From: Carcharhinus longimanus
Taxonomy: Eukaryota
Direction of reading: 5' to 3'
Length of the DNA: 64,000 nucleotides
Assembly (NCBI GenBank): GCA_030264375.1
Contig: JASCQW010000163.1
Span: 26,344,967 to 26,408,966, forward strand
The position numbers were made by a program, and so were the translations under genes. Positions 1-64,000 of this stretch are shown piece after piece (position 1 is the stretch's first letter; every line of letters begins with the position of its first letter). The notes under the pieces are model-generated. The model saw only the letters and a list, made by a program, of their open reading frames with translations, ran no database searches and was not told the origin of the DNA.

Positions 1-1253
1 CTCGGGAATCATCAGTGATTGGAGCTGCCTAGGTCAGTTCAGGGGCAAGTCGGGTGAGGAAATCTGTGATTGGGGGTTGTCAGTGTGGTAAGTCACGNNN
101 NNNNNNNNNNNNNNNNNNNNNNNNNNNNNNNNNNNNNNNNNNNNNNNNNNNNNNNNNNNNNNNNNNGTTAGGCTAGGTTTGTTTCGTTTAGCAATTCCTA
201 AGTAACTCTCCAGGTAAATACCGTGGAACTGTCTGAAGTTCCCAACTCAAACTCAAAGGTGAGGACATTTTCTGAGGGTCATGGGAAGCAGGAGAATTGC
301 TTTTTGGAATTTCAAACTCCCCAAGCAATTCCCACAGAATCCTTGCATTGAGGCAACTGAGCATCTTCCTGATGTGTCCAGTTGCTGGCAATCCAGAGAC
401 CAGGCGATTTGGGCCTATGTTATTTGAATTGTTAGCCATTTAATTCCCCTGTACATTTATATAATACTTCCCATCATTGTGAACTCTCAATTAGGAATTA
501 TCAATAATCTCAAATAAAGGACTGTGTCACTTAAGCAGACACCTGAACCCATTCACAAAATCCCTTTAACTACATGTGCTGTTTAAACATTCCAACATTG
601 AATATATCTCATTGTTAATGATCCACAATGTGCTGATTATAAATTTTTATTTTTAAAAATGTTATTTAACATGAGCCGAAACTGGTCTTTGAAAGGGGTA
701 CTAGTTTTCTGGCTGGAGGGCTTTTCATTTTAATAGACTTGCATTCCTTCCAGTAAACATAAATATTATCAGTGTGAGTAGATAGCTCATAAATTCATCT
801 CCATGTATTCTGAAATTGTGCGCAAGATCTTATTGCAGAGATTACTCTATCTTCTATGTTTTCTTGCGTTTGTGTTCGTCAATGCGAGGATCGACAGTGC
901 TGCAGGAATGAAATGTTTTTACTTTGCACATGTTAACAGCATCGAGCACAGCCAAGAAATATATGAAATGAACTAAATGCAATTAGCAGCTCTTTCTGCA
1001 TTGTTATGACAGTGCACTTAGATTTTATACATACATACAAACAGACGCACACATACACAGTTACATACACAGATGCACACAGGCACACACATTCAGTATT
1101 AATATAACTTTTGCATCTCTTGCACAATTTGTTGTCATTCAAATTCACAAATTATACAAGATCTGAGAACAAGTTTCTGCTGTGGACTTGATACCGACCA
1201 TTTCACTTTGGAGAAAATAAATACTTGTCCCTTCTGATTAAGCTAAATTAATT

Positions 1254-1297
1254 AAAGTTGTCCCTTAACCTTAAATTAATGGTTAAGGGACAACTTT
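1254..1297. repeat. Perfect 17-bp inverted repeat with a 10-nt loop
   Basis: AAAGTTGTCCCTTAACC-ttaaattaat-GGTTAAGGGACAACTTT. Confidence 0.95.
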
Positions 1298-3969
1298 CAA
1301 TATACAACTTCCTCATAAAGTTTTAATAAGAAATATCTTTTAACCATTGCTCTATTAATTGCACCATTTCCCCAAAATGTCACTATTTGCAGCATAGGAC
1401 TTATTTTAGGTAGTGCTTAAATTCTATTTGAAACTAATGCTTCCTTTTTAGCAGCCTGTTATAAATTTAGGGATGATTTATTGAATTCTGACTTTGCTGG
1501 TCTCTGTCCTCAGACCTTGGACTGTTCTGTGACTATAACCACAGATCAAGGGAAGGAATGTGTAAACAAGAAACTTTAACATTCCATTTGGTTAATTGAT
1601 CCCAAATGCTGTCTTACATTGACTACTAGCACATACGCATTTTTCTCCATTTATTTATTTATGTTTCCTGATCAACAGCATTTACGAATCCTCGGTTGCT
1701 TGGTGTTACCCAGCCGTCCATCCAAAAATATCTTGGAAGTAAATAAAGAAGCATCAGCACCCTTTTCTCTGTGTTCTTGTTCCTAGATTAAGTCTTTCCC
1801 TATCAACATAACAGCTGAACCAAAGAAGCCCTGACATGTGAATGCACAGAGACATGTAGGTTTGCCAACTCTGGTTGGTATTCCTGAAGGGTTCATCGCA
1901 TAATCTCTTGCTCCAATCACCCCACTCAGTTAAACAGCTTTCTTGAAAAGCAAGCCCTTTCCTAGCTAATAAACAAAAGTGAAAAATGCACACGTTTTTA
2001 ACACTTCAATGGTTTTTGCTCTTGAGATTCATGGAGATGAATATTTCATTCCTGAAGACTCCAGGGCAATCCAGGATGGTTGCGAACCCTAGAGACCAAA
2101 AAGGTCCAAAGAACTTATTTGGTTCAATTTAACATAGTGAAAATAAACACTTGAACAAATTCGAGTAATGTTGGTCTAATGAAAAATCTGCAGAATATCT
2201 AATGAATTAATTTTCTGATTCCAGATAAGTGCAAGAGGTATCATTTACTTATACATACACTGATATAATCATATTCATATTTTGCATTAAATATTGATCA
2301 TTCTGTGCACAGTAATTCAGGTGCAATCTCTGGCTTTTCTGAAACTTGTCTGGAAGTACCAACAGGCATACATTCTAGAATGCCTGCCATCAGTGGCCAT
2401 TGCTTCTGAATCCCTGAAGTCCTCATTAGAATGAAGCTGCCTCAAATTAGATCTACAAACTCAAACAATCTTTCATCTCTTTTGAATACTTGTGGAAGTA
2501 TTTTTGTTTCCTGGTAACTTCTATTGTGTCCAGCATTCTGTGACTAAACCCGAGAGAGAACAAAGTAAACCAAGAGACAATTACTTTCCTGCATCATATT
2601 TTTAAAGAAAATCTGGCAATTACTGCTATAAAGCTGCTTTTGACCATAAATAAAGATTTAAGTTTGATTTAGGATATATCCAAACTGACAGAGTCTGTGA
2701 TCTGCACATGGATTGCTAAGATATATAACTAAGAACTAAGGAAACCACAAATGATTTTGCTGTGGCTTAAAACATATTATCTAAACCATTTTATCCATTA
2801 TACCTATGAAGACAAGTTTTCTTTACTAGGTCCTGAGTTCCCGTCTGTATACATTCATACTTTAACATTTTCAGTATAATGCAGGAAAGTAAATCATTGC
2901 TGCTTGAGAACAGCAGCTCCTTAAAAAAGACAACTTATAAACAACATTTTAAAAAATGCTCAACCTGAAATATTGTGAATGAAATAATACTGTATCCCAA
3001 AGCTATTTATGTAGAGGGACATGCATTCAAAGCATGTTTATCTGCCTTTACCACATATGATTCCTGTCAAGGTACACGATAATGCAGTATGACATTAACT
3101 TCTAATGCACTGCGTTTGTTACTGGCCGGCTCAGAGACTAGAGAACTTATTCCCATGGCTTCCAATTTTCTGTGACAGTGAGCATGGAATAAGAAGTCAT
3201 TTTTTTAAAATCTCATAGCTTGATCTGATTGTGTTTCGAGCTTTCTATGATACGTTTAACTTTAGCTCTTGCCCTGGTTAGGTCTTCAGTTTTGTGGGTC
3301 TTGCTGAATGCTAAAAATGTGACCATTTTGAAAATGCAGAGTACTGGAAACCTGTTAACATACAGCTAAGTCTTTGTTAACTAAATATTTTGATTGCAGT
3401 TTCACAATACAGTATCCAACCAACATAGCTTGAAAGTTCCAAGCTACAAAGGAATCCAGTGCTCATAAAGCAAAAGAACTGCAGGAGGTTTAAATAAGCC
3501 AGCATCTAATACCCTTAAACAATCAAATTAGTTTGTTTGTGTTAGAACTCAAATTGTCTGGAACATTTGCCAAACAAGCCCTTCAGACTCAATACATTAT
3601 CACATTGTTTTTTGAAATATCTCAGTCGTGTAGACAATTGCATATGAAAATTTAATTGCTTAAAGGCATGATGGTTAACTGATGTTTATTCTCTATCTTT
3701 GCTGTTTGAAGACTGCAGCAGTGATCTGACAACCTAAAACAGGAATACAGTAAATAATGCCTTGTACTTTCTCTCCTCTGGCAGCTTACTGTTGATATCC
3801 TTAATATGGCTCTTTGAATGTTAACATTCAATGATAATTTACTACCTCCTGTATATAGGAATATTGTAAGGTTAATGTGATGGAATTGATAATTCGTCAT
3901 TTTATGCACTAATTTTAATCTGATGTTAACAAGTCATTTTGGTCACCATTAGCAGCCCTGCATCCAACT

Positions 3970-4176
3970 GCTAGGTACCAAACTTTGAAATTCTCTCCCT
4001 GAACCTTACAGCCTCACCATCTCTCTCTGTCGTCCTTTAATACCCACCAAGCTTTTGGTCACTTATCCGCATATGCTACATGGCTAGGCATTAAATTGTA
4101 CCTGATAGCATTCCTCCAAAGTGCTTTAGAATGTTTTGCTTCTTTCAAGGCACTATATAAAGCAAATTGTTGTTAC
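3970..4176 (+). mobile_element. Degenerate L2-like LINE 3' end
   Basis: aattctctccctgaacc...ccaagcttttggtcac...aaggcactatataaagcaaattgttgtt resembles the shark L2-type 3' tail (recalled consensus aaggcgctatataaatgcaagttgttgtt). Confidence 0.65.
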
Positions 4177-7100
4177 TGTTGTGAAAGTCCAGTGTGGAAA
4201 ACATTTTAGCCTGATTCTGAGTGGACAGAGACCCACAAATTAAAATTTAGTACAATTGCTGTGAAGTTGTTTAGAGAGACCAAGCAATAGCTATTGTGCA
4301 AAGTGGGAATACATCACACTGGTGTAATTGGACATGCTCTTCTAAACTGGGTCCAGATGCACATTATTGGACAGGCAGTAGGGAGCTGTATTCTTTATCA
4401 CAACACCCTGAGCATTGGTGCTGACATTGGTTCCCGAAATGGAAAGTTATTGCACGAGCTAAAATTTTTGCTTCATGATCAGAAAATAACTGTTTTGGAA
4501 CATGTCCCAAGGAGCTTCTCTGGGGGTCCTTTCCATGATGAATGTGATGACCATTACTTTGGAATGATGGACATTGTAAATGTCTGCATTACAAACAAGG
4601 AAAGGAACTGGGACTGGGTTCAAAAGTACATTCCAAGACCAATATGTCTGACACATATCATTTGATGATCCCAAGGTGTACAAAGAATACAAAAAAATTG
4701 AATGTAATTAAAGAGTATTGAGAGAGGGACAACAAGAAGTCTCATAAATATATACTGGAGTATCTAGTAAAATGAACAAACATATCCAGCTGGATTGAAA
4801 TCACTGCTGAACATTCAGAATGTTATCTGCGTTTAAAAGTTCAAATATTTTATTTGATATTTACTGTCCAAAGATAATGGAATCTATTTACATTCCACAA
4901 TATACCAAAATATATATGTAGATGTATGGAATTTTTCCATGTTTTTTCATGAAGAATTTTTTTAAAAAGATTTTCATTGATCTATGGAGATAGGAACTTG
5001 TTCAAAGTTATTGAAATAAAGCTATACCAATCTTTTAGAAAACTGTCCAAGGTAAATAATTTTTGCTAATATACATTGAAGAGAAAAGTCACTTAAGTTT
5101 CTGAATGTTTTGCAATGTTCCTTGGCATAAGAAATGTCAGCAGAAATGTGTGCTTAAATTGTCATTTTAATTACTGACTGTGCCATGGACAAGGATATAA
5201 TTTTAATTACCGATTATACCATGGACAATAACTTTTTTTTCAATGAAATATCAAATGGTACTTTACGTCGCTTTGGTCCTAATGGAATTCTGGCAGGGAC
5301 ACTGATAAAGAACAGGCTGATTACTGACATATTGGTCTTCAAAGGTATTCAAAACTGCAAAGTATACGATGTGCAACTTAAATCGAAGTGTTGCAATATT
5401 ATGATCAGCGGTCACACAGAATAGACTTTCTTCTTAGCACATGCTGCTGGCCCCAGGCTGTATTTCACTGTCCAAATATTGCTCAACAATGGAATTCAGC
5501 ATCCTTCAATTTCATTACGACCAAACTTCCGGTTATACCTAATTTGTTATTTTACACTTCTCTCTTCTATAACACGCTTTTGTTACTAAGGATTGTTGTT
5601 TGAAATTAAAGCATTACCTTTTTTTCGCATTATTATCCAAACAACATGGCGGGACTGCAAAAGTGCAGCTTTGCAAGTAATTTAACTATTTCATAATTCA
5701 TGCTTTATTTTACTTTTCTAAGCAAAATATTTGAATGCAATCATCCTCTTCATTGCATGCTAAATGTAAACAAACTTATTATTTCACACATTCGTGCATA
5801 TGGGAAATTCAATTGCAAAATTAACATTCATTAGTTTTGCAGATGAGATATAGCCAGGGATGTATTAGGCTTGTAATTTGGTGGATGAATGGGGACATGT
5901 TGAACCAGTTTAAATTCTGCATGGCTGTAACACTTACTATGGTTAAACACGTCGCTTTCAAATGTAAAAAGGATTGCATAATAATTAGATTATCCCATGA
6001 GTGAAATTTCCGAACTGAAGTTCAACAATTTAAGAGGAGAACATATTGAATCTTCCGCCCCTAGTGACAGATTGACATTGACCCCACCTTGCCTCGATAA
6101 GAATGGAAAGAAATTTCACAGGTGCGATATCCTCTAATGCTTTATGTGAGAAAATGGGTCAGTTTACGGACTATGACCAATTTCATTACTGTATCCAAAT
6201 TGACTCAAGTTGGCCAGAGACTCTGAGATGGGACAGGAAGTCGATTGTTAAAGTGCTGGAAATACATTGCCTGGTTTCTGAAATAATCAGACTACAGTCA
6301 GATTTAATTAATTAGATTAAAACTGGAGTATCAAGGAAAATGCAATTGGCATTTTAACCAGGCATGGTGCAGTCTAGAATGGTTCCTCTTCTTCGGAGAA
6401 GTCGGGCACGCAATCCTGAGAACAAATAAAGAAATGTTTATTGTATAATCGAGTTCACCATCTTAAAACATAATAGCTCATTATAGAATAACTGTGGAGG
6501 TAAATAGATATTGCATTACGATAAAGCCACAGAAAATACATGTGGGACACCTTCCTTGGTGTTTCTGCCTCCCTTTGGGCAATCCCATTGATCTAATCTT
6601 GCACCTGTTAAATAAATTGTATAAAGAGGTGATCGCGGGCTCCATAATTTTAACGCAACAATCCAGAAGCACATTTCACAATTTGCAACTGATGCACATC
6701 CACGCTCTTAAGTATTAAAGCGTGCTGTAAATTGGCAGACGATTATCTTTATAAGAACCCAGCATAAGGCGACCTCGACCTTAAATATATCGATGTTTTA
6801 AAACCTGTCGTTTTTAAACAAAATCTTGTCATTGCATGTACCTCTGATAACATCTTACATTTTCATTTCAAGTGAGGGCCAAGTGCAATTTGGGCTAAAG
6901 AGGCTGGTCGGATACTGCAAAGGAAGCCTGCTCTCTAAAGAATATGTGACCATTTTTAAAATAAAATACTTCAGCACAGCTAAAACATCCCTGGCATTTG
7001 CCAAATGTATTCGTTTCTTTCCANNNNNNNNNNTTGGGAGAGAGAGAAAAGACGTATGTTCCAGCTTTAAATGAACCATGGTCAGAATGATATTTGAGTC

Positions 7101-8374
7101 AACATAGTTGGACAAAAAAAAAGCTGCATTCAATGCCCAATTTGCAATGAAGTCTCAGATTTGTGTATAATGAATTCGAGTACTGTACTGTTAAGTAATC
7201 CTTCTCTGTTATATTGCATTCTGTGCCAAAATCTCAGCAATACAAATTGCATTTATTCAAGGCTTTCTATTAAGTTATAAAGCTTCACATTCGCACAAAA
7301 TATCCCATTTTCCATTGTGATCGCTAATCCAAACAGATGTGATACAATTGCTTTTATTTGTGCCCAATCAGGAATATGTGAAAGGCGCAAACATGTTTGG
7401 AGGTGAAGTGATGCGCTGAATTAAACTACAGTTTAACTTTCCATGCTTGATTTTTTTTTCTTCCCCCTGCCCTAATCACTTGCTAAGTCAACAGTTATAT
7501 GGAGGTCGTTGCAAAGCTAGAGGGCAGGACCAACGCATCTTAAAGCAACATTTTACAATGGATCTCAGACCCTATTCACTATCTGTCATGGAATCAATTA
7601 GCTAGACTCACAACACTNNNNNNNNNNNNNNNNNNNNNNNNNNNNNNNNNNNNNNNNNNNNNNNNNNNNNNNNNNNNNNNNNNNNNNNNNNNNNNNNNNN
7701 NNNNNNNNNNNNNNNNNNNNNNNNNNNNNNNNNNNNNNNNNNNNNNNNNNNNNNNNNNNNNNNNNNNNNNNNNNNNNNNNNNNNNNNNNNNNNNNNNNNN
7801 NNNNNNNNNNNNNNNNNNNNNNNNNNNNNNNNNNNNNNNNNNNNNNNNNNNNNNNNNNNNNNNNNNNNNNNNNNNNNNNNNNNNNNNNNNNNNNNNNNNN
7901 NNNNNNNNNNNNNNNNNNNNNNNNNNNNNNNNNNNNNNNNNNNNNNNNNNNNNNNNNNNNNNNNNNNNNNNNNNNNNNNNNNNNNNNNNNNNNNNNNNNN
8001 NNNNNNNNNNNNNNNNNNNNNNNNNNNNNNNNNNNNNNNNNNNNNNNNNNNNNNNNNNNNNNNNNNNNNNNNNNNNCGATTTGAATGATGCTGGCTTAGA
8101 ATTAAAGGGTAAGCATAATATTTCAAATAAAGCAACGGGAATGGGGCGGGGGTGGGGGGGGGGGGGGTGTGGAGGAGGTGGTGGTGGTGTGGTGCTTATC
8201 CATTTGACATAAATGCAAGGTTTGCCCGAAACAAGAAGTCAAAAGTAGCTCCGTTTGGAACAGACATGCTTTAATTATCTCACGAAGCTGATTTCCTACA
8301 CAACATAATTTCAGATTTTGGAGAGGGTGGGGGAAAAAATACTAATTAAATCTAGTATCCGAGGACTGGAGATG

Positions 8375-8695
8375 TTTGATAACTAAAATCTTCATCAGCA
8401 ATTTATCTTCCTGCAGCATAAATTTGCTGCAAAGCTGTGCTTTCATAGCTCTGACGAGTCCTATTAATCTTCTTCACCAAGTTTTCGATAGGAGTCTAGA
8501 GCTATTTGCGCCATGTGATCTGCTAACATCTAAATTGTCATCTAGAAGGGCAGAAGGGAGCTTCCAGCTTGAGCTACTCCGCCTGCACGGTCCCAGGAAG
8601 AGCATAAATAACATAGAATGCCAGATCTATTTAATTCGAATTGATCAATACTTTAATATTACACGGAAATGTTACGTGTAATTTAAGTGTCATGG
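8375..8695. promoter_or_regulatory. Candidate conserved non-coding element
   Basis: High-complexity block rich in TAAT/TGTCA/ATAAA motifs and bounded by low-complexity G-runs, typical of CNEs near developmental genes. Conservation not tested. Confidence 0.4.
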
Positions 8696-9439
8696 TGGGT
8701 GGGGGGTTGTGGAGGGACTCTTCAGGCTAGGTCACTTGATGTCCACAACATTATAGAGAAATGCAGAAACAAAACTTAGCTATTATGCACCATGGAGATT
8801 TATTGATCAACTAGTCCGTTTATGTGCCAACATATTAGCTGGAATAATTAGGAAGAGACAAGATTTCAGCAAGTAACTCTGGGCAATGGGATCAAGTAAT
8901 TAAGTTGCTTGCATTAGGGAAGAATAAGGGGGGCTGTGGGTGGGAGCTCGCTCCTAGCCAGTCACTTCAGATAGCAGGACGTTTTGAGTCATTTTTTGTT
9001 AAATGACCAAAAATGGGGTTTGATAAATTTGCCTGTATCAGCGTATTGTTCCGTTTTGTTCACACTCTGTTATATAATGTCAAGAATCCCTTCCGATCCA
9101 ATAGTTATTCGAAAATAAGTTGAACATGAAAAATATATGCCAAACTTTAAAGTGACTGATTTTGCATTTGGCATGTAAATAGTGTCAGGAATAGGTGGTT
9201 TACACAAACGCCTTTGTTGCTGAATTATAAACAAGCACCCACAGACATAATAAATTTGAATGTAAAGTTCTGATCAGATAGCTAACAGTCATTTTATGGA
9301 GATAGGAAATCACAGTGTAACCCTATTGCAATGTCACGCCACGGCAGAGTCAAACGTATCTCTTACTATTATCTCCCTTACGAACTACATCTACTTTGGT
9401 TGTAAAGAGGAGAGGGAAGGGGGAAAAGGAAGAGATAGA

Positions 9440-9870
9440 AAAATGCTGGCGTTCTGCCTAAAGAGAAATCATTGAAACAAATTAATCCTTCGCCGGTTAA
9501 ATTGACATGGCAATCCATCATCTCAGAGCCAGCCTCTGAAAGCAATCTACTGGCTGCATGTTCTCAGATTGGCCCGGAGGGCACAGAGACAGATAGAGAA
9601 GGGGAAAGAAGGGGNNNNNNNGGGGGCGGGGGGGGGGGGAGCACGCCTGTAGCCTGCACCTTTAAATGAACAACAAAGTGTTTATGGAAGAAATGCGAGG
9701 ACAATAAAAGAAACCTAAAAGTTAAAGCAGCACCCACGTCGGTGATTAATGGAAGTTAAAACGAACACTGAAACTGACTGTTCACAGAGGAAGACAAGAT
9801 AGACAGCAGGTGAAATGTCTGCTCCCCACATCTTGTGTAAACAATATGGTACTTTGGTTAAAAAAAGTGA
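9440..9870. promoter_or_regulatory. Candidate enhancer block(s)
   Basis: ATTAAT, TTGACA, reverse CCAAT, E-box CAGGTG and TGTAAACAAT (Fox/Sox). Shares two motifs with the 46.1 kb element. Confidence 0.4.
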
Positions 9871-11450
9871 CACTGTCCCAGAAGCGTTAATTAATAGCAA
9901 AACTGAAGTTTTTTTTGAAAAAAATGAAGCGGTTAGGACATCTATCCATCTTTTAACACATAAAATAAGCATAGAATAATCATATTTCAAAATAAGCCAT
10001 AAAATGTCAGTTATCTAAAAGCTGAATTGGAACCAGTTGCAAACAAGGGAAACCCCAACTGATTGACTAACAAATAGGAGTGAGGGGAGAATGCAAATCT
10101 AATTTCGCACCTATATTACTGCGGTCTTGTTGAATTTGGGGTGGGGTGGTCTGGAGGGGGTGGGGGAGACTAATCATTTGCTGTAATACTTTATTGACGG
10201 CTGGACCCAGGTTTAGCACAAACTTGTAAACGTCGCGCTAAGAGATCGCCGAATTCGAGAGGTGTGTGAAGTTGTGTGGCGAGGAAAGGCTATCCGGGGA
10301 CGCGAGTAAAAGCCTTTAAACAATATATTAAGAGGAAAGCTGTAGAACCCTAGCGTTTCCCCAATAATTAAAGCGGACAGTGACAAATTGGTTTACATCG
10401 GTAATACAAATCGTGTCTGCAGCAGTCTAGAAGCAAGTACCAAAGTTTAAAAAAAACAGCTTTTCGTAGTAGTTTTTTTTGTTCTGAAGAAAAGTTGAAT
10501 TCTCTGCGCTCCAAATAAATGTGCCTGTTTCTATTGTCCAGCCAAGACCAGACTGGACATATATTCACGACACAAATGCCTCTATTAAATTCTATTTGCT
10601 CTCCGTCCCTAACCCCAAACTCAGTCCTTACAATATCCATCACTCTGTTACCCAAACTTTTACTTTCTCCGCCTCAAATCATCTTTCTGACACCCCCTGT
10701 TGACAGCTCTTGTTTCTTGTTTGTTTCTGGGGGTCGGTGAGTATCGATCCCATTGCTTCGCTACCTTTCAGCATCATTCATCCTTGCAGCGTGAGCGAGT
10801 GCAAAGTGCGTCGCAAGTTGGGGTCGGTTAAAGGAAGCATTCGAAATGGACTTGAAGTCAGAAATCTGCATGAGCTGCCAATTGCCATTTGTAACCTGGG
10901 TCGGAAAATGTGCGGATTCTTACTGTGAATCAGTGTATAAACATGCAATGTGTAAGGAAAGGCGAGAGGAATCTCTTGTGCAAACAATGATTGCAAAAAA
11001 AAACTACCCGACTAAACAAAAATCAGCAAAATTCACAACCTGCGATTTCACAAGAAATCAAACACTTGTCAACTATTTCTGAAATTCTAATAGCCCCGAT
11101 CTCTACCCAGTTTTCAGCTAGTCTTGTCATTTAATCCTCTATTGTCTGGTATCCTCTCATCAGACCATATCCCAGAGAAGTTTATCACCAGAGAACTATA
11201 CTATTTCCCCTCTCTCCAGCCAACGAAACGCCAGTGAGTTTCTAACAGGACCCTCTCCTGGTCTAAAGCTTTCCGCCTCCCCTTCAAACTCTATCAGATG
11301 TGTTTTACGTGTTCATTAGCCTGGTTAACCTTTGCTATATCTTGGGCCGGGATGGGTTAATCAGGGCAACACCGTGAGGCCTGGGGTCAGAGGCGACCAT
11401 CTTGAGCTTGGAGTGTGGGATTTTTGCTGGAAGGTGAGGGTGCATGCATC

Positions 11451-11457
11451 CTCTCTT

Positions 11458-11491
<34 letters not shown>

Positions 11492-11503
11492 TCTTTCTCT
11501 CTC
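11451..11503. repeat. (CT)n(CA)n compound microsatellite
   Basis: Directly visible. Confidence 0.9.
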
Positions 11504-14329
11504 TATCACTATCATCCTCTCCACCTGCAGCTCTCAGTTTATCTCCAGGGAGTGCAAAACAGGAGATGACACTCTACAAATCGCTAATTAGACTTTCCCA
11601 GATACCTCGGGATGCGGTTTGCCTTTTCGCTTCTATGCGGCTTTATAGCTAAATATAGATAGAAGCTTAATTTATTTAAAAATGTTAACACGCAGCTTTG
11701 CTTCGGCATCCTGCTGTTTTTTAAGTGTATCTATTTACATCAATGTTATGACACCTAGTATTTATCTGTGTATATGCATTGGAATGTATAGATATACTGT
11801 GTTCCTATATTTTTTCATCCTTTCCTTTTTTTTGTATTTACATTTCAGCCAAATGGTAGATGTTATTCACTAATACTGGAAGCTAACACTGACACCTCTT
11901 GTCCTTTCTCGTTCCTTTCCCATAATTTTCTATGGCAGCCTGCTTTTTTTAAATATATATCCTTAACACTGCACTTTCCCCACCGTCTGAAATCACCTCC
12001 TAATCAGTGTCTATCGATTTTCGCACCTCTTTTTATCCGGTTATCCCAGCATCTGAAACATGCCTTTAAAACCTCTCTCTCTTTACACACAGTGATTTAC
12101 CCCCTTGCTCTCTGCTCACCAGCGGAAAAAAACAATCGATATGCCCGTGTTATTTGTGTGTGATCAGTAAATATTTGGTCTGGTGACATCTTCAGCTTTC
12201 CTCCCAATCGATACAGGACCCAATAGGAGGCGTGCTGCAATCTGTAGACAACTACTGTCTCCATGGTGTACCTTTCTAGCCCTTCTCGTTTTCTCTCTCT
12301 CTCTCTTTCTCTTCCTGCTCTTCTGTTAAGATCAATTTCTTCTTGACTCAACCCCTGAGTCACGCCCAGTATCCCTTTAATGCGACACGATTGTTAATAA
12401 GCTAGTTGTCTTGTTATCATCAACTTTCCATTCATAAAACGGAGTGACTTATTAAGTCTAGAGCGTACATAATCACTTAATAGCACAAGTATTGGCGCTA
12501 ACCTGATTTCTCTAATGCCATGCATTCACAGGACACCCCGGCAATGCAATGTTGTGCTTATCTTCAACAATACCATACATTTTATATCGGTGTTAGTTCT
12601 ATTTTTCAGTTGCAGCAGAGTTCGCACGTCGACCATCATTTGAGTGCCGATGCTTTCTAGAAGTGAAATCAATGAGACATTTTATGTTGAGATTCAACGC
12701 TGCAGTGTTAACTTTTTTTTAACTTATTGACAAGACCTGGGTTACAACCATTGCATCTGACCTTTTAAGTTTCAGCTATCCCTTCCCAATTAGACCACAA
12801 TGTTATTTGCTTACATGTTAAGCGTACGCCGCTGGACTTCACCGCCACCCCTACCCCCCTCCCCGCCACACACACACACACACCTAGTTAACTTTAAAAT
12901 GTATTTCTCTATACGATGCTTAATTGAAACCAAAAGGAAACGTTTTATTTGTTCGAATTGGACAAATTTCAGTTGTGCGCTGCAATTACTTGTTAAGCGG
13001 CGTCCTCACAATGCAACCACAAGTCCTTTGAGAAAGTGCATGAGTTATATATGTCTGCAGACATCAAACACCTAGGACATGTCCAGTTAGGTTTTTATTT
13101 AGCATCATTAACAATTAAAATAGGGTTTCATATACAGGAATGACTTATGTTCAAATGCACTTTAAATTGTTCTCCCTCGTTTAGGCATTTCACTTGCAGG
13201 TTTGCCTCTTATATACCACACAAAAAAAATCAATACATTTCTGATGAGCAAAAGGCGTTTTAAAAACATATACAGATGTATCCATAGAAATGTCTATATC
13301 ATGTTTAGGTTCTCTCACCTATTACTCCATTAAAAATGGTTGTATGGAAAAGTAGTGGAGCGGCTAATACTGGCAAGATCTGGAAGTGCACATATACTTA
13401 ATGATTTAATTGCGGCAGATTCCNNNNNNNNNNNNNNNNNNNNNNNNNNNNNNNNNNNNNNNNNNNNNNNNNNNNNNNNNNNNNNNNNNNNNNNNNNNNN
13501 NNNNNNNNNNNNNNNNNNNNNNNTTCCTACCCTAGAATCCGGAGAGTGAGCAGTATTTAGCTGCAATCAGGCCAGAAATGTTGCACAAGATTTTTCTCTT
13601 GAAAGAGTGCCTATGTGTCCATTGAAGGGCGCTGATCCGAAAAGACAGAGCGGACAAATAAAAATCGATCTGAAGCGACCCTGGCCGTCCTTTTCACACG
13701 ATTCACACACAATCCCCTCTCAACTCTGCCGAGACAAAGGCCCGAGGGCTGGGGGGGGGGGTGGGGGGGGGGTGTTGTGGAGGAGAGATTCTCCACAAGC
13801 TACAGATACCCTTTCCAAAACGCGCAGATAATTTTACACTGGCCACAAACCACATTCTACATCAACAATTCTTCTCAAAACCTCAAAGCAATATTAGCTC
13901 TTAAGTCAGTGCGTTGATGGGGTAAAGAGGGGGGCGGGAGTGAGGTGGGGGGGGGGGAGCGGTTAAGCGTTGGAGAAAATCATCACCTTGGTAATTCTGA
14001 GGCTATGGCAAGTTTGCAGAAGGAATAAACTACAGACAAATAAACTTTGACAACAAGAAAGTTGCCCAAACTCCAGCGAGCACATGAGTCTGATATTATT
14101 TGGGGATGTGTGTTTAAAACAAAAGGTTTTAATTCAATTATTCCTCTCTCTCTTTCTCCATCTCTCTCTCCCCTTCCTCTTACTTAACTAACTCAGGGGC
14201 AAAGCATTTCTGGTTTGAGGCTGAGAGTTCCAAACTAGCTGCTGTACTCTTGCCTTCCACGTTTGCCTCTTTAAAAAAGGAATTAAAGGAAAGGGAATTT
14301 TAGTAAAGAGATGTGGAACTGATCTCAGC

Positions 14330-14570
14330 AAAAGAGTCAAAAATTGCTAAGAGTAATCGCTCTTGTATTGCTCGGGGGGTGCTTTGACCGCTCGCATTCC
14401 GGTGCACTTTGAATAGCTCGGGCAGCAACGCCAGTCCCATAAAGTTTACCACGAGATGGGGCGAAAGTTAAATTGCAAAATCGAAAGTGCTTCACTTGTT
14501 TCTGAGTATGCCAAATGCAAAGCTTCTCGCCAAAGGTTAGCCTTTTCTTTATATAAAAATATATATATCA
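14330..14570 (+). promoter_or_regulatory. Candidate upstream alternative promoter / 5' leader
   Basis: CpG-containing complex block followed by TATATAAAA (about 14550-14558), just upstream of the putative alternative exon. Confidence 0.35.
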
Positions 14571-14783
14571 CAGTTTACACTATCGGTCGGGGCAAACAGA
14601 TGACGGTCGATGGAATGAATGATTGTCTTCAATAGACAAATAGATCAGGTGAGGAGGAGACAAACCCTCCTTCTGTTCACCTGCCAGAAAAAAAAGAGAT
14701 TCATCTCACTCAGTAATTTCCAACTCAGTTCCGCCAAGATTCACAACTTCCTGTGTCCAGAGAGGAGACTCGAACCCACCACG

Positions 14784-14835
14784 ACGCAAATAATTTCGGA
14801 CACTGAACAAAGACAATTGCAAGCAATGATGTTTG
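14784..14835 (+). CDS. NR2F2: Putative alternative first coding exon for a DBD-less NR2F2 isoform
   Basis: ACG CAA ATA ATT TCG GAC ACT GAA CAA ... ATG ATG TTT G|gtatgt translates as (T/M)QIISDTEQRQLQAMMF, resembling the human isoform-2 N-terminus MQAVWDLEQGKYGF (recalled). The phase-1 donor is in frame with exon 2 and lies about 5 kb upstream of the main ATG. The 5' boundary is unknown. Confidence 0.62.
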
Positions 14836-17800
14836 GTATGTTTTTAATAAATATATATGTATATATATATTACTTAGCTTGGGCGGGGTTGGTTTTTTTT
14901 TCTTGATCAGGACATAATCGTTCTTAAACACCTGTATTTATTAATTAATCTATATTATTTTGACATCAAGCAGTTTAGAATTTCAACACTCGGAGGATAT
15001 TCAATGTCCGTTCAAATAATTACATTTGGGGCTTTAATTCATTTGAGTTTTTTTTGCTTTCTCTGTCTATCTTCGAAATGACATTAAATCAGGCTGGTGT
15101 TTTATATTTTTGCTCTGGCTATTTTTGACAATTGAGCGAACAGCCCTTGCGGTTCCGCGTAGTTGTGTGTATGTCTCCCAGCGCAATAGCCATCACCCGT
15201 CGGACATTCAATCGCACCCGCGTATGGGTCGCGGTATCTCCCCACTGTGTAATATTAGCATTAGACAACAGAAGGTCCCGCAACAATACGAATTCGCCAA
15301 CTTAGAAATAAACGGGGGCTTCGAATCTTTCTGAAACGGCTTGCCCCGTCCTGGAGGTAGAAACCCAAAGCCTCTTTGCCCCTGCGTTTCAATGAATTAG
15401 ATTTGTTTCCTCCCCCCCTCCCCATTCATTGTCAAATTGTAATAGTGTAATAGTGCTCTGATTTACAATGCTAGGCTGAGCTCATTTCTAAAACTTTTTA
15501 AAATAGATATGTAAAGCACAGAATCGCCGCAAATAAGAAATTAGCCATTACTACAATCAACAGATATAATATTTGAACTGGGTATTAGAAATTGGTACTC
15601 ACCACTTTTCTATCTAGATCCACATACCCATCTGATGATTTGGGGGCAAAGGCGAATTTATTTATAGGGGGGTAGGAAGCAGCCGTCTTCGATTTAGCTT
15701 TACGGCGTTAGAAGAATCGCTTTAGAGAGAGAGAGGGAAGAAAAACAAATCTGTTACCAATCGGTTGTTTTGGAAAAGAAGTCTTAACGCCAACCATCTA
15801 AGTCAAGCAAGCGTCCGGGCAGATCTGGGTAAAATAAAAACACAAAGCGACGGAGATCAGCAGTCCCGCTCAGTAACGTCCGAGTCAATTAGAGCAAAAT
15901 CCTAAAGAATTAATCACATTAAAGGTGCAGAAGTTTTTTTTTCGGGGTATAAAGGGCGCGTTGTGAGCGAAGAGGCGCCGCGATCCTTTTGAAAGGCTTT
16001 TCTCCTCTGGAGTTCTACAGCGACACTCCATACGCTAGGTGGCAGCCAGATACTGTACAAGATTTTGACAAATTCTCCAGCATATGCTGCGATTTAGCAC
16101 TGTAAATTTTTCAGGAGCCCGCTGCACTGACAGCTCCCGGTGTCTATCAAAGTGCCACAAGTCACCGCTTCAAAACTGCAATGACTTTGAGATCACCGGG
16201 ACACAATGGGAACCACTTTCCCTATTCATCGTGTTGCAATGTAGTGTGAGTGAGAGAGAGGGGAGAAAAACCAGGGCAAAATCACAGGGAACTCAAATTC
16301 AATAGATCTAGCTGGTTATCAGAGAACAACTGAGAAGTAAGTGGCAACCAGATCGTCTTATAAATAGGTTACTCTGGCCATGCTATGGTTGGCACCCAAT
16401 GCAATATTCAATTAACCAAATACTATACGTTCCCTCATCTTTTTTTTTAAAAAAGAAATACATTTAAATGGCGGTTGCTGGTTTGCTCCAGAACAAATCC
16501 GAAGTTACTTCTGAAATTATTGCAACCTGTCCATTTGTAATAAAGAAAACAATGAGTACATTCTGTTCCAGAAAACCTACAAAATCCAATCTTGTGAGCC
16601 CGGGGAGGAGGAGGTGGGGAGGGGGAACCCACCTATACTGGCTTTATGCACATTTCACCAAATAACGTTGATATCCTGGCACGTTAGTTTAATTAGCAAC
16701 ATAAGATATTCGCTTCATATTTCTCAAAATTGACCGCATGTTGCATTTTGGATTGTTGAGTGTCAATGCTTCATATTATCTTTTCCTCTGACACTTTTTT
16801 TTAAAAAAAAATCAACTGTTACGTTTGAAAAGATGCATGCATTTTGCAAATTGCAATTGCTGAAGATGCTTTATGCTGAAGGGTTTTGCCCATTCTTTGC
16901 TAATGTGAGTGAGCGTGGTTTCTGTACGATTGCATCAAATGAGCATCAAGTCGAACTTGAGTTTATTTACCCTCCAAGTAACCAGATTAATAGTGCGTTA
17001 TAGCTTTTTTTAAAAAAACACTTTATTAAATTGTAAACACATCACCAAGAGATTGCTCCCACAGACTATCGACATTCAGGCAAATTTCTGAAAGAAATTC
17101 AAAGCAGCAGAGAGGGGGAATAATTGTACCGAGTAACGGTATTTGAAGTATTACCCTATTTGCACCTCAAATCGAACACCTGTTTAATGTCATCTTTCCC
17201 TGGACCCGTGTTCTTCCCTCGAATGTTCATAATTTCACATTTTATATGTTAACTGGCAGTCGTCGTTTAAGCGTGTAAATATTGGACCATTAAAAGTAAC
17301 ACGTAGTTTTAGTTTTCCACGAGTGAATTGCGAAATGCACAGGGCTCCTCTAAAAATGTGCAGTAAAGTGCATCTTTTTAGAATGTTGGATACTGTGAAA
17401 CGTGCGTCTGTAACTCGGCGCCAGCGAATTCTTAACACTTTGCAATTTCCTACAATAACACAATACGTATTCTTTTTTTCTCTCCAAACATCAGTTCATT
17501 TACATCTACTTACTTAGCTGTCTAGATAAATTTCGCAAATCACCCATTGCTGCAATTAATTATAACCCTAAATGCGACCAGAACCTCCAAAAACCAATGA
17601 ATATACCTGAACCAGTATATTTCTCACGAACATAATAACATTTGTCAATTTTGCTCTGTTGAAACCATCACTTCTTAGTTAATTCTAGCAGCGCTACCAA
17701 TAGACTAACCTCAACCAACCCGAGTGACTACTGGATGTAATGTGGTGTAAATGCAAAATAAGGACATTGGAAATTCGAATCTATGATCATTGAGGGGCAT

Positions 17801-18671
17801 GAAGGGGGGAAAGCGTTATCGGGGCAGCCCGGTTCCAAAGATTCGCCGCTCTTCCACATTGTTTTGGGGGAATTTGAAGCGAAATTATTCATCAATCTGC
17901 ATGCATCTCTGTGTATCTCTGTCTATGTGTTTCTATGCATCTAGCTAAGTGCACGCACACTTCAAAGCTGTTTCCACTTTTAAGTATTTCAAAGTAAACG
18001 TGATATTTATCCGTATTAATAATGGTTCATCAGATGAATGAGACCCTCTCTAACATTCATGGCTTCTCTCAGCCTACACACCTTCTGCAACCCGTACAGG
18101 AACAATTCTCCTTCATAAACCAGCCGTGGCTGATTTCTGACATGGTTGGTCCTTAATTTTATTTGGATACTTTCATTTAAAAAAAAATCTTGAAATAATC
18201 CTTGCCACACTTTCCCCAACAACTCCCGTCAGGACATCTCAATCAGTGGAAAAAAAAAGCCTCGCCGCCAATGTTCCATCTTTCAGCAGCAACTTTTGTC
18301 CTTGACCAGAAACTGATTTGTGAATAGTGTGTGTTTTATTCTCTGGTATTGATGGGGTGGGGGTGGTGATGGGGGTAGCATTTGTGTTCGAGAACCTGCT
18401 TGCTAAAGAACCTTGGGGGGGAAAGATAGATATTTACCTATTTGCTCATACAAGCTATAGGGTGGATTCTTTATTAATATCAAGTTGGCATTGCAAGATT
18501 CCACCTCCAATAAAAAAAGACGAGCTTATACATAATTGGGAGTATTCAGTGTGGTTGAGAATTTCTGCTTTATTGGATTATTTAATATATATGTTGTTAA
18601 TTTGTGATAGCAATATTTTTTAAAAAAGAAAATAGAGTTATTGCCCATTTTATTAAAAAAATGAAGAAACA

Positions 18672-18725
18672 GGGTGTGGGGGGTAGGGTGGGAGTGGGCT
18701 GATGGGGAGGGAGGGAGGGAGGGGG
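18672..18725 (+). other. Promoter-proximal G-quadruplex-forming motif
   Basis: More than eight GGG+ runs with short loops (gggtgtgggggg tagggtgggagtggg...ggggagggagggagggaggggg). Confidence 0.45.
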
Positions 18726-18950
18726 AGAGAAATAGAAAACTTATTTTTTTCCCCCCAAGTAGACCTCTGCGCATGGATGTAATGTAAATTTGTTGGCGGC
18801 CAGGACGTGCTGGATAATAAGTAAGGCGACTGTCCAATGCGGTACAGGGGGCGGGCCAGATGTCCCAGCCCCCCGAACCTAAAGCTCTGACCAGTCGCCT
18901 TTGATTGTCAGTCGCCAGCAGCCGCCGCTTGGCTCCGTCACTCGGCAGCC

Positions 18951-18960
18951 CCATATAAGG
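18951..18960. promoter_or_regulatory. CArG box (SRF consensus)
   Basis: CCATATAAGG is a perfect CC(A/T)6GG, about 50 bp upstream of the TATA-like box. Confidence 0.55.
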
Positions 18961-18997
18961 AAAGCATCTCCATAGAAACGTGTCAGTTTCAATAGTC

Positions 18998-19010
18998 GTG
19001 TCAAAGTTCA
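18998..19010 (+). promoter_or_regulatory. DR1 nuclear-receptor element GTGTCA-A-AGTTCA next to the TATA-like box
   Basis: Exact sequence is present. It matches the retinoid-responsive/autoregulatory DR1 that I recall from mammalian COUP-TF promoters. Confidence 0.75.
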
Positions 19011-19545
19011 CTATATACAGCCATCCGCGCAGATTTCCCCTTTCAGAAAAATTACTCCGCAAGCCCGCTCGTTCAAATCGGATTCACTTCCAACCCCCCT
19101 TTTTGCATATTTGATCAGTTCGATTCTCTCTCCCTTCCCTTATTTTTCGCCTCCTCTCGCATGAGAGAGGTTCTATAGCTCCCCTTTTTTTTCCACGACG
19201 TCGACTCCTATTTTTTTTTGTGTGTGTGTAGTCTCTCTCTTTTTTTTTGCTGGCGAGTTGTTGAGTCTCTTCCTCTCTGTGTGTATGTGTGTGTATGTGT
19301 GCAGTTCCCCTACCAGTACGGCGAAGAATTTATGATCAGTTGATGGTCGGGCACTTCTACTCCGGATCGTGCATTTGCCTTCAAGAGTCGATCCCCCCTC
19401 TCTTTTTTCCTTCTTTTTAATCTTTTAACCTTTCGTTCCCCCCCTTCGTCCTTTTTTTATGGGTTTCCTGAATGGCTGACTGCGTGCTGCCCTGGTACTG
19501 GCCCCCCGACACTCGCTTCTTCTCTGCCGATCGGATTTGAGCTCC

Positions 19546-19642
19546 TACTCTTTCTCTCTCTCCCTCCCCCTCTCTTTCTCTTTCTCTCTTTCTCTTTCTC
19601 TCTCTCTCTCCCCCCTCTCTCTCCTTCTCTCCCTCCCTCTCT
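19546..19642 (+). repeat. (CT)n / polypyrimidine tract in the 5'UTR
   Basis: About 95 nt of almost pure C/T ending about 120 nt upstream of the ATG. Confidence 0.9.
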
Positions 19643-19765
19643 GTATTTTTTTTTGGGGGGGTTGTTGTCAGCTAATCGACTCTTCCTCCTTCGTTTTGTT
19701 CCTGATCTGACGATTCCAAGACAAGACAGGTTTTGTTTTGTCTGATAACACTCTTGCCCCGAGAT

Positions 19766-20186
19766 ATGGCAATGGTAGTTAGTACGTGGCGAGACCCGCA
19801 GGACGACGTGGCCGGAGCGCAGGGCACACAGCCACCCCCGCCTCAGCAAGGACCGCAACCGCCTTCTGGAGCACCCCTTACCCCGCAGACCCCAGGGCAG
19901 CCGGGAGCCCCGGGCACCCCGGCCCAGTCCAACCAGCAGAACCAGCAACAAGGCGAGAAACAGCAGCAGCATATCGAGTGTGTGGTGTGTGGCGACAAAT
20001 CGAGCGGCAAACACTACGGCCAGTTCACCTGCGAAGGTTGCAAGAGTTTCTTTAAGAGAAGTGTGCGCAGAAACTTGACGTACACATGTCGTGCCAACAG
20101 GAACTGCCCCATAGACCAACACCACCGCAATCAGTGTCAGTACTGCCGCCTGAAAAAATGCCTGAAAGTCGGCATGAGACGGGAAG
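19766..20186 (+). CDS. NR2F2: NR2F2/COUP-TFII coding exon 1 (A/B region and C4 zinc-finger DNA-binding domain)
   Basis: ATG at 19766 gives [17 protein letters not shown]...[72 protein letters not shown], a canonical COUP-TF DBD. Donor GAAG|gtattg at 20186/20187, phase 1, 421 nt. Confidence 0.97.
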
Positions 20187-20435
20187 GTATTGAGAATTCA
20201 TTTATTTCCAAATGTTTGCGCTTACTCTAAACCAGCAACCCACCCTTTCCAACCCCAACCCACCCACCCACTCCCACCCTGGCAGAAAGGGAGCTGAACT
20301 GCTCAGACTTAATTCTGTAAAGTTGTAGTGTGTGTGCTACCTGGCATGCCAGTTAAAATCAATTGAGTCTGTACTTTAGAGGGTGCCTCTGGTTGAGAAA
20401 GTCCTCTAAGTATTCTTTGCAAATGATTTTGATCT

Positions 20436-20458
20436 GTGTGTGTGTGTGTGTGTGTGTG
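20436..20458. repeat. (TG)n microsatellite in intron 1
   Basis: Directly visible. Confidence 0.9.
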
Positions 20459-20983
20459 TTGTCTGGGGGGAGAGAGAAAGAGAAAACTGTACGTGTGTGT
20501 GTGTGAAAGAGAAGGGGGTCTTTTGAAAATAGTAAGATGCTGAAAGAAGTGTGCTTTGATTGTAATCCATATTGAAAAAATGTGTTATGTTACCCACGAA
20601 ACTTCACACGAAAAGAGAGGAGGGTGTGAATAATGTCCTGTGCAAGTTGGAACAGTTTGCAGAGTGAAGTCCAGATAGGGAAATAAATCAGCCATTGTTG
20701 TAAAAAAAAAGATTCAATCAGTTTTTTAACACACGCTGTAGGGAAATGACATAGCAAAATGGCATGGCAGTGTTCGGTTTAAAATATGCCGGCTAGCTTT
20801 AATACACACAGCTTCACGTTGTACAGCCGGTGGGAGATTTTTTTTGTCTTTAAAAAATGATAGTGTATGCAGCAGTTATTGTTGTTGTAAAATGGCTCAG
20901 GGGTGTGTATTGTATGCAAACTGTCTGACAATATGGTAAGATGCAGGTTTTAATATCTGTAGTTTGTTCTTTTCGCACTGCAG

Positions 20984-21511
20984 CAGTCCAAAGGGGAAGA
21001 ATGCCACCTACACAACCGACTCCTGGCCAGTTCGCCTTGACAAACGGAGACCCACTCAACTGCCATTCCTATTTATCGGGATATATCTCCCTGTTACTGC
21101 GGGCGGAGCCATACCCGACCTCCCGCTACGGCAGTCAATGCATGCAACCGAACAATATCAGGGGCATTGAAAACATTTGTGAACTGGCCGCTCGGCTGCT
21201 CTTCAGCGCGGTGGAATGGGCGAGGAATATCCCTTTCTTCCCGGATCTTCAGATCACAGACCAGGTAGCTCTACTGAGGCTGACCTGGAGTGAGTTGTTT
21301 GTTCTGAACGCTGCCCAGTGCTCCATGCCTCTCCATGTGGCTCCTCTCTTGGCCGCCGCCGGGCTGCACGCGTCCCCTATGTCTGCAGATAGGGTCGTAG
21401 CCTTCATGGATCACATAAGGATCTTCCAGGAGCAGGTCGAGAAACTCAAGGCTTTGCATGTCGACTCGGCAGAGTACAGCTGCTTAAAGGCCATCGTCCT
21501 CTTCACTTCAG
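20984..21511 (+). CDS. NR2F2: NR2F2 coding exon 2 (hinge and most of the ligand-binding domain)
   Basis: Acceptor ctttt cgcactgcag|CA gives (A)[32 protein letters not shown]...KAIVLFTS. Donor TCAG|gtaggc. Length 528 nt, phase 1-1. GQFAL, LNCHSY and DQVALL are NR2F2-type residues. Confidence 0.97.
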
Positions 21512-22836
21512 GTAGGCGAATATTCATTCTAAAATATGGCTGATCTGTAATCAGAACAGCCATGATATCAGGTCAGAATGAGCATACAGTCAATTACTAA
21601 GCTCTGATCTCACTGTAGTGTCATGTACCCTTTATATAACATCTATATTATTATAAACATGGCTCCATGTTTTATCACTATGTAAGTTTTAAAATATAAT
21701 TGAAACAATTACTTAAAAAAACACATTTAATCACTATTAAAGGTTTCATCTCAAATAGAGTTACTACAAAATTTCCAATGTTTCGCATGAGATCCCATCC
21801 CACTAATATTATTTTAAAAATAAGTGCAAATGAAGACCAGGGATGGTGATGAAAATATTGTTATATTTTGTCATTTTGCAAAAAAATTCAGTTTGAGTTG
21901 AATACGCTTTCATATAGTGTGCAAAATTGCTGCATTTAACTTCGAACAGTAGCGCAATCATTCATCTGGGGTTGGGATAAAGCGTCCAGGGGTTGATATC
22001 AGGAAACAGAAATGTTCAGTTTCTGTGGGAAAGCGGCTCACAATCCTTCCCTTGTTGTGTTAGGGTGATCTGGGTATCCAGAGGACTCTCTGGACCCCTT
22101 CCAGTGCTCGGGTCGTGACCCGAGCTTCCTTTTCTATATTATTACTTCACACATAAAAAAAACCATGCTTTTCCAAAATGTCCTTTTTTAAAAAACCAAA
22201 CTAATCAAATTAGAAGCGAACATTTAGTTAGAGGGAAAAAAATATCCAGGCGGCTGAGCTTAAGTGGGGGTGACGTGTTGTGTGTTTGCTTTAAGTTATC
22301 ACATGCCAGTTTTTGTGAAGTACTATTTTTCTTAGTCTTTTTTTTATACTTGAATTACTAACCGACTTGGAAACACTTTTAAATGTTATGCGGTTTATTT
22401 TGTTTGTTCAGTCTACTTGATCCTACTCAACCAAGAGCAATCGATGACATTACCATAGCAGTTAATTTATTACTATTTGTGAAATGTCAGGCCTTGTGTG
22501 CAGTCAAGCAAACTCACTGTTTTGTGAGCACTTTGCTATTACATGCTGTTGGGGGGTGGATATACATACGCATAAATATACAACGCTACATGCCCGAGAT
22601 AGTAAAATCTGGTTTAAGTTTAGGAAACCCCCAAAAAAGTGAAATGTGGTTGTGAATGGTTGCTGTATCTGTGCATTGTGTTTTCTTTGATGACTATAAT
22701 AATATGCGTCTGTTGGGCTGGGTCTAGAACATTGCAAGATGCAATGGCTAGGTCAGGTCATAACCTATGCTCTCTAATTAAAGGTCCTATGCACGTATGG
22801 GTGTAATTTATTTAATCCTGCACTTTTTTTCTCTAA

Positions 22837-23163
<327 letters not shown>

Positions 23164-25830
23164 ATAGGGAAGGGGAGGGCAAAAGAAAAGGCAAGTGACA
23201 TTATTTTGCAAATTCCTTCTCGTAAGGGAGGAAATAAAAGGCTGTTACAAGTTTACCTATGTGACACACAAAAAAATGAAGAGAGGGAAGAGAAAAAAAG
23301 GACTGTGGATTTCAATGACTGTACAAGAACTTTAAAAAAAAACGCATTCAGAAACTCTCCTGTGTCGTTCAGAACAACTTGCTACTTATCATTTTTGTAA
23401 CAAAAGGAAATTAGTCTTTTATTTTGGTTTATTTTGTAAACTTTTGAGAAATATCGATATAAAGATAAGTGCATTTAAACAAGAATTTCAAAATTAGGAG
23501 GAAAGAAAGAAACATTTTCCAAATTATTATAAATTGTCCTGTGTCTATGTATCTATAGCTGTTTTGTATTTTTCCTGGTTTCAAACCAGTCTCCTCTGTG
23601 ATTCTCTACTAATAATTTTGATATAACCATTGCTTCTTATCAGATACGGTGTATCACGTAAATATGTTCTGCAAGAATTAAAACTGAATCCACTAAAAAA
23701 GTTAGACGAAAGGTTTTATCGACAGGATTGAAACTTAATGCTGGAAACGCACTTATAGTGTTAACTCATAAGANNNNNNNNNNNNNNNNNNNNNNNNNNN
23801 NNNNNNNNNNNNNNNNNNNNNNNNNNNNNNNNNNNNNNNNNNNNNNNNNNNNNNNNNNNNNNNNNNNNNNNNNTGTAATCTCAATTATAGTGTTAACTAA
23901 TAAGACGTTTAATTTGGGGGAAATGGACTGCAGACCTTTATTAAATGATACACAATTGTAATTTTAAAAAATCCATTGTTGAAAACTGGTTAATATTGAC
24001 ATGTTCGGGGGGGGGGAGGAGTACTTTGTGGGTATATTTCTGAAAGCAAAAATCTTTTATGTGTCCAAGACACAGTACAATTTTGTTTCATTAAATTTAA
24101 GAAATTTTTAGTGATCTGAATGTGGCTCCATTTAGTTCCTGTTGCAGTATAGAGTCCGACCAGGCTCCAAAAATTAAAAAAGCGCCTGTTTGTATATTTC
24201 CAGCCCATTTGTAACAATTATCAACCCATTGCCCTTTTAAAGGAAAAGTAATGCCACAATTTCTTTTCTTGGATTCAGCATGGAACTCTATGTCGGCACT
24301 TACTATTTGACATGTGGTTAATTAAGTATCTAGAGTTTACAAGTCGTGTATACAAGCTGAAGGTTTTTTTTAAGTGCAACATTTCTGTACTGTAAAGAGT
24401 TATGATCGGATTGTTTGGTCAGTCTTGTGTGTTATATTCAAGAAAAAAAATGAAAGTATTCGGAGATTATAATATTATTTGATATATGGAACTTTTTCGC
24501 TGTTACAACTGTATGTTCACCCAAGGGAAAAAAAATCTCATTACAATGGTCAAACATCGCAGTTTACTGGAGTCATTACAATTCGTGGATTATTTGTCTT
24601 ATTTACTCAATATACCTGTATGGTTTACTACCACTGTCTGTAGTAGTGGACAAACCACATGCTCTTTCGATGAAAGGATAAACCGTGGACTCATGCTGCT
24701 CATTGTCTTTTGGGTTTAGCAGTGACACCTCAAAGATACAGTCAAAAAATCCCCAATACGAAACGCCGTTCCCCCTCCTCTTTTAAATTCAAAATGCCAT
24801 AGGGATTTTGACCACCGACCCTTATTTAGTTCTAACTTAAGTGCCTGTGCAACCAATGTACATTAGACAGGTGTTAGGAAGCATGGATCATTATGTGTTT
24901 TAATGGTCAAGATTTTGTTTTGAAGCTTATTGTGTCTAAAGTTCACGCACAGAACACACTTAAACAAGCAATTGCTACTAGGAACAGTGTTGATTGTAAA
25001 TAAAATATATTAAATGAGATTTATTCATAAAAAAGTATGTCTGGAAAAATGTGGTTGCCAATTTTTGTTATTGGAAGTTCTTCAAACTGAGGATGATGTG
25101 ACTGACGTTTGATGTGTAGCACTATAAGTGAGCCTGATTTAATGTATATACATATAAATTCATTTGAATTTTTATATATGGGAATAGACTGTGAGAGCAT
25201 GGCCACAGGTCGCTAACACATTTTACATTTGTTACATACATGTAAATGTTGGATTGTATAGAGGATATACATTTTGGCGAATGTTTGCCTTCAGTGCTCC
25301 CATATACCCTTGTATTAAAAACAAAACAAAAAAAAAACAACAGAGCGAGCTGGTTTGAGTTGGCCAAGCCATTTGTTCTAAGCTTTTCTGGTAGTGCTGC
25401 TACCTACCTACACTGCAGTGTGAAAACTTGCATTTTGTCCCTTTTTTTAAAAAAAAGACAAAAAAAAACTTTTTTGTGTGTGTGGCTGTCCGGCCACATA
25501 CTACATCATGTTGTGGTTACACACAAAAAGAATCATTTTGTATAGTTGATGGAACAGTGATCTTTACCTGTTATAGAGACAGATCTGGACCAGAAATGAT
25601 GTATGGTTGTGATTATTAACACGTTTGCAGCTGACCCACGTTTTTTTACTTCAGGGTATTGCTCCGCTGTTCTAACTTATAGATCGAGCCTTCTCAGATG
25701 TTTTTTTTATTGCAAGTAATATGTGTATGGAGTTACTCCGCCAGACTCCTGTTTGTGTTAGCTATTGTATACAGCGTTTTTGTTGTAAATTGTTATTGGT
25801 ATTAAATTATAATTTATGGCTTTGAATCAA
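23164..25830 (+). other. NR2F2: NR2F2 3'UTR (distal end inferred)
   Basis: AU-rich and repeat-free, with several miRNA seed matches. Candidate signals are ATTAAA at about 23677, AATAAA at about 24999 and ATTAAA at 25801. Contains one N gap. Confidence 0.6.
25801..25806 (+). terminator. Candidate distal polyadenylation signal ATTAAA
   Basis: Preceded by TGTA motifs and followed by a U/GU-rich stretch (tgttttattc). Confidence 0.4.
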
Positions 25831-26079
25831 AGGCTCTCACTGTTTTATTCCCTATTTTCTTAATTTAAATATTGATAAGCGGGAGGCCTTGACCATAACC
25901 AGATATGATGCAGCATGGTATCTAAGAATCTCTGTACAGTAAAGTTTTTCAACTGCAGATCGCTTGATTGCCTATTCTACAATTTAGATTAGCCTAGTTT
26001 ATAAATACTGATACCCTAAATCCTTCCCCACCCACCCCCCTCACTCAAAAAGTTGCCCCCCAATCTAGCTGCTTTAGAA

Positions 26080-26316
26080 CAATGAAATTAACCCGGGGGT
26101 GAAACTGACAAAAGGGATTGAAATTGACGAGCTTGTCCTTTAACTGGCGAGATCTGAGGCTGTTGAAATATGGTGACGCTCGCCCTGAAGTGTCCATTTA
26201 TTTTTCCCGCGGCCTTTTTTTATCTGATCTTACCTCGCGTTTCTGTGCGAGGGGTTAAAAAGAAACCAGCCAAACATGATCTGCAAGCTTGTATGGCTCC
26301 GGCGTGCCGCCCCCCT

Positions 26317-26348
<32 letters not shown>

Positions 26349-26990
26349 NNNNNNNNNNNNNNNNNNNNNNNNNNNNNNNNNNNNNNNNNNNNNNNNNNNN
26401 NNNNNNNNNNNNNNNNNNNNNNNNNNNNNNNNNNNNNNNNNNNNNNNNNNNNNNNNNNNNNNNNNNNNNNNNNNNNNNNNNNNNNNNNNNNNNNNNNNNN
26501 NNNNNNNNNNNNNNNNNNNNNNNNNNNNNNNNNNNNNNNNNNNNNNNNNNNNNNNNNNNNNNNNNNNNNNNNNNNNNNNNNNNNNNNNNNNNNNNNNNNN
26601 NNNNNNNNNNNNNNNNNNNNNNNNNNNNNNNNNNNNNNNNNNNNNNNNNNNNNNNNNNNNNNNNNNNNNNNNNNNNNNNNNNNNNNGTTTAATGGGAGTT
26701 TTATTTTTTTCTTCTTGGGGAGGGGGATGGGGTGGGGTAGGTGGGGGTTTATTTGTAATCGGAGACGGAGCGTGTGAAAGAATGTGTTCAGTCGGCCGGG
26801 TTCTCAGTATCGCTGTTCGCAAACCCAACATGGCGGCGTGTAATATGCTGCTGTTTGCAGGCAAGCCCTAATAAGAAACACATTTCAAATCCCCCCCAAC
26901 CCCCCCAGCCCCCCCTTTTTTTGGTGCCATTTGTGTACAGAGCGGCTGCAATAAAACTATTAACAGCAGGATATGTGTATCAGCCTTATC
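26080..26990. promoter_or_regulatory. CpG-rich candidate regulatory blocks just downstream of the gene (split by a gap)
   Basis: CpG-dense complex sequence with a YY1-like CAACATGGCGGC at 26826-26837. Confidence 0.4.
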
Positions 26991-29900
26991 TATTTATTTA
27001 TTCCTTTGCAATCGTAAACCAGAATGGTGGTGGGGGTTGTGTGAGAGATGAGGAATCTCGGGTCTGGAAGTGTAGTTGTTTCTGGAGCCGACCAGATTTT
27101 TATTCCTCGCAGTCCTGGAGATATATGTATATATATAAAAGGCCCCGCGTTTCATGCGAACCCATTGTGGGTCTGGCATTTAAATATGCAAAAACAACAC
27201 ACACACACACACACACAAATCGCCTGCCTTTCAATTCAATCGTCTGTTTTTTTTTTAACCAGGGTGCAGTGTATGGGCTAGTACACAGTACCGCAAAATA
27301 ATAACGCATATTTGCATAGATAGTTGTCTCATGAATGATCTATTTACATTGCTGGACTCCCCACCGCACCCCCCCCCCCCCCAGCTCCCCCCACCACCTC
27401 CCTGCAGAACGTGCTCCTCAATTTATCCGTCTCAAGTCTCCCTCTCTCACCGTCGCGAAGACTGAATGGGTTAAAATTCAGGCTTGTTCGGCTTTTAATG
27501 GTGCCAGGACAAAGCTAACCACAAACAACACAAAAAAACGCAACTGTTCTGACAAAAGTCTGAATTGGCCGCGCCATCGACCTGAGGGGGAAGGTGTATT
27601 AAACAGCTTCCGAGACGCAGAAACCTTCAGAATCTTTAAACTCCCTGTGAGCATTTATTTACTTAAAACTGGTCTGAAAAGTTCCCTCAAGATGATTCTG
27701 CACCCCTCTCCGCCTCCTCCTCCCCACCCCCCCAACCATTTTCTCGAATTTCAAAGCTTCCCTACTGTGTTGTTGGTCTAATTAATGGTGAGACGCAACT
27801 AAAGCTAATTACTCAATAATTTTAAAGTAGTTAATTCTGGGCGTTGGGTGTAACAGGATTCGAGGTTGCCGAAGACAAAGTTTGATCGTTATGTGTGGCT
27901 GTTAATCCCATCCGATATAAATGTATTTAATGGCTAGATTGTTACTTAAAACTCAGACCATGAGAAGCCGGTGGAGTTATATATTTATATAGGGATAGAA
28001 AACATAAAGCACAAAGCACAATATTGAAGAGATGTGATTTCTTGCAAAATTTGTGTTGTGCATCTTCCATTCATTTTAATGCCGCTTGCAACTCATAAGA
28101 TGATTGTCACTACACTTGAAGGGACTAGGATCCAATTTTGCAGCAATTTCTATCATGGTTCTAGGGGGCTGATTCCAGTTGACAACGCGTGTGCTTGGTT
28201 TGAACTCTATAATTTGCACTTATGTCCCCGTATTAGGAGCGTACAGCGAACTAATGAGCGCTTGCTTAGCCGAATGTCAGCTTTATTTATTTTCTTCTGC
28301 AAGAAAGTTTGAGAAAGAGCCGAGGGTTTGCACGCCGTCGCAGCGTTCCGTGGGTACAGCACCGGATAACTCCATGCACACACACATACACACACTATCC
28401 ACACACTTTTGCCTTCAAGGAAGGAAAATTGTTTTTTTTAAAAACAAGAAGGGAAATGTCATCTTGAATGGCGCAGCGTTCTGTCACTTATTGCACTGGT
28501 GAAATGGAAGTATAATCAATAATAGAATCGTGTAAGCATGAAACTGCACACACACACATACTTTTAACTAGTCGGAGTATATGTTGACTTTAAAACGGTA
28601 TGTAAAACATTGATATTGCGGCGGGAAACTGTCTGGATTTTAAATAAAGTGCAATTCGCCATGAAACCCTGTTGCAGCGAGTGACAACACAGACAGACTT
28701 CAATACGCTACACACAAGGTTTTTTTTCATTCCTCCCCCACCCCTCGCCAGGAGGTTGTTCATCGTAAGCAGTTTTTACCTTTTGAGGGAAGGTAGTATA
28801 AATTTCTTGTCAAGAGAAGTGTTATTGATTACATTGTGAGCACACGCGGATTTTTTTTTATTGTTGCCTTCTGTGTAGAACATGTCGAAGTCTGGAGTAA
28901 GTTTTTTTTGCGGGGAGGGGGGAGGTGCTGGAGGCGGTGTGGGGTATGAAGACACATTTAACCGGGAGACGCCAAACTGCATTATAAGAGGAATATTAGG
29001 CGCTCCTATTCCAGGCGTTTTATCTGGGCACTCAGACACTATCCCAGCTGAGGTGTGTGATTGAAAACGATTATCCTGTCATGCCAAAAAATGCTGTTCA
29101 TTCATTTCCATTTGAGATATATATATATATATTCAGTTTGATATGGCGAAGTAGGACAAACCGATTACTACTAACTTGCGCCTTTGATGCTTCGTTTCTA
29201 AGTTTCTGTAATTAGGCGCCCCACGCGCTTTCCAAAGTCATTTAATAAATGTCTATTAAAGCGCTACAAAAACGGGATAAATTTACTGTAGATGCCGCCT
29301 TACAGGAAATAAATGCTAATGATGGATTTACCACCAGGGATTCGCCTTCAGCTCAAGCCGGCTGATGTTCGGAGCCCAGTCCCACTAAAACTCAAAAGCT
29401 TCCACACTATTTATTTTCGGTTCAAATTGACATTTCTTGGGAGGGAGAATTAATTTATTGACAGCCCCGGCCGAATAATGTTGCCCTTCACCCACAATCT
29501 TTACTTCTGCCATTTTTCTTCATAAACGCGTGATTTGCGAATTCCTTTGTGCAAACTTTTACAGGCTTCATTGAGATGTCTATGTTCTGCATGTCTGTCA
29601 AGTTATCTCTATGCACACAAAGAGAATGCTTCTAAATGGACTTAGTGCTCAGCGTGTGTGCTCGCTAAATGTTAGAAAATTGTGCCATCTACCCGTTATT
29701 CACAGAATTGTCACTTAAGACCTACTTCGAGTTTCAACCACAAGTTAAACACGACAGGGAGAAGAATGATTGTAAGTGGGGGAAAAGGCTATATTATCTT
29801 AATGCCTGCACTCAGACAGAAGTTAACCCTGTTACTCAATTCTCTCCCCCCACCCCCACCCCTACGCCCCCTCCCCGTTTCTCATAATTACTAATCTTCA

Positions 29901-31430
29901 CCTTATTAAAATCTGTCCTATGTTACCCACCTGTTAGACACAAGTCTCAAGATTTCGGAAGGTTCCCTGTCATGGCCACTGTTTGTGGGCCATGTCAATT
30001 TCCGCAGATGCCAATATTTGACCACACATAGAGGGCCAGAGAAAGAAGAAACACTGGCCTATTTTGTTCCAACTTTTATCATGGGACATCCCTGGCTTTG
30101 TAGCCTGGGGCCGGATCCTATCTGCAGAAATCAAGTCTGGTATCATAGATGGTGGAAAAGTGTGGAGAAGGGATATGCAGAAATCGTGCACAACCCCACA
30201 CACACATGGATGGGGATTCGTAGGCTGTGAGGGGGATTACATTGACTGCTCAACAAATAGGAAGTTAAAGAAACCATCCACACATTAGTAGAACGTGTTT
30301 GTCCGTTTCTTTGTTTTTTTGTGTGTGTTTATTTCCAGATATATTTCTACTTCCATTTAATTGACGGGGAGGGAAACTCCATTATGGGGCGATTGCTATT
30401 AAACAGCTATACTCGTTTTTACAGGAACTGGTGTCAACACACACGCACACACACACACACACATGGGGGGAACAAGACATTACTAACGAAGCCAGTTTTG
30501 TAACTTTACCCTTGCGCCTATGGTTTGGCTGCAAACACAATTTGAGGACGCCGGGAGCCTCACCAACTAACTGCCCGGTATAGCCGCACGGTGCCTCCAA
30601 GTTTTAAATGAAATAACAGGGAGTTAATCATTAAATAGACACCCGGGTCTGGATGGGGACTTGCAAGCAGAGGATCATTTTCTGTCTGTTTATCATTGAT
30701 GGGCGAGAGAGTGCGGATGCTTGGGAAATGTAACCTGGGCTGTTAACAGAAGTCTCTGGTTGGTTTGCAGCTCCGTGCTAAAGATGAGGTTGATTATATC
30801 ATTGCCACGCCGCATAAATGAGACGTCTGAGAGACCAGGATCAACCATCGATCCCTTCCTATGTAACGAAAGGACGGGTTAACTTTCACTCATTAGCATG
30901 TCCCATTGCACGACAGCTAACACATCTGTTCCTTGCTTATTTTTTAAAAAAGCTTTCCCCCCATCACAAATAGCGAATCTTATCTACGTTCTCCCCCCTT
31001 TTTGTCTTTGGTGATTCGTAAACAGACACACACACATACACAACAAGCCACCCAATCAGTTTCCCCTTTATCTTCACTGATTTTTTTCTTAATTCCTCCC
31101 CCACCCGATTTCCCCCTCTTGTTGTTTACTATCTCCTTTTTTTGTTTTCTTTTCTGCCCCCTCCCCCTTTTCCCCCCCTCCCCCGTTTCTCCGCCGCCCA
31201 ACTATATTTCGTCAACTTCTAATAACCCCGTTCCTCTCTCTCCATCCCGGAGCCGTGGTGCATTTGTTTGTTCTGGGAAGTAGGCGAGATTTAGCCGACA
31301 CCGAAGTGGCAAAGTTCAGAATGAGGGAGAGGGAGAGGGAGAGAGAGAGAGAAAAAAACTCCAACCATGAACAAAAGGATGCCTAGGCTTGGAAACTATA
31401 GCAGGGATATGAAAACCGCAGTCTCGACTG

Positions 31431-31497
31431 GTGTATGTATGCGTGTGTGCGTGTGTCTGTGTGTGTCTGCATGTGTGTGTGTGTGTGTGTGTGTGTG
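31431..31497. repeat. Imperfect (TG)n microsatellite
   Basis: Directly visible. Confidence 0.9.
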
Positions 31498-34400
31498 GGT
31501 CTGCGTGGATTTTAAAGGTTCCTTTGAACTGCCTTTGTGCTGAGTGGGCGCTGCTTTTGCCAATGCAAGTCACGGTCGTACGAACTTTGTGTTAACCTCT
31601 TATGTCGAATGATTCTTTTCATTCGGAAAGCCATAAATCTCATTCCGTAACTCCTTTTGTGCGACACGCTACGACTTAGTAAGCCAAGTGTGCGTTCAAC
31701 AACAACAGAAAGTGAAAAAAAACTAAAAAAAAAGTTGCGACCGATATCAAAAAAAGTATAAACTTTTTTTAAAAAAAAGCACAGATTCCAGTGTAAAGTG
31801 CGGAACTGGCTGCTCACAGGAAGGGGATCCTGGAAGCGATCGGACTGGAAGCGGAGCACACACATAACACAGTAAGCACGCTATTTTCTAAAAAGCTCCT
31901 TCAAGGTTTACAGGGGAGACGGTGATTTATCATTCCGAAACGGGTCATTATTTTGGTGAATTTCAAGTAGTTAGAACCTGCTGTGATTTGAGCCGAGTGG
32001 GTAGAAACGGAGCNNNNNNNNNNNNNNNNNNNNNNNNNNNNNNNNNNNNNNNNNNNNNNNNNNNNNNNNNNNNNNNNNNNNNNNNNNNNAAATAAATGGT
32101 CATTTGAAAAGGATACGAACTGAACAACGACACGCACACGCAAAAAAAGAATATTTTAGCTTAAGTTAATGTCGGACTGTCAGCATTTGGGGGTTGGTAG
32201 GGATGGGGTGGTGGGGGGGGGGAAGGGCCTGTAAATATTGTGCATGCGCGAGAAAGAATGAGTGTGGAGAGAGAGAGAGAGAGAGAGAAAGTTTAATATT
32301 AAAGCATCTGGCCCGCTCAAAAGTCTCCGATTCCAAAATGGAAATGTCAGCAGTGCATTAAACAATGACTGGTCATTCCCGTACTGTGATGAGTTTGTGT
32401 GTGTTATACTTGTAAGTGAGTCCTACTTGATTGTCGGTTTGTTTTAGGGTTTTTTAAAATTTAAACCTTTATCAGTAAGTTCTCCGTGGCGACTGCCCGT
32501 TCCTTCTTGACGTTTGGGAACCTATTTCAATTCGCTGAACTTGTAGTCATAAAATGCTCTTTAAACAGCGTGTCGTGCATCCGTTGCGGCGTGAGGTATT
32601 GCAATTAGCATCTATGTNNNNNNNNNNNNNNNNNNNNNNNNNNNNNNNNNNNNNNNNNNNNNNNNNNNNNNNNNNNNNNNNNNNNNNNNNNNNNNNNNNN
32701 NNNNNNNNNNNNNNNNNNNNNNNNNNNNNNNNNNNNNNNNNNNNNNNNNNNNNNNNNNNNNNNNNNNNNNNNNNNNNNNNNNNNNNNNNNNNNNNNNNNN
32801 NNNNNNNNNNNNNNNNNNNNNNNNNNNNNNNNNNNNNNNNNNNNNNNNNNNNNNNNNNNNNNNNGAATCTTTCTATCACTCGGCATCATTGTGGGACAGC
32901 TGTGCTTATCACTACCGGTACAGGAGGATTCATTCGTCTTCGGCTGTTCCACTCAGAGTGTTATTAATTGCCTTTACAATGCTGGTGACTTTTAACTATT
33001 GAGAAAGTTGTGAATTAACGCGTTCCTGCAAATATTTCTAATTTGTCAACACTGATTGATTTGATGAGTACTCCTGTAGTCTAGATAATGTTGCAACTCG
33101 TAGACTGACCGGGTGACTGTGTGGCAGGCTGGTAGTGTCCTATTATGAAAAAACTTAATGACACAAATGTATTCTTTTTTTTGTGTTGTTAGTGGCATTA
33201 TCAGCACAACCTTTTGATAAGGAACGATTGCATGGCTAAAATTTCCATCGTGCCATAATGTAAAATGCCAGTTTATTCGGTGCTCCTGTCTGTAACAGTG
33301 AGTGTTACAGTACAGTAGCTATGAATTTCGATATGCATTTGTTCACATAGACACTCACGCAGACCGTTCACACGACACCCATCTTGATCAATGTAAGTTC
33401 CTATATGTATATATTTTTTTAAAAAGGGACAAGAAAAAAATATCCTAGGTGCAGTATAGCAGCGTTGATGCTTGAATACGGCATGTAGAACACCTGGAAG
33501 TCAAGAGAATACTGTTAAACTTCGACCTCTGGTCCTTTGGTTTTTTTTCTGCTGGGATAAAGCCGGAGAGAGAGTGGTTTGAGTCGTCTCAAAGGATGGT
33601 TAAAAAGCCTGAAAGAATAGCACGCTCAGATGATGAACTTACTGCCAGTGTTAAGCCTTTAAGCCCTTTGGCGCATTCTGACACATTGCTATTGGAAAAC
33701 AGTAACCAAGATTTGCAAAGTTCTCTCATTCTATGAACACCCATTGTTTCATTTCATTTCCACCGCTTTCACTAGATTCTAACCAACCTTATATAATATA
33801 TATGTGTATGTATGGGTATAAAAAAATCAGACGCATCCATTTGGGCTTCTTATTCCTTCAGAGCTAAATGCAAGAAACTTTTAGCTCGCACGAATTTGGT
33901 TCATCTACTAGCTTAAGGAGAAACGAGCAGCAGGCTATTTTATTTACCTTATCAACCTTCATATTAGGAGCACAAACGTGCTTGTGCGAGACAAACTTTC
34001 GACAGAAATTAAATTTAAATGGAAGTTGCAACCCCTATGAGACCTTATATATATATATGAGGAATTCAATCTGCCGAGTATTGTCACCCGCCTTTAAATA
34101 GGTTGTATTTGTGTGCACGAAACCTTTGTCTGGATTTGGGAGCAACGCTTTTCAAGCAGACCTAGCGATAGTTCAGGGTCACTGGCAATTTACTGTCCCA
34201 TTACTTGAAAGCATAGTCCCCCCACCTCTCCCAAACTATTCAAGAAATAAGAAAATTGGAACGGTTGCTAAATACTTACCTTGACGTTTTCCTCTCACAC
34301 AACCCCGTTTAAGAATTCGGTTTATTTAAACGGAAATATATTGAGGCACATCAGGCACATTGCACGTCCCCATTATGAATGGAATATTTTGCCATGTCAC

Positions 34401-37400
34401 AAAGCATAACTCGCACAGAAAGCACCCCGGCAGCAAACATTTGGCGAGGCGTTTTAAAAGTAGGAATCCTTGCAAGAAAGATGACACAAAACGCTCTTTT
34501 AGCGACTTGCTAGTGCAATGGACTGCATTATATGTACTTCATGTCTAAATGGCTGAATGACACATCTCAACAGTGAGGAGAAGTCGGCTGTGCTATCATG
34601 CACTGGTCTAAATAATGCCCTGATTGATCGAGGCAAATTTATTTATTACTAACAGCATAACCTTAAAAACATAACAACAGCTTGGAGGACTCATGTTCCT
34701 CCGAATAATCTGATTCGTTCTGTTCTTCCCTCGCTAAACGTGGTTTGAAAAGAATGTTACATTTCTATCAATTGTCTTAGAAATCAACGCAAAAAGAATC
34801 CACACCTCAGAACCAGCAGAAAGTCTAAACTTCTAATATCATTAGCTGGGGGAGACAGAATGAGGCATCATATGGCGATATAGTAAGTAGTTAATCCTTG
34901 CAGCATCTCCTCAAATTTGATTATTAAATCGGTGGCCAGCAATAATTTATTTACAGAGTGACTCACACATCTTGTATATTGATGACATATCCTTCAACCA
35001 CATCTGCTCGCTGCCTTCCAGTAACACGCGGAATCTGTAAAACATTTAGAAAAAAAAGTCACACCGAAGTCTTCGCAGATTTCATCTTTTGTAGATTGTA
35101 TAATCTTCAGCTAAATCTTTGCCAAATTATGCAGAATATTTATTAGAAAGCACACGCCAGGCCGTGTAAAGTGTGGAAGTAGATCTGCTGGTACCATGAT
35201 GGTGGAATCACAATTAAAGTCGTTTCTTACTTCCACGTACTAATTGAAAATTGTATGTTAAGTGGGACAATCAAATGAGGCTGAAATGATATCTGCCGTT
35301 CTCCCGAATTATATAAAAAAAAGGCTTATGTTACAATGAAGTACCCAATTAATTTGGTACGTTTAACAGATACTATCCCTCCCTCCCCAAAAAACATCAC
35401 CAACATAGCGTATCTAAATAACCATCGGGGTGCAGAATAAGAAACACACACAATCATTGAAATCATAGCATGCTCTTGCTGACTGGGAGTCCATCTAATA
35501 CATTACTGTAGGGCAATACTTAAAACATTTAGCCTCCCAGTATTACTTATCGCAGCTTCAGCTGGGCATGCTGACTTTGGAGCTCGGGCAGGGTACTATT
35601 TATGTGTTTGTTTGCAGTCATTTATTTAGCAATAAAACTCTGATTCGATTGTTAGGCGGATCAGTTTATTGTATCAATACTTCACCCAGGCACGATTTCT
35701 AAGCGATTAAAAAATGGCTGCTGTGTAGCAGGTTATCAACTGCCGCCATTCCGTGGACGCGGATAAGTGGGACTATTTATTGCGAGCCTTAATAAATAAT
35801 TTCGGCTGGTATTGTTAAGTATTGCGATTAATCGTTTTTGGATAACATTAGGAGGGGGGAAAAATAACTGCGTTGGGTTGAAAGTTGGTAGAATAACATG
35901 TTTCCGCCGAGCAGTTAAAACAATCTCATTTACTGGCTTTTATAATATTGCTGATATATCGGGGAAATAGCCTGGGTGCGTTATTTGCTTTAATAAATTG
36001 CCCGCACTGGACAGCTAACCCAAGTGGACTGGCGTACATAGTCCCAACACAATCAATGATAGCGGAGATAGATTTACTATCCCCAGCGCACACTGATCTT
36101 AGATACTGCATGCATTAAATATTGTCAAGTGGGATGATATTTGCACTATATATATATGATATACATACACTACGTATATCTGGAATATCTTTTGGATTGA
36201 TCCGATACCTCCGCTCCTTTCCCAACGTGGCGTTCAATAGACGCACATACCTTAGTGCTTTGTGTGTTTGTGTGTGTGTGTGTATGTGCATGTTGTTTTT
36301 CTATATAAAAGGCCCTTTTTTTAAAATTCTGATTTTTTTTTCTCTCCCTCTCTCCCCGAAGATCCGACGATTAAAGCAAGCTGAGAGTGAGTAGATTAAA
36401 TCGGATCTTGAGATTGGAATCCTGGCCTAGCACGTGACTCTGAACAATTGCATTTATTATAATATCAGAACAATCGAACATAGAGCAAGACTTATTAAAA
36501 TATCCAACACACTGCCTTCATTTGAATGGAGACAGGACAAATTGCGGAGATCGGGTGCGACTATAATGCGCGATTAATACTGCACGTTATTACAGTGCAT
36601 TGTTCAATATATCAATAAAGTAACATGCTTGCATGTTTATGTTAGACCCAGATACGTGCCTGCTGTGGCACGGTACAAACTGGTGGTAGTCAGGAAATTT
36701 GCAACATATTTGCAGCAGCATTAATAAGCAGTGCCACACTTTTACAGTTGGCATCTTCTGAAACGGGAAGGTGAGGGGGACTGATTTGTATAGCGGTGTA
36801 TTTGATAAATATGTCTTCCCAAATGGGTTCAGTGTTACTTGCTGTTGCAGCCTGTCTCGAGGCGGTGATCCGCAAGCATCTTTGCAGTGGTCCCAAGTTG
36901 TTCAAATGCACCAGATTATTCCATTGAATACTTTCCGAATTAGAAGTCTATTGCAGGGGCGAGTGTTCCTAAGCAAAAATTCATACTAGCGCGCGAAATC
37001 TATTCAAGATTTGCTGACTCAAACTGCAGTGAGACTCGCATTAGTGCAACAAAGTGGCCTGATCAGTCTAATAAGGAACTGGACCAGAATCATTTCCTCC
37101 GAGATAAATAACATCTAAAAAGATGACCAGAAAGTAGTCCCGCCCTCTGTTCATTATTACCAATGTTTCCACACTCTCCCAACACTTAGACATGAATTCA
37201 AATACTCCTTTTCAATAAAACGATGGACGATGATTTACAACCTGCACAGCCACGTCCGGCCAGATTTAATAAGTCCCCAACTTTAATAAGTGTCGATTTT
37301 GCAATGAATTCAGTTCCGCCTTTTTAATTTTCCAAATTGTCAAAAATAAAATCTCTTGATCCCGCAGTATGGAATATCACACGAATTGTTAGGAAACTCG

Positions 37401-37509
37401 ATGCACACACACAAAAAGGCCTGACTTATATTCTCTATCTGGTATTTTAAAAATGACAAATGTCTTGTCAAATGTAGAAAATCTATTCCATCTGGATCTC
37501 CACAATTAC

Positions 37510-37900
37510 TCATTCAGTGAAATGCGGCTGGAAAGGACTGACGGCGCGTCACATAAAATAAATTTGTAATGTAATAGCAAAAACGTAGGGATAATTTGCT
37601 GCTAATCGTTTTGTAGCATGGTGCCGGAGAGGAAATCAGCTGGATAAAGAGTGAGACCGGGTTTGAAAAGAAGAGGAAAAAGTTTATAATTAGCATTGAG
37701 ATATAAAGCATCATATTTTTTAAAAAAAAATCTTTATGTTGGAGTGCTATGTGTTTCTTGTTTAATAGTCCAGGGAGAGTTGGATAAGTGCCTGACCACT
37801 GAATTAATAATGGCTAGTTTCTAGGCTGCCTGTTCTGTTGGAGCCGGGTTTTATACTGTAATCATTAGCAGCCCCTCTGGCTACATGTTTTGCATCGGTG
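37510..37900. promoter_or_regulatory. Candidate conserved non-coding element
   Basis: Dense CATAAAA/TAAT homeodomain, GATAA and CAGCTG motifs in unique sequence. Confidence 0.35.
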
Positions 37901-38133
37901 TAACACTATGACACAGTTGTAATACAAACTCCTCAGTCTTGCTTTGCATTTTGTGGCAGGAAGTTTAACAGCAGCAGAATTCACCCCTCACATTCTTGTC
38001 TAAAGGTAGTCATAAAAAAACAGCGACGGGCTACAATAATCGTAGGCGAAAAAGAAAAAAAATGCTGATAATTCTGAGCAAACATCTACATGTGTCATCC
38101 TTGAGTTTGTTTGCAGGGATGAATTGAACCATT

Positions 38134-38550
38134 ACTCAATAGGGGAATTATTATTTTTTCTCAATATTCATTTTTATTTCGTTTAATATAGATTGCCAGT
38201 AGAATTCATTGGCATTGCATAACTTTGTCACCAACAGATAAACCATTAAGTTTCCGAGAAAAAACAATGCTGAATTTACGACTCAATGGGGAAAATCTTA
38301 TTATTTTTCCAATATTCATTTTATATCGTTTAATATAGATTGCTAATTGGATTAATTGACATTTATAACTTTGCCATCAACAGATAGACCGCTAAATCTC
38401 AGAGCAAAACAATACTGAGTTCACGACTCAATGGGAAAAAAAATATTTTTTCCAATATTCATTTTTATATCGGCTAATATGATTGCTAATGGGATTAACT
38501 GGCATTGTATAACTTTGCCATCAACTACTAAGTCTCCGAGCAAAACAATA
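38134..38550. repeat. Diverged tandem triplication, unit about 146 bp
   Basis: Units start with ACTCAAT at 38134, 38281 and 38426. Each contains CAATATTCATTTT, GATTGC, ATAACTTTG-CA-CAAC and AAAACAAT. Confidence 0.92.
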
Positions 38551-40524
38551 TTTTAATGTGAGCGGCTCGGGATCAGCACGTCAAAAAGGATGCTGTTGTT
38601 GGTGTCTAATAAAAGGTTCAATAATTTAATGAAAAGTTACAAAGGGTAACGATGTGTGTGTCATGTCTGAAAGACTGTTTGATCTGCTCCCTGCTTTTGG
38701 AGTGCACATCCCACGAATGACAGCGGGGTGGCGCTAATATCTGTGGTTTTCCTGCTGTCCTTCCAATACAATCAGACACAAAAGAATTTTACATTATTCA
38801 ATTTGTTTGGGGGTCCATGAAATGTGACAAAATCCCACATAGATTTTGAGCATCTTTGCAAAACAGAATTCTGCCCAGATCCACATAATTTAACCATTAC
38901 ACAACTCCCGTAGGTCAGTGATCATTGCAGTGAATACTTTGGCAGATTAGAAGTTTTATTTTTTCCCCCCCAGCCATAGATGGAATAAGTAAAACTGATG
39001 CCTTTTTTTCACGAAGAGATTTCTTTAATTTTGATCCTTCTTTAGACGAACTGTGGAGCCTCTGAACTCAGTCAGATTACATTTTTAACTGTTTTGCTTG
39101 AATAAATATCAAAGAATAGAAACGTCACCTCTCTCCTTTAGCATAACTGCCCACATCCTTTACATGTAATGATTGCATTTACATGTTTGCCCTTTTTAAG
39201 TTAACCAAAATAATCTCAGCTATAAAATGTTGGAGACAAAGACACATTAAACGGTAAGGCAGGCCATTTGAAAAAAAGTGTTGGTAGTTTCAATGTGAAA
39301 TGATTTTTAGTTCTAAAAGTTTATCAAATAGAAAAGTATCTGTTTATAATATAGTAGCGAAATGACCACAGTACATTAATTCCACCCCTCCCCCCTTCCT
39401 TACCTTCCCCACACAAAAAAAACATACTTTAGGACCTGGCGTTTTATCTGGTTAATGGCACCTTCTTCGAAAACGAAATATTTATACGGTGTCGCTTGTT
39501 ACATTTTCTTTATTACGGCGGGACATGGGTAAAGCCGGGCAGGTGAAAGTTAAGGGACTAAAAGACTGTGAAATAATTGGAGCCTGTCGTAGCTGCCTAC
39601 TCGTACATACGATTTTTGTTGATAAACTGTACTCGATTTATAAACTCTTGAGTTAACAGAAGATGCTGGGATCCTCATAACCAACAAAATAAAACCATAT
39701 GTATTGTTTTTTTTACAGCTAGCATTTATTTATTGTTCACCCTCGTCTGTCGGGCACGATTAATCACCAATAAACGTGAAACACTTTAGCTATGAGCACA
39801 GTTTCTCGCATTGAAGAATCGTTTGATTTCAGACGGAATCCGTACAGTCATAAAATGAAACCTAGCCAGGCATTGTACTTTGCGACGATATCGGGAGTTA
39901 GAATTTTGCAATAGAGTGGCACTGACAGATGTAAAATTGCCGCCCGACCACTTTCTTTAAAAACCCTTAGCCGTGTGGTCATGTTATCTGTTTTAGTTTA
40001 TATGCTATAATGATGGATCTTCAGGGGAAACTATTAGAGTTATTACCAAGTCAGGTACTAGGAGGCGCTGGTTCCTGAACAGAATTATGTGCTTTAAAAA
40101 AAAGCCCAGTTCTTTGTCTAGGTGATATGTGTCGAAGGTAATATCAAATTCCAAAATTAAATTATTTCGAACGAAAAACTAGCGTACGTCTAATTGTAAA
40201 AAAAAACCGCACCGTCTGCTGTTATTCAAAGACCTCTTGGTTGCAAAATTAAATTACATACATTTAAACACAGACTTTTATCAAAATGTCTTTGCTAAAT
40301 TGCATGAGCCTGTTTAGGAAATGCAAACATATCAAACCTTTTTTTAAAAAAAAGAATGAAGTATGTACACGCTATCACGAATTAAAAGCGAGAAAGACAG
40401 ATATCTTTCTTTTAAGCTTGACAGGACAAAATGAACCGAAACCTATTCATTGGTGCCCCAATTTCGTTGAATATCATACGTCGAGAATGTTGTTTGTCTT
40501 GTGAAATTAAAAGTGACATTCTAC

Positions 40525-40810
40525 CATTAAAATTTCTGAAATGTAATAAGTGAAGTCGTACCAGGGATTCGTCCAGGGCCCTGATAGATAAACCTGGAAA
40601 AGACAGAGGGGCTAATCAATGAAAGTATGTTTTCTCCACGACGTTTGTGGGGGGACTGATGGATCGTAATTGAAAAAAGAGCTGATGTAAAAGTGGGCAC
40701 CAATCTAACCATCCCAAATGAATATCAGACAGTCAACACGGAACTAATGCTACTATTAAACTTCTGACCATTTCACATCAGGATGATAACGATGATAATT
40801 AGAATACTTT
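40525..40810. promoter_or_regulatory. Candidate conserved non-coding element
   Basis: TGATAGAT, TGATGGAT (PBX/HOX-like), TAATCAAT and TAATTG/TAATTA motifs in unique sequence. Confidence 0.4.
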
Positions 40811-42182
40811 CCTCTTTTTTGACACACGCAAGAGAATATACAAAAACAACTAATTCGCATATAACGCGTTCACACGTTAAAATTAAGAGGAAAGTGATGA
40901 ACTTGTGTGCAGTTTTGAACTCGACGGTGCTGACTTGAGATAATTAATATGAAATTACAGGAAAAAAAAGTTAGTAGAAAATTGCAGGCGGCAAATTTAT
41001 CGTGCAAATTTGATTACAGATTTGCTCAGGCGCCGAAATAATAGTTTACAGAAAAGTAATTTCCCGCATACAAATTAAAATTTCATTTGTTGCGTTGGAA
41101 TAGATTGCAGGTATGTTTCAAGGATGGGGCCGTTGTCATAAATTAATGATCAATCTACTCGCGATCTGCTATGGCCTGTGTTCTGAGCGTCAATTTCACC
41201 GAGGCTTATAGCTCTCTGTGTTTTTTTCCCCCCTAATTTCCTGTTTTCTTATAATCTTTGCACTCGTCAGGTTGCCACCGCCGCCGCATCAATATAATAA
41301 CGTCCAGAGCAAATCAATTTGTTCTTTGCATTTTGTTCCCTTTTGAAAGCTGACTCCAGGTTACAAAACAGGTTATTTTTCTCTGCAGATTTCAAGAAAA
41401 ATGGACAAACGAGGTGTTGCATGTCCCCTCCGTGAAATTAGGTCTCGGTTTAGATAATTTTACATCACTAATGTGTGAAAAGGTAAAGTGCTCAGAAGGC
41501 ATATTTAATCATCATATTGCATCCTAATTTTGAATACCAGAATCCAGTACTGACACTATCTTTTAATGAATCGTTACAGGGTTTAAAAGCAAAAAAAACA
41601 TTCTTATCATAAATATTTTTCATTGCAATAAAGGGAGAGATTTGACCAAATGCGTTAAAATATTTCCGCAGTGCAAACATAATAATTCTACTCATTATAT
41701 AACGGTTATCTTGTCAAATGAGGTGTATTGACATGAAATGTGCATCCTCCCGCTGTTTACAATGGAATAAAATGTTGCGAGAACCGATTCACGCAAGATT
41801 TGCTCGCATTTTAATTTCATATGAAACTACCGATTGTGATTGTGTTAGATTTGTAAGTTTTTATTCTTGAAGTTTTCTTAGCCGAGTTGTCTATTGATAT
41901 ATCTTTCAAAAATGGCCTTGACGATAAGGTCAATTGGATGACGGCTTGGGAAATCATTTTTTGCACGTTGATAATTAAAACAGGAAAGTTGCCGTGTAGG
42001 CTAGGGTTGTCTTTTCTTTAAATTCTTTCCCCCTATATTCTGGTCAACTGATATAACGTTTCCCCCCAAAAATCTGAACAATTAAAGCAACCATGTTATT
42101 TTAGGATATTTATGGTGCTAACCTTTGATAAAATAAACTCCTGCCCACAGTTAATTTGGTCTCTCTGAATCAATGTTAGTTT

Positions 42183-42246
42183 AGTTTATTTATTTATGTC
42201 ACAAGTAGGCTTACATTAACGCTGCAATGAAATTACTGTGAAAATC
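42183..42246 (-). mobile_element. Short retroposon 3' stub (copy 1 of 3)
   Basis: tttatttatttatgtcacaagtaggcttacattaacgctgcaatgaaattactgtgaaaatc recurs at 53996 and 62298. The minus strand ends in an AATAAA-rich tail. Confidence 0.75.
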
Positions 42247-44819
42247 TGTTGCCTTTGTTTCATTACTTGAAATTTCTGACGGACAGTATGAAAACTAGTC
42301 TTAGTATTGCGACATGCTGTACAAATATGTGAATTTGGAGTTCAGTACAATAGTGTTTACAGAAGTTGTGGAACAGTCAGTGTCTGCTGAGAGAACCCCG
42401 TCAAATCAATTTATGAAATGGCCTGTGGTTGTCTGTATTTTTATGTTGTGCTGAGGCTACCGGGTTGGTATCAGTAGGAGAGCACAAGTTTAAAATCATG
42501 TTTCTTGAGTAGACTTTTAGAAGGTTTGCTTTAGCACAATCGATGGCTGCAGTATAATAGACATCCTTTGTTTAACGGAGACTNNNNNNNNNNNNNNNNN
42601 NNNNNNNNNNNNNNNNNNNNNNNNNNNNNNNNNNNNNNNNNNNNNNNNNNNNNNNNNNNNNNNNNNNNNNNNNNNNNNNNNNNNNNNNNNNNNNNNNNNN
42701 NNNNNNNNNNNNNNNNNNNNNNNNNNNNNNNNNNCTTTTTAATGATTCCCTAGCTGCGCAAGAAAAGGGAATATATGTTGCTGTCGTTTTTAACTAATAT
42801 TGATTGGGATGTGAATCTAAATGTCTGCGTTCATCGAATATATATATACTTTTTATATTTGCTGCTACCTGGTGTCAAAAAAGCTCAGTTCATCTCGAAC
42901 GAATGTGTAGTGTACATTTCGCGAAATTTGGGCGGCATCTTCGCAAACCGAATGCATCATTTCAATGCAATCGAACTAAATATTGGAGGCACTTAACAAC
43001 TTAAGACACCCTTGGCATTTTACTTAACAAGTTACTGTTTATGCACTTCCCGCCCCCTTGCCTCTCTAAATAGTCCAAAATATATCAGCACTTTTAAGTG
43101 TCAACAATGTGGAATAGCTGTCAGGGTAGACACTATAAGCATCGCCTGCTGATTTTAAGGGGAATTCGAACCTAATCGACAATTCGCATTGTTGTCAGTT
43201 CAAACATTTTAATAATACACCTCCACAGATGGCACTGTTACAGGTGCTTGGGAACTCAGACTGCTGCGCTTGGGAGGGACAGTTTCAAGTGGATGTTGAG
43301 TGGCCTGAAAGGAAATTGCCTTTAAGTTGTGGGTGAAGAAGATATTGCGCCAGGGTACTTCTTAACCAAAACAACAAAAAAAAACACGTTGATTAAAATT
43401 GTTTTATCCTAGCATCGTGGTTTGAGGAATTTTTATTTAAAAAAAGCATAATGCATGCTGAAGGCACACCCGCAACGGATTTACTGTAGCATTGATTTAC
43501 TGTCCATCCACCTCCACCTCCCACCCCCCAGCCGCCTCCCCTTACCCCCTACCTCGCTTCCTAAAAGGCGAGCTCCACAGGGGATGAATTTGGGGAGTTT
43601 TGTTTTACCCTACATGAGAAATCTCGAGGCTCAAGTGATTTGAGGCAAGATGCACAAATCCAATTAAACTCTACCACAAGTTTATCACATTCCCAAGATC
43701 TTAATGACTAGGAAGGGAGATTAAAATAGGAAAAGTTCATATATTACGCGAGATATTTCAGTTCAACCTAAAAAAAAACTTGTGTTTGTAACGCATATCA
43801 TAGAGGATTGCTGCAAGATACTGCAACATAAGACTACGGTAGTTATTCTAACACAATTAGGTGTGTAATGCTATGTTTTCCAAACCCACATATCTCCATA
43901 ACATGTAGCAAACCTAACATAAATTAAATGCTACACTATAACGTGGATCCTCCCAGCCTCTGAAAATATATAAAATATTGAAATATCATAGGATTTTAAC
44001 AATGGGAATACTTGACTAAACTTAAGCCATTCATACAGTTTACTGCACTACACCAAAACCATAGAGTAACTTATATCAAGGATCGGTGCCCACTGAGATT
44101 TGAGTCATTGCTCTGCACAGTTCACAGTTATGAAATTTTCATCGAATCTTAAAGGAGCAAATTGTTCAACCTTGATGCGAAATCTGTCAAAAGTTTACAT
44201 CAAAGACTATACATTATTCAGTTACCAGAGAAACTGTCTCCTCAGATAAGAATATCTTAATGACTACAACACAAAGGTAACGATTGCAAGGGAGGGAAAA
44301 AAAAACAAAATAAGATTTCTAAAAAGGAGCCATTCGGTCTATTTCTTTGAAGGATTTCTATGTGGGATCACGACGAAGTTCTCAATCGGGGAAGCCTGAA
44401 GTTCGCTGAACTCGGTAGCTATAAGTAAACAAGTTGTCAGATTGGAATAATCTCTCTTCTTTGGGGTTCTGAGAACATTTCGGCCTCACATTCTTAGATG
44501 TAGCTAAATCTACTTTCTCCTCGAGCCGATAGTGGCGTACTTCATGTCTTGGACAATAATGTGGCAATTGTTGAAGTTTTGTGACCCATAAAATTTCGGG
44601 GTTAGTATTCCGGCTATGGCATGTAATTATGCAAAACACTTACCATAAAGACTTGCCATTCGATCTAATGACATAGTCTACGGTCCAAAACTCTGTGTGT
44701 GTGTGTGTATATTGGGGTTGGGTAGGGAAGGGATAGTGGTGGCGGCGGGTGGTGGGGTGCGTGGGGGGAGAAAGTTGCCTCCCTCATCCCCCTCCACCAC
44801 CTCCTCCTCCCCTCCATGA

Positions 44820-45130
44820 AACAGCGCATTAAGTCTACCTGCAAAGTTAAAAGCTGCAGTGAAGATAATCCAGGCAGCTTCCCTTGCCCTTTCTTATCCT
44901 CATGCTAGATGCACAATATCAGCCTGCACAAATATGTATCTCTGAGCCTCCCCTGCTTATTTTGATTTAATGACAGTTATTGATAGCAACGAGGGATCAG
45001 TGCCTGGCATGCATCTCTCTGTCTGGGCTGACGGGACATTGACAAGTGCATTGTGAAGGGGACCTGACAGTTGGGATTGAATTAGTTGCATTTGTTCAAA
45101 ATTTGAGGAATCGATAATCAGGAAATCAAA
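44820..45130. promoter_or_regulatory. Candidate conserved non-coding element
   Basis: TGATTTAATGACAG (PBX-HOX plus MEIS), further TGACA sites and CATTGT (Sox), flanked by low-complexity runs. Confidence 0.45.
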
Positions 45131-46077
45131 GGAGCAGCTACGACATCCAACAGAAACAAGGCTGGAAATCGCTGATTACTTAGTAGAACTTTCTTTCATC
45201 ATCAAGGCAAAAAACAAAGACTAATGTGTTAAATGTAACCCGACAAGCTGAAACAAGTGTAGCTTATTGACAATGCGGGGTTGGGCTGGGGGTGGGGGAG
45301 GGCGGGGGGGGGGGGGGGGGGGGCTGCACAGTCCAGAATTTTGAGAGCTGTTATAATTATCATCTAAACAGGGACAAATAAAAACAGACATAGTTTCACT
45401 TTCTGTAGTTTGTTGTCGATTTCCCATTTTACTGTTTCATCTTTTATTTCCCTTAAGGAATTACAAGGATTCTGGAAGCTTTGCTTCAGAATTTTATTGA
45501 TCAGAAATTTGAAAAGAAACCTCTCGGGTAGTTATAGGGCAGGGGTTGTGTTTCAGATTTCAGAAGTAAGGGCTCTGCAGTGGGTACCTTTAATGATGAA
45601 GGCATATCAACCAAACTTTTTTTTTAGCTGTGCAGGTGGAACAGGACACATATCTGACTTGCATTTCAAAACTTTTTAATAGATTTCTTTTATTCAATCC
45701 GAAATATCTTTATAAGGTTATGCTAGCATGTGAGAATTGTGTTTGCAACATTGCTTGTTACCCCTATAACAGTGACGGGTATTCTGCGACTGAAAACTTT
45801 TGACTTGTTTTACAAAACTTCCCTTAATACCAAATGATGCAATCGCACCTTAATTAATCAATCCGATATAAGTGAAATCAAATGGGTTATATGGCATTTT
45901 GCAGCTACCCTTGCTCACACACAACGATACCATTAATTTCAACCCCATATAATTGTTTCTTTTTCTCACAGATCCTAGAGCTGTGCCATGTTTGTCCCCA
46001 CACAGGAACAGCCCATTCATATGTGGGCGCGAACCGAGAAAGGTATTTTATTTAGCGAAGAAAATACTGCCAGGGAC

Positions 46078-46111
<34 letters not shown>
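46078..46111. repeat. (GA)n microsatellite
   Basis: Directly visible. Confidence 0.9.
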
Positions 46112-49100
46112 GCAGAAGAGGCTGGCTCTCAGGGGTCAGGCAGCCAGAGATTGCTTCTGGAGATCTTTCAAATTTCACACGTTTGAAGGCTTATAGGGTT
46201 TACTGATTCGCATTTCAAAACAAGATCAGTGGATTCGTAATCAAAAAATTGAGGTCTGTAACTGGGCTGCATTTTGATGCACAGAGATGTCTTGTAGGGC
46301 GAGTTGGAAAGCACTGTTCTGACACGTCTCTGATCGCTGGGATGACGGGTCTCTCCGAGAAAAGAGGAGATTGCTGGTTGTCTTGTTGCCACTCTGCCAT
46401 CAAAGCCCGAGTGGACGGAAATTGGGAATCAAATTAAGCCCGTGGAGAGTTTTTTTTTGAAAAAACACGAGTTGCTCATGAGGGTGGTCGCGGGATTTTT
46501 CCACACGTGCATTTTTTTTTGCTTTGCTTTCTCAGAAAAAGGCAGAGATTTAAAAAAAAATCCAGCGCAGTTTCAAATAAGTGACGTTTAAAGGAAACAT
46601 CTCCCTTTTCCAGTGACATTATGGAGGTTAAATCAATGACGTCATCAGCTCAAAGGAAAGTTTGCTACAAAAAAAAGCCAAAGACCCAAAATAATAATAT
46701 CAGGAATATTAAAAATGAACGCCCTCTGCCAAGATATAAAAATTAATGCCTTATTAAAATGAAAGGGAAGATCATTACCATTCCCAAACCTTGCGATGCC
46801 TGCGGGTTTATCCTATCGAGTTAGCTACTATTATTTCCCCATGTTAACGAAAATAGTTGGTTTTCTAATAGCCTCCGGCGATATCTTTTCTGTTGAAGAA
46901 TTTTTTTTAAAAAGTTTAAAGTTGGACAACATGTATTGGCGTACAGAATGAAGAGGCGATTGGATTGCCATTTATTTTAGCATTCTGAAACTAAAAGATT
47001 TGTGTAAAAAATATCACTTTGAAGGCGAATAATTTGGGAGGGAGGGGGCGGGCATAAGCCAATCTTCCATACATCATCATTGGTGATGGATATCTATTGC
47101 TATTACCTTAATAATGACTTCTCGTAAAATAAAATTCTGCGGGGCGTTGTAGATATGAAGGTTTTTAATCACGCTTCAGAGAACCTATGTGGGCGTTCTC
47201 TCCACGAAATAAACTAACGACGTGTTTTGGGAAAAGGGAAGAAACGAGATTCATTTTCTTAATTAGTGAGAGGTCACAAGTCAAAGAAGTTTTTTTTGGG
47301 GGGGAGGGTAGATTTAAACCCAAGTCTCTTTTTGATGCATTTCATGTGGTATGATGATACTGTAACTAAAGTGCGGGTTTAATAGATATAGGAGTGAGGA
47401 CCTCAGCATAAACCCCCTTTCAATTGGTTCGGTTTTTTTTGTACTCTGGTAAATCAATAAAGCTGTGGCTAAATGTTACCCTTTCCTGGGAGACTTTTTT
47501 AAATATAAGGTATACTGCTGAAAATTGAAAGGTAGTTTGAAGAGAAAAAAAGGGGAGGGGTGATCGGTAAGATAACGAAAGAGGGTGTGGAGAAATAAAG
47601 GTAACATTAAATAAGGCAACTTGAGATGCATGCTATCCAAGGAGGATAATGTGGAACAAATGGGCATTAACATCAGTGTAAACACTAAGAACAGGATGAG
47701 AAATGATCGCAGCGTGGGGAGAGGAAAACGGCTGAGCAAGAAAAATGTGTTCAAAAGTGTACCACAATAAACAGGAAGAATAGAAACAGGGACGACAAAG
47801 AACTTACGCAATAAGCAAAAATGGAGGGGAGGGGAAGAGTTGGCAGACGAGAGAAAGTGTGAATCTGAGGAAAGTAAGATAGAAGAGACGAGAGATAAAG
47901 GCCTATTCTGATTGATGACCAGTTTTTGTAGCTGACATTACCATTAAATTATTGCCCAGTATCCTAGTTGTGTTGTCTGTGGCGAACCTCTACCACAAGC
48001 TGCTTAATTTTTTTCTAATAGTCTTACGCCTGGCTGCCTTTAGTGGCTCGCTATTAATCAGCGAAAGACTCTACGTCCAGGAAGAAAAGCATTTGCGCCG
48101 CACGTGTTTGACAGTGTAGGATAGTCTGCACTCAACCATTTACACAACAAATTATTCTTATCAGATGCACTTTATATTTCAATAAAATTTCACGCAGAAA
48201 ATATACTGCTTTGGAGTTCAAAGAATAAACAGTCTGATCGGGGGGAAGCACAAACCGGTCTGCCTGTCTCGTTTTTATGTACAAATCATAGCCAATCAAA
48301 CCTCTGAGTCGGAAGCTAACGGGGCGTATTCATCTCATGTAACCTCGGTGATATTAGTTCACTTGAATTCACCTCGAAAAGAAAGTGCTCTCCACTCTCA
48401 GACTGGCATGCAGTAATTTTATTAGAGTACTTTTAACCCATCTAAGTTTCTAGATTCTCCGCATGGCTAGGGCGTTCAAAGGAGCGTGGCTGAGGTGTAT
48501 TTTTTTTGTTGTTTGTGGCGGGGTGCATCAGCGGCGTGTACCATCTCATGGATGCTAACAGTTAACCATTAATTGGAACTTTCGCCAATCGAAACATAGC
48601 GCACTTTTTGAAATCCTTCGCCCCTTCTTATATGAGGCTATTTATATATTTCACATCAGTGCTTTTAGGTTGATCCTGAGACTGTACGATGGGATTGACA
48701 TTCACTTTTCAGTTGAGTCAGATGATAACAATTATTGATTAGTCCCTCTGAGCCCCCAATTGTGGATTCAGTCATGTCTTTAGGTGACGACTCTTCTTAG
48801 AAGTTTGCAGACCACGAATGAAATAAGTAAATGCCACAATCAGTCGTCTATGTATCTTTTTTGTTGCCGAATATTTGTTTTTGAATTCGATTTGTTCTAA
48901 AGGTAATGACATTGGGATTTCTCAGGGGAATCAATAATTAGCTCTGCACTTAAATGGTAGTTCATTAATGTGATAAAGAAGACAGCAAATTATAAGGTAT
49001 CGGTTTCTATATCTCTTGCTTTCACGATATTCTTTAAATAATTCAAATTGTTCACAACTTATATGCCAACTCTGGGTTTCCAGGATTAGATATTATAGCA

Positions 49101-51129
49101 ATTTTCACCATTTGCATCGATTGGACACAATACTTGAGGGGGCTTGAGAGCGACTTGGGTTTTTTTTACGTAGCAAAGGCAGTATTAGTCCATCTCGAGG
49201 AGCTAGTCTCGACCTAATTAGACTCTCTGTATAAGCTGCAGTTTAACTCCAACCGTGATTGAAAGCACGGCTCAGATGATCTATGCTTCAGTCGTGTTAA
49301 AATTGACCTGAACAGCAAGCAACTGGTTAAAGAAAAAAAACATTTAAAAAAAATTCGTAAGTAAAGAGAAAATCTGCCCCGGGTTGGATATTTCCCAGAA
49401 CGGGGACAATGAAAAAAAAAGAAACTTGCAAGCAGAATGGTACACTGACTATAAAAACCACTAGATATATATCAAGGTAAAATAATTGAAAGCGGGAGAA
49501 ATGCCACAGAGAGCGATCAAGACGAGATGAGAGAGAGGAGAGGGGAAAAAAAAGAGAATTAACATATCTCCATCAACAAGAAATGAGGACAGCAAATGAA
49601 AAGTAAATGTTTCAGCGCAGAAGACCGGCAGCTTAGTAGGAAACGTCCAATCAAAAGTGTGACATATACCTTGATGTTTCTACTTCATTACATCGCTGGT
49701 TTATCTGGTTATTTAATACAATGACCACCCCCCCCCCCCTCCAAAGTGACCAACTGACAGAACATCTAGGGTTACCTATCGAATTAAAAGGCATCAGATT
49801 TGTTTGCTGCAAAAGGCTCTTTTTTTTTGGGTGGGGGGGGGGCGGAGACGGGGGCGTGGGTGTTTTTGGAAATGGAACCTAACCTAGCCATTGACACGGC
49901 TGTTGCAGTCCCATGCCTTATTTGGTAGGTTAGCATTTTCACAGATCCGAATTTATGAGTTCTAAAGTTCAGCATTAGATTGAAGGCTGATTTTGATGGT
50001 TTGGGTACCTGCCCCTTCTTTTGGGGGTAGGAGTGCCCGAATAGGGCTCATTTCGATTTGAAGGAGTTTGGCCACTTGTAGTTCAGATTGGTAAGAGTTG
50101 GTGGACCATGAAATCTGGGGAAGTGGAATAAAAAGGTGTGTGTGTCGTGGGGGCGGGGAGGGGGGGGGGGGTGGAGGAATCAACAACGCTTTTGGAAAAA
50201 TCATGATAAGATCTGTTTACATATTCCAAGTATCGGGGTATGAGTATCTCAGATTAACACATCATGATGCAGTCCCTGTAATCCAAATGTGACTGTTAAA
50301 CGTCAGTCACAATTGATGTGTTTTGGAGGTTATATATAAACAAGCAACGTGCCATTCTTAACAAAACAAGAGGTATTGGTCCCAGCATGAATACTTCAGC
50401 TGCCAATAGTCACACTAACAAAATTACGACCGATCTGAACCTGCTTATTTTCCACCTAGCAGCTTTGAGTTGGAGCGATTTTAACGGTAACGGCAGCACA
50501 TGTACATTCGCCGCCTGGGTTGAAATGACAGTGTAGTCAGAATTCTCCCAGCCAGGGCTGGAGTGAGTTTGGGTATTGTCAGGAGCTTCTAAGCTTAAGG
50601 ACAAGGATAGACCAATTCAAGCAGAAGTCCATGTAATGCTTGGTGCAATTCGAATACAAAGTGAAGGTGAAGAAGGTCTCCTTCATAGGGCCAGCAGCGA
50701 GATGTACTTTGAGGCGAAATTAGAGAGAAAATAGCTAACATAAAAATGTCACTCGAGTTCGAAAAAAAAGGGATATGTAGAATCACCGGACGCCTGGTAG
50801 CCTTGAAACAAGGAATATCTCTGAAGCGACCAACCTTAAAGATTCGGTTGGCAATGTGATTAGAGTGAAAAATGCAAATATAGAGAGAGAAATGGTTGAT
50901 TCCTCTGTATCTGGCGAAGTTACAAACTGCGATGGAGGTTTGGCACACCTCGACACGTCCGGATTTCAGCCAGGGAGGAGGAAAATCGTGGACGTGTAGG
51001 AATTGCGTAATTTCTCCAGCTTATCTGTGCCGATTTCATGATGGAATTCCGCCCCCACCCCGCCCTCCCCCAACCCCGCCGTGGATAGGAAGCAAGCCAA
51101 ATATTCCCAATACAAAGAAAGGTGCTTAA

Positions 51130-51230
51130 ATAGAGCAATACAGCGTGGAAACAGGCCCTTCGGCCCAACCAGGTCTATGATGCCTTCCCAGCTAGTCCCA
51201 ATTGCCCGCGAATGGCCCCTATCCCTCTAA
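51130..51230 (-). mobile_element. CR1-like LINE 3' terminal fragment
   Basis: tagagcaatacagcgtggaaacaggcccttcggcccaac is the reverse complement of the typical shark CR1 tail (gggccgaagggcctgtttcc..gctgta). Confidence 0.75.
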
Positions 51231-51627
51231 GAGTAACTGGTGAAAATATCATGCAAGATTATTTCAGGCTTGATATCCACTCTCCAGCACCGTGTAAGGG
51301 TAGGAATAGATGCGGTTAGCGGGCTGGGAATTGAACAGGACAGTAGCGCCTTTGGCGGGGTACTTCATTCCAGGCGAGTTGGATTTTCAAGCTTTTCAAA
51401 ACTTTGGACATCACCGAGTTTCTAGAAATCTACAGGTCTGACAGAGCAGATTCAATATGTTGCATCCTTCTTGTAGTGGGGGAGCGAAGACAGGCTGCTG
51501 GAGGGAATTATTCACCTCCTGGCCTGATATGGCTTATATGGCCACAGCTAATTATTGAACGGCCACATCTGGAAGTATTACTTCTGAAAGTTTAGTGATT
51601 GTTGTTATGTGTTGCAGACATTTGCAA

Positions 51628-51955
51628 GGGGCGGCAGGGTGGCACAGTGGTTAGCATTGCTGCCTCACAGTACTAGGGACCCGGGTTCAACTGCAGCCTT
51701 GGGTTACTGTCTGTGAGGAGTCTGCACACACTCTCCCTATATGCATGGGTTTCCTCCCATAGTCCAAAGATATTCAGGTTAGATGGATTTGGCATGCTAC
51801 ATTGCCCCTTAGTTTCCAAAGATTAGGTGAATTAGCCAGGGCAAATGCATGGGGTTTTGCGACAGCGGAGATGACCTGGACAAAATGCTCTTTTGGGGAG
51901 TCAGTGCAGCCTCGACGGTCGGAATGACCTCCTTCTGCATTGTAAGGATTCTATG
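51628..51955 (+). mobile_element. Full-length tRNA-derived SINE (HE1/V-SINE-like)
   Basis: A-box TGGCACAGTGG, B-box GGTTCAACT, central GGGTTTCCTCCCA.AGTCCAAAGA domain and a CR1-derived tail ending GATTCTATG. Confidence 0.88.
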
Positions 51956-52001
51956 GCGAAGAAAGACAAATAGCAAAGGGAGAAGCGGGCGGCTTTTTCA
52001 T

Positions 52002-52385
52002 TAAAGCAAAAAATGCTGGAATCTGAAACAAAACCAGAAAATACAGGAAAGAACATAAGAAATAGGAGCAGGAGTAGGCCATCCAGCCCCTCGAGCCTGC
52101 CCCGCCATTCAATAAGATCATGGCTNNNNNNNNNNNNNNNNNNNNNNNNNNNNNNNNNNNNNNNNNNNNNNNNNNNNNNNNNNNNNNNNNNNNNNNNNNN
52201 NNNNNNNNNNNNNNNNNNNNNNNNNTAGTCCTACTGTCCTTTCTGAGCGGGAAGAGCCTCTCCACCTCTATCCTATCCATCCCATTCAACATCTTATACG
52301 TCGCAATGAGATCTCCATTGGAGATCTCAGCAGGTCTGACAGCACCTGTGGAGAGAGAACAGAGCCATGGATGACTCTTCCTCAG
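52002..52385 (+). mobile_element. Penelope-like repeat fragment interrupted by a CR1 insertion
   Basis: aatgctggaatctgaaacaaaaccagaaaatac (52002-52049) continues as ctcagcaggtctgacagcacctgtggagagagaacagag (from about 52320). A related reverse copy lies at 54.7 kb. Family name is from memory. Confidence 0.55.
52051..52316 (-). mobile_element. CR1 LINE 3' fragment (ORF2 C-terminus and tail; contains a gap)
   Basis: Minus-strand peptide GDLIATYKMLNGMDRIEVERLFPL matches the CR1 ORF2 C-terminal motif GDLIE.YKI..G.D. The tail ends cctactcctgctcctatttcttatgttc. Confidence 0.88.
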
Positions 52386-53339
52386 GGCTGACGTTTTCAC
52401 TGCGCCCAATGCAGGTGTCAATCTGAGCGTACTGCTAACACCGCAGTTATACTCCAAGCTTAGACGAGATGCAAAGCTAATACCCTGGATGTGTCACTGC
52501 CGGCTGGGCTAAGATCCGCTACACCGGAGATCTAGGCACGTGTCTCCTTGGACAGACCTGGACCGTTTATATTTTTAACATTGGCAAGCGCATCTGCTTC
52601 CTCCTAACATGGGAAGCTTTGAACCATCCGCTGGTAAAGTTTCCAACAGATCTAACAGCCACCCCCTTCGAAAATGCACCTTACAGTGGTTCGAAGTTAC
52701 ACGGCAACCAATGCAAAATCCAAGCAACTCTTCCCCAGTACCCTCCAGTGTTAGCGTACCGAGGAAGCAGATATCTCACCTGCCATTGAGTTCTGAGACC
52801 GTTCACCCTTTTAAGCAACGATGCTAAAATAACAGTATAGCCAAGTTATCGTGGTGCCAACTAAATTCTTCAAATTACAAATTTATACCTTATTCATGCT
52901 GAAAGATTGCAGGACACCTTTGTAAGTTATCAATGGAACTAGTTAATAGTCAACGATGAACTTTGTGTTTTTTGAATATGATATGTGGACGTATTGGAAT
53001 ATGATATGTAGCGAACTATCGGATCTGCAAACGACAACAAAAAAAATAGTTACAAAGATTGGAGGAAAGACCAGCCCAGAGTTCGATTAGAAAATGCCAA
53101 TTATATGCTTTAGTTAAGCATCTATAAATTGTTAATGAATTGACAATGGTTCATTTGCACTCTTCAGATGTTAATCCTATGAAGGCTGACTGAGTGATAG
53201 CATTCTTCACAGGCTATGGATTCACGCTCTACTCTTGGTCTTGAATATATAATTTAAGATGATGTTCCAATGCAGTATTGAGGAATGATTGCCCCCCGGC
53301 CCCCCAAAGAGCAGCCTTTCAAATTGGAAATAATTCTGA

Positions 53340-53605
53340 TGGTCTTGTCTGTCAGTTCGGGCGCATGTGAATGATCCCATTCACTACTTGAAGAAGAACA
53401 GAGATTTTTTTTTCCCCGTGGTGAACTGGTCAACACGCGCCCCTCAGCCAAAACGGATTAACTGGTCATTTGTCTTATTTGCTGTTTCTGTGATATTAGT
53501 GTGCACAAATTGGTTGTTGCAATTCTCTCCTCCGCAACAGCGTTTGTACTTCATCGAATAATTAATTGACCGTGAAACAGCTCAAGGCACACTGAGAACG
53601 TCACC
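53340..53605 (+). mobile_element. Old Deu-domain SINE (SacSINE1/AmnSINE1-like)
   Basis: gatcccattcactacttgaagaagaacag...ctggtcattt...ttgctgtttctgtg...gtgcacaaattggttgttgc resembles the recalled Deu-domain consensus. Confidence 0.65.
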
Positions 53606-53744
53606 ACAGGTTGTTTAATTTCTCTTAGTTTATTTGAGATAACTTTTAATTAGGCCTCATGGAACCTAGCAAGGACATTTCTCACGCTGTTCGTAAGAAT
53701 ACAACTTCACTTTTTTTCTAGATTCAGCTATGAGGATCATTTGT

Positions 53745-54165
53745 GGAGGTTTAAGATTGTTCTCCTTGGAGATGAGAAGGTCAGGAAGAGTTCTGATCGA
53801 GATGTTCAAAATAATTAGTGGCTGGACAGCGTAGATAGAGAAAAAAAAATTGCTCCCGCACAGGGCAAACATTTAAAGTGATCTGCAAAGTAAGCAAATT
53901 TGATGTGAAATCAAACGGGTGGTTCGGGTCTGGAAGTGTGGTGGATGCAGATTCAATCGAGGCGTTCAAAAGGGTGACCAGTTGATTACTTGATATATTA
54001 GTGTCAGAGGTAGGCTTACATTAACATTGCAGTGAAATTACCGAGGAAGTCCCCGAGAAACAATGTGAAGGGCAATGGCAGTTAATCATGATGTTTCTTC
54101 GGCGAGCCGGTACAGACTCGATGGGCCAAATGGCCTACCTTCTGAGCCGTAACAATTTTGTGATC
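53745..54165 (+). mobile_element. Degenerate CR1 LINE 3' end with a nested insertion
   Basis: ttgttctccttggag..gagaagg...ctgatcgagatgttcaaaat (LFSLE.RR...LIE.FK), gtggtggatgcagattcaatcgaggcgttcaaaagg, and tail gatgggccaaatggcct. Confidence 0.82.
53996..54054 (-). mobile_element. Short retroposon 3' stub (copy 2 of 3), nested in CR1
   Basis: tattagtgtcagaggtaggcttacattaacattgcagtgaaattacc matches the copies at 42183 and 62298. Confidence 0.72.
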
Positions 54166-54635
54166 GATTCTGTAATTTAAAGAATGACGATTGGTATTCC
54201 AGTTCAGGTGCCTACTTTAGCCAGTATCTGTACAGTGATGTTTTGCAGAGGAACCGTGGCTGGTGTATTGCCACACTCTACACTCTACTCTTCAACTAGC
54301 AGAGGCCAGCAAATGATTTGTAATTGCTATCAATCTGACAGTGTACCCGCGAGTTTTCATGTTCTCTTGGAGAGGACAAGGAAGTCCCTGCGTATCATCG
54401 TTGGGGTAACACCTGTGTATAAGGGGATGGGGAAGCCCCTTATAATGAGGCACGGGATAGACTCCATGCATTGCTATGTAACTGTGCTGTATCCAGCTCA
54501 TCTTAGATCTGAATTCTGTCGCATGTACGCATTGTTTCCACCAAAGTGCAGTGTGTTAAGTCTTATGTAAAATTACACTGTACTGGTGCGAACACCTGTG
54601 CACTGTTGCTCAGACAGTTTCTGTGAAAAGAAAAA

Positions 54636-54728
54636 CAATGTTTCAATGACCAAAACTTTGAAGTAGTTTCTTTCTCCAGAGACACTGTCTGACCTGCTGA
54701 GCATTTTCAACATTTCTTGTTTGGATTA
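54636..54728 (-). mobile_element. Penelope-like repeat fragment
   Basis: tctccagagacactgtctgacctgctgagcattttcaacatttcttgtttt is a diverged reverse complement of the 52.0-52.4 kb element. Confidence 0.55.
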
Positions 54729-54973
54729 AAACTTAGCATTAATGATAGTATTTTACTTTGATAGCACTGTATGCTTCTGACGTTTGTTATATTAAATAAA
54801 AAACATATTTTTAATTTTTCGCCTGTTATCATTTTGTTGGAAGAAACGGGAACATGCTTTCACATCTGGTTTGTTAAAAATCTACTTAGGGCCAACAGAG
54901 GCTGACTTTACGCTGGGTTGGAGTTCAATATCCTGCGTAAAGTCCAAAAAGTATACGAACGCCGATCGGACAT

Positions 54974-55284
54974 CATAGAATCCTACAATGTAGAAGGAGG
55001 CCATTCGGCTCATTGCGTCTGCACCGACCACAATCCAACTCACGCCCTATCCCCATAATCTCATGCATTTACCCTCGCTGGTCCCCCTGACACTAAGGGA
55101 CAATTTAGCATGGCTAATCAACCTAACCCGCATATCTTTAGACTGTGAGAGGAAACTGGAGCACCCGGAGGGACCCCGCGCAGACATGGGGAGAATGGGC
55201 AATCTCCCGCACAGACAGTGGTGGCCCGAGGCTGGAACTGAACCTGGGTCCCTGTGAGGCAGCAGTACTAACCACTGTGCCACC
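54974..55284 (-). mobile_element. Near full-length HE1/V-SINE-like SINE
   Basis: The reverse complement begins GGTGGCACAGTGGTTAGTACTGCTGCCTCACAG, has B-box GGTTCAGTT and ends GGATTCTATG. Confidence 0.9.
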
Positions 55285-55981
55285 CATAGGTTCAGACGTT
55301 TCATATTATTACACTTGAATCAGATCAATGCCTAAATCCCAAATCACACTGCTGGTCTCAGGCCATATATACTGGAAGGAGATTGGTCTGAAAGTGATGG
55401 CAATTGATATTTAATTTCGTAAATGTTTTCCATTTCCTTTTTTGCCAATTTCTATTCAGAGACACCTTGGTTGTGTGAGTTGGTGAGTGAATTGCCGGGC
55501 GCCACAGTAGCCCCGATCACAGGAGTGTAAGGAACATTCACATGCCATCTGTGGTGTTGCTGAAAAGCGGTTCGCTCATCAGGTGCTGCTGAAGGCAAAT
55601 GCGGTAAATTGCATTCGCGTCAGCCACAGAACCTCAGCACCTGAGGTATAGGCTGTAACATCAAATAGTTTGCCCTCAAAAGATAAGGGGAGATAACGAG
55701 TATGTCATTTCCTGAATTGTTGGCTAATTTTGCGGGTAATAAACATATAGTTCATGGCGATAAAATGAGCGAAACCATTTGCGTGCATACCTTGCGACCA
55801 CTCCCGCACCCGGAATTACCTCACAAACATCAAGATGCTCTGACAATATTGAGTCAGCACCGAGATGTTGAAGATGTCGCCAGGAATTAATCCACCAAAA
55901 TCTCCAAGTTCAATAAAGAGGTGAATATGTCAAAACTTTCATAGCCGGAGTCCTTGTGGAAATGAGAAAACTTGAACTTCT

Positions 55982-56141
55982 CATAGAATCCCTGCAGTGC
56001 AGAATGAGGTCATTCGGCCCATTGAGTCTGCACCGACCACAATCCCACCCAAGCCCTATCGCCATAACCTCACATATTTACCCAACTAATCCCCTGACAC
56101 TAGGGGACAATTTAGCATGGCCAATCAACCTAACCCGCGCG
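55982..56141 (-). mobile_element. 5'-truncated copy of the same SINE
   Basis: Colinear with 54974-55130 (catagaatcc...ctgcaccgaccacaatcc...ggacaatttagcatgg.caatcaacctaacccgc). Confidence 0.88.
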
Positions 56142-59100
56142 CATTTTTTTCGGAGTTTTTTTAAAAAATGTTGATGCCGGTATAGAACATTCTTCCGCAC
56201 TTCACCCTTCTGTAACGTTAACGATTGAGTCAAGGTACATGTGTCCCTTCATGTTTAGAGAACTCTGGAAGGTCAGTGCCTCACCCGAAAACTGCTCCTT
56301 CAGCGGTGTCAGCAACAGTGTGCCAGGAAAGGAAAGGACAGAGCCACAGCTATTCAACATTACTTTTAATTATCCTAAGATATTTGAATTGAGAATTGCA
56401 ATATACAATTTGTACGTATACATCAATTTCATAGCTGTTAATACAATACAATATTTATGTTGACATGCAAGTCGTATGGTCCTAACATTGATCTGTAGTT
56501 TTTTTTTCCCCACAGACAAGTGCATAGAATCATAGAACGAAATTTCCCTAAACACTAGTGTAAATGCAGGAATGCCATATGATGACTCTGTAATTTATTT
56601 CATTGTGTCTTTATAAATCACTGTTCCCCATTGTACATTCTCTAGCCCACGACCCAAAAAACAAATCGTAATCCCAATTATTAAGAGCAGAAATTGGGGC
56701 TTATTTAACCCTTTCAAACTTGAAGAATAACTTGTGCCCATCGAAGGATACAGTTCACATTGCATGTAATTATTTCTGAGGTTACAGAATTGAGTGAACT
56801 GTTTACTCATCTACCGAATAGTGCAAATGATGCACTCAAAAAGGGCTATTCCTGACATATACAGGCCATGGAGGTGCATTGCATAGGCTACTCTCAGTTA
56901 TATTGGTGACAAATATGCTACAATTGTGTAGAAGAGGGGAATTGTCCATACTTCTCATCACTGCTCGCTACTGAGTTTCCTGCAACCAAGTACGCACGTT
57001 TGGACGCCGCGTGAGGGCTTAACCTGATGCGGTAACCCCCGAGGTTGTGTCCAATGCCAGCAATCGCCCTTAAGGCTCCCGTCTGAATCGCGGCCACTTG
57101 GGTGAAGTAACGAGGGAAACGTGAGGTTCATGGAACCACGTCCCAACAAGAATGCCTTCAACAGTGGAGACAATTAGAGAGAAACAGAAGAACAAAATAT
57201 GTAGGTGGTTTAGCCCCGAAAGAATGAATGTTTGCACTTTAGCGCACTTGATATGTGCACCTCTTAGGCACAGTCCTTCGAAAAGTGTAGACATCACTTA
57301 TAGGGTTAGTATGTGAGCACTGTAGCACCGAGCAGATAACCGAAACTGCAAACTAATTTATGCAAAAATGGCAAGAGGATGATTGACAGTTTAAGGGTAA
57401 TCACCTTTCATTCAATTAAAAATATGTACATTTTTCACATGATTTATTTTGCAGTAACTACCTCTTGTGCAAACTCGTCAGATTTAGAAAAAAAAGTGTC
57501 AGTATAATGCAACAGCTTACTGTTACGTTGTGGTAGTCTTTTCCCCAAGTCTATTTCACCGATTTTTTTTAGATTGCACTTTTCAGCCGACGAATAGAGA
57601 TTGTAGTTCTCCAAGCGAAAAATAAAAATAACTTCTGAGCACTGGAAATCAACGCCCCAATATTTAGGGGAACATTTGTGGACAGGTTTGAAGTTTTGCA
57701 CATGAATACAAAAAGTCCAATGAAAGTTGCACTGTTGTTTTAAGAACACATATCCGACATAAAGACAGAAAATGGGCATCAATTTTATATAGAAGTTTAT
57801 TGAATTATCCATTTCAGGCTTAATACTAGACATTCCACGACCTCCCCCCCCCCACGCCCCCCCCCCCCCCCCCCCCCNNNNNNNNNNNNNNNNNNNNNNN
57901 NNNNNNNNNNNNNNNNNNNNNNNNNNNNNNNNNNNNNNNNNNNNNNNNNNNNNNNNATGATGGGTTTTGTTGGGGGGGGGGGGGGGGGGGCGGGGGTGGT
58001 GGTTTAACCCCCCGGGGGTTAAAACAACTTTACTGCTATCTCTCTACACCGTCGCTCAAAGAGTTCAGGGACAATATAAACTCCCCGGCACAAATAGAAT
58101 CCATATATAAATAACACTATGCAAAGGCGGAGAAGATGTTGCCACTTTAATAAGCAATCCTCCATCGGTGAACAAACCATATTAAAACCTTTCGATGAAA
58201 ATGTGAGCGATAGAATGTATTTATATTAAGTGATTTTTAGGGCCACAGGATAAAATAGGAGATTTGTAAACAAAGCTTCACTGGAAAACAATCTGATTTT
58301 TAAAAACGTATTCTTGCATAAAGTCCTTTCAGATGACAATAACATTTATTAACTTGTAAATGAGAACATTTGCCTTCAAATTTCAGCTTTCCAGTCAACA
58401 GGTTGAAATTTCACTTTGAAGGAGCCTCGGAGAAGTTGAGACAGGGTAGACAATAATATTGGACGCATGAGTTGAGAGAAGCAAGGCAACAAATGAGATC
58501 CACTTATTTTTGTCAACAGAAGTTTCCCCTCTCACGTCATCATTAATTGCCACATGTTCCAGCACGTTTTTTTGGGTTTCTTTGCTTCAGCGCTTCCTTA
58601 AAGGCTGGCAGTATCTCCAGCAGGCACCGGGGACATGGAGCCAGGCTAAGGCTGTGATCTGAGATCTGTGCCACGGCAGAAAGCTATAACAATATAAGTC
58701 TGTTGGACATGCCGGTTGGGCTGTCAGTTTTAATTTGTGCATGACCTAGTGGCCGAAAAATGGGATAGAAGTGGCAAAAAGTGGGACTGAAAGCTAGTAT
58801 TATTGCTTTGACAGCTTCACTCATCTAGAAGTAATGCAAAATGCAATTTATATTTATACTCCCTGACCTCCTGCTCCAAGGGGAAAGTATCTAATGAAGG
58901 GCCACGAAGGCAGGGGAGAAGCAGCCTTAAGTTCAGCTGGAATTTGTCTACATTGTTATTCTTCAACTGTTTAATTACAGTCCCAACGTAAATCAAACAT
59001 CGAAGAGGGCAATGGAGCCTGAAGTCTTGCCATTGTTTTTTCTGGGAGCTTGGGTAGGACAGGAAGGAATAGGGAGTCCCAGGGATGTTCTGCAGGATGT

Positions 59101-59814
59101 CTGCTCAAACTCTTTATTAGATAAATGTTCAAGAAACACTCCCGGCGTTTGTTTTTCCCTCGGGACCCAGTCACTGAACTGTGTTGACTTTTCACCGTGA
59201 TACCAATGGCCAAACGTTAGATATGCTGGAGTAGCGCCAAAGAGGGGTTTGGGTTCACACCAAAGCAAATGCAATCGTGTCTTCTAGTTTTCTACACACT
59301 GAATACGATCTGCAAGATATTGTGTCTGCTGTCATCATATGTCTCTCTTTTTTATTCTTTCTCCCTTTTAATCCACAGACCCGTGCTTCTGCTAGTCCAG
59401 TAATCCCGTGGCATGTGGCTGATGACATCACATGATGTTCATTGCCGGCAACATCAAGTCCCCCTTACAACTGTCATTTAATGCTGCAACCGAATGAAAA
59501 ATGACTGTGAGACTCTCTGGCTCCCAGAAGTGACCTTGAGTATTATTAGAATGACCTCCCATCGGTTTGACCAGAAGACCTTTGATATCTGCATGGAAGA
59601 AAATATACGAGTGAGATGCCTCGTCTACCAATGGAAAAAAGGACAATAATCAGCGAGAGCAATGCACAAGCTAACTCTTAAGTTGCAACTCATTGCTACC
59701 AACATAAAGAAGCGACCACTGTGCAAAACCTGACTCTACTGTTCTGAGAGTTATATCTTTAATGGACATCATTAGTTTCTGACATAATTTAAAAAGCCCC
59801 GGGCTTGTGAAGGA

Positions 59815-60170
59815 TATATTAATCTATATGTATATAGTGTATGTACATACATGTATATGCATCTACATATAAATCAAATATATCTATTTCTAATATATAT
59901 ACATACATATATATCTATATAAATATATGTCTATTTCTCATGTAAATCTAAAAATAATGTGTACACATACATATATATCTATATATAAATCTTTATATAT
60001 ATATCTATTGTTGAATGTATGTCTATATATAATGGATATACATATATATGTATAAATCTATTTATCTATTTCTAATGTATAATGCATATAATGTATATAC
60101 ATATATAGCTATATATTCTTCTATATATATTTCTAATGTATGTCTATCTATAGTGTATACACATACTATA
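59815..60170. repeat. Degenerate (TA)-rich low-complexity repeat
   Basis: Recurring tatatatctatttctaatgtat-like units. Confidence 0.85.
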
Positions 60171-62297
60171 TCGTCTCTGTCATTAGAAACGAACCTAGTC
60201 GTCAACAATAGTTTTACCTCCTCGCATGGAACATTTCATTACAGGTTATGACAAGTCATGTAGGGGCAGGAAGGAACCAGCAAGTGGGATCACATGTTTT
60301 GAATGGTTAGTTCAGTGAGCAGACTTCCCTTGATCAAAAATTATAGGTAAGTCGAATTCCTTGATGTAATCAGCTTTTCTCCACTCAATCACGCAGTCTC
60401 TGCCATCCCTAAACAAACTCTAAATACTAGCCTGCTCTAATCAGCTCACACACTCGAAGCACGCTTCATGACTAATACGATATCCTGCAAACAAATTAAT
60501 GAGGCCTGATTACGGGAGAGAAGGTTAGCTTCTCTGCTCTACTTTCACCCCCGTGTCGTTCATCTTTCCCCGTCAGCCTCTTACTTCCATCTCTTCACAT
60601 TTCATTAAAGTCTCTACCCACCCACCACCACCGCTCCCCTCCCCCCCGCAAAAAAAACCTTTTCCAAATTCCACCTCGCTAATCCTTTTTCGCCTTTTTG
60701 TGTCTGTTTAGGTGGACTCTTTCTATTTCAGTCCCCGCCCCCACGTCCAGTTTTCACTTTGCCTTACCCAATATCATCGCGCCCTGCACCTCAGCTATAC
60801 AGCAATGAGGGGTTAATAAGCTCCTATCCCTATATAGTGTCCCTTTCAACTGCTCATCCCACGCAAAATACAAATTGGTTGAGATCTTGTTATGCTACAG
60901 AAGTGTGTACACCAACGCACAGCTCCCTGCCACACGGTGCACCTGTCCGGGAACTTGGCATGAGTAAAAGTTCTCAAATCAGGTAAAATACCAATTCCAT
61001 TGAATCAGCCAGGGGCTAGCAACTCCTTGTCGACTGGTATCATTACACAATCAAGGCCGGTAAAACACAGGGACATTGTGCCTGCACTTAGCTACAATTA
61101 GTGAGGTGAAGGGGGGTACCCCATCCATACATCTGTATGAGTGGAGAGAGATATATTGTCGCATCTCTCCAACCCGCACACCAACGCCCCCCCCCCCCCC
61201 CCCCCCCCCCCNNNNNNNNNNCTAGGCAATATGCTCACTTCCCATCCATCCTGAAATTAATACGGATATTGTCATGTGCAGATTATGACCGTGGGATACT
61301 TGAGCTAATGCCTTTTCTCCTCTGCGCATTCGTCAATATGATAAAATGTTTCCTTTGCAATTGGAATGTTGTCGCGTCGAGATTGTAAAGTGCTGAATTA
61401 TGTGTGGCACGTAAGATGGAAAGATAGATACTTCAAAGGCGGCAGATTTAGTGCAATCAAATAACGATGTCGTCCCATTGTCATCTTCTCGGTGTCTCTC
61501 TGTGGCAAAAACTGAAAGCTAAATAAAAAATAAATATGCTTCGGTGATGCAACATCACGCCTGGCCTCTTATTTAGCATTACAGCTATATTCTCTGGGCA
61601 TATAGAATACGTTATATAGATTGTTTAAAACGCATATCTTTGAGTATTTCAATAAGGGCCGGGTTTCTGGGGAATGGCCATAGCCGTTTCTGTAAATCGT
61701 ATTCATGGAAAAATCACCAAAATTGCTTGGAGTAATAAGCAAAGGGAAATCATTGGTTAAAAATTTCGCAATAATCGGGATTAAAGCATCACTGCTCTTC
61801 TGATGATGTTACGAAAACTTTACTGCAAAGAGGGTTTCTGAGACCTGTTAATTAGAACACCTTGAGATTTATTTCATCCCTTCCCCTTAATCCGCCACGA
61901 AACCAAGAGAATGGAATTCACAGCAAGTGTCTCAATGGCTTTAATTTTGCGTGTGTTTTGCTCTCTGATTCATCATTTGCGGCCTCTTAGTGCTCCAAAA
62001 TGGAAGCAGAAATAGTTCCCCACGAGCGGTGACACAGATAGACGTAATATTCCTGTTGGGTAATTCCACCCACAACTTCTTGTTTTTTTTTATTCTTGCG
62101 GATGTTCCCTGCGGGGGGAATAAGACAAATTGAACTAAAATGTGCTTGACTGAAGGGGTGAGCAGCGTAGGAATGCTTGGCTGAACACAGGCATCCTTTT
62201 CTGCATCCTAATGTATGATGCAGAAGCGTAACAACTTATTTCTGTGCATTTGATCAGAGCAAGGGTTTTCTTCAGTCAACACGAAGGTTTAAGCTTT

Positions 62298-62407
62298 AAG
62301 TTCATTTATTAGTGTCACAAGTAGGCTTATATTAAGATTGCAATGAAGTTACTGGAAAATCCCCTAGGTAACAAACCGTTTGGGTAACTGGAAAGCATAC
62401 TTCGGTG
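62298..62407 (-). mobile_element. Retroposon 3' stub (copy 3 of 3), running into a gap
   Basis: atttattagtgtcacaagtaggcttatattaagattgcaatgaagttactggaaaatccccta. Confidence 0.75.
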
Positions 62408-62747
62408 NNNNNNNNNNNNNNNNNNNNNNNNNNNNNNNNNNNNNNNNNNNNNNNNNNNNNNNNNNNNNNNNNNNNNNNNNNNNNNNNNNNNNNNNNNNNN
62501 NNNNNNNCCCGCCCCCCCACACCGCCCCACCCCCATTAGACATAGCGCTATTTTGGGGACCAGGAATGGGTTCACCTGCTGAGAACAAAACAGGTCTCAA
62601 TAATGAAGGGTAACACTAAAATTCAGCGCAGGTGTAACTTGAAGTACAATGAATATAGGACATCCAGAACTTGAGTGTGTCTAATGGGTCACTTCAGGTG
62701 ATTTCTCGCTCACTTGATATATCAAGTGACGTTATTTATTACGACGA

Positions 62748-62905
62748 AGAACAAAGAAAATTACAGCACAGGAACAGGCCCTTCGGCCCTCCAAGCCTGC
62801 ACCGACCATGCTGCCAGTCTAAAACTAAAACTCCCGACCTTTCCGGGGATCATATCTTTCTATTTCCATCCTAATCCTGTGTTTGTCAAGACGCCCCTTA
62901 AAAGT
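62748..62905 (-). mobile_element. CR1-like LINE 3' terminal fragment
   Basis: agaacaaagaaaattacagcacaggaacaggcccttcggccc...ttgtcaagacgccccttaaa is the reverse complement of a shark CR1 3' UTR/tail. Confidence 0.8.
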
Positions 62906-63716
62906 TCCTCCAGAAAATCTTATTTCTCTTTATCTTTGCTTCTCACTAACCCACCCCCCCCCCCCCCCGCCCAACTATAAAATGAAGCCTGCTTCCAGTC
63001 GCTAACTAGCTCAGAAATGTGTGCTCCCTGATTTTCGCCAGGTTCCCAAAACCGATAGGGCGTTTGGAGGCTCTCTAAAAAGAGATACATTTTTAAAAAT
63101 ATCGTTAGACGTTATCTGTCGCACGAATCAAAGTTTTGGAAAAATATATTCATTCATGTTTATATAGGTTTCATTGCAGTAGACATTTTCGACTGGAGTG
63201 GAAGCAGTGGTTTTCACTAATGGCTGCTTTTTGCAGCTCCTGTATTTACACAGACGGGTTCCAATGCATTTATTTTGATTTAATTCCATTCTCTTGTGTT
63301 CAATTGAGCTATGTATAAACACACAGCATCAGCCAATAGATAGTATACGTCCCCCCATATAATAAATACAAGCAATGCCTTCTGCATTACCTGTGTGAAA
63401 ATGTTGTCAAGCAAGAAAATAGATGACTATTTTGCCGAATAAGTGGATCTGTGATAACTTTCAGGATAGAATTGTTTTATTTTGGTTACCTACTGGGAGT
63501 CGATAACCTTCGTCTTCTAAAGTGCGAGAGAGATGAGAAGTAAACCCCTTTTCAATGGTCTAACTGTAAAATTATATGCTGCAGATTACAGTCTCACCGA
63601 CTCTTACACTCGACTGCACGCATCCAGTGCATATTTTGTATTCAAACAATTTGAAACATTTCCCTTAATTTAAGGTTTATCAGACATGGTTTATTACAGA
63701 CTCGAAAGAGTTTTGT

Positions 63717-63787
<71 letters not shown>

Positions 63788-64000
63788 NNNNNNNNNNNNN
63801 NNNNNNNNNNNNNNNNNNNNNNNNNNNNNNNNNNNNNNNNNNNNNNNNNNNNNNNNNNNNNNNNNNNNNNNNNNNNNNNNNNNNNNNTCGAAAGAGTTTT
63901 CTCTCCCCCCCCCCACCCCTCTCTGCTAATTCACGCTTTAGCAGACGACCCTTTCAGAAGCAAATAGAAGTAGTTCAAGGTGATTGATGACAGTGTTTAT

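Follow-up and report, generated by a model that had tools for sequence, protein, structure and literature searches.

The closest described counterpart of the locus reported here is isoform 2 of human and mouse NR2F2 (COUP-TFII_V2, NR2F2-Iso2, NM_001145155). In this form, an upstream exon is spliced in phase 1 to exon 2, and the product has a full ligand-binding domain and no DNA-binding domain. Human isoform 2 is reported to arise from an upstream start controlled by methylation and to bind full-length NR2F2 through two leucines, altering its output (PMC10073109). It is described as lacking the stronger nuclear signal, and forced nuclear entry alters its effects (PMC10073109, PMC8997336). According to the portion of a review considered here, which names only human and mouse, isoform 2 inhibits in liver cells and enhances in stem cells (PMC7016888).

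The literature found treats the short isoform as a human and mouse feature that is tied to melanoma and pancreatic cancer and has no known normal role. A full-text search, with most subscription journals and supplements outside its scope, turned up no paper that covers this isoform for cartilaginous fishes, and none on the ACG change described below. The words "isoform", "splice" and "first exon" were absent from the main text of a paper on Nr2f evolution (PMC8608329). Other annotated NR2F1/2 short forms have N-termini of 0-5 residues. Among the NR2F1 models, several forms lacking the DNA-binding domain were seen, with short alternative N-termini spliced at the same exon-2 position.

A probable upstream first exon at the shark NR2F2 locus

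The window, which is the whole stretch of 64,000 nucleotides that was analysed, contains the NR2F2 (COUP-TFII) locus of a cartilaginous fish on the plus strand, with a canonical ORF of 407 aa. Its identity was established by Pfam domains PF00105 (zf-C4) and PF00104 (ligand-binding domain) in an NR2F2-type sequence, and the protein of exons 2 and 3 differs from horn shark NR2F2 by a single residue. The features discussed are listed in Table 1.

Table 1. Features of the alternative first exon and of the canonical NR2F2 exons (positions in the window)
Feature	Position	Strand	Evidence or remark
TATA-like box (TATAAAA), candidate core of alternative promoter	14552..14558	+	sequence; function inferred
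Initiator-like site, candidate transcription start	14575..14581	+	consensus match, 23 nt past start of TATA-like box
Short upstream ORF (11 codons if begun at ATG 14600, 6 if at ATG 14615)	14600..14635	+	overlaps ATG 14619 out of frame
Two-codon upstream ORF	14610..14618	+	stop directly before ATG 14619
55-codon in-frame extension from weak-context ATG 14619	14619..14783	+	start of relatives' models
Hairpin, 14 base pairs, E-box-like arms CAGGTG ... CACCTG	14646..14683	+	predicted fold
Bipartite-NLS-like basic motif in extension	14652..14702	+	5/5 species vs 5/343 background stretches
Frameshifted block, 23 codons out of relatives' frame and back	14688..14764	+	8-A run 14688, AG repeat 14759
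ACG ACG; 14784 is the Met position of skate, sawshark and bony vertebrates	14781..14786	+	
13 codons matching isoform-2 N-terminal peptide	14787..14825	+	1/13 columns variable, 5 elasmobranchs
ATG ATG, proposed main start	14826..14831	+	first Met in 5/5 elasmobranchs, second in 4/5
Phase-1 splice donor, last exon base 14835	14833..14841	+	sequence; peptide junction matched in 4 relatives' proteins
Canonical exon 1, coding part (A/B region and DNA-binding domain)	19766..20186	+	left out by short isoform
Exon-2 acceptors: main 20984, second 20963 (21 nt upstream), tandem CAG 20987	20957..20986	+	all in frame
Exon 2 (hinge, beginning of ligand-binding domain)	20984..21511	+	
Exon 3, coding part (dimer helix, AF-2)	22889..23164	+	protein identical to horn shark

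The canonical ATG follows the donor of the alternative exon (TTT G/GTATGT, the slash marking the exon end) at a distance of 4,931 nt. Joined to the main exon-2 acceptor (CTGCAG/CAG), this donor yields F-A-V in frame across a predicted intron of 6,148 nt, and the exon that is passed over holds the whole zf-C4 domain found with Pfam. The sequence has the arrangement of an isoform-2 type first exon, namely an upstream exon, a phase-1 donor into exon 2 and a skipped DNA-binding exon. A processed copy was rejected since this intron lies between the exons. Using a rough matrix, the donor ranked 92 of 3,340 plus-strand GT sites, and the canonical exon-1 donor ranked 173. An intron-1 donor near 20936 was also considered and rejected, as the remaining intron would be shorter than 50 nt. 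Pfam found no domain in the 72-residue stretch of the alternative exon, and Rfam gave no match in window positions 10000-18000.

The positions in the preliminary description of this DNA were exact for both ACGs (14781, 14784), both proposed ATGs (14619, 14826), the donor, the in-frame acceptor and the hairpin. ORF translation also returned its product lengths of 339 aa (from 14619), 284 aa (14784) and 270 aa (14826), as well as 285 aa from 14781 and 269 aa from 14829.

The exon had been called hidden, yet five database proteins from four named elasmobranch species already carry it. Longer proteins were searched with the 72-codon ORF 14619-14834, giving 2 matches of 22 candidates. The clusters of both matches contained two models from thorny skate, Amblyraja radiata (XP_032906397.1, XP_032906396.1), and one each from whale shark, Rhincodon typus (XP_048471873.1), horn shark, Heterodontus francisci (XP_067873881.1), and sawshark, Pristiophorus japonicus (UniRef100_UPI00398F4119). 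Each skate protein has a second accession; the label on the whale shark record gives two Galeoidea members. The models, which are automatic predictions and not experiments, have the same exon, donor and upstream ATG as the window, are 338-345 aa long and share 61-68% identity with the 72 in-frame residues of the window. Both of the models that were scanned, out of the five, contain a ligand-binding domain and no other domain.

Four of the five proteins, one from each species, join the peptide exactly at the window's junction. The fifth, from skate, uses the acceptor 21 nt upstream, which adds 7 residues. The use of two acceptors with one donor suggests that the models rest on spliced reads. 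All five begin at the ATG equivalent to 14619; this start is probably the longest-ORF default of automatic annotation.

Relation to the short forms of bony vertebrates

The N-terminal peptide given for human isoform 2 in the preliminary description was confirmed by a simian database record. Among the matches listed, 15 of 76 proteins carried the 14-residue bony N-terminus, and they came from bichir, amphibians, reptiles, a bird and mammals. The main short-form cluster has 136 members, 15 of which were covered. Teleosts have a related N-terminus of 13 residues. The annotated 281-aa short forms (bichir, amphibians, reptiles, birds) and the teleost forms share the exon-2 junction of the window and, like it, have an aromatic or aliphatic residue before AVQ. 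Shark and bony N-terminal peptides have in common a Q, a D/E, an EQ and the terminal F, in addition to acceptor and phase. The peptide of the predicted shark form is likewise related to that of human and mouse isoform 2, and both forms have a full ligand-binding domain and no DNA-binding domain.

There are also differences. The coding end of the shark exon is 3 codons longer than that of the bony exon, including the human and mouse one. The bony forms start with an ATG-encoded Met at the ancestral position, where the window has ACG, and none was seen with an annotated extension. Compared with human and mouse isoform 2, the window has a back-up ATG ATG near the donor and an in-frame upstream ATG with a 55-codon extension.

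A profile of bony N-termini was built from 9 of the 15 sequences, 8 of them distinct, with teleosts excluded. Against this profile, the 9 codons from 14784 ranked 4 of 76,399 six-frame 9-mers, and the whole exon end ranked 9 of 3,019 open phase-1 GT sites when a 3-codon gap was allowed. The peptide likeness by itself is suggestive, not unique. With single bony N-termini as tblastn queries, the exon was absent among the two best matches per query, and it was found only by the profile. The site had been set in advance by the shark models, and its acceptor and phase are those of the bony exon. This makes common descent of the two exons from the jawed-vertebrate ancestor very probable, the comparison being one of proteins with no chimaera record in it. 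The exon ending at 14835 is likely a first exon transcribed from an upstream promoter, and it is likely orthologous to the human isoform-2 exon. The elasmobranch models and bony N-termini thus bear out the proposal that this is the alternative first exon of an NR2F2 without the DNA-binding domain, matching the human exon, and they make the proposed jawed-vertebrate origin probable.

A metagenome scan with a short exon motif gave 0 matches, and a profile of four elasmobranch N-terminal stretches matched 0 of 60 candidates of 39-126 aa. Two profile matches among 1.84 billion representatives were judged unrelated, since each covers a short part of a long protein. These representatives yielded no form from chimaera or lamprey, which is weak evidence since clusters hide members.

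The presence of the exon in sharks, skates and bichir implies that it has been retained since the jawed-vertebrate ancestor, about 440 million years ago, which argues for a developmental function. The two dimerisation leucines sit in exon 3 and are unchanged in the window. By analogy with the human form, the shark product most likely works as a dimer partner unable to bind DNA, with the sign of its effect set by context. The role of dominant modulator that had been proposed for it would be an extension of human cell data in which, in the parts of the sources used here, the effect goes either way depending on cell type (PMC7016888, PMC10073109).

The ancestral start codon and its alternatives

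The CpG observed/expected ratio is 0.77-1.14 around and after the exon (14500-16000) and 0.62 in the whole window. Such a rise is as expected if the exon has a methylation-sensitive promoter like the human isoform-2 start. We take the site at 14575-14581 to be initiator-like from a consensus pattern. A start at about 14575 would leave four ATGs close to the transcript's 5' end (14600, 14610, 14615 and 14619), of which the three ahead of 14619 had been overlooked in the preliminary description. No ATG occurs from 14622 to 14825; gaps of this length account for 28 of 1,096 in the window. Human NR2F2 itself is described as rich in upstream ORFs (PMC9943669).

As had been claimed, the codon at the ancestral Met position is ACG and not ATG. 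This position is Met in skate (Batoidea) and sawshark (Squalomorphii) and Thr in whale shark and horn shark (both Galeomorphii) as well as in the window; the relatives were read as protein, in which Thr is seen and the codon, ACG or other, is not visible. An assembly slip was rejected as the source of the ACG, as Thr is also present in two other species. A single ATG-to-ACG change on the galeomorph stem likely accounts for the pattern. Over 43 residues, the window has 3 and 4 differences from the two galeomorphs, 5 from sawshark and 8 from skate, which weakly places it nearest the galeomorphs at further residues as well. The tandem Met pair at 14826 has Thr as its second residue in sawshark, likely reflecting a second ATG-to-ACG change in the same exon. 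The exon is already known from the automatic annotation of relatives, and the isoform is listed in many species; what is new is that one clade has lost the ancestral ATG and that the extension has kept its frame. The galeomorph change amounts to a natural experiment that asks if the 14-residue N-terminus is important.

Four readings of the start were weighed, and a mixture of starts is likely. We give an even chance to the reading in which ATG 14826 is the main start, so that start-codon turnover has led to a 270-residue product, a dimer partner composed of the hinge and ligand-binding domain. The contexts are G at -3 for ATG 14826 and A at -3 for ATG 14829; for ATG 14619 the bases are T (-3) and A (+4). 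Under the scanning and reinitiation model, which is described as established (PMC13631847), ATG 14619 would be bypassed by most ribosomes, which would run past the ACG and initiate at 14826.

The following sequence of events is proposed. Transcription would begin from the TATA-like core near 14552-14581, and the transcript would be spliced from 14835 to 20984, as in the relatives' models, skipping the DNA-binding exon. The short upstream ORFs at 14600, 14610 and 14615 would catch most scanning ribosomes and shadow the weak ATG 14619. Ribosomes would then rescan across the ATG-free stretch, where the ACG, having no G at +4, may account for little of the initiation and ATG 14826/14829 for the remainder. 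Elasmobranchs already had the back-up Met, which may be why the old ATG could be lost. The product would be unable to bind DNA and, by analogy with human, could raise or lower the output of full-length NR2F2 by way of their common dimer surface.

It is improbable that ACG 14784, or 14781, is still a working start that supplies, at a lower dose, a 284-residue isoform keeping the ancestral N-terminus. In its favour, ACG is known as a near-cognate start codon, it stands exactly at the ancestral Met position, Thr in two other galeomorphs speaks against an assembly slip, and the next 13 codons are nearly invariant, with 0 and 1 differences in the Thr lineages. Near-cognate starts are reported to be markedly weaker and to depend on a purine at -3, a G at +4 and a hairpin 14-18 nt downstream (PMC5666671). 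Both ACGs have A at -3, but +4 is A or C, and only weak pairing is predicted after 14784. The CCACC before 14781, to which the preliminary description had drawn attention, is present but particular to the window, as relatives have Ile or Phe at the Thr codon ACC. The near invariance of the 13 codons is not significant against the upstream columns (1/13 variable vs 13/52, Fisher p 0.27, whale shark omitted from one 9-codon block). Among the examples given in the source, yeast ALA1 and FMR1 have an ACG with a -3 purine as in the window, and PTEN-beta uses AUU; the ACG of the window differs from known near-cognate starts in replacing an ancestral ATG instead of adding an extension (PMC5666671). 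With an in-frame ATG conserved in 5/5 species 42 nt downstream, the ACG is on balance unlikely to be the main start. Overall, the alternative first exon, its homology and the ACG at the Met position have stood, while the hidden status of the exon has not.

Frame and hairpin of the upstream extension

A third reading, in which the main product is the 339-aa protein from ATG 14619, is rather unlikely. The 55-residue extension, gained in elasmobranchs, would here supply a bipartite nuclear localisation signal in place of the strong signal lost with the DNA-binding exon, which would make the old ATG dispensable. The extension is conserved as DNA but not in its amino acids. For 23 codons, the window is read in a frame other than that of the models and matches the relatives only in the +1 frame, with entry at the A-run and exit at the AG repeat. 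About 9 whale shark codons match the window only in the +2 frame, and the sawshark extension has a 3-base gain. The frameshifts of the window and of whale shark are independent and compensating, yet 5/5 species have a net open frame between ATG 14619 and the donor. However, the four relatives were found through their open frame, and the window alone is unselected, with a chance of about 1/3 of being open.

The basic motif, which we call bipartite-NLS-like from its fit to a pattern, is similarly two-sided. It is far commoner among the five species than in background stretches, and both frameshifted blocks leave its two basic clusters untouched; the human isoform, without the stronger nuclear signal, also has effects that depend on location. 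The motif was nevertheless identified post hoc, has one evolutionary origin and derives from AGG repeats and an A-run, which code for R and K in several frames. As to the start itself, ATG 14619 is used in all relatives' models, and the hairpin begins 24 nt past it. This distance is beyond the 14-18 nt that aids initiation, and the ATG has a weak context, three earlier ATGs and a stop codon immediately ahead.

The hairpin has a predicted energy of -19.2 kcal/mol and a z of -3.0. In the window, 15/860 tiles had z <= -3 and 6/860 reached both values, a background that understates hairpins as the tiles were not centred on them. Five of 6 distinct changes fall on unpaired bases, which make up 26% of the span (binomial p 0.006); the changes were inferred from the proteins of three relatives, with silent changes invisible and whale shark left out because of its frame. 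A conserved RNA hairpin would fit this pattern, and so, just as well, would a pair of E-box-like DNA sites in inverted orientation. The outer arms, 14646-14651 and 14678-14683, are inverted E-box-like hexamers 26 nt apart. Presumably they could form a paired site for ZEB/Snail-type factors instead of an RNA structure.

Such sites would also suit the fourth reading, in which the exon is conserved DNA (a regulatory element or leaky transcript) giving little or no protein in this lineage, and the ATG decayed as the isoform stopped mattering. DNA-level conservation even across frame differences and the several upstream ORFs are in line with it, and the E-box-like arms could account for the hairpin pattern. 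We consider it quite improbable, as the donor, the phase and Met 14826 are all kept and both Thr-bearing relatives have junction-bearing models.

A combination of the main reading, ATG 14826, with the ATG 14619 reading is doubtful. One elasmobranch leader would make two products, a long form that starts at ATG 14619, has its own bipartite nuclear signal and keeps its frame through compensating frameshifts, and a short form that starts at ATG 14826 and lacks the signal. The galeomorph ATG would have been demoted to ACG, and the upstream ORFs and hairpin would set the nuclear-to-cytoplasmic ratio of the modulator.

Two further observations concern the canonical gene. In exon 2, positions 21160-21162 read AGG (Arg), where 12/12 other aligned proteins have Met; this is either an assembly error or a rare substitution at a near-invariant position of the ligand-binding domain. 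The canonical 5' leader has an ATG-started ORF of 22 codons at 19472-19540 (+), 294 nt ahead of ATG 19766, which aligns over 18 residues (78%, E 1e-9) with the start of an NR2F2 model from coelacanth. Its peptide, with much Trp, Cys and Pro, is a candidate for a conserved product of an upstream ORF.
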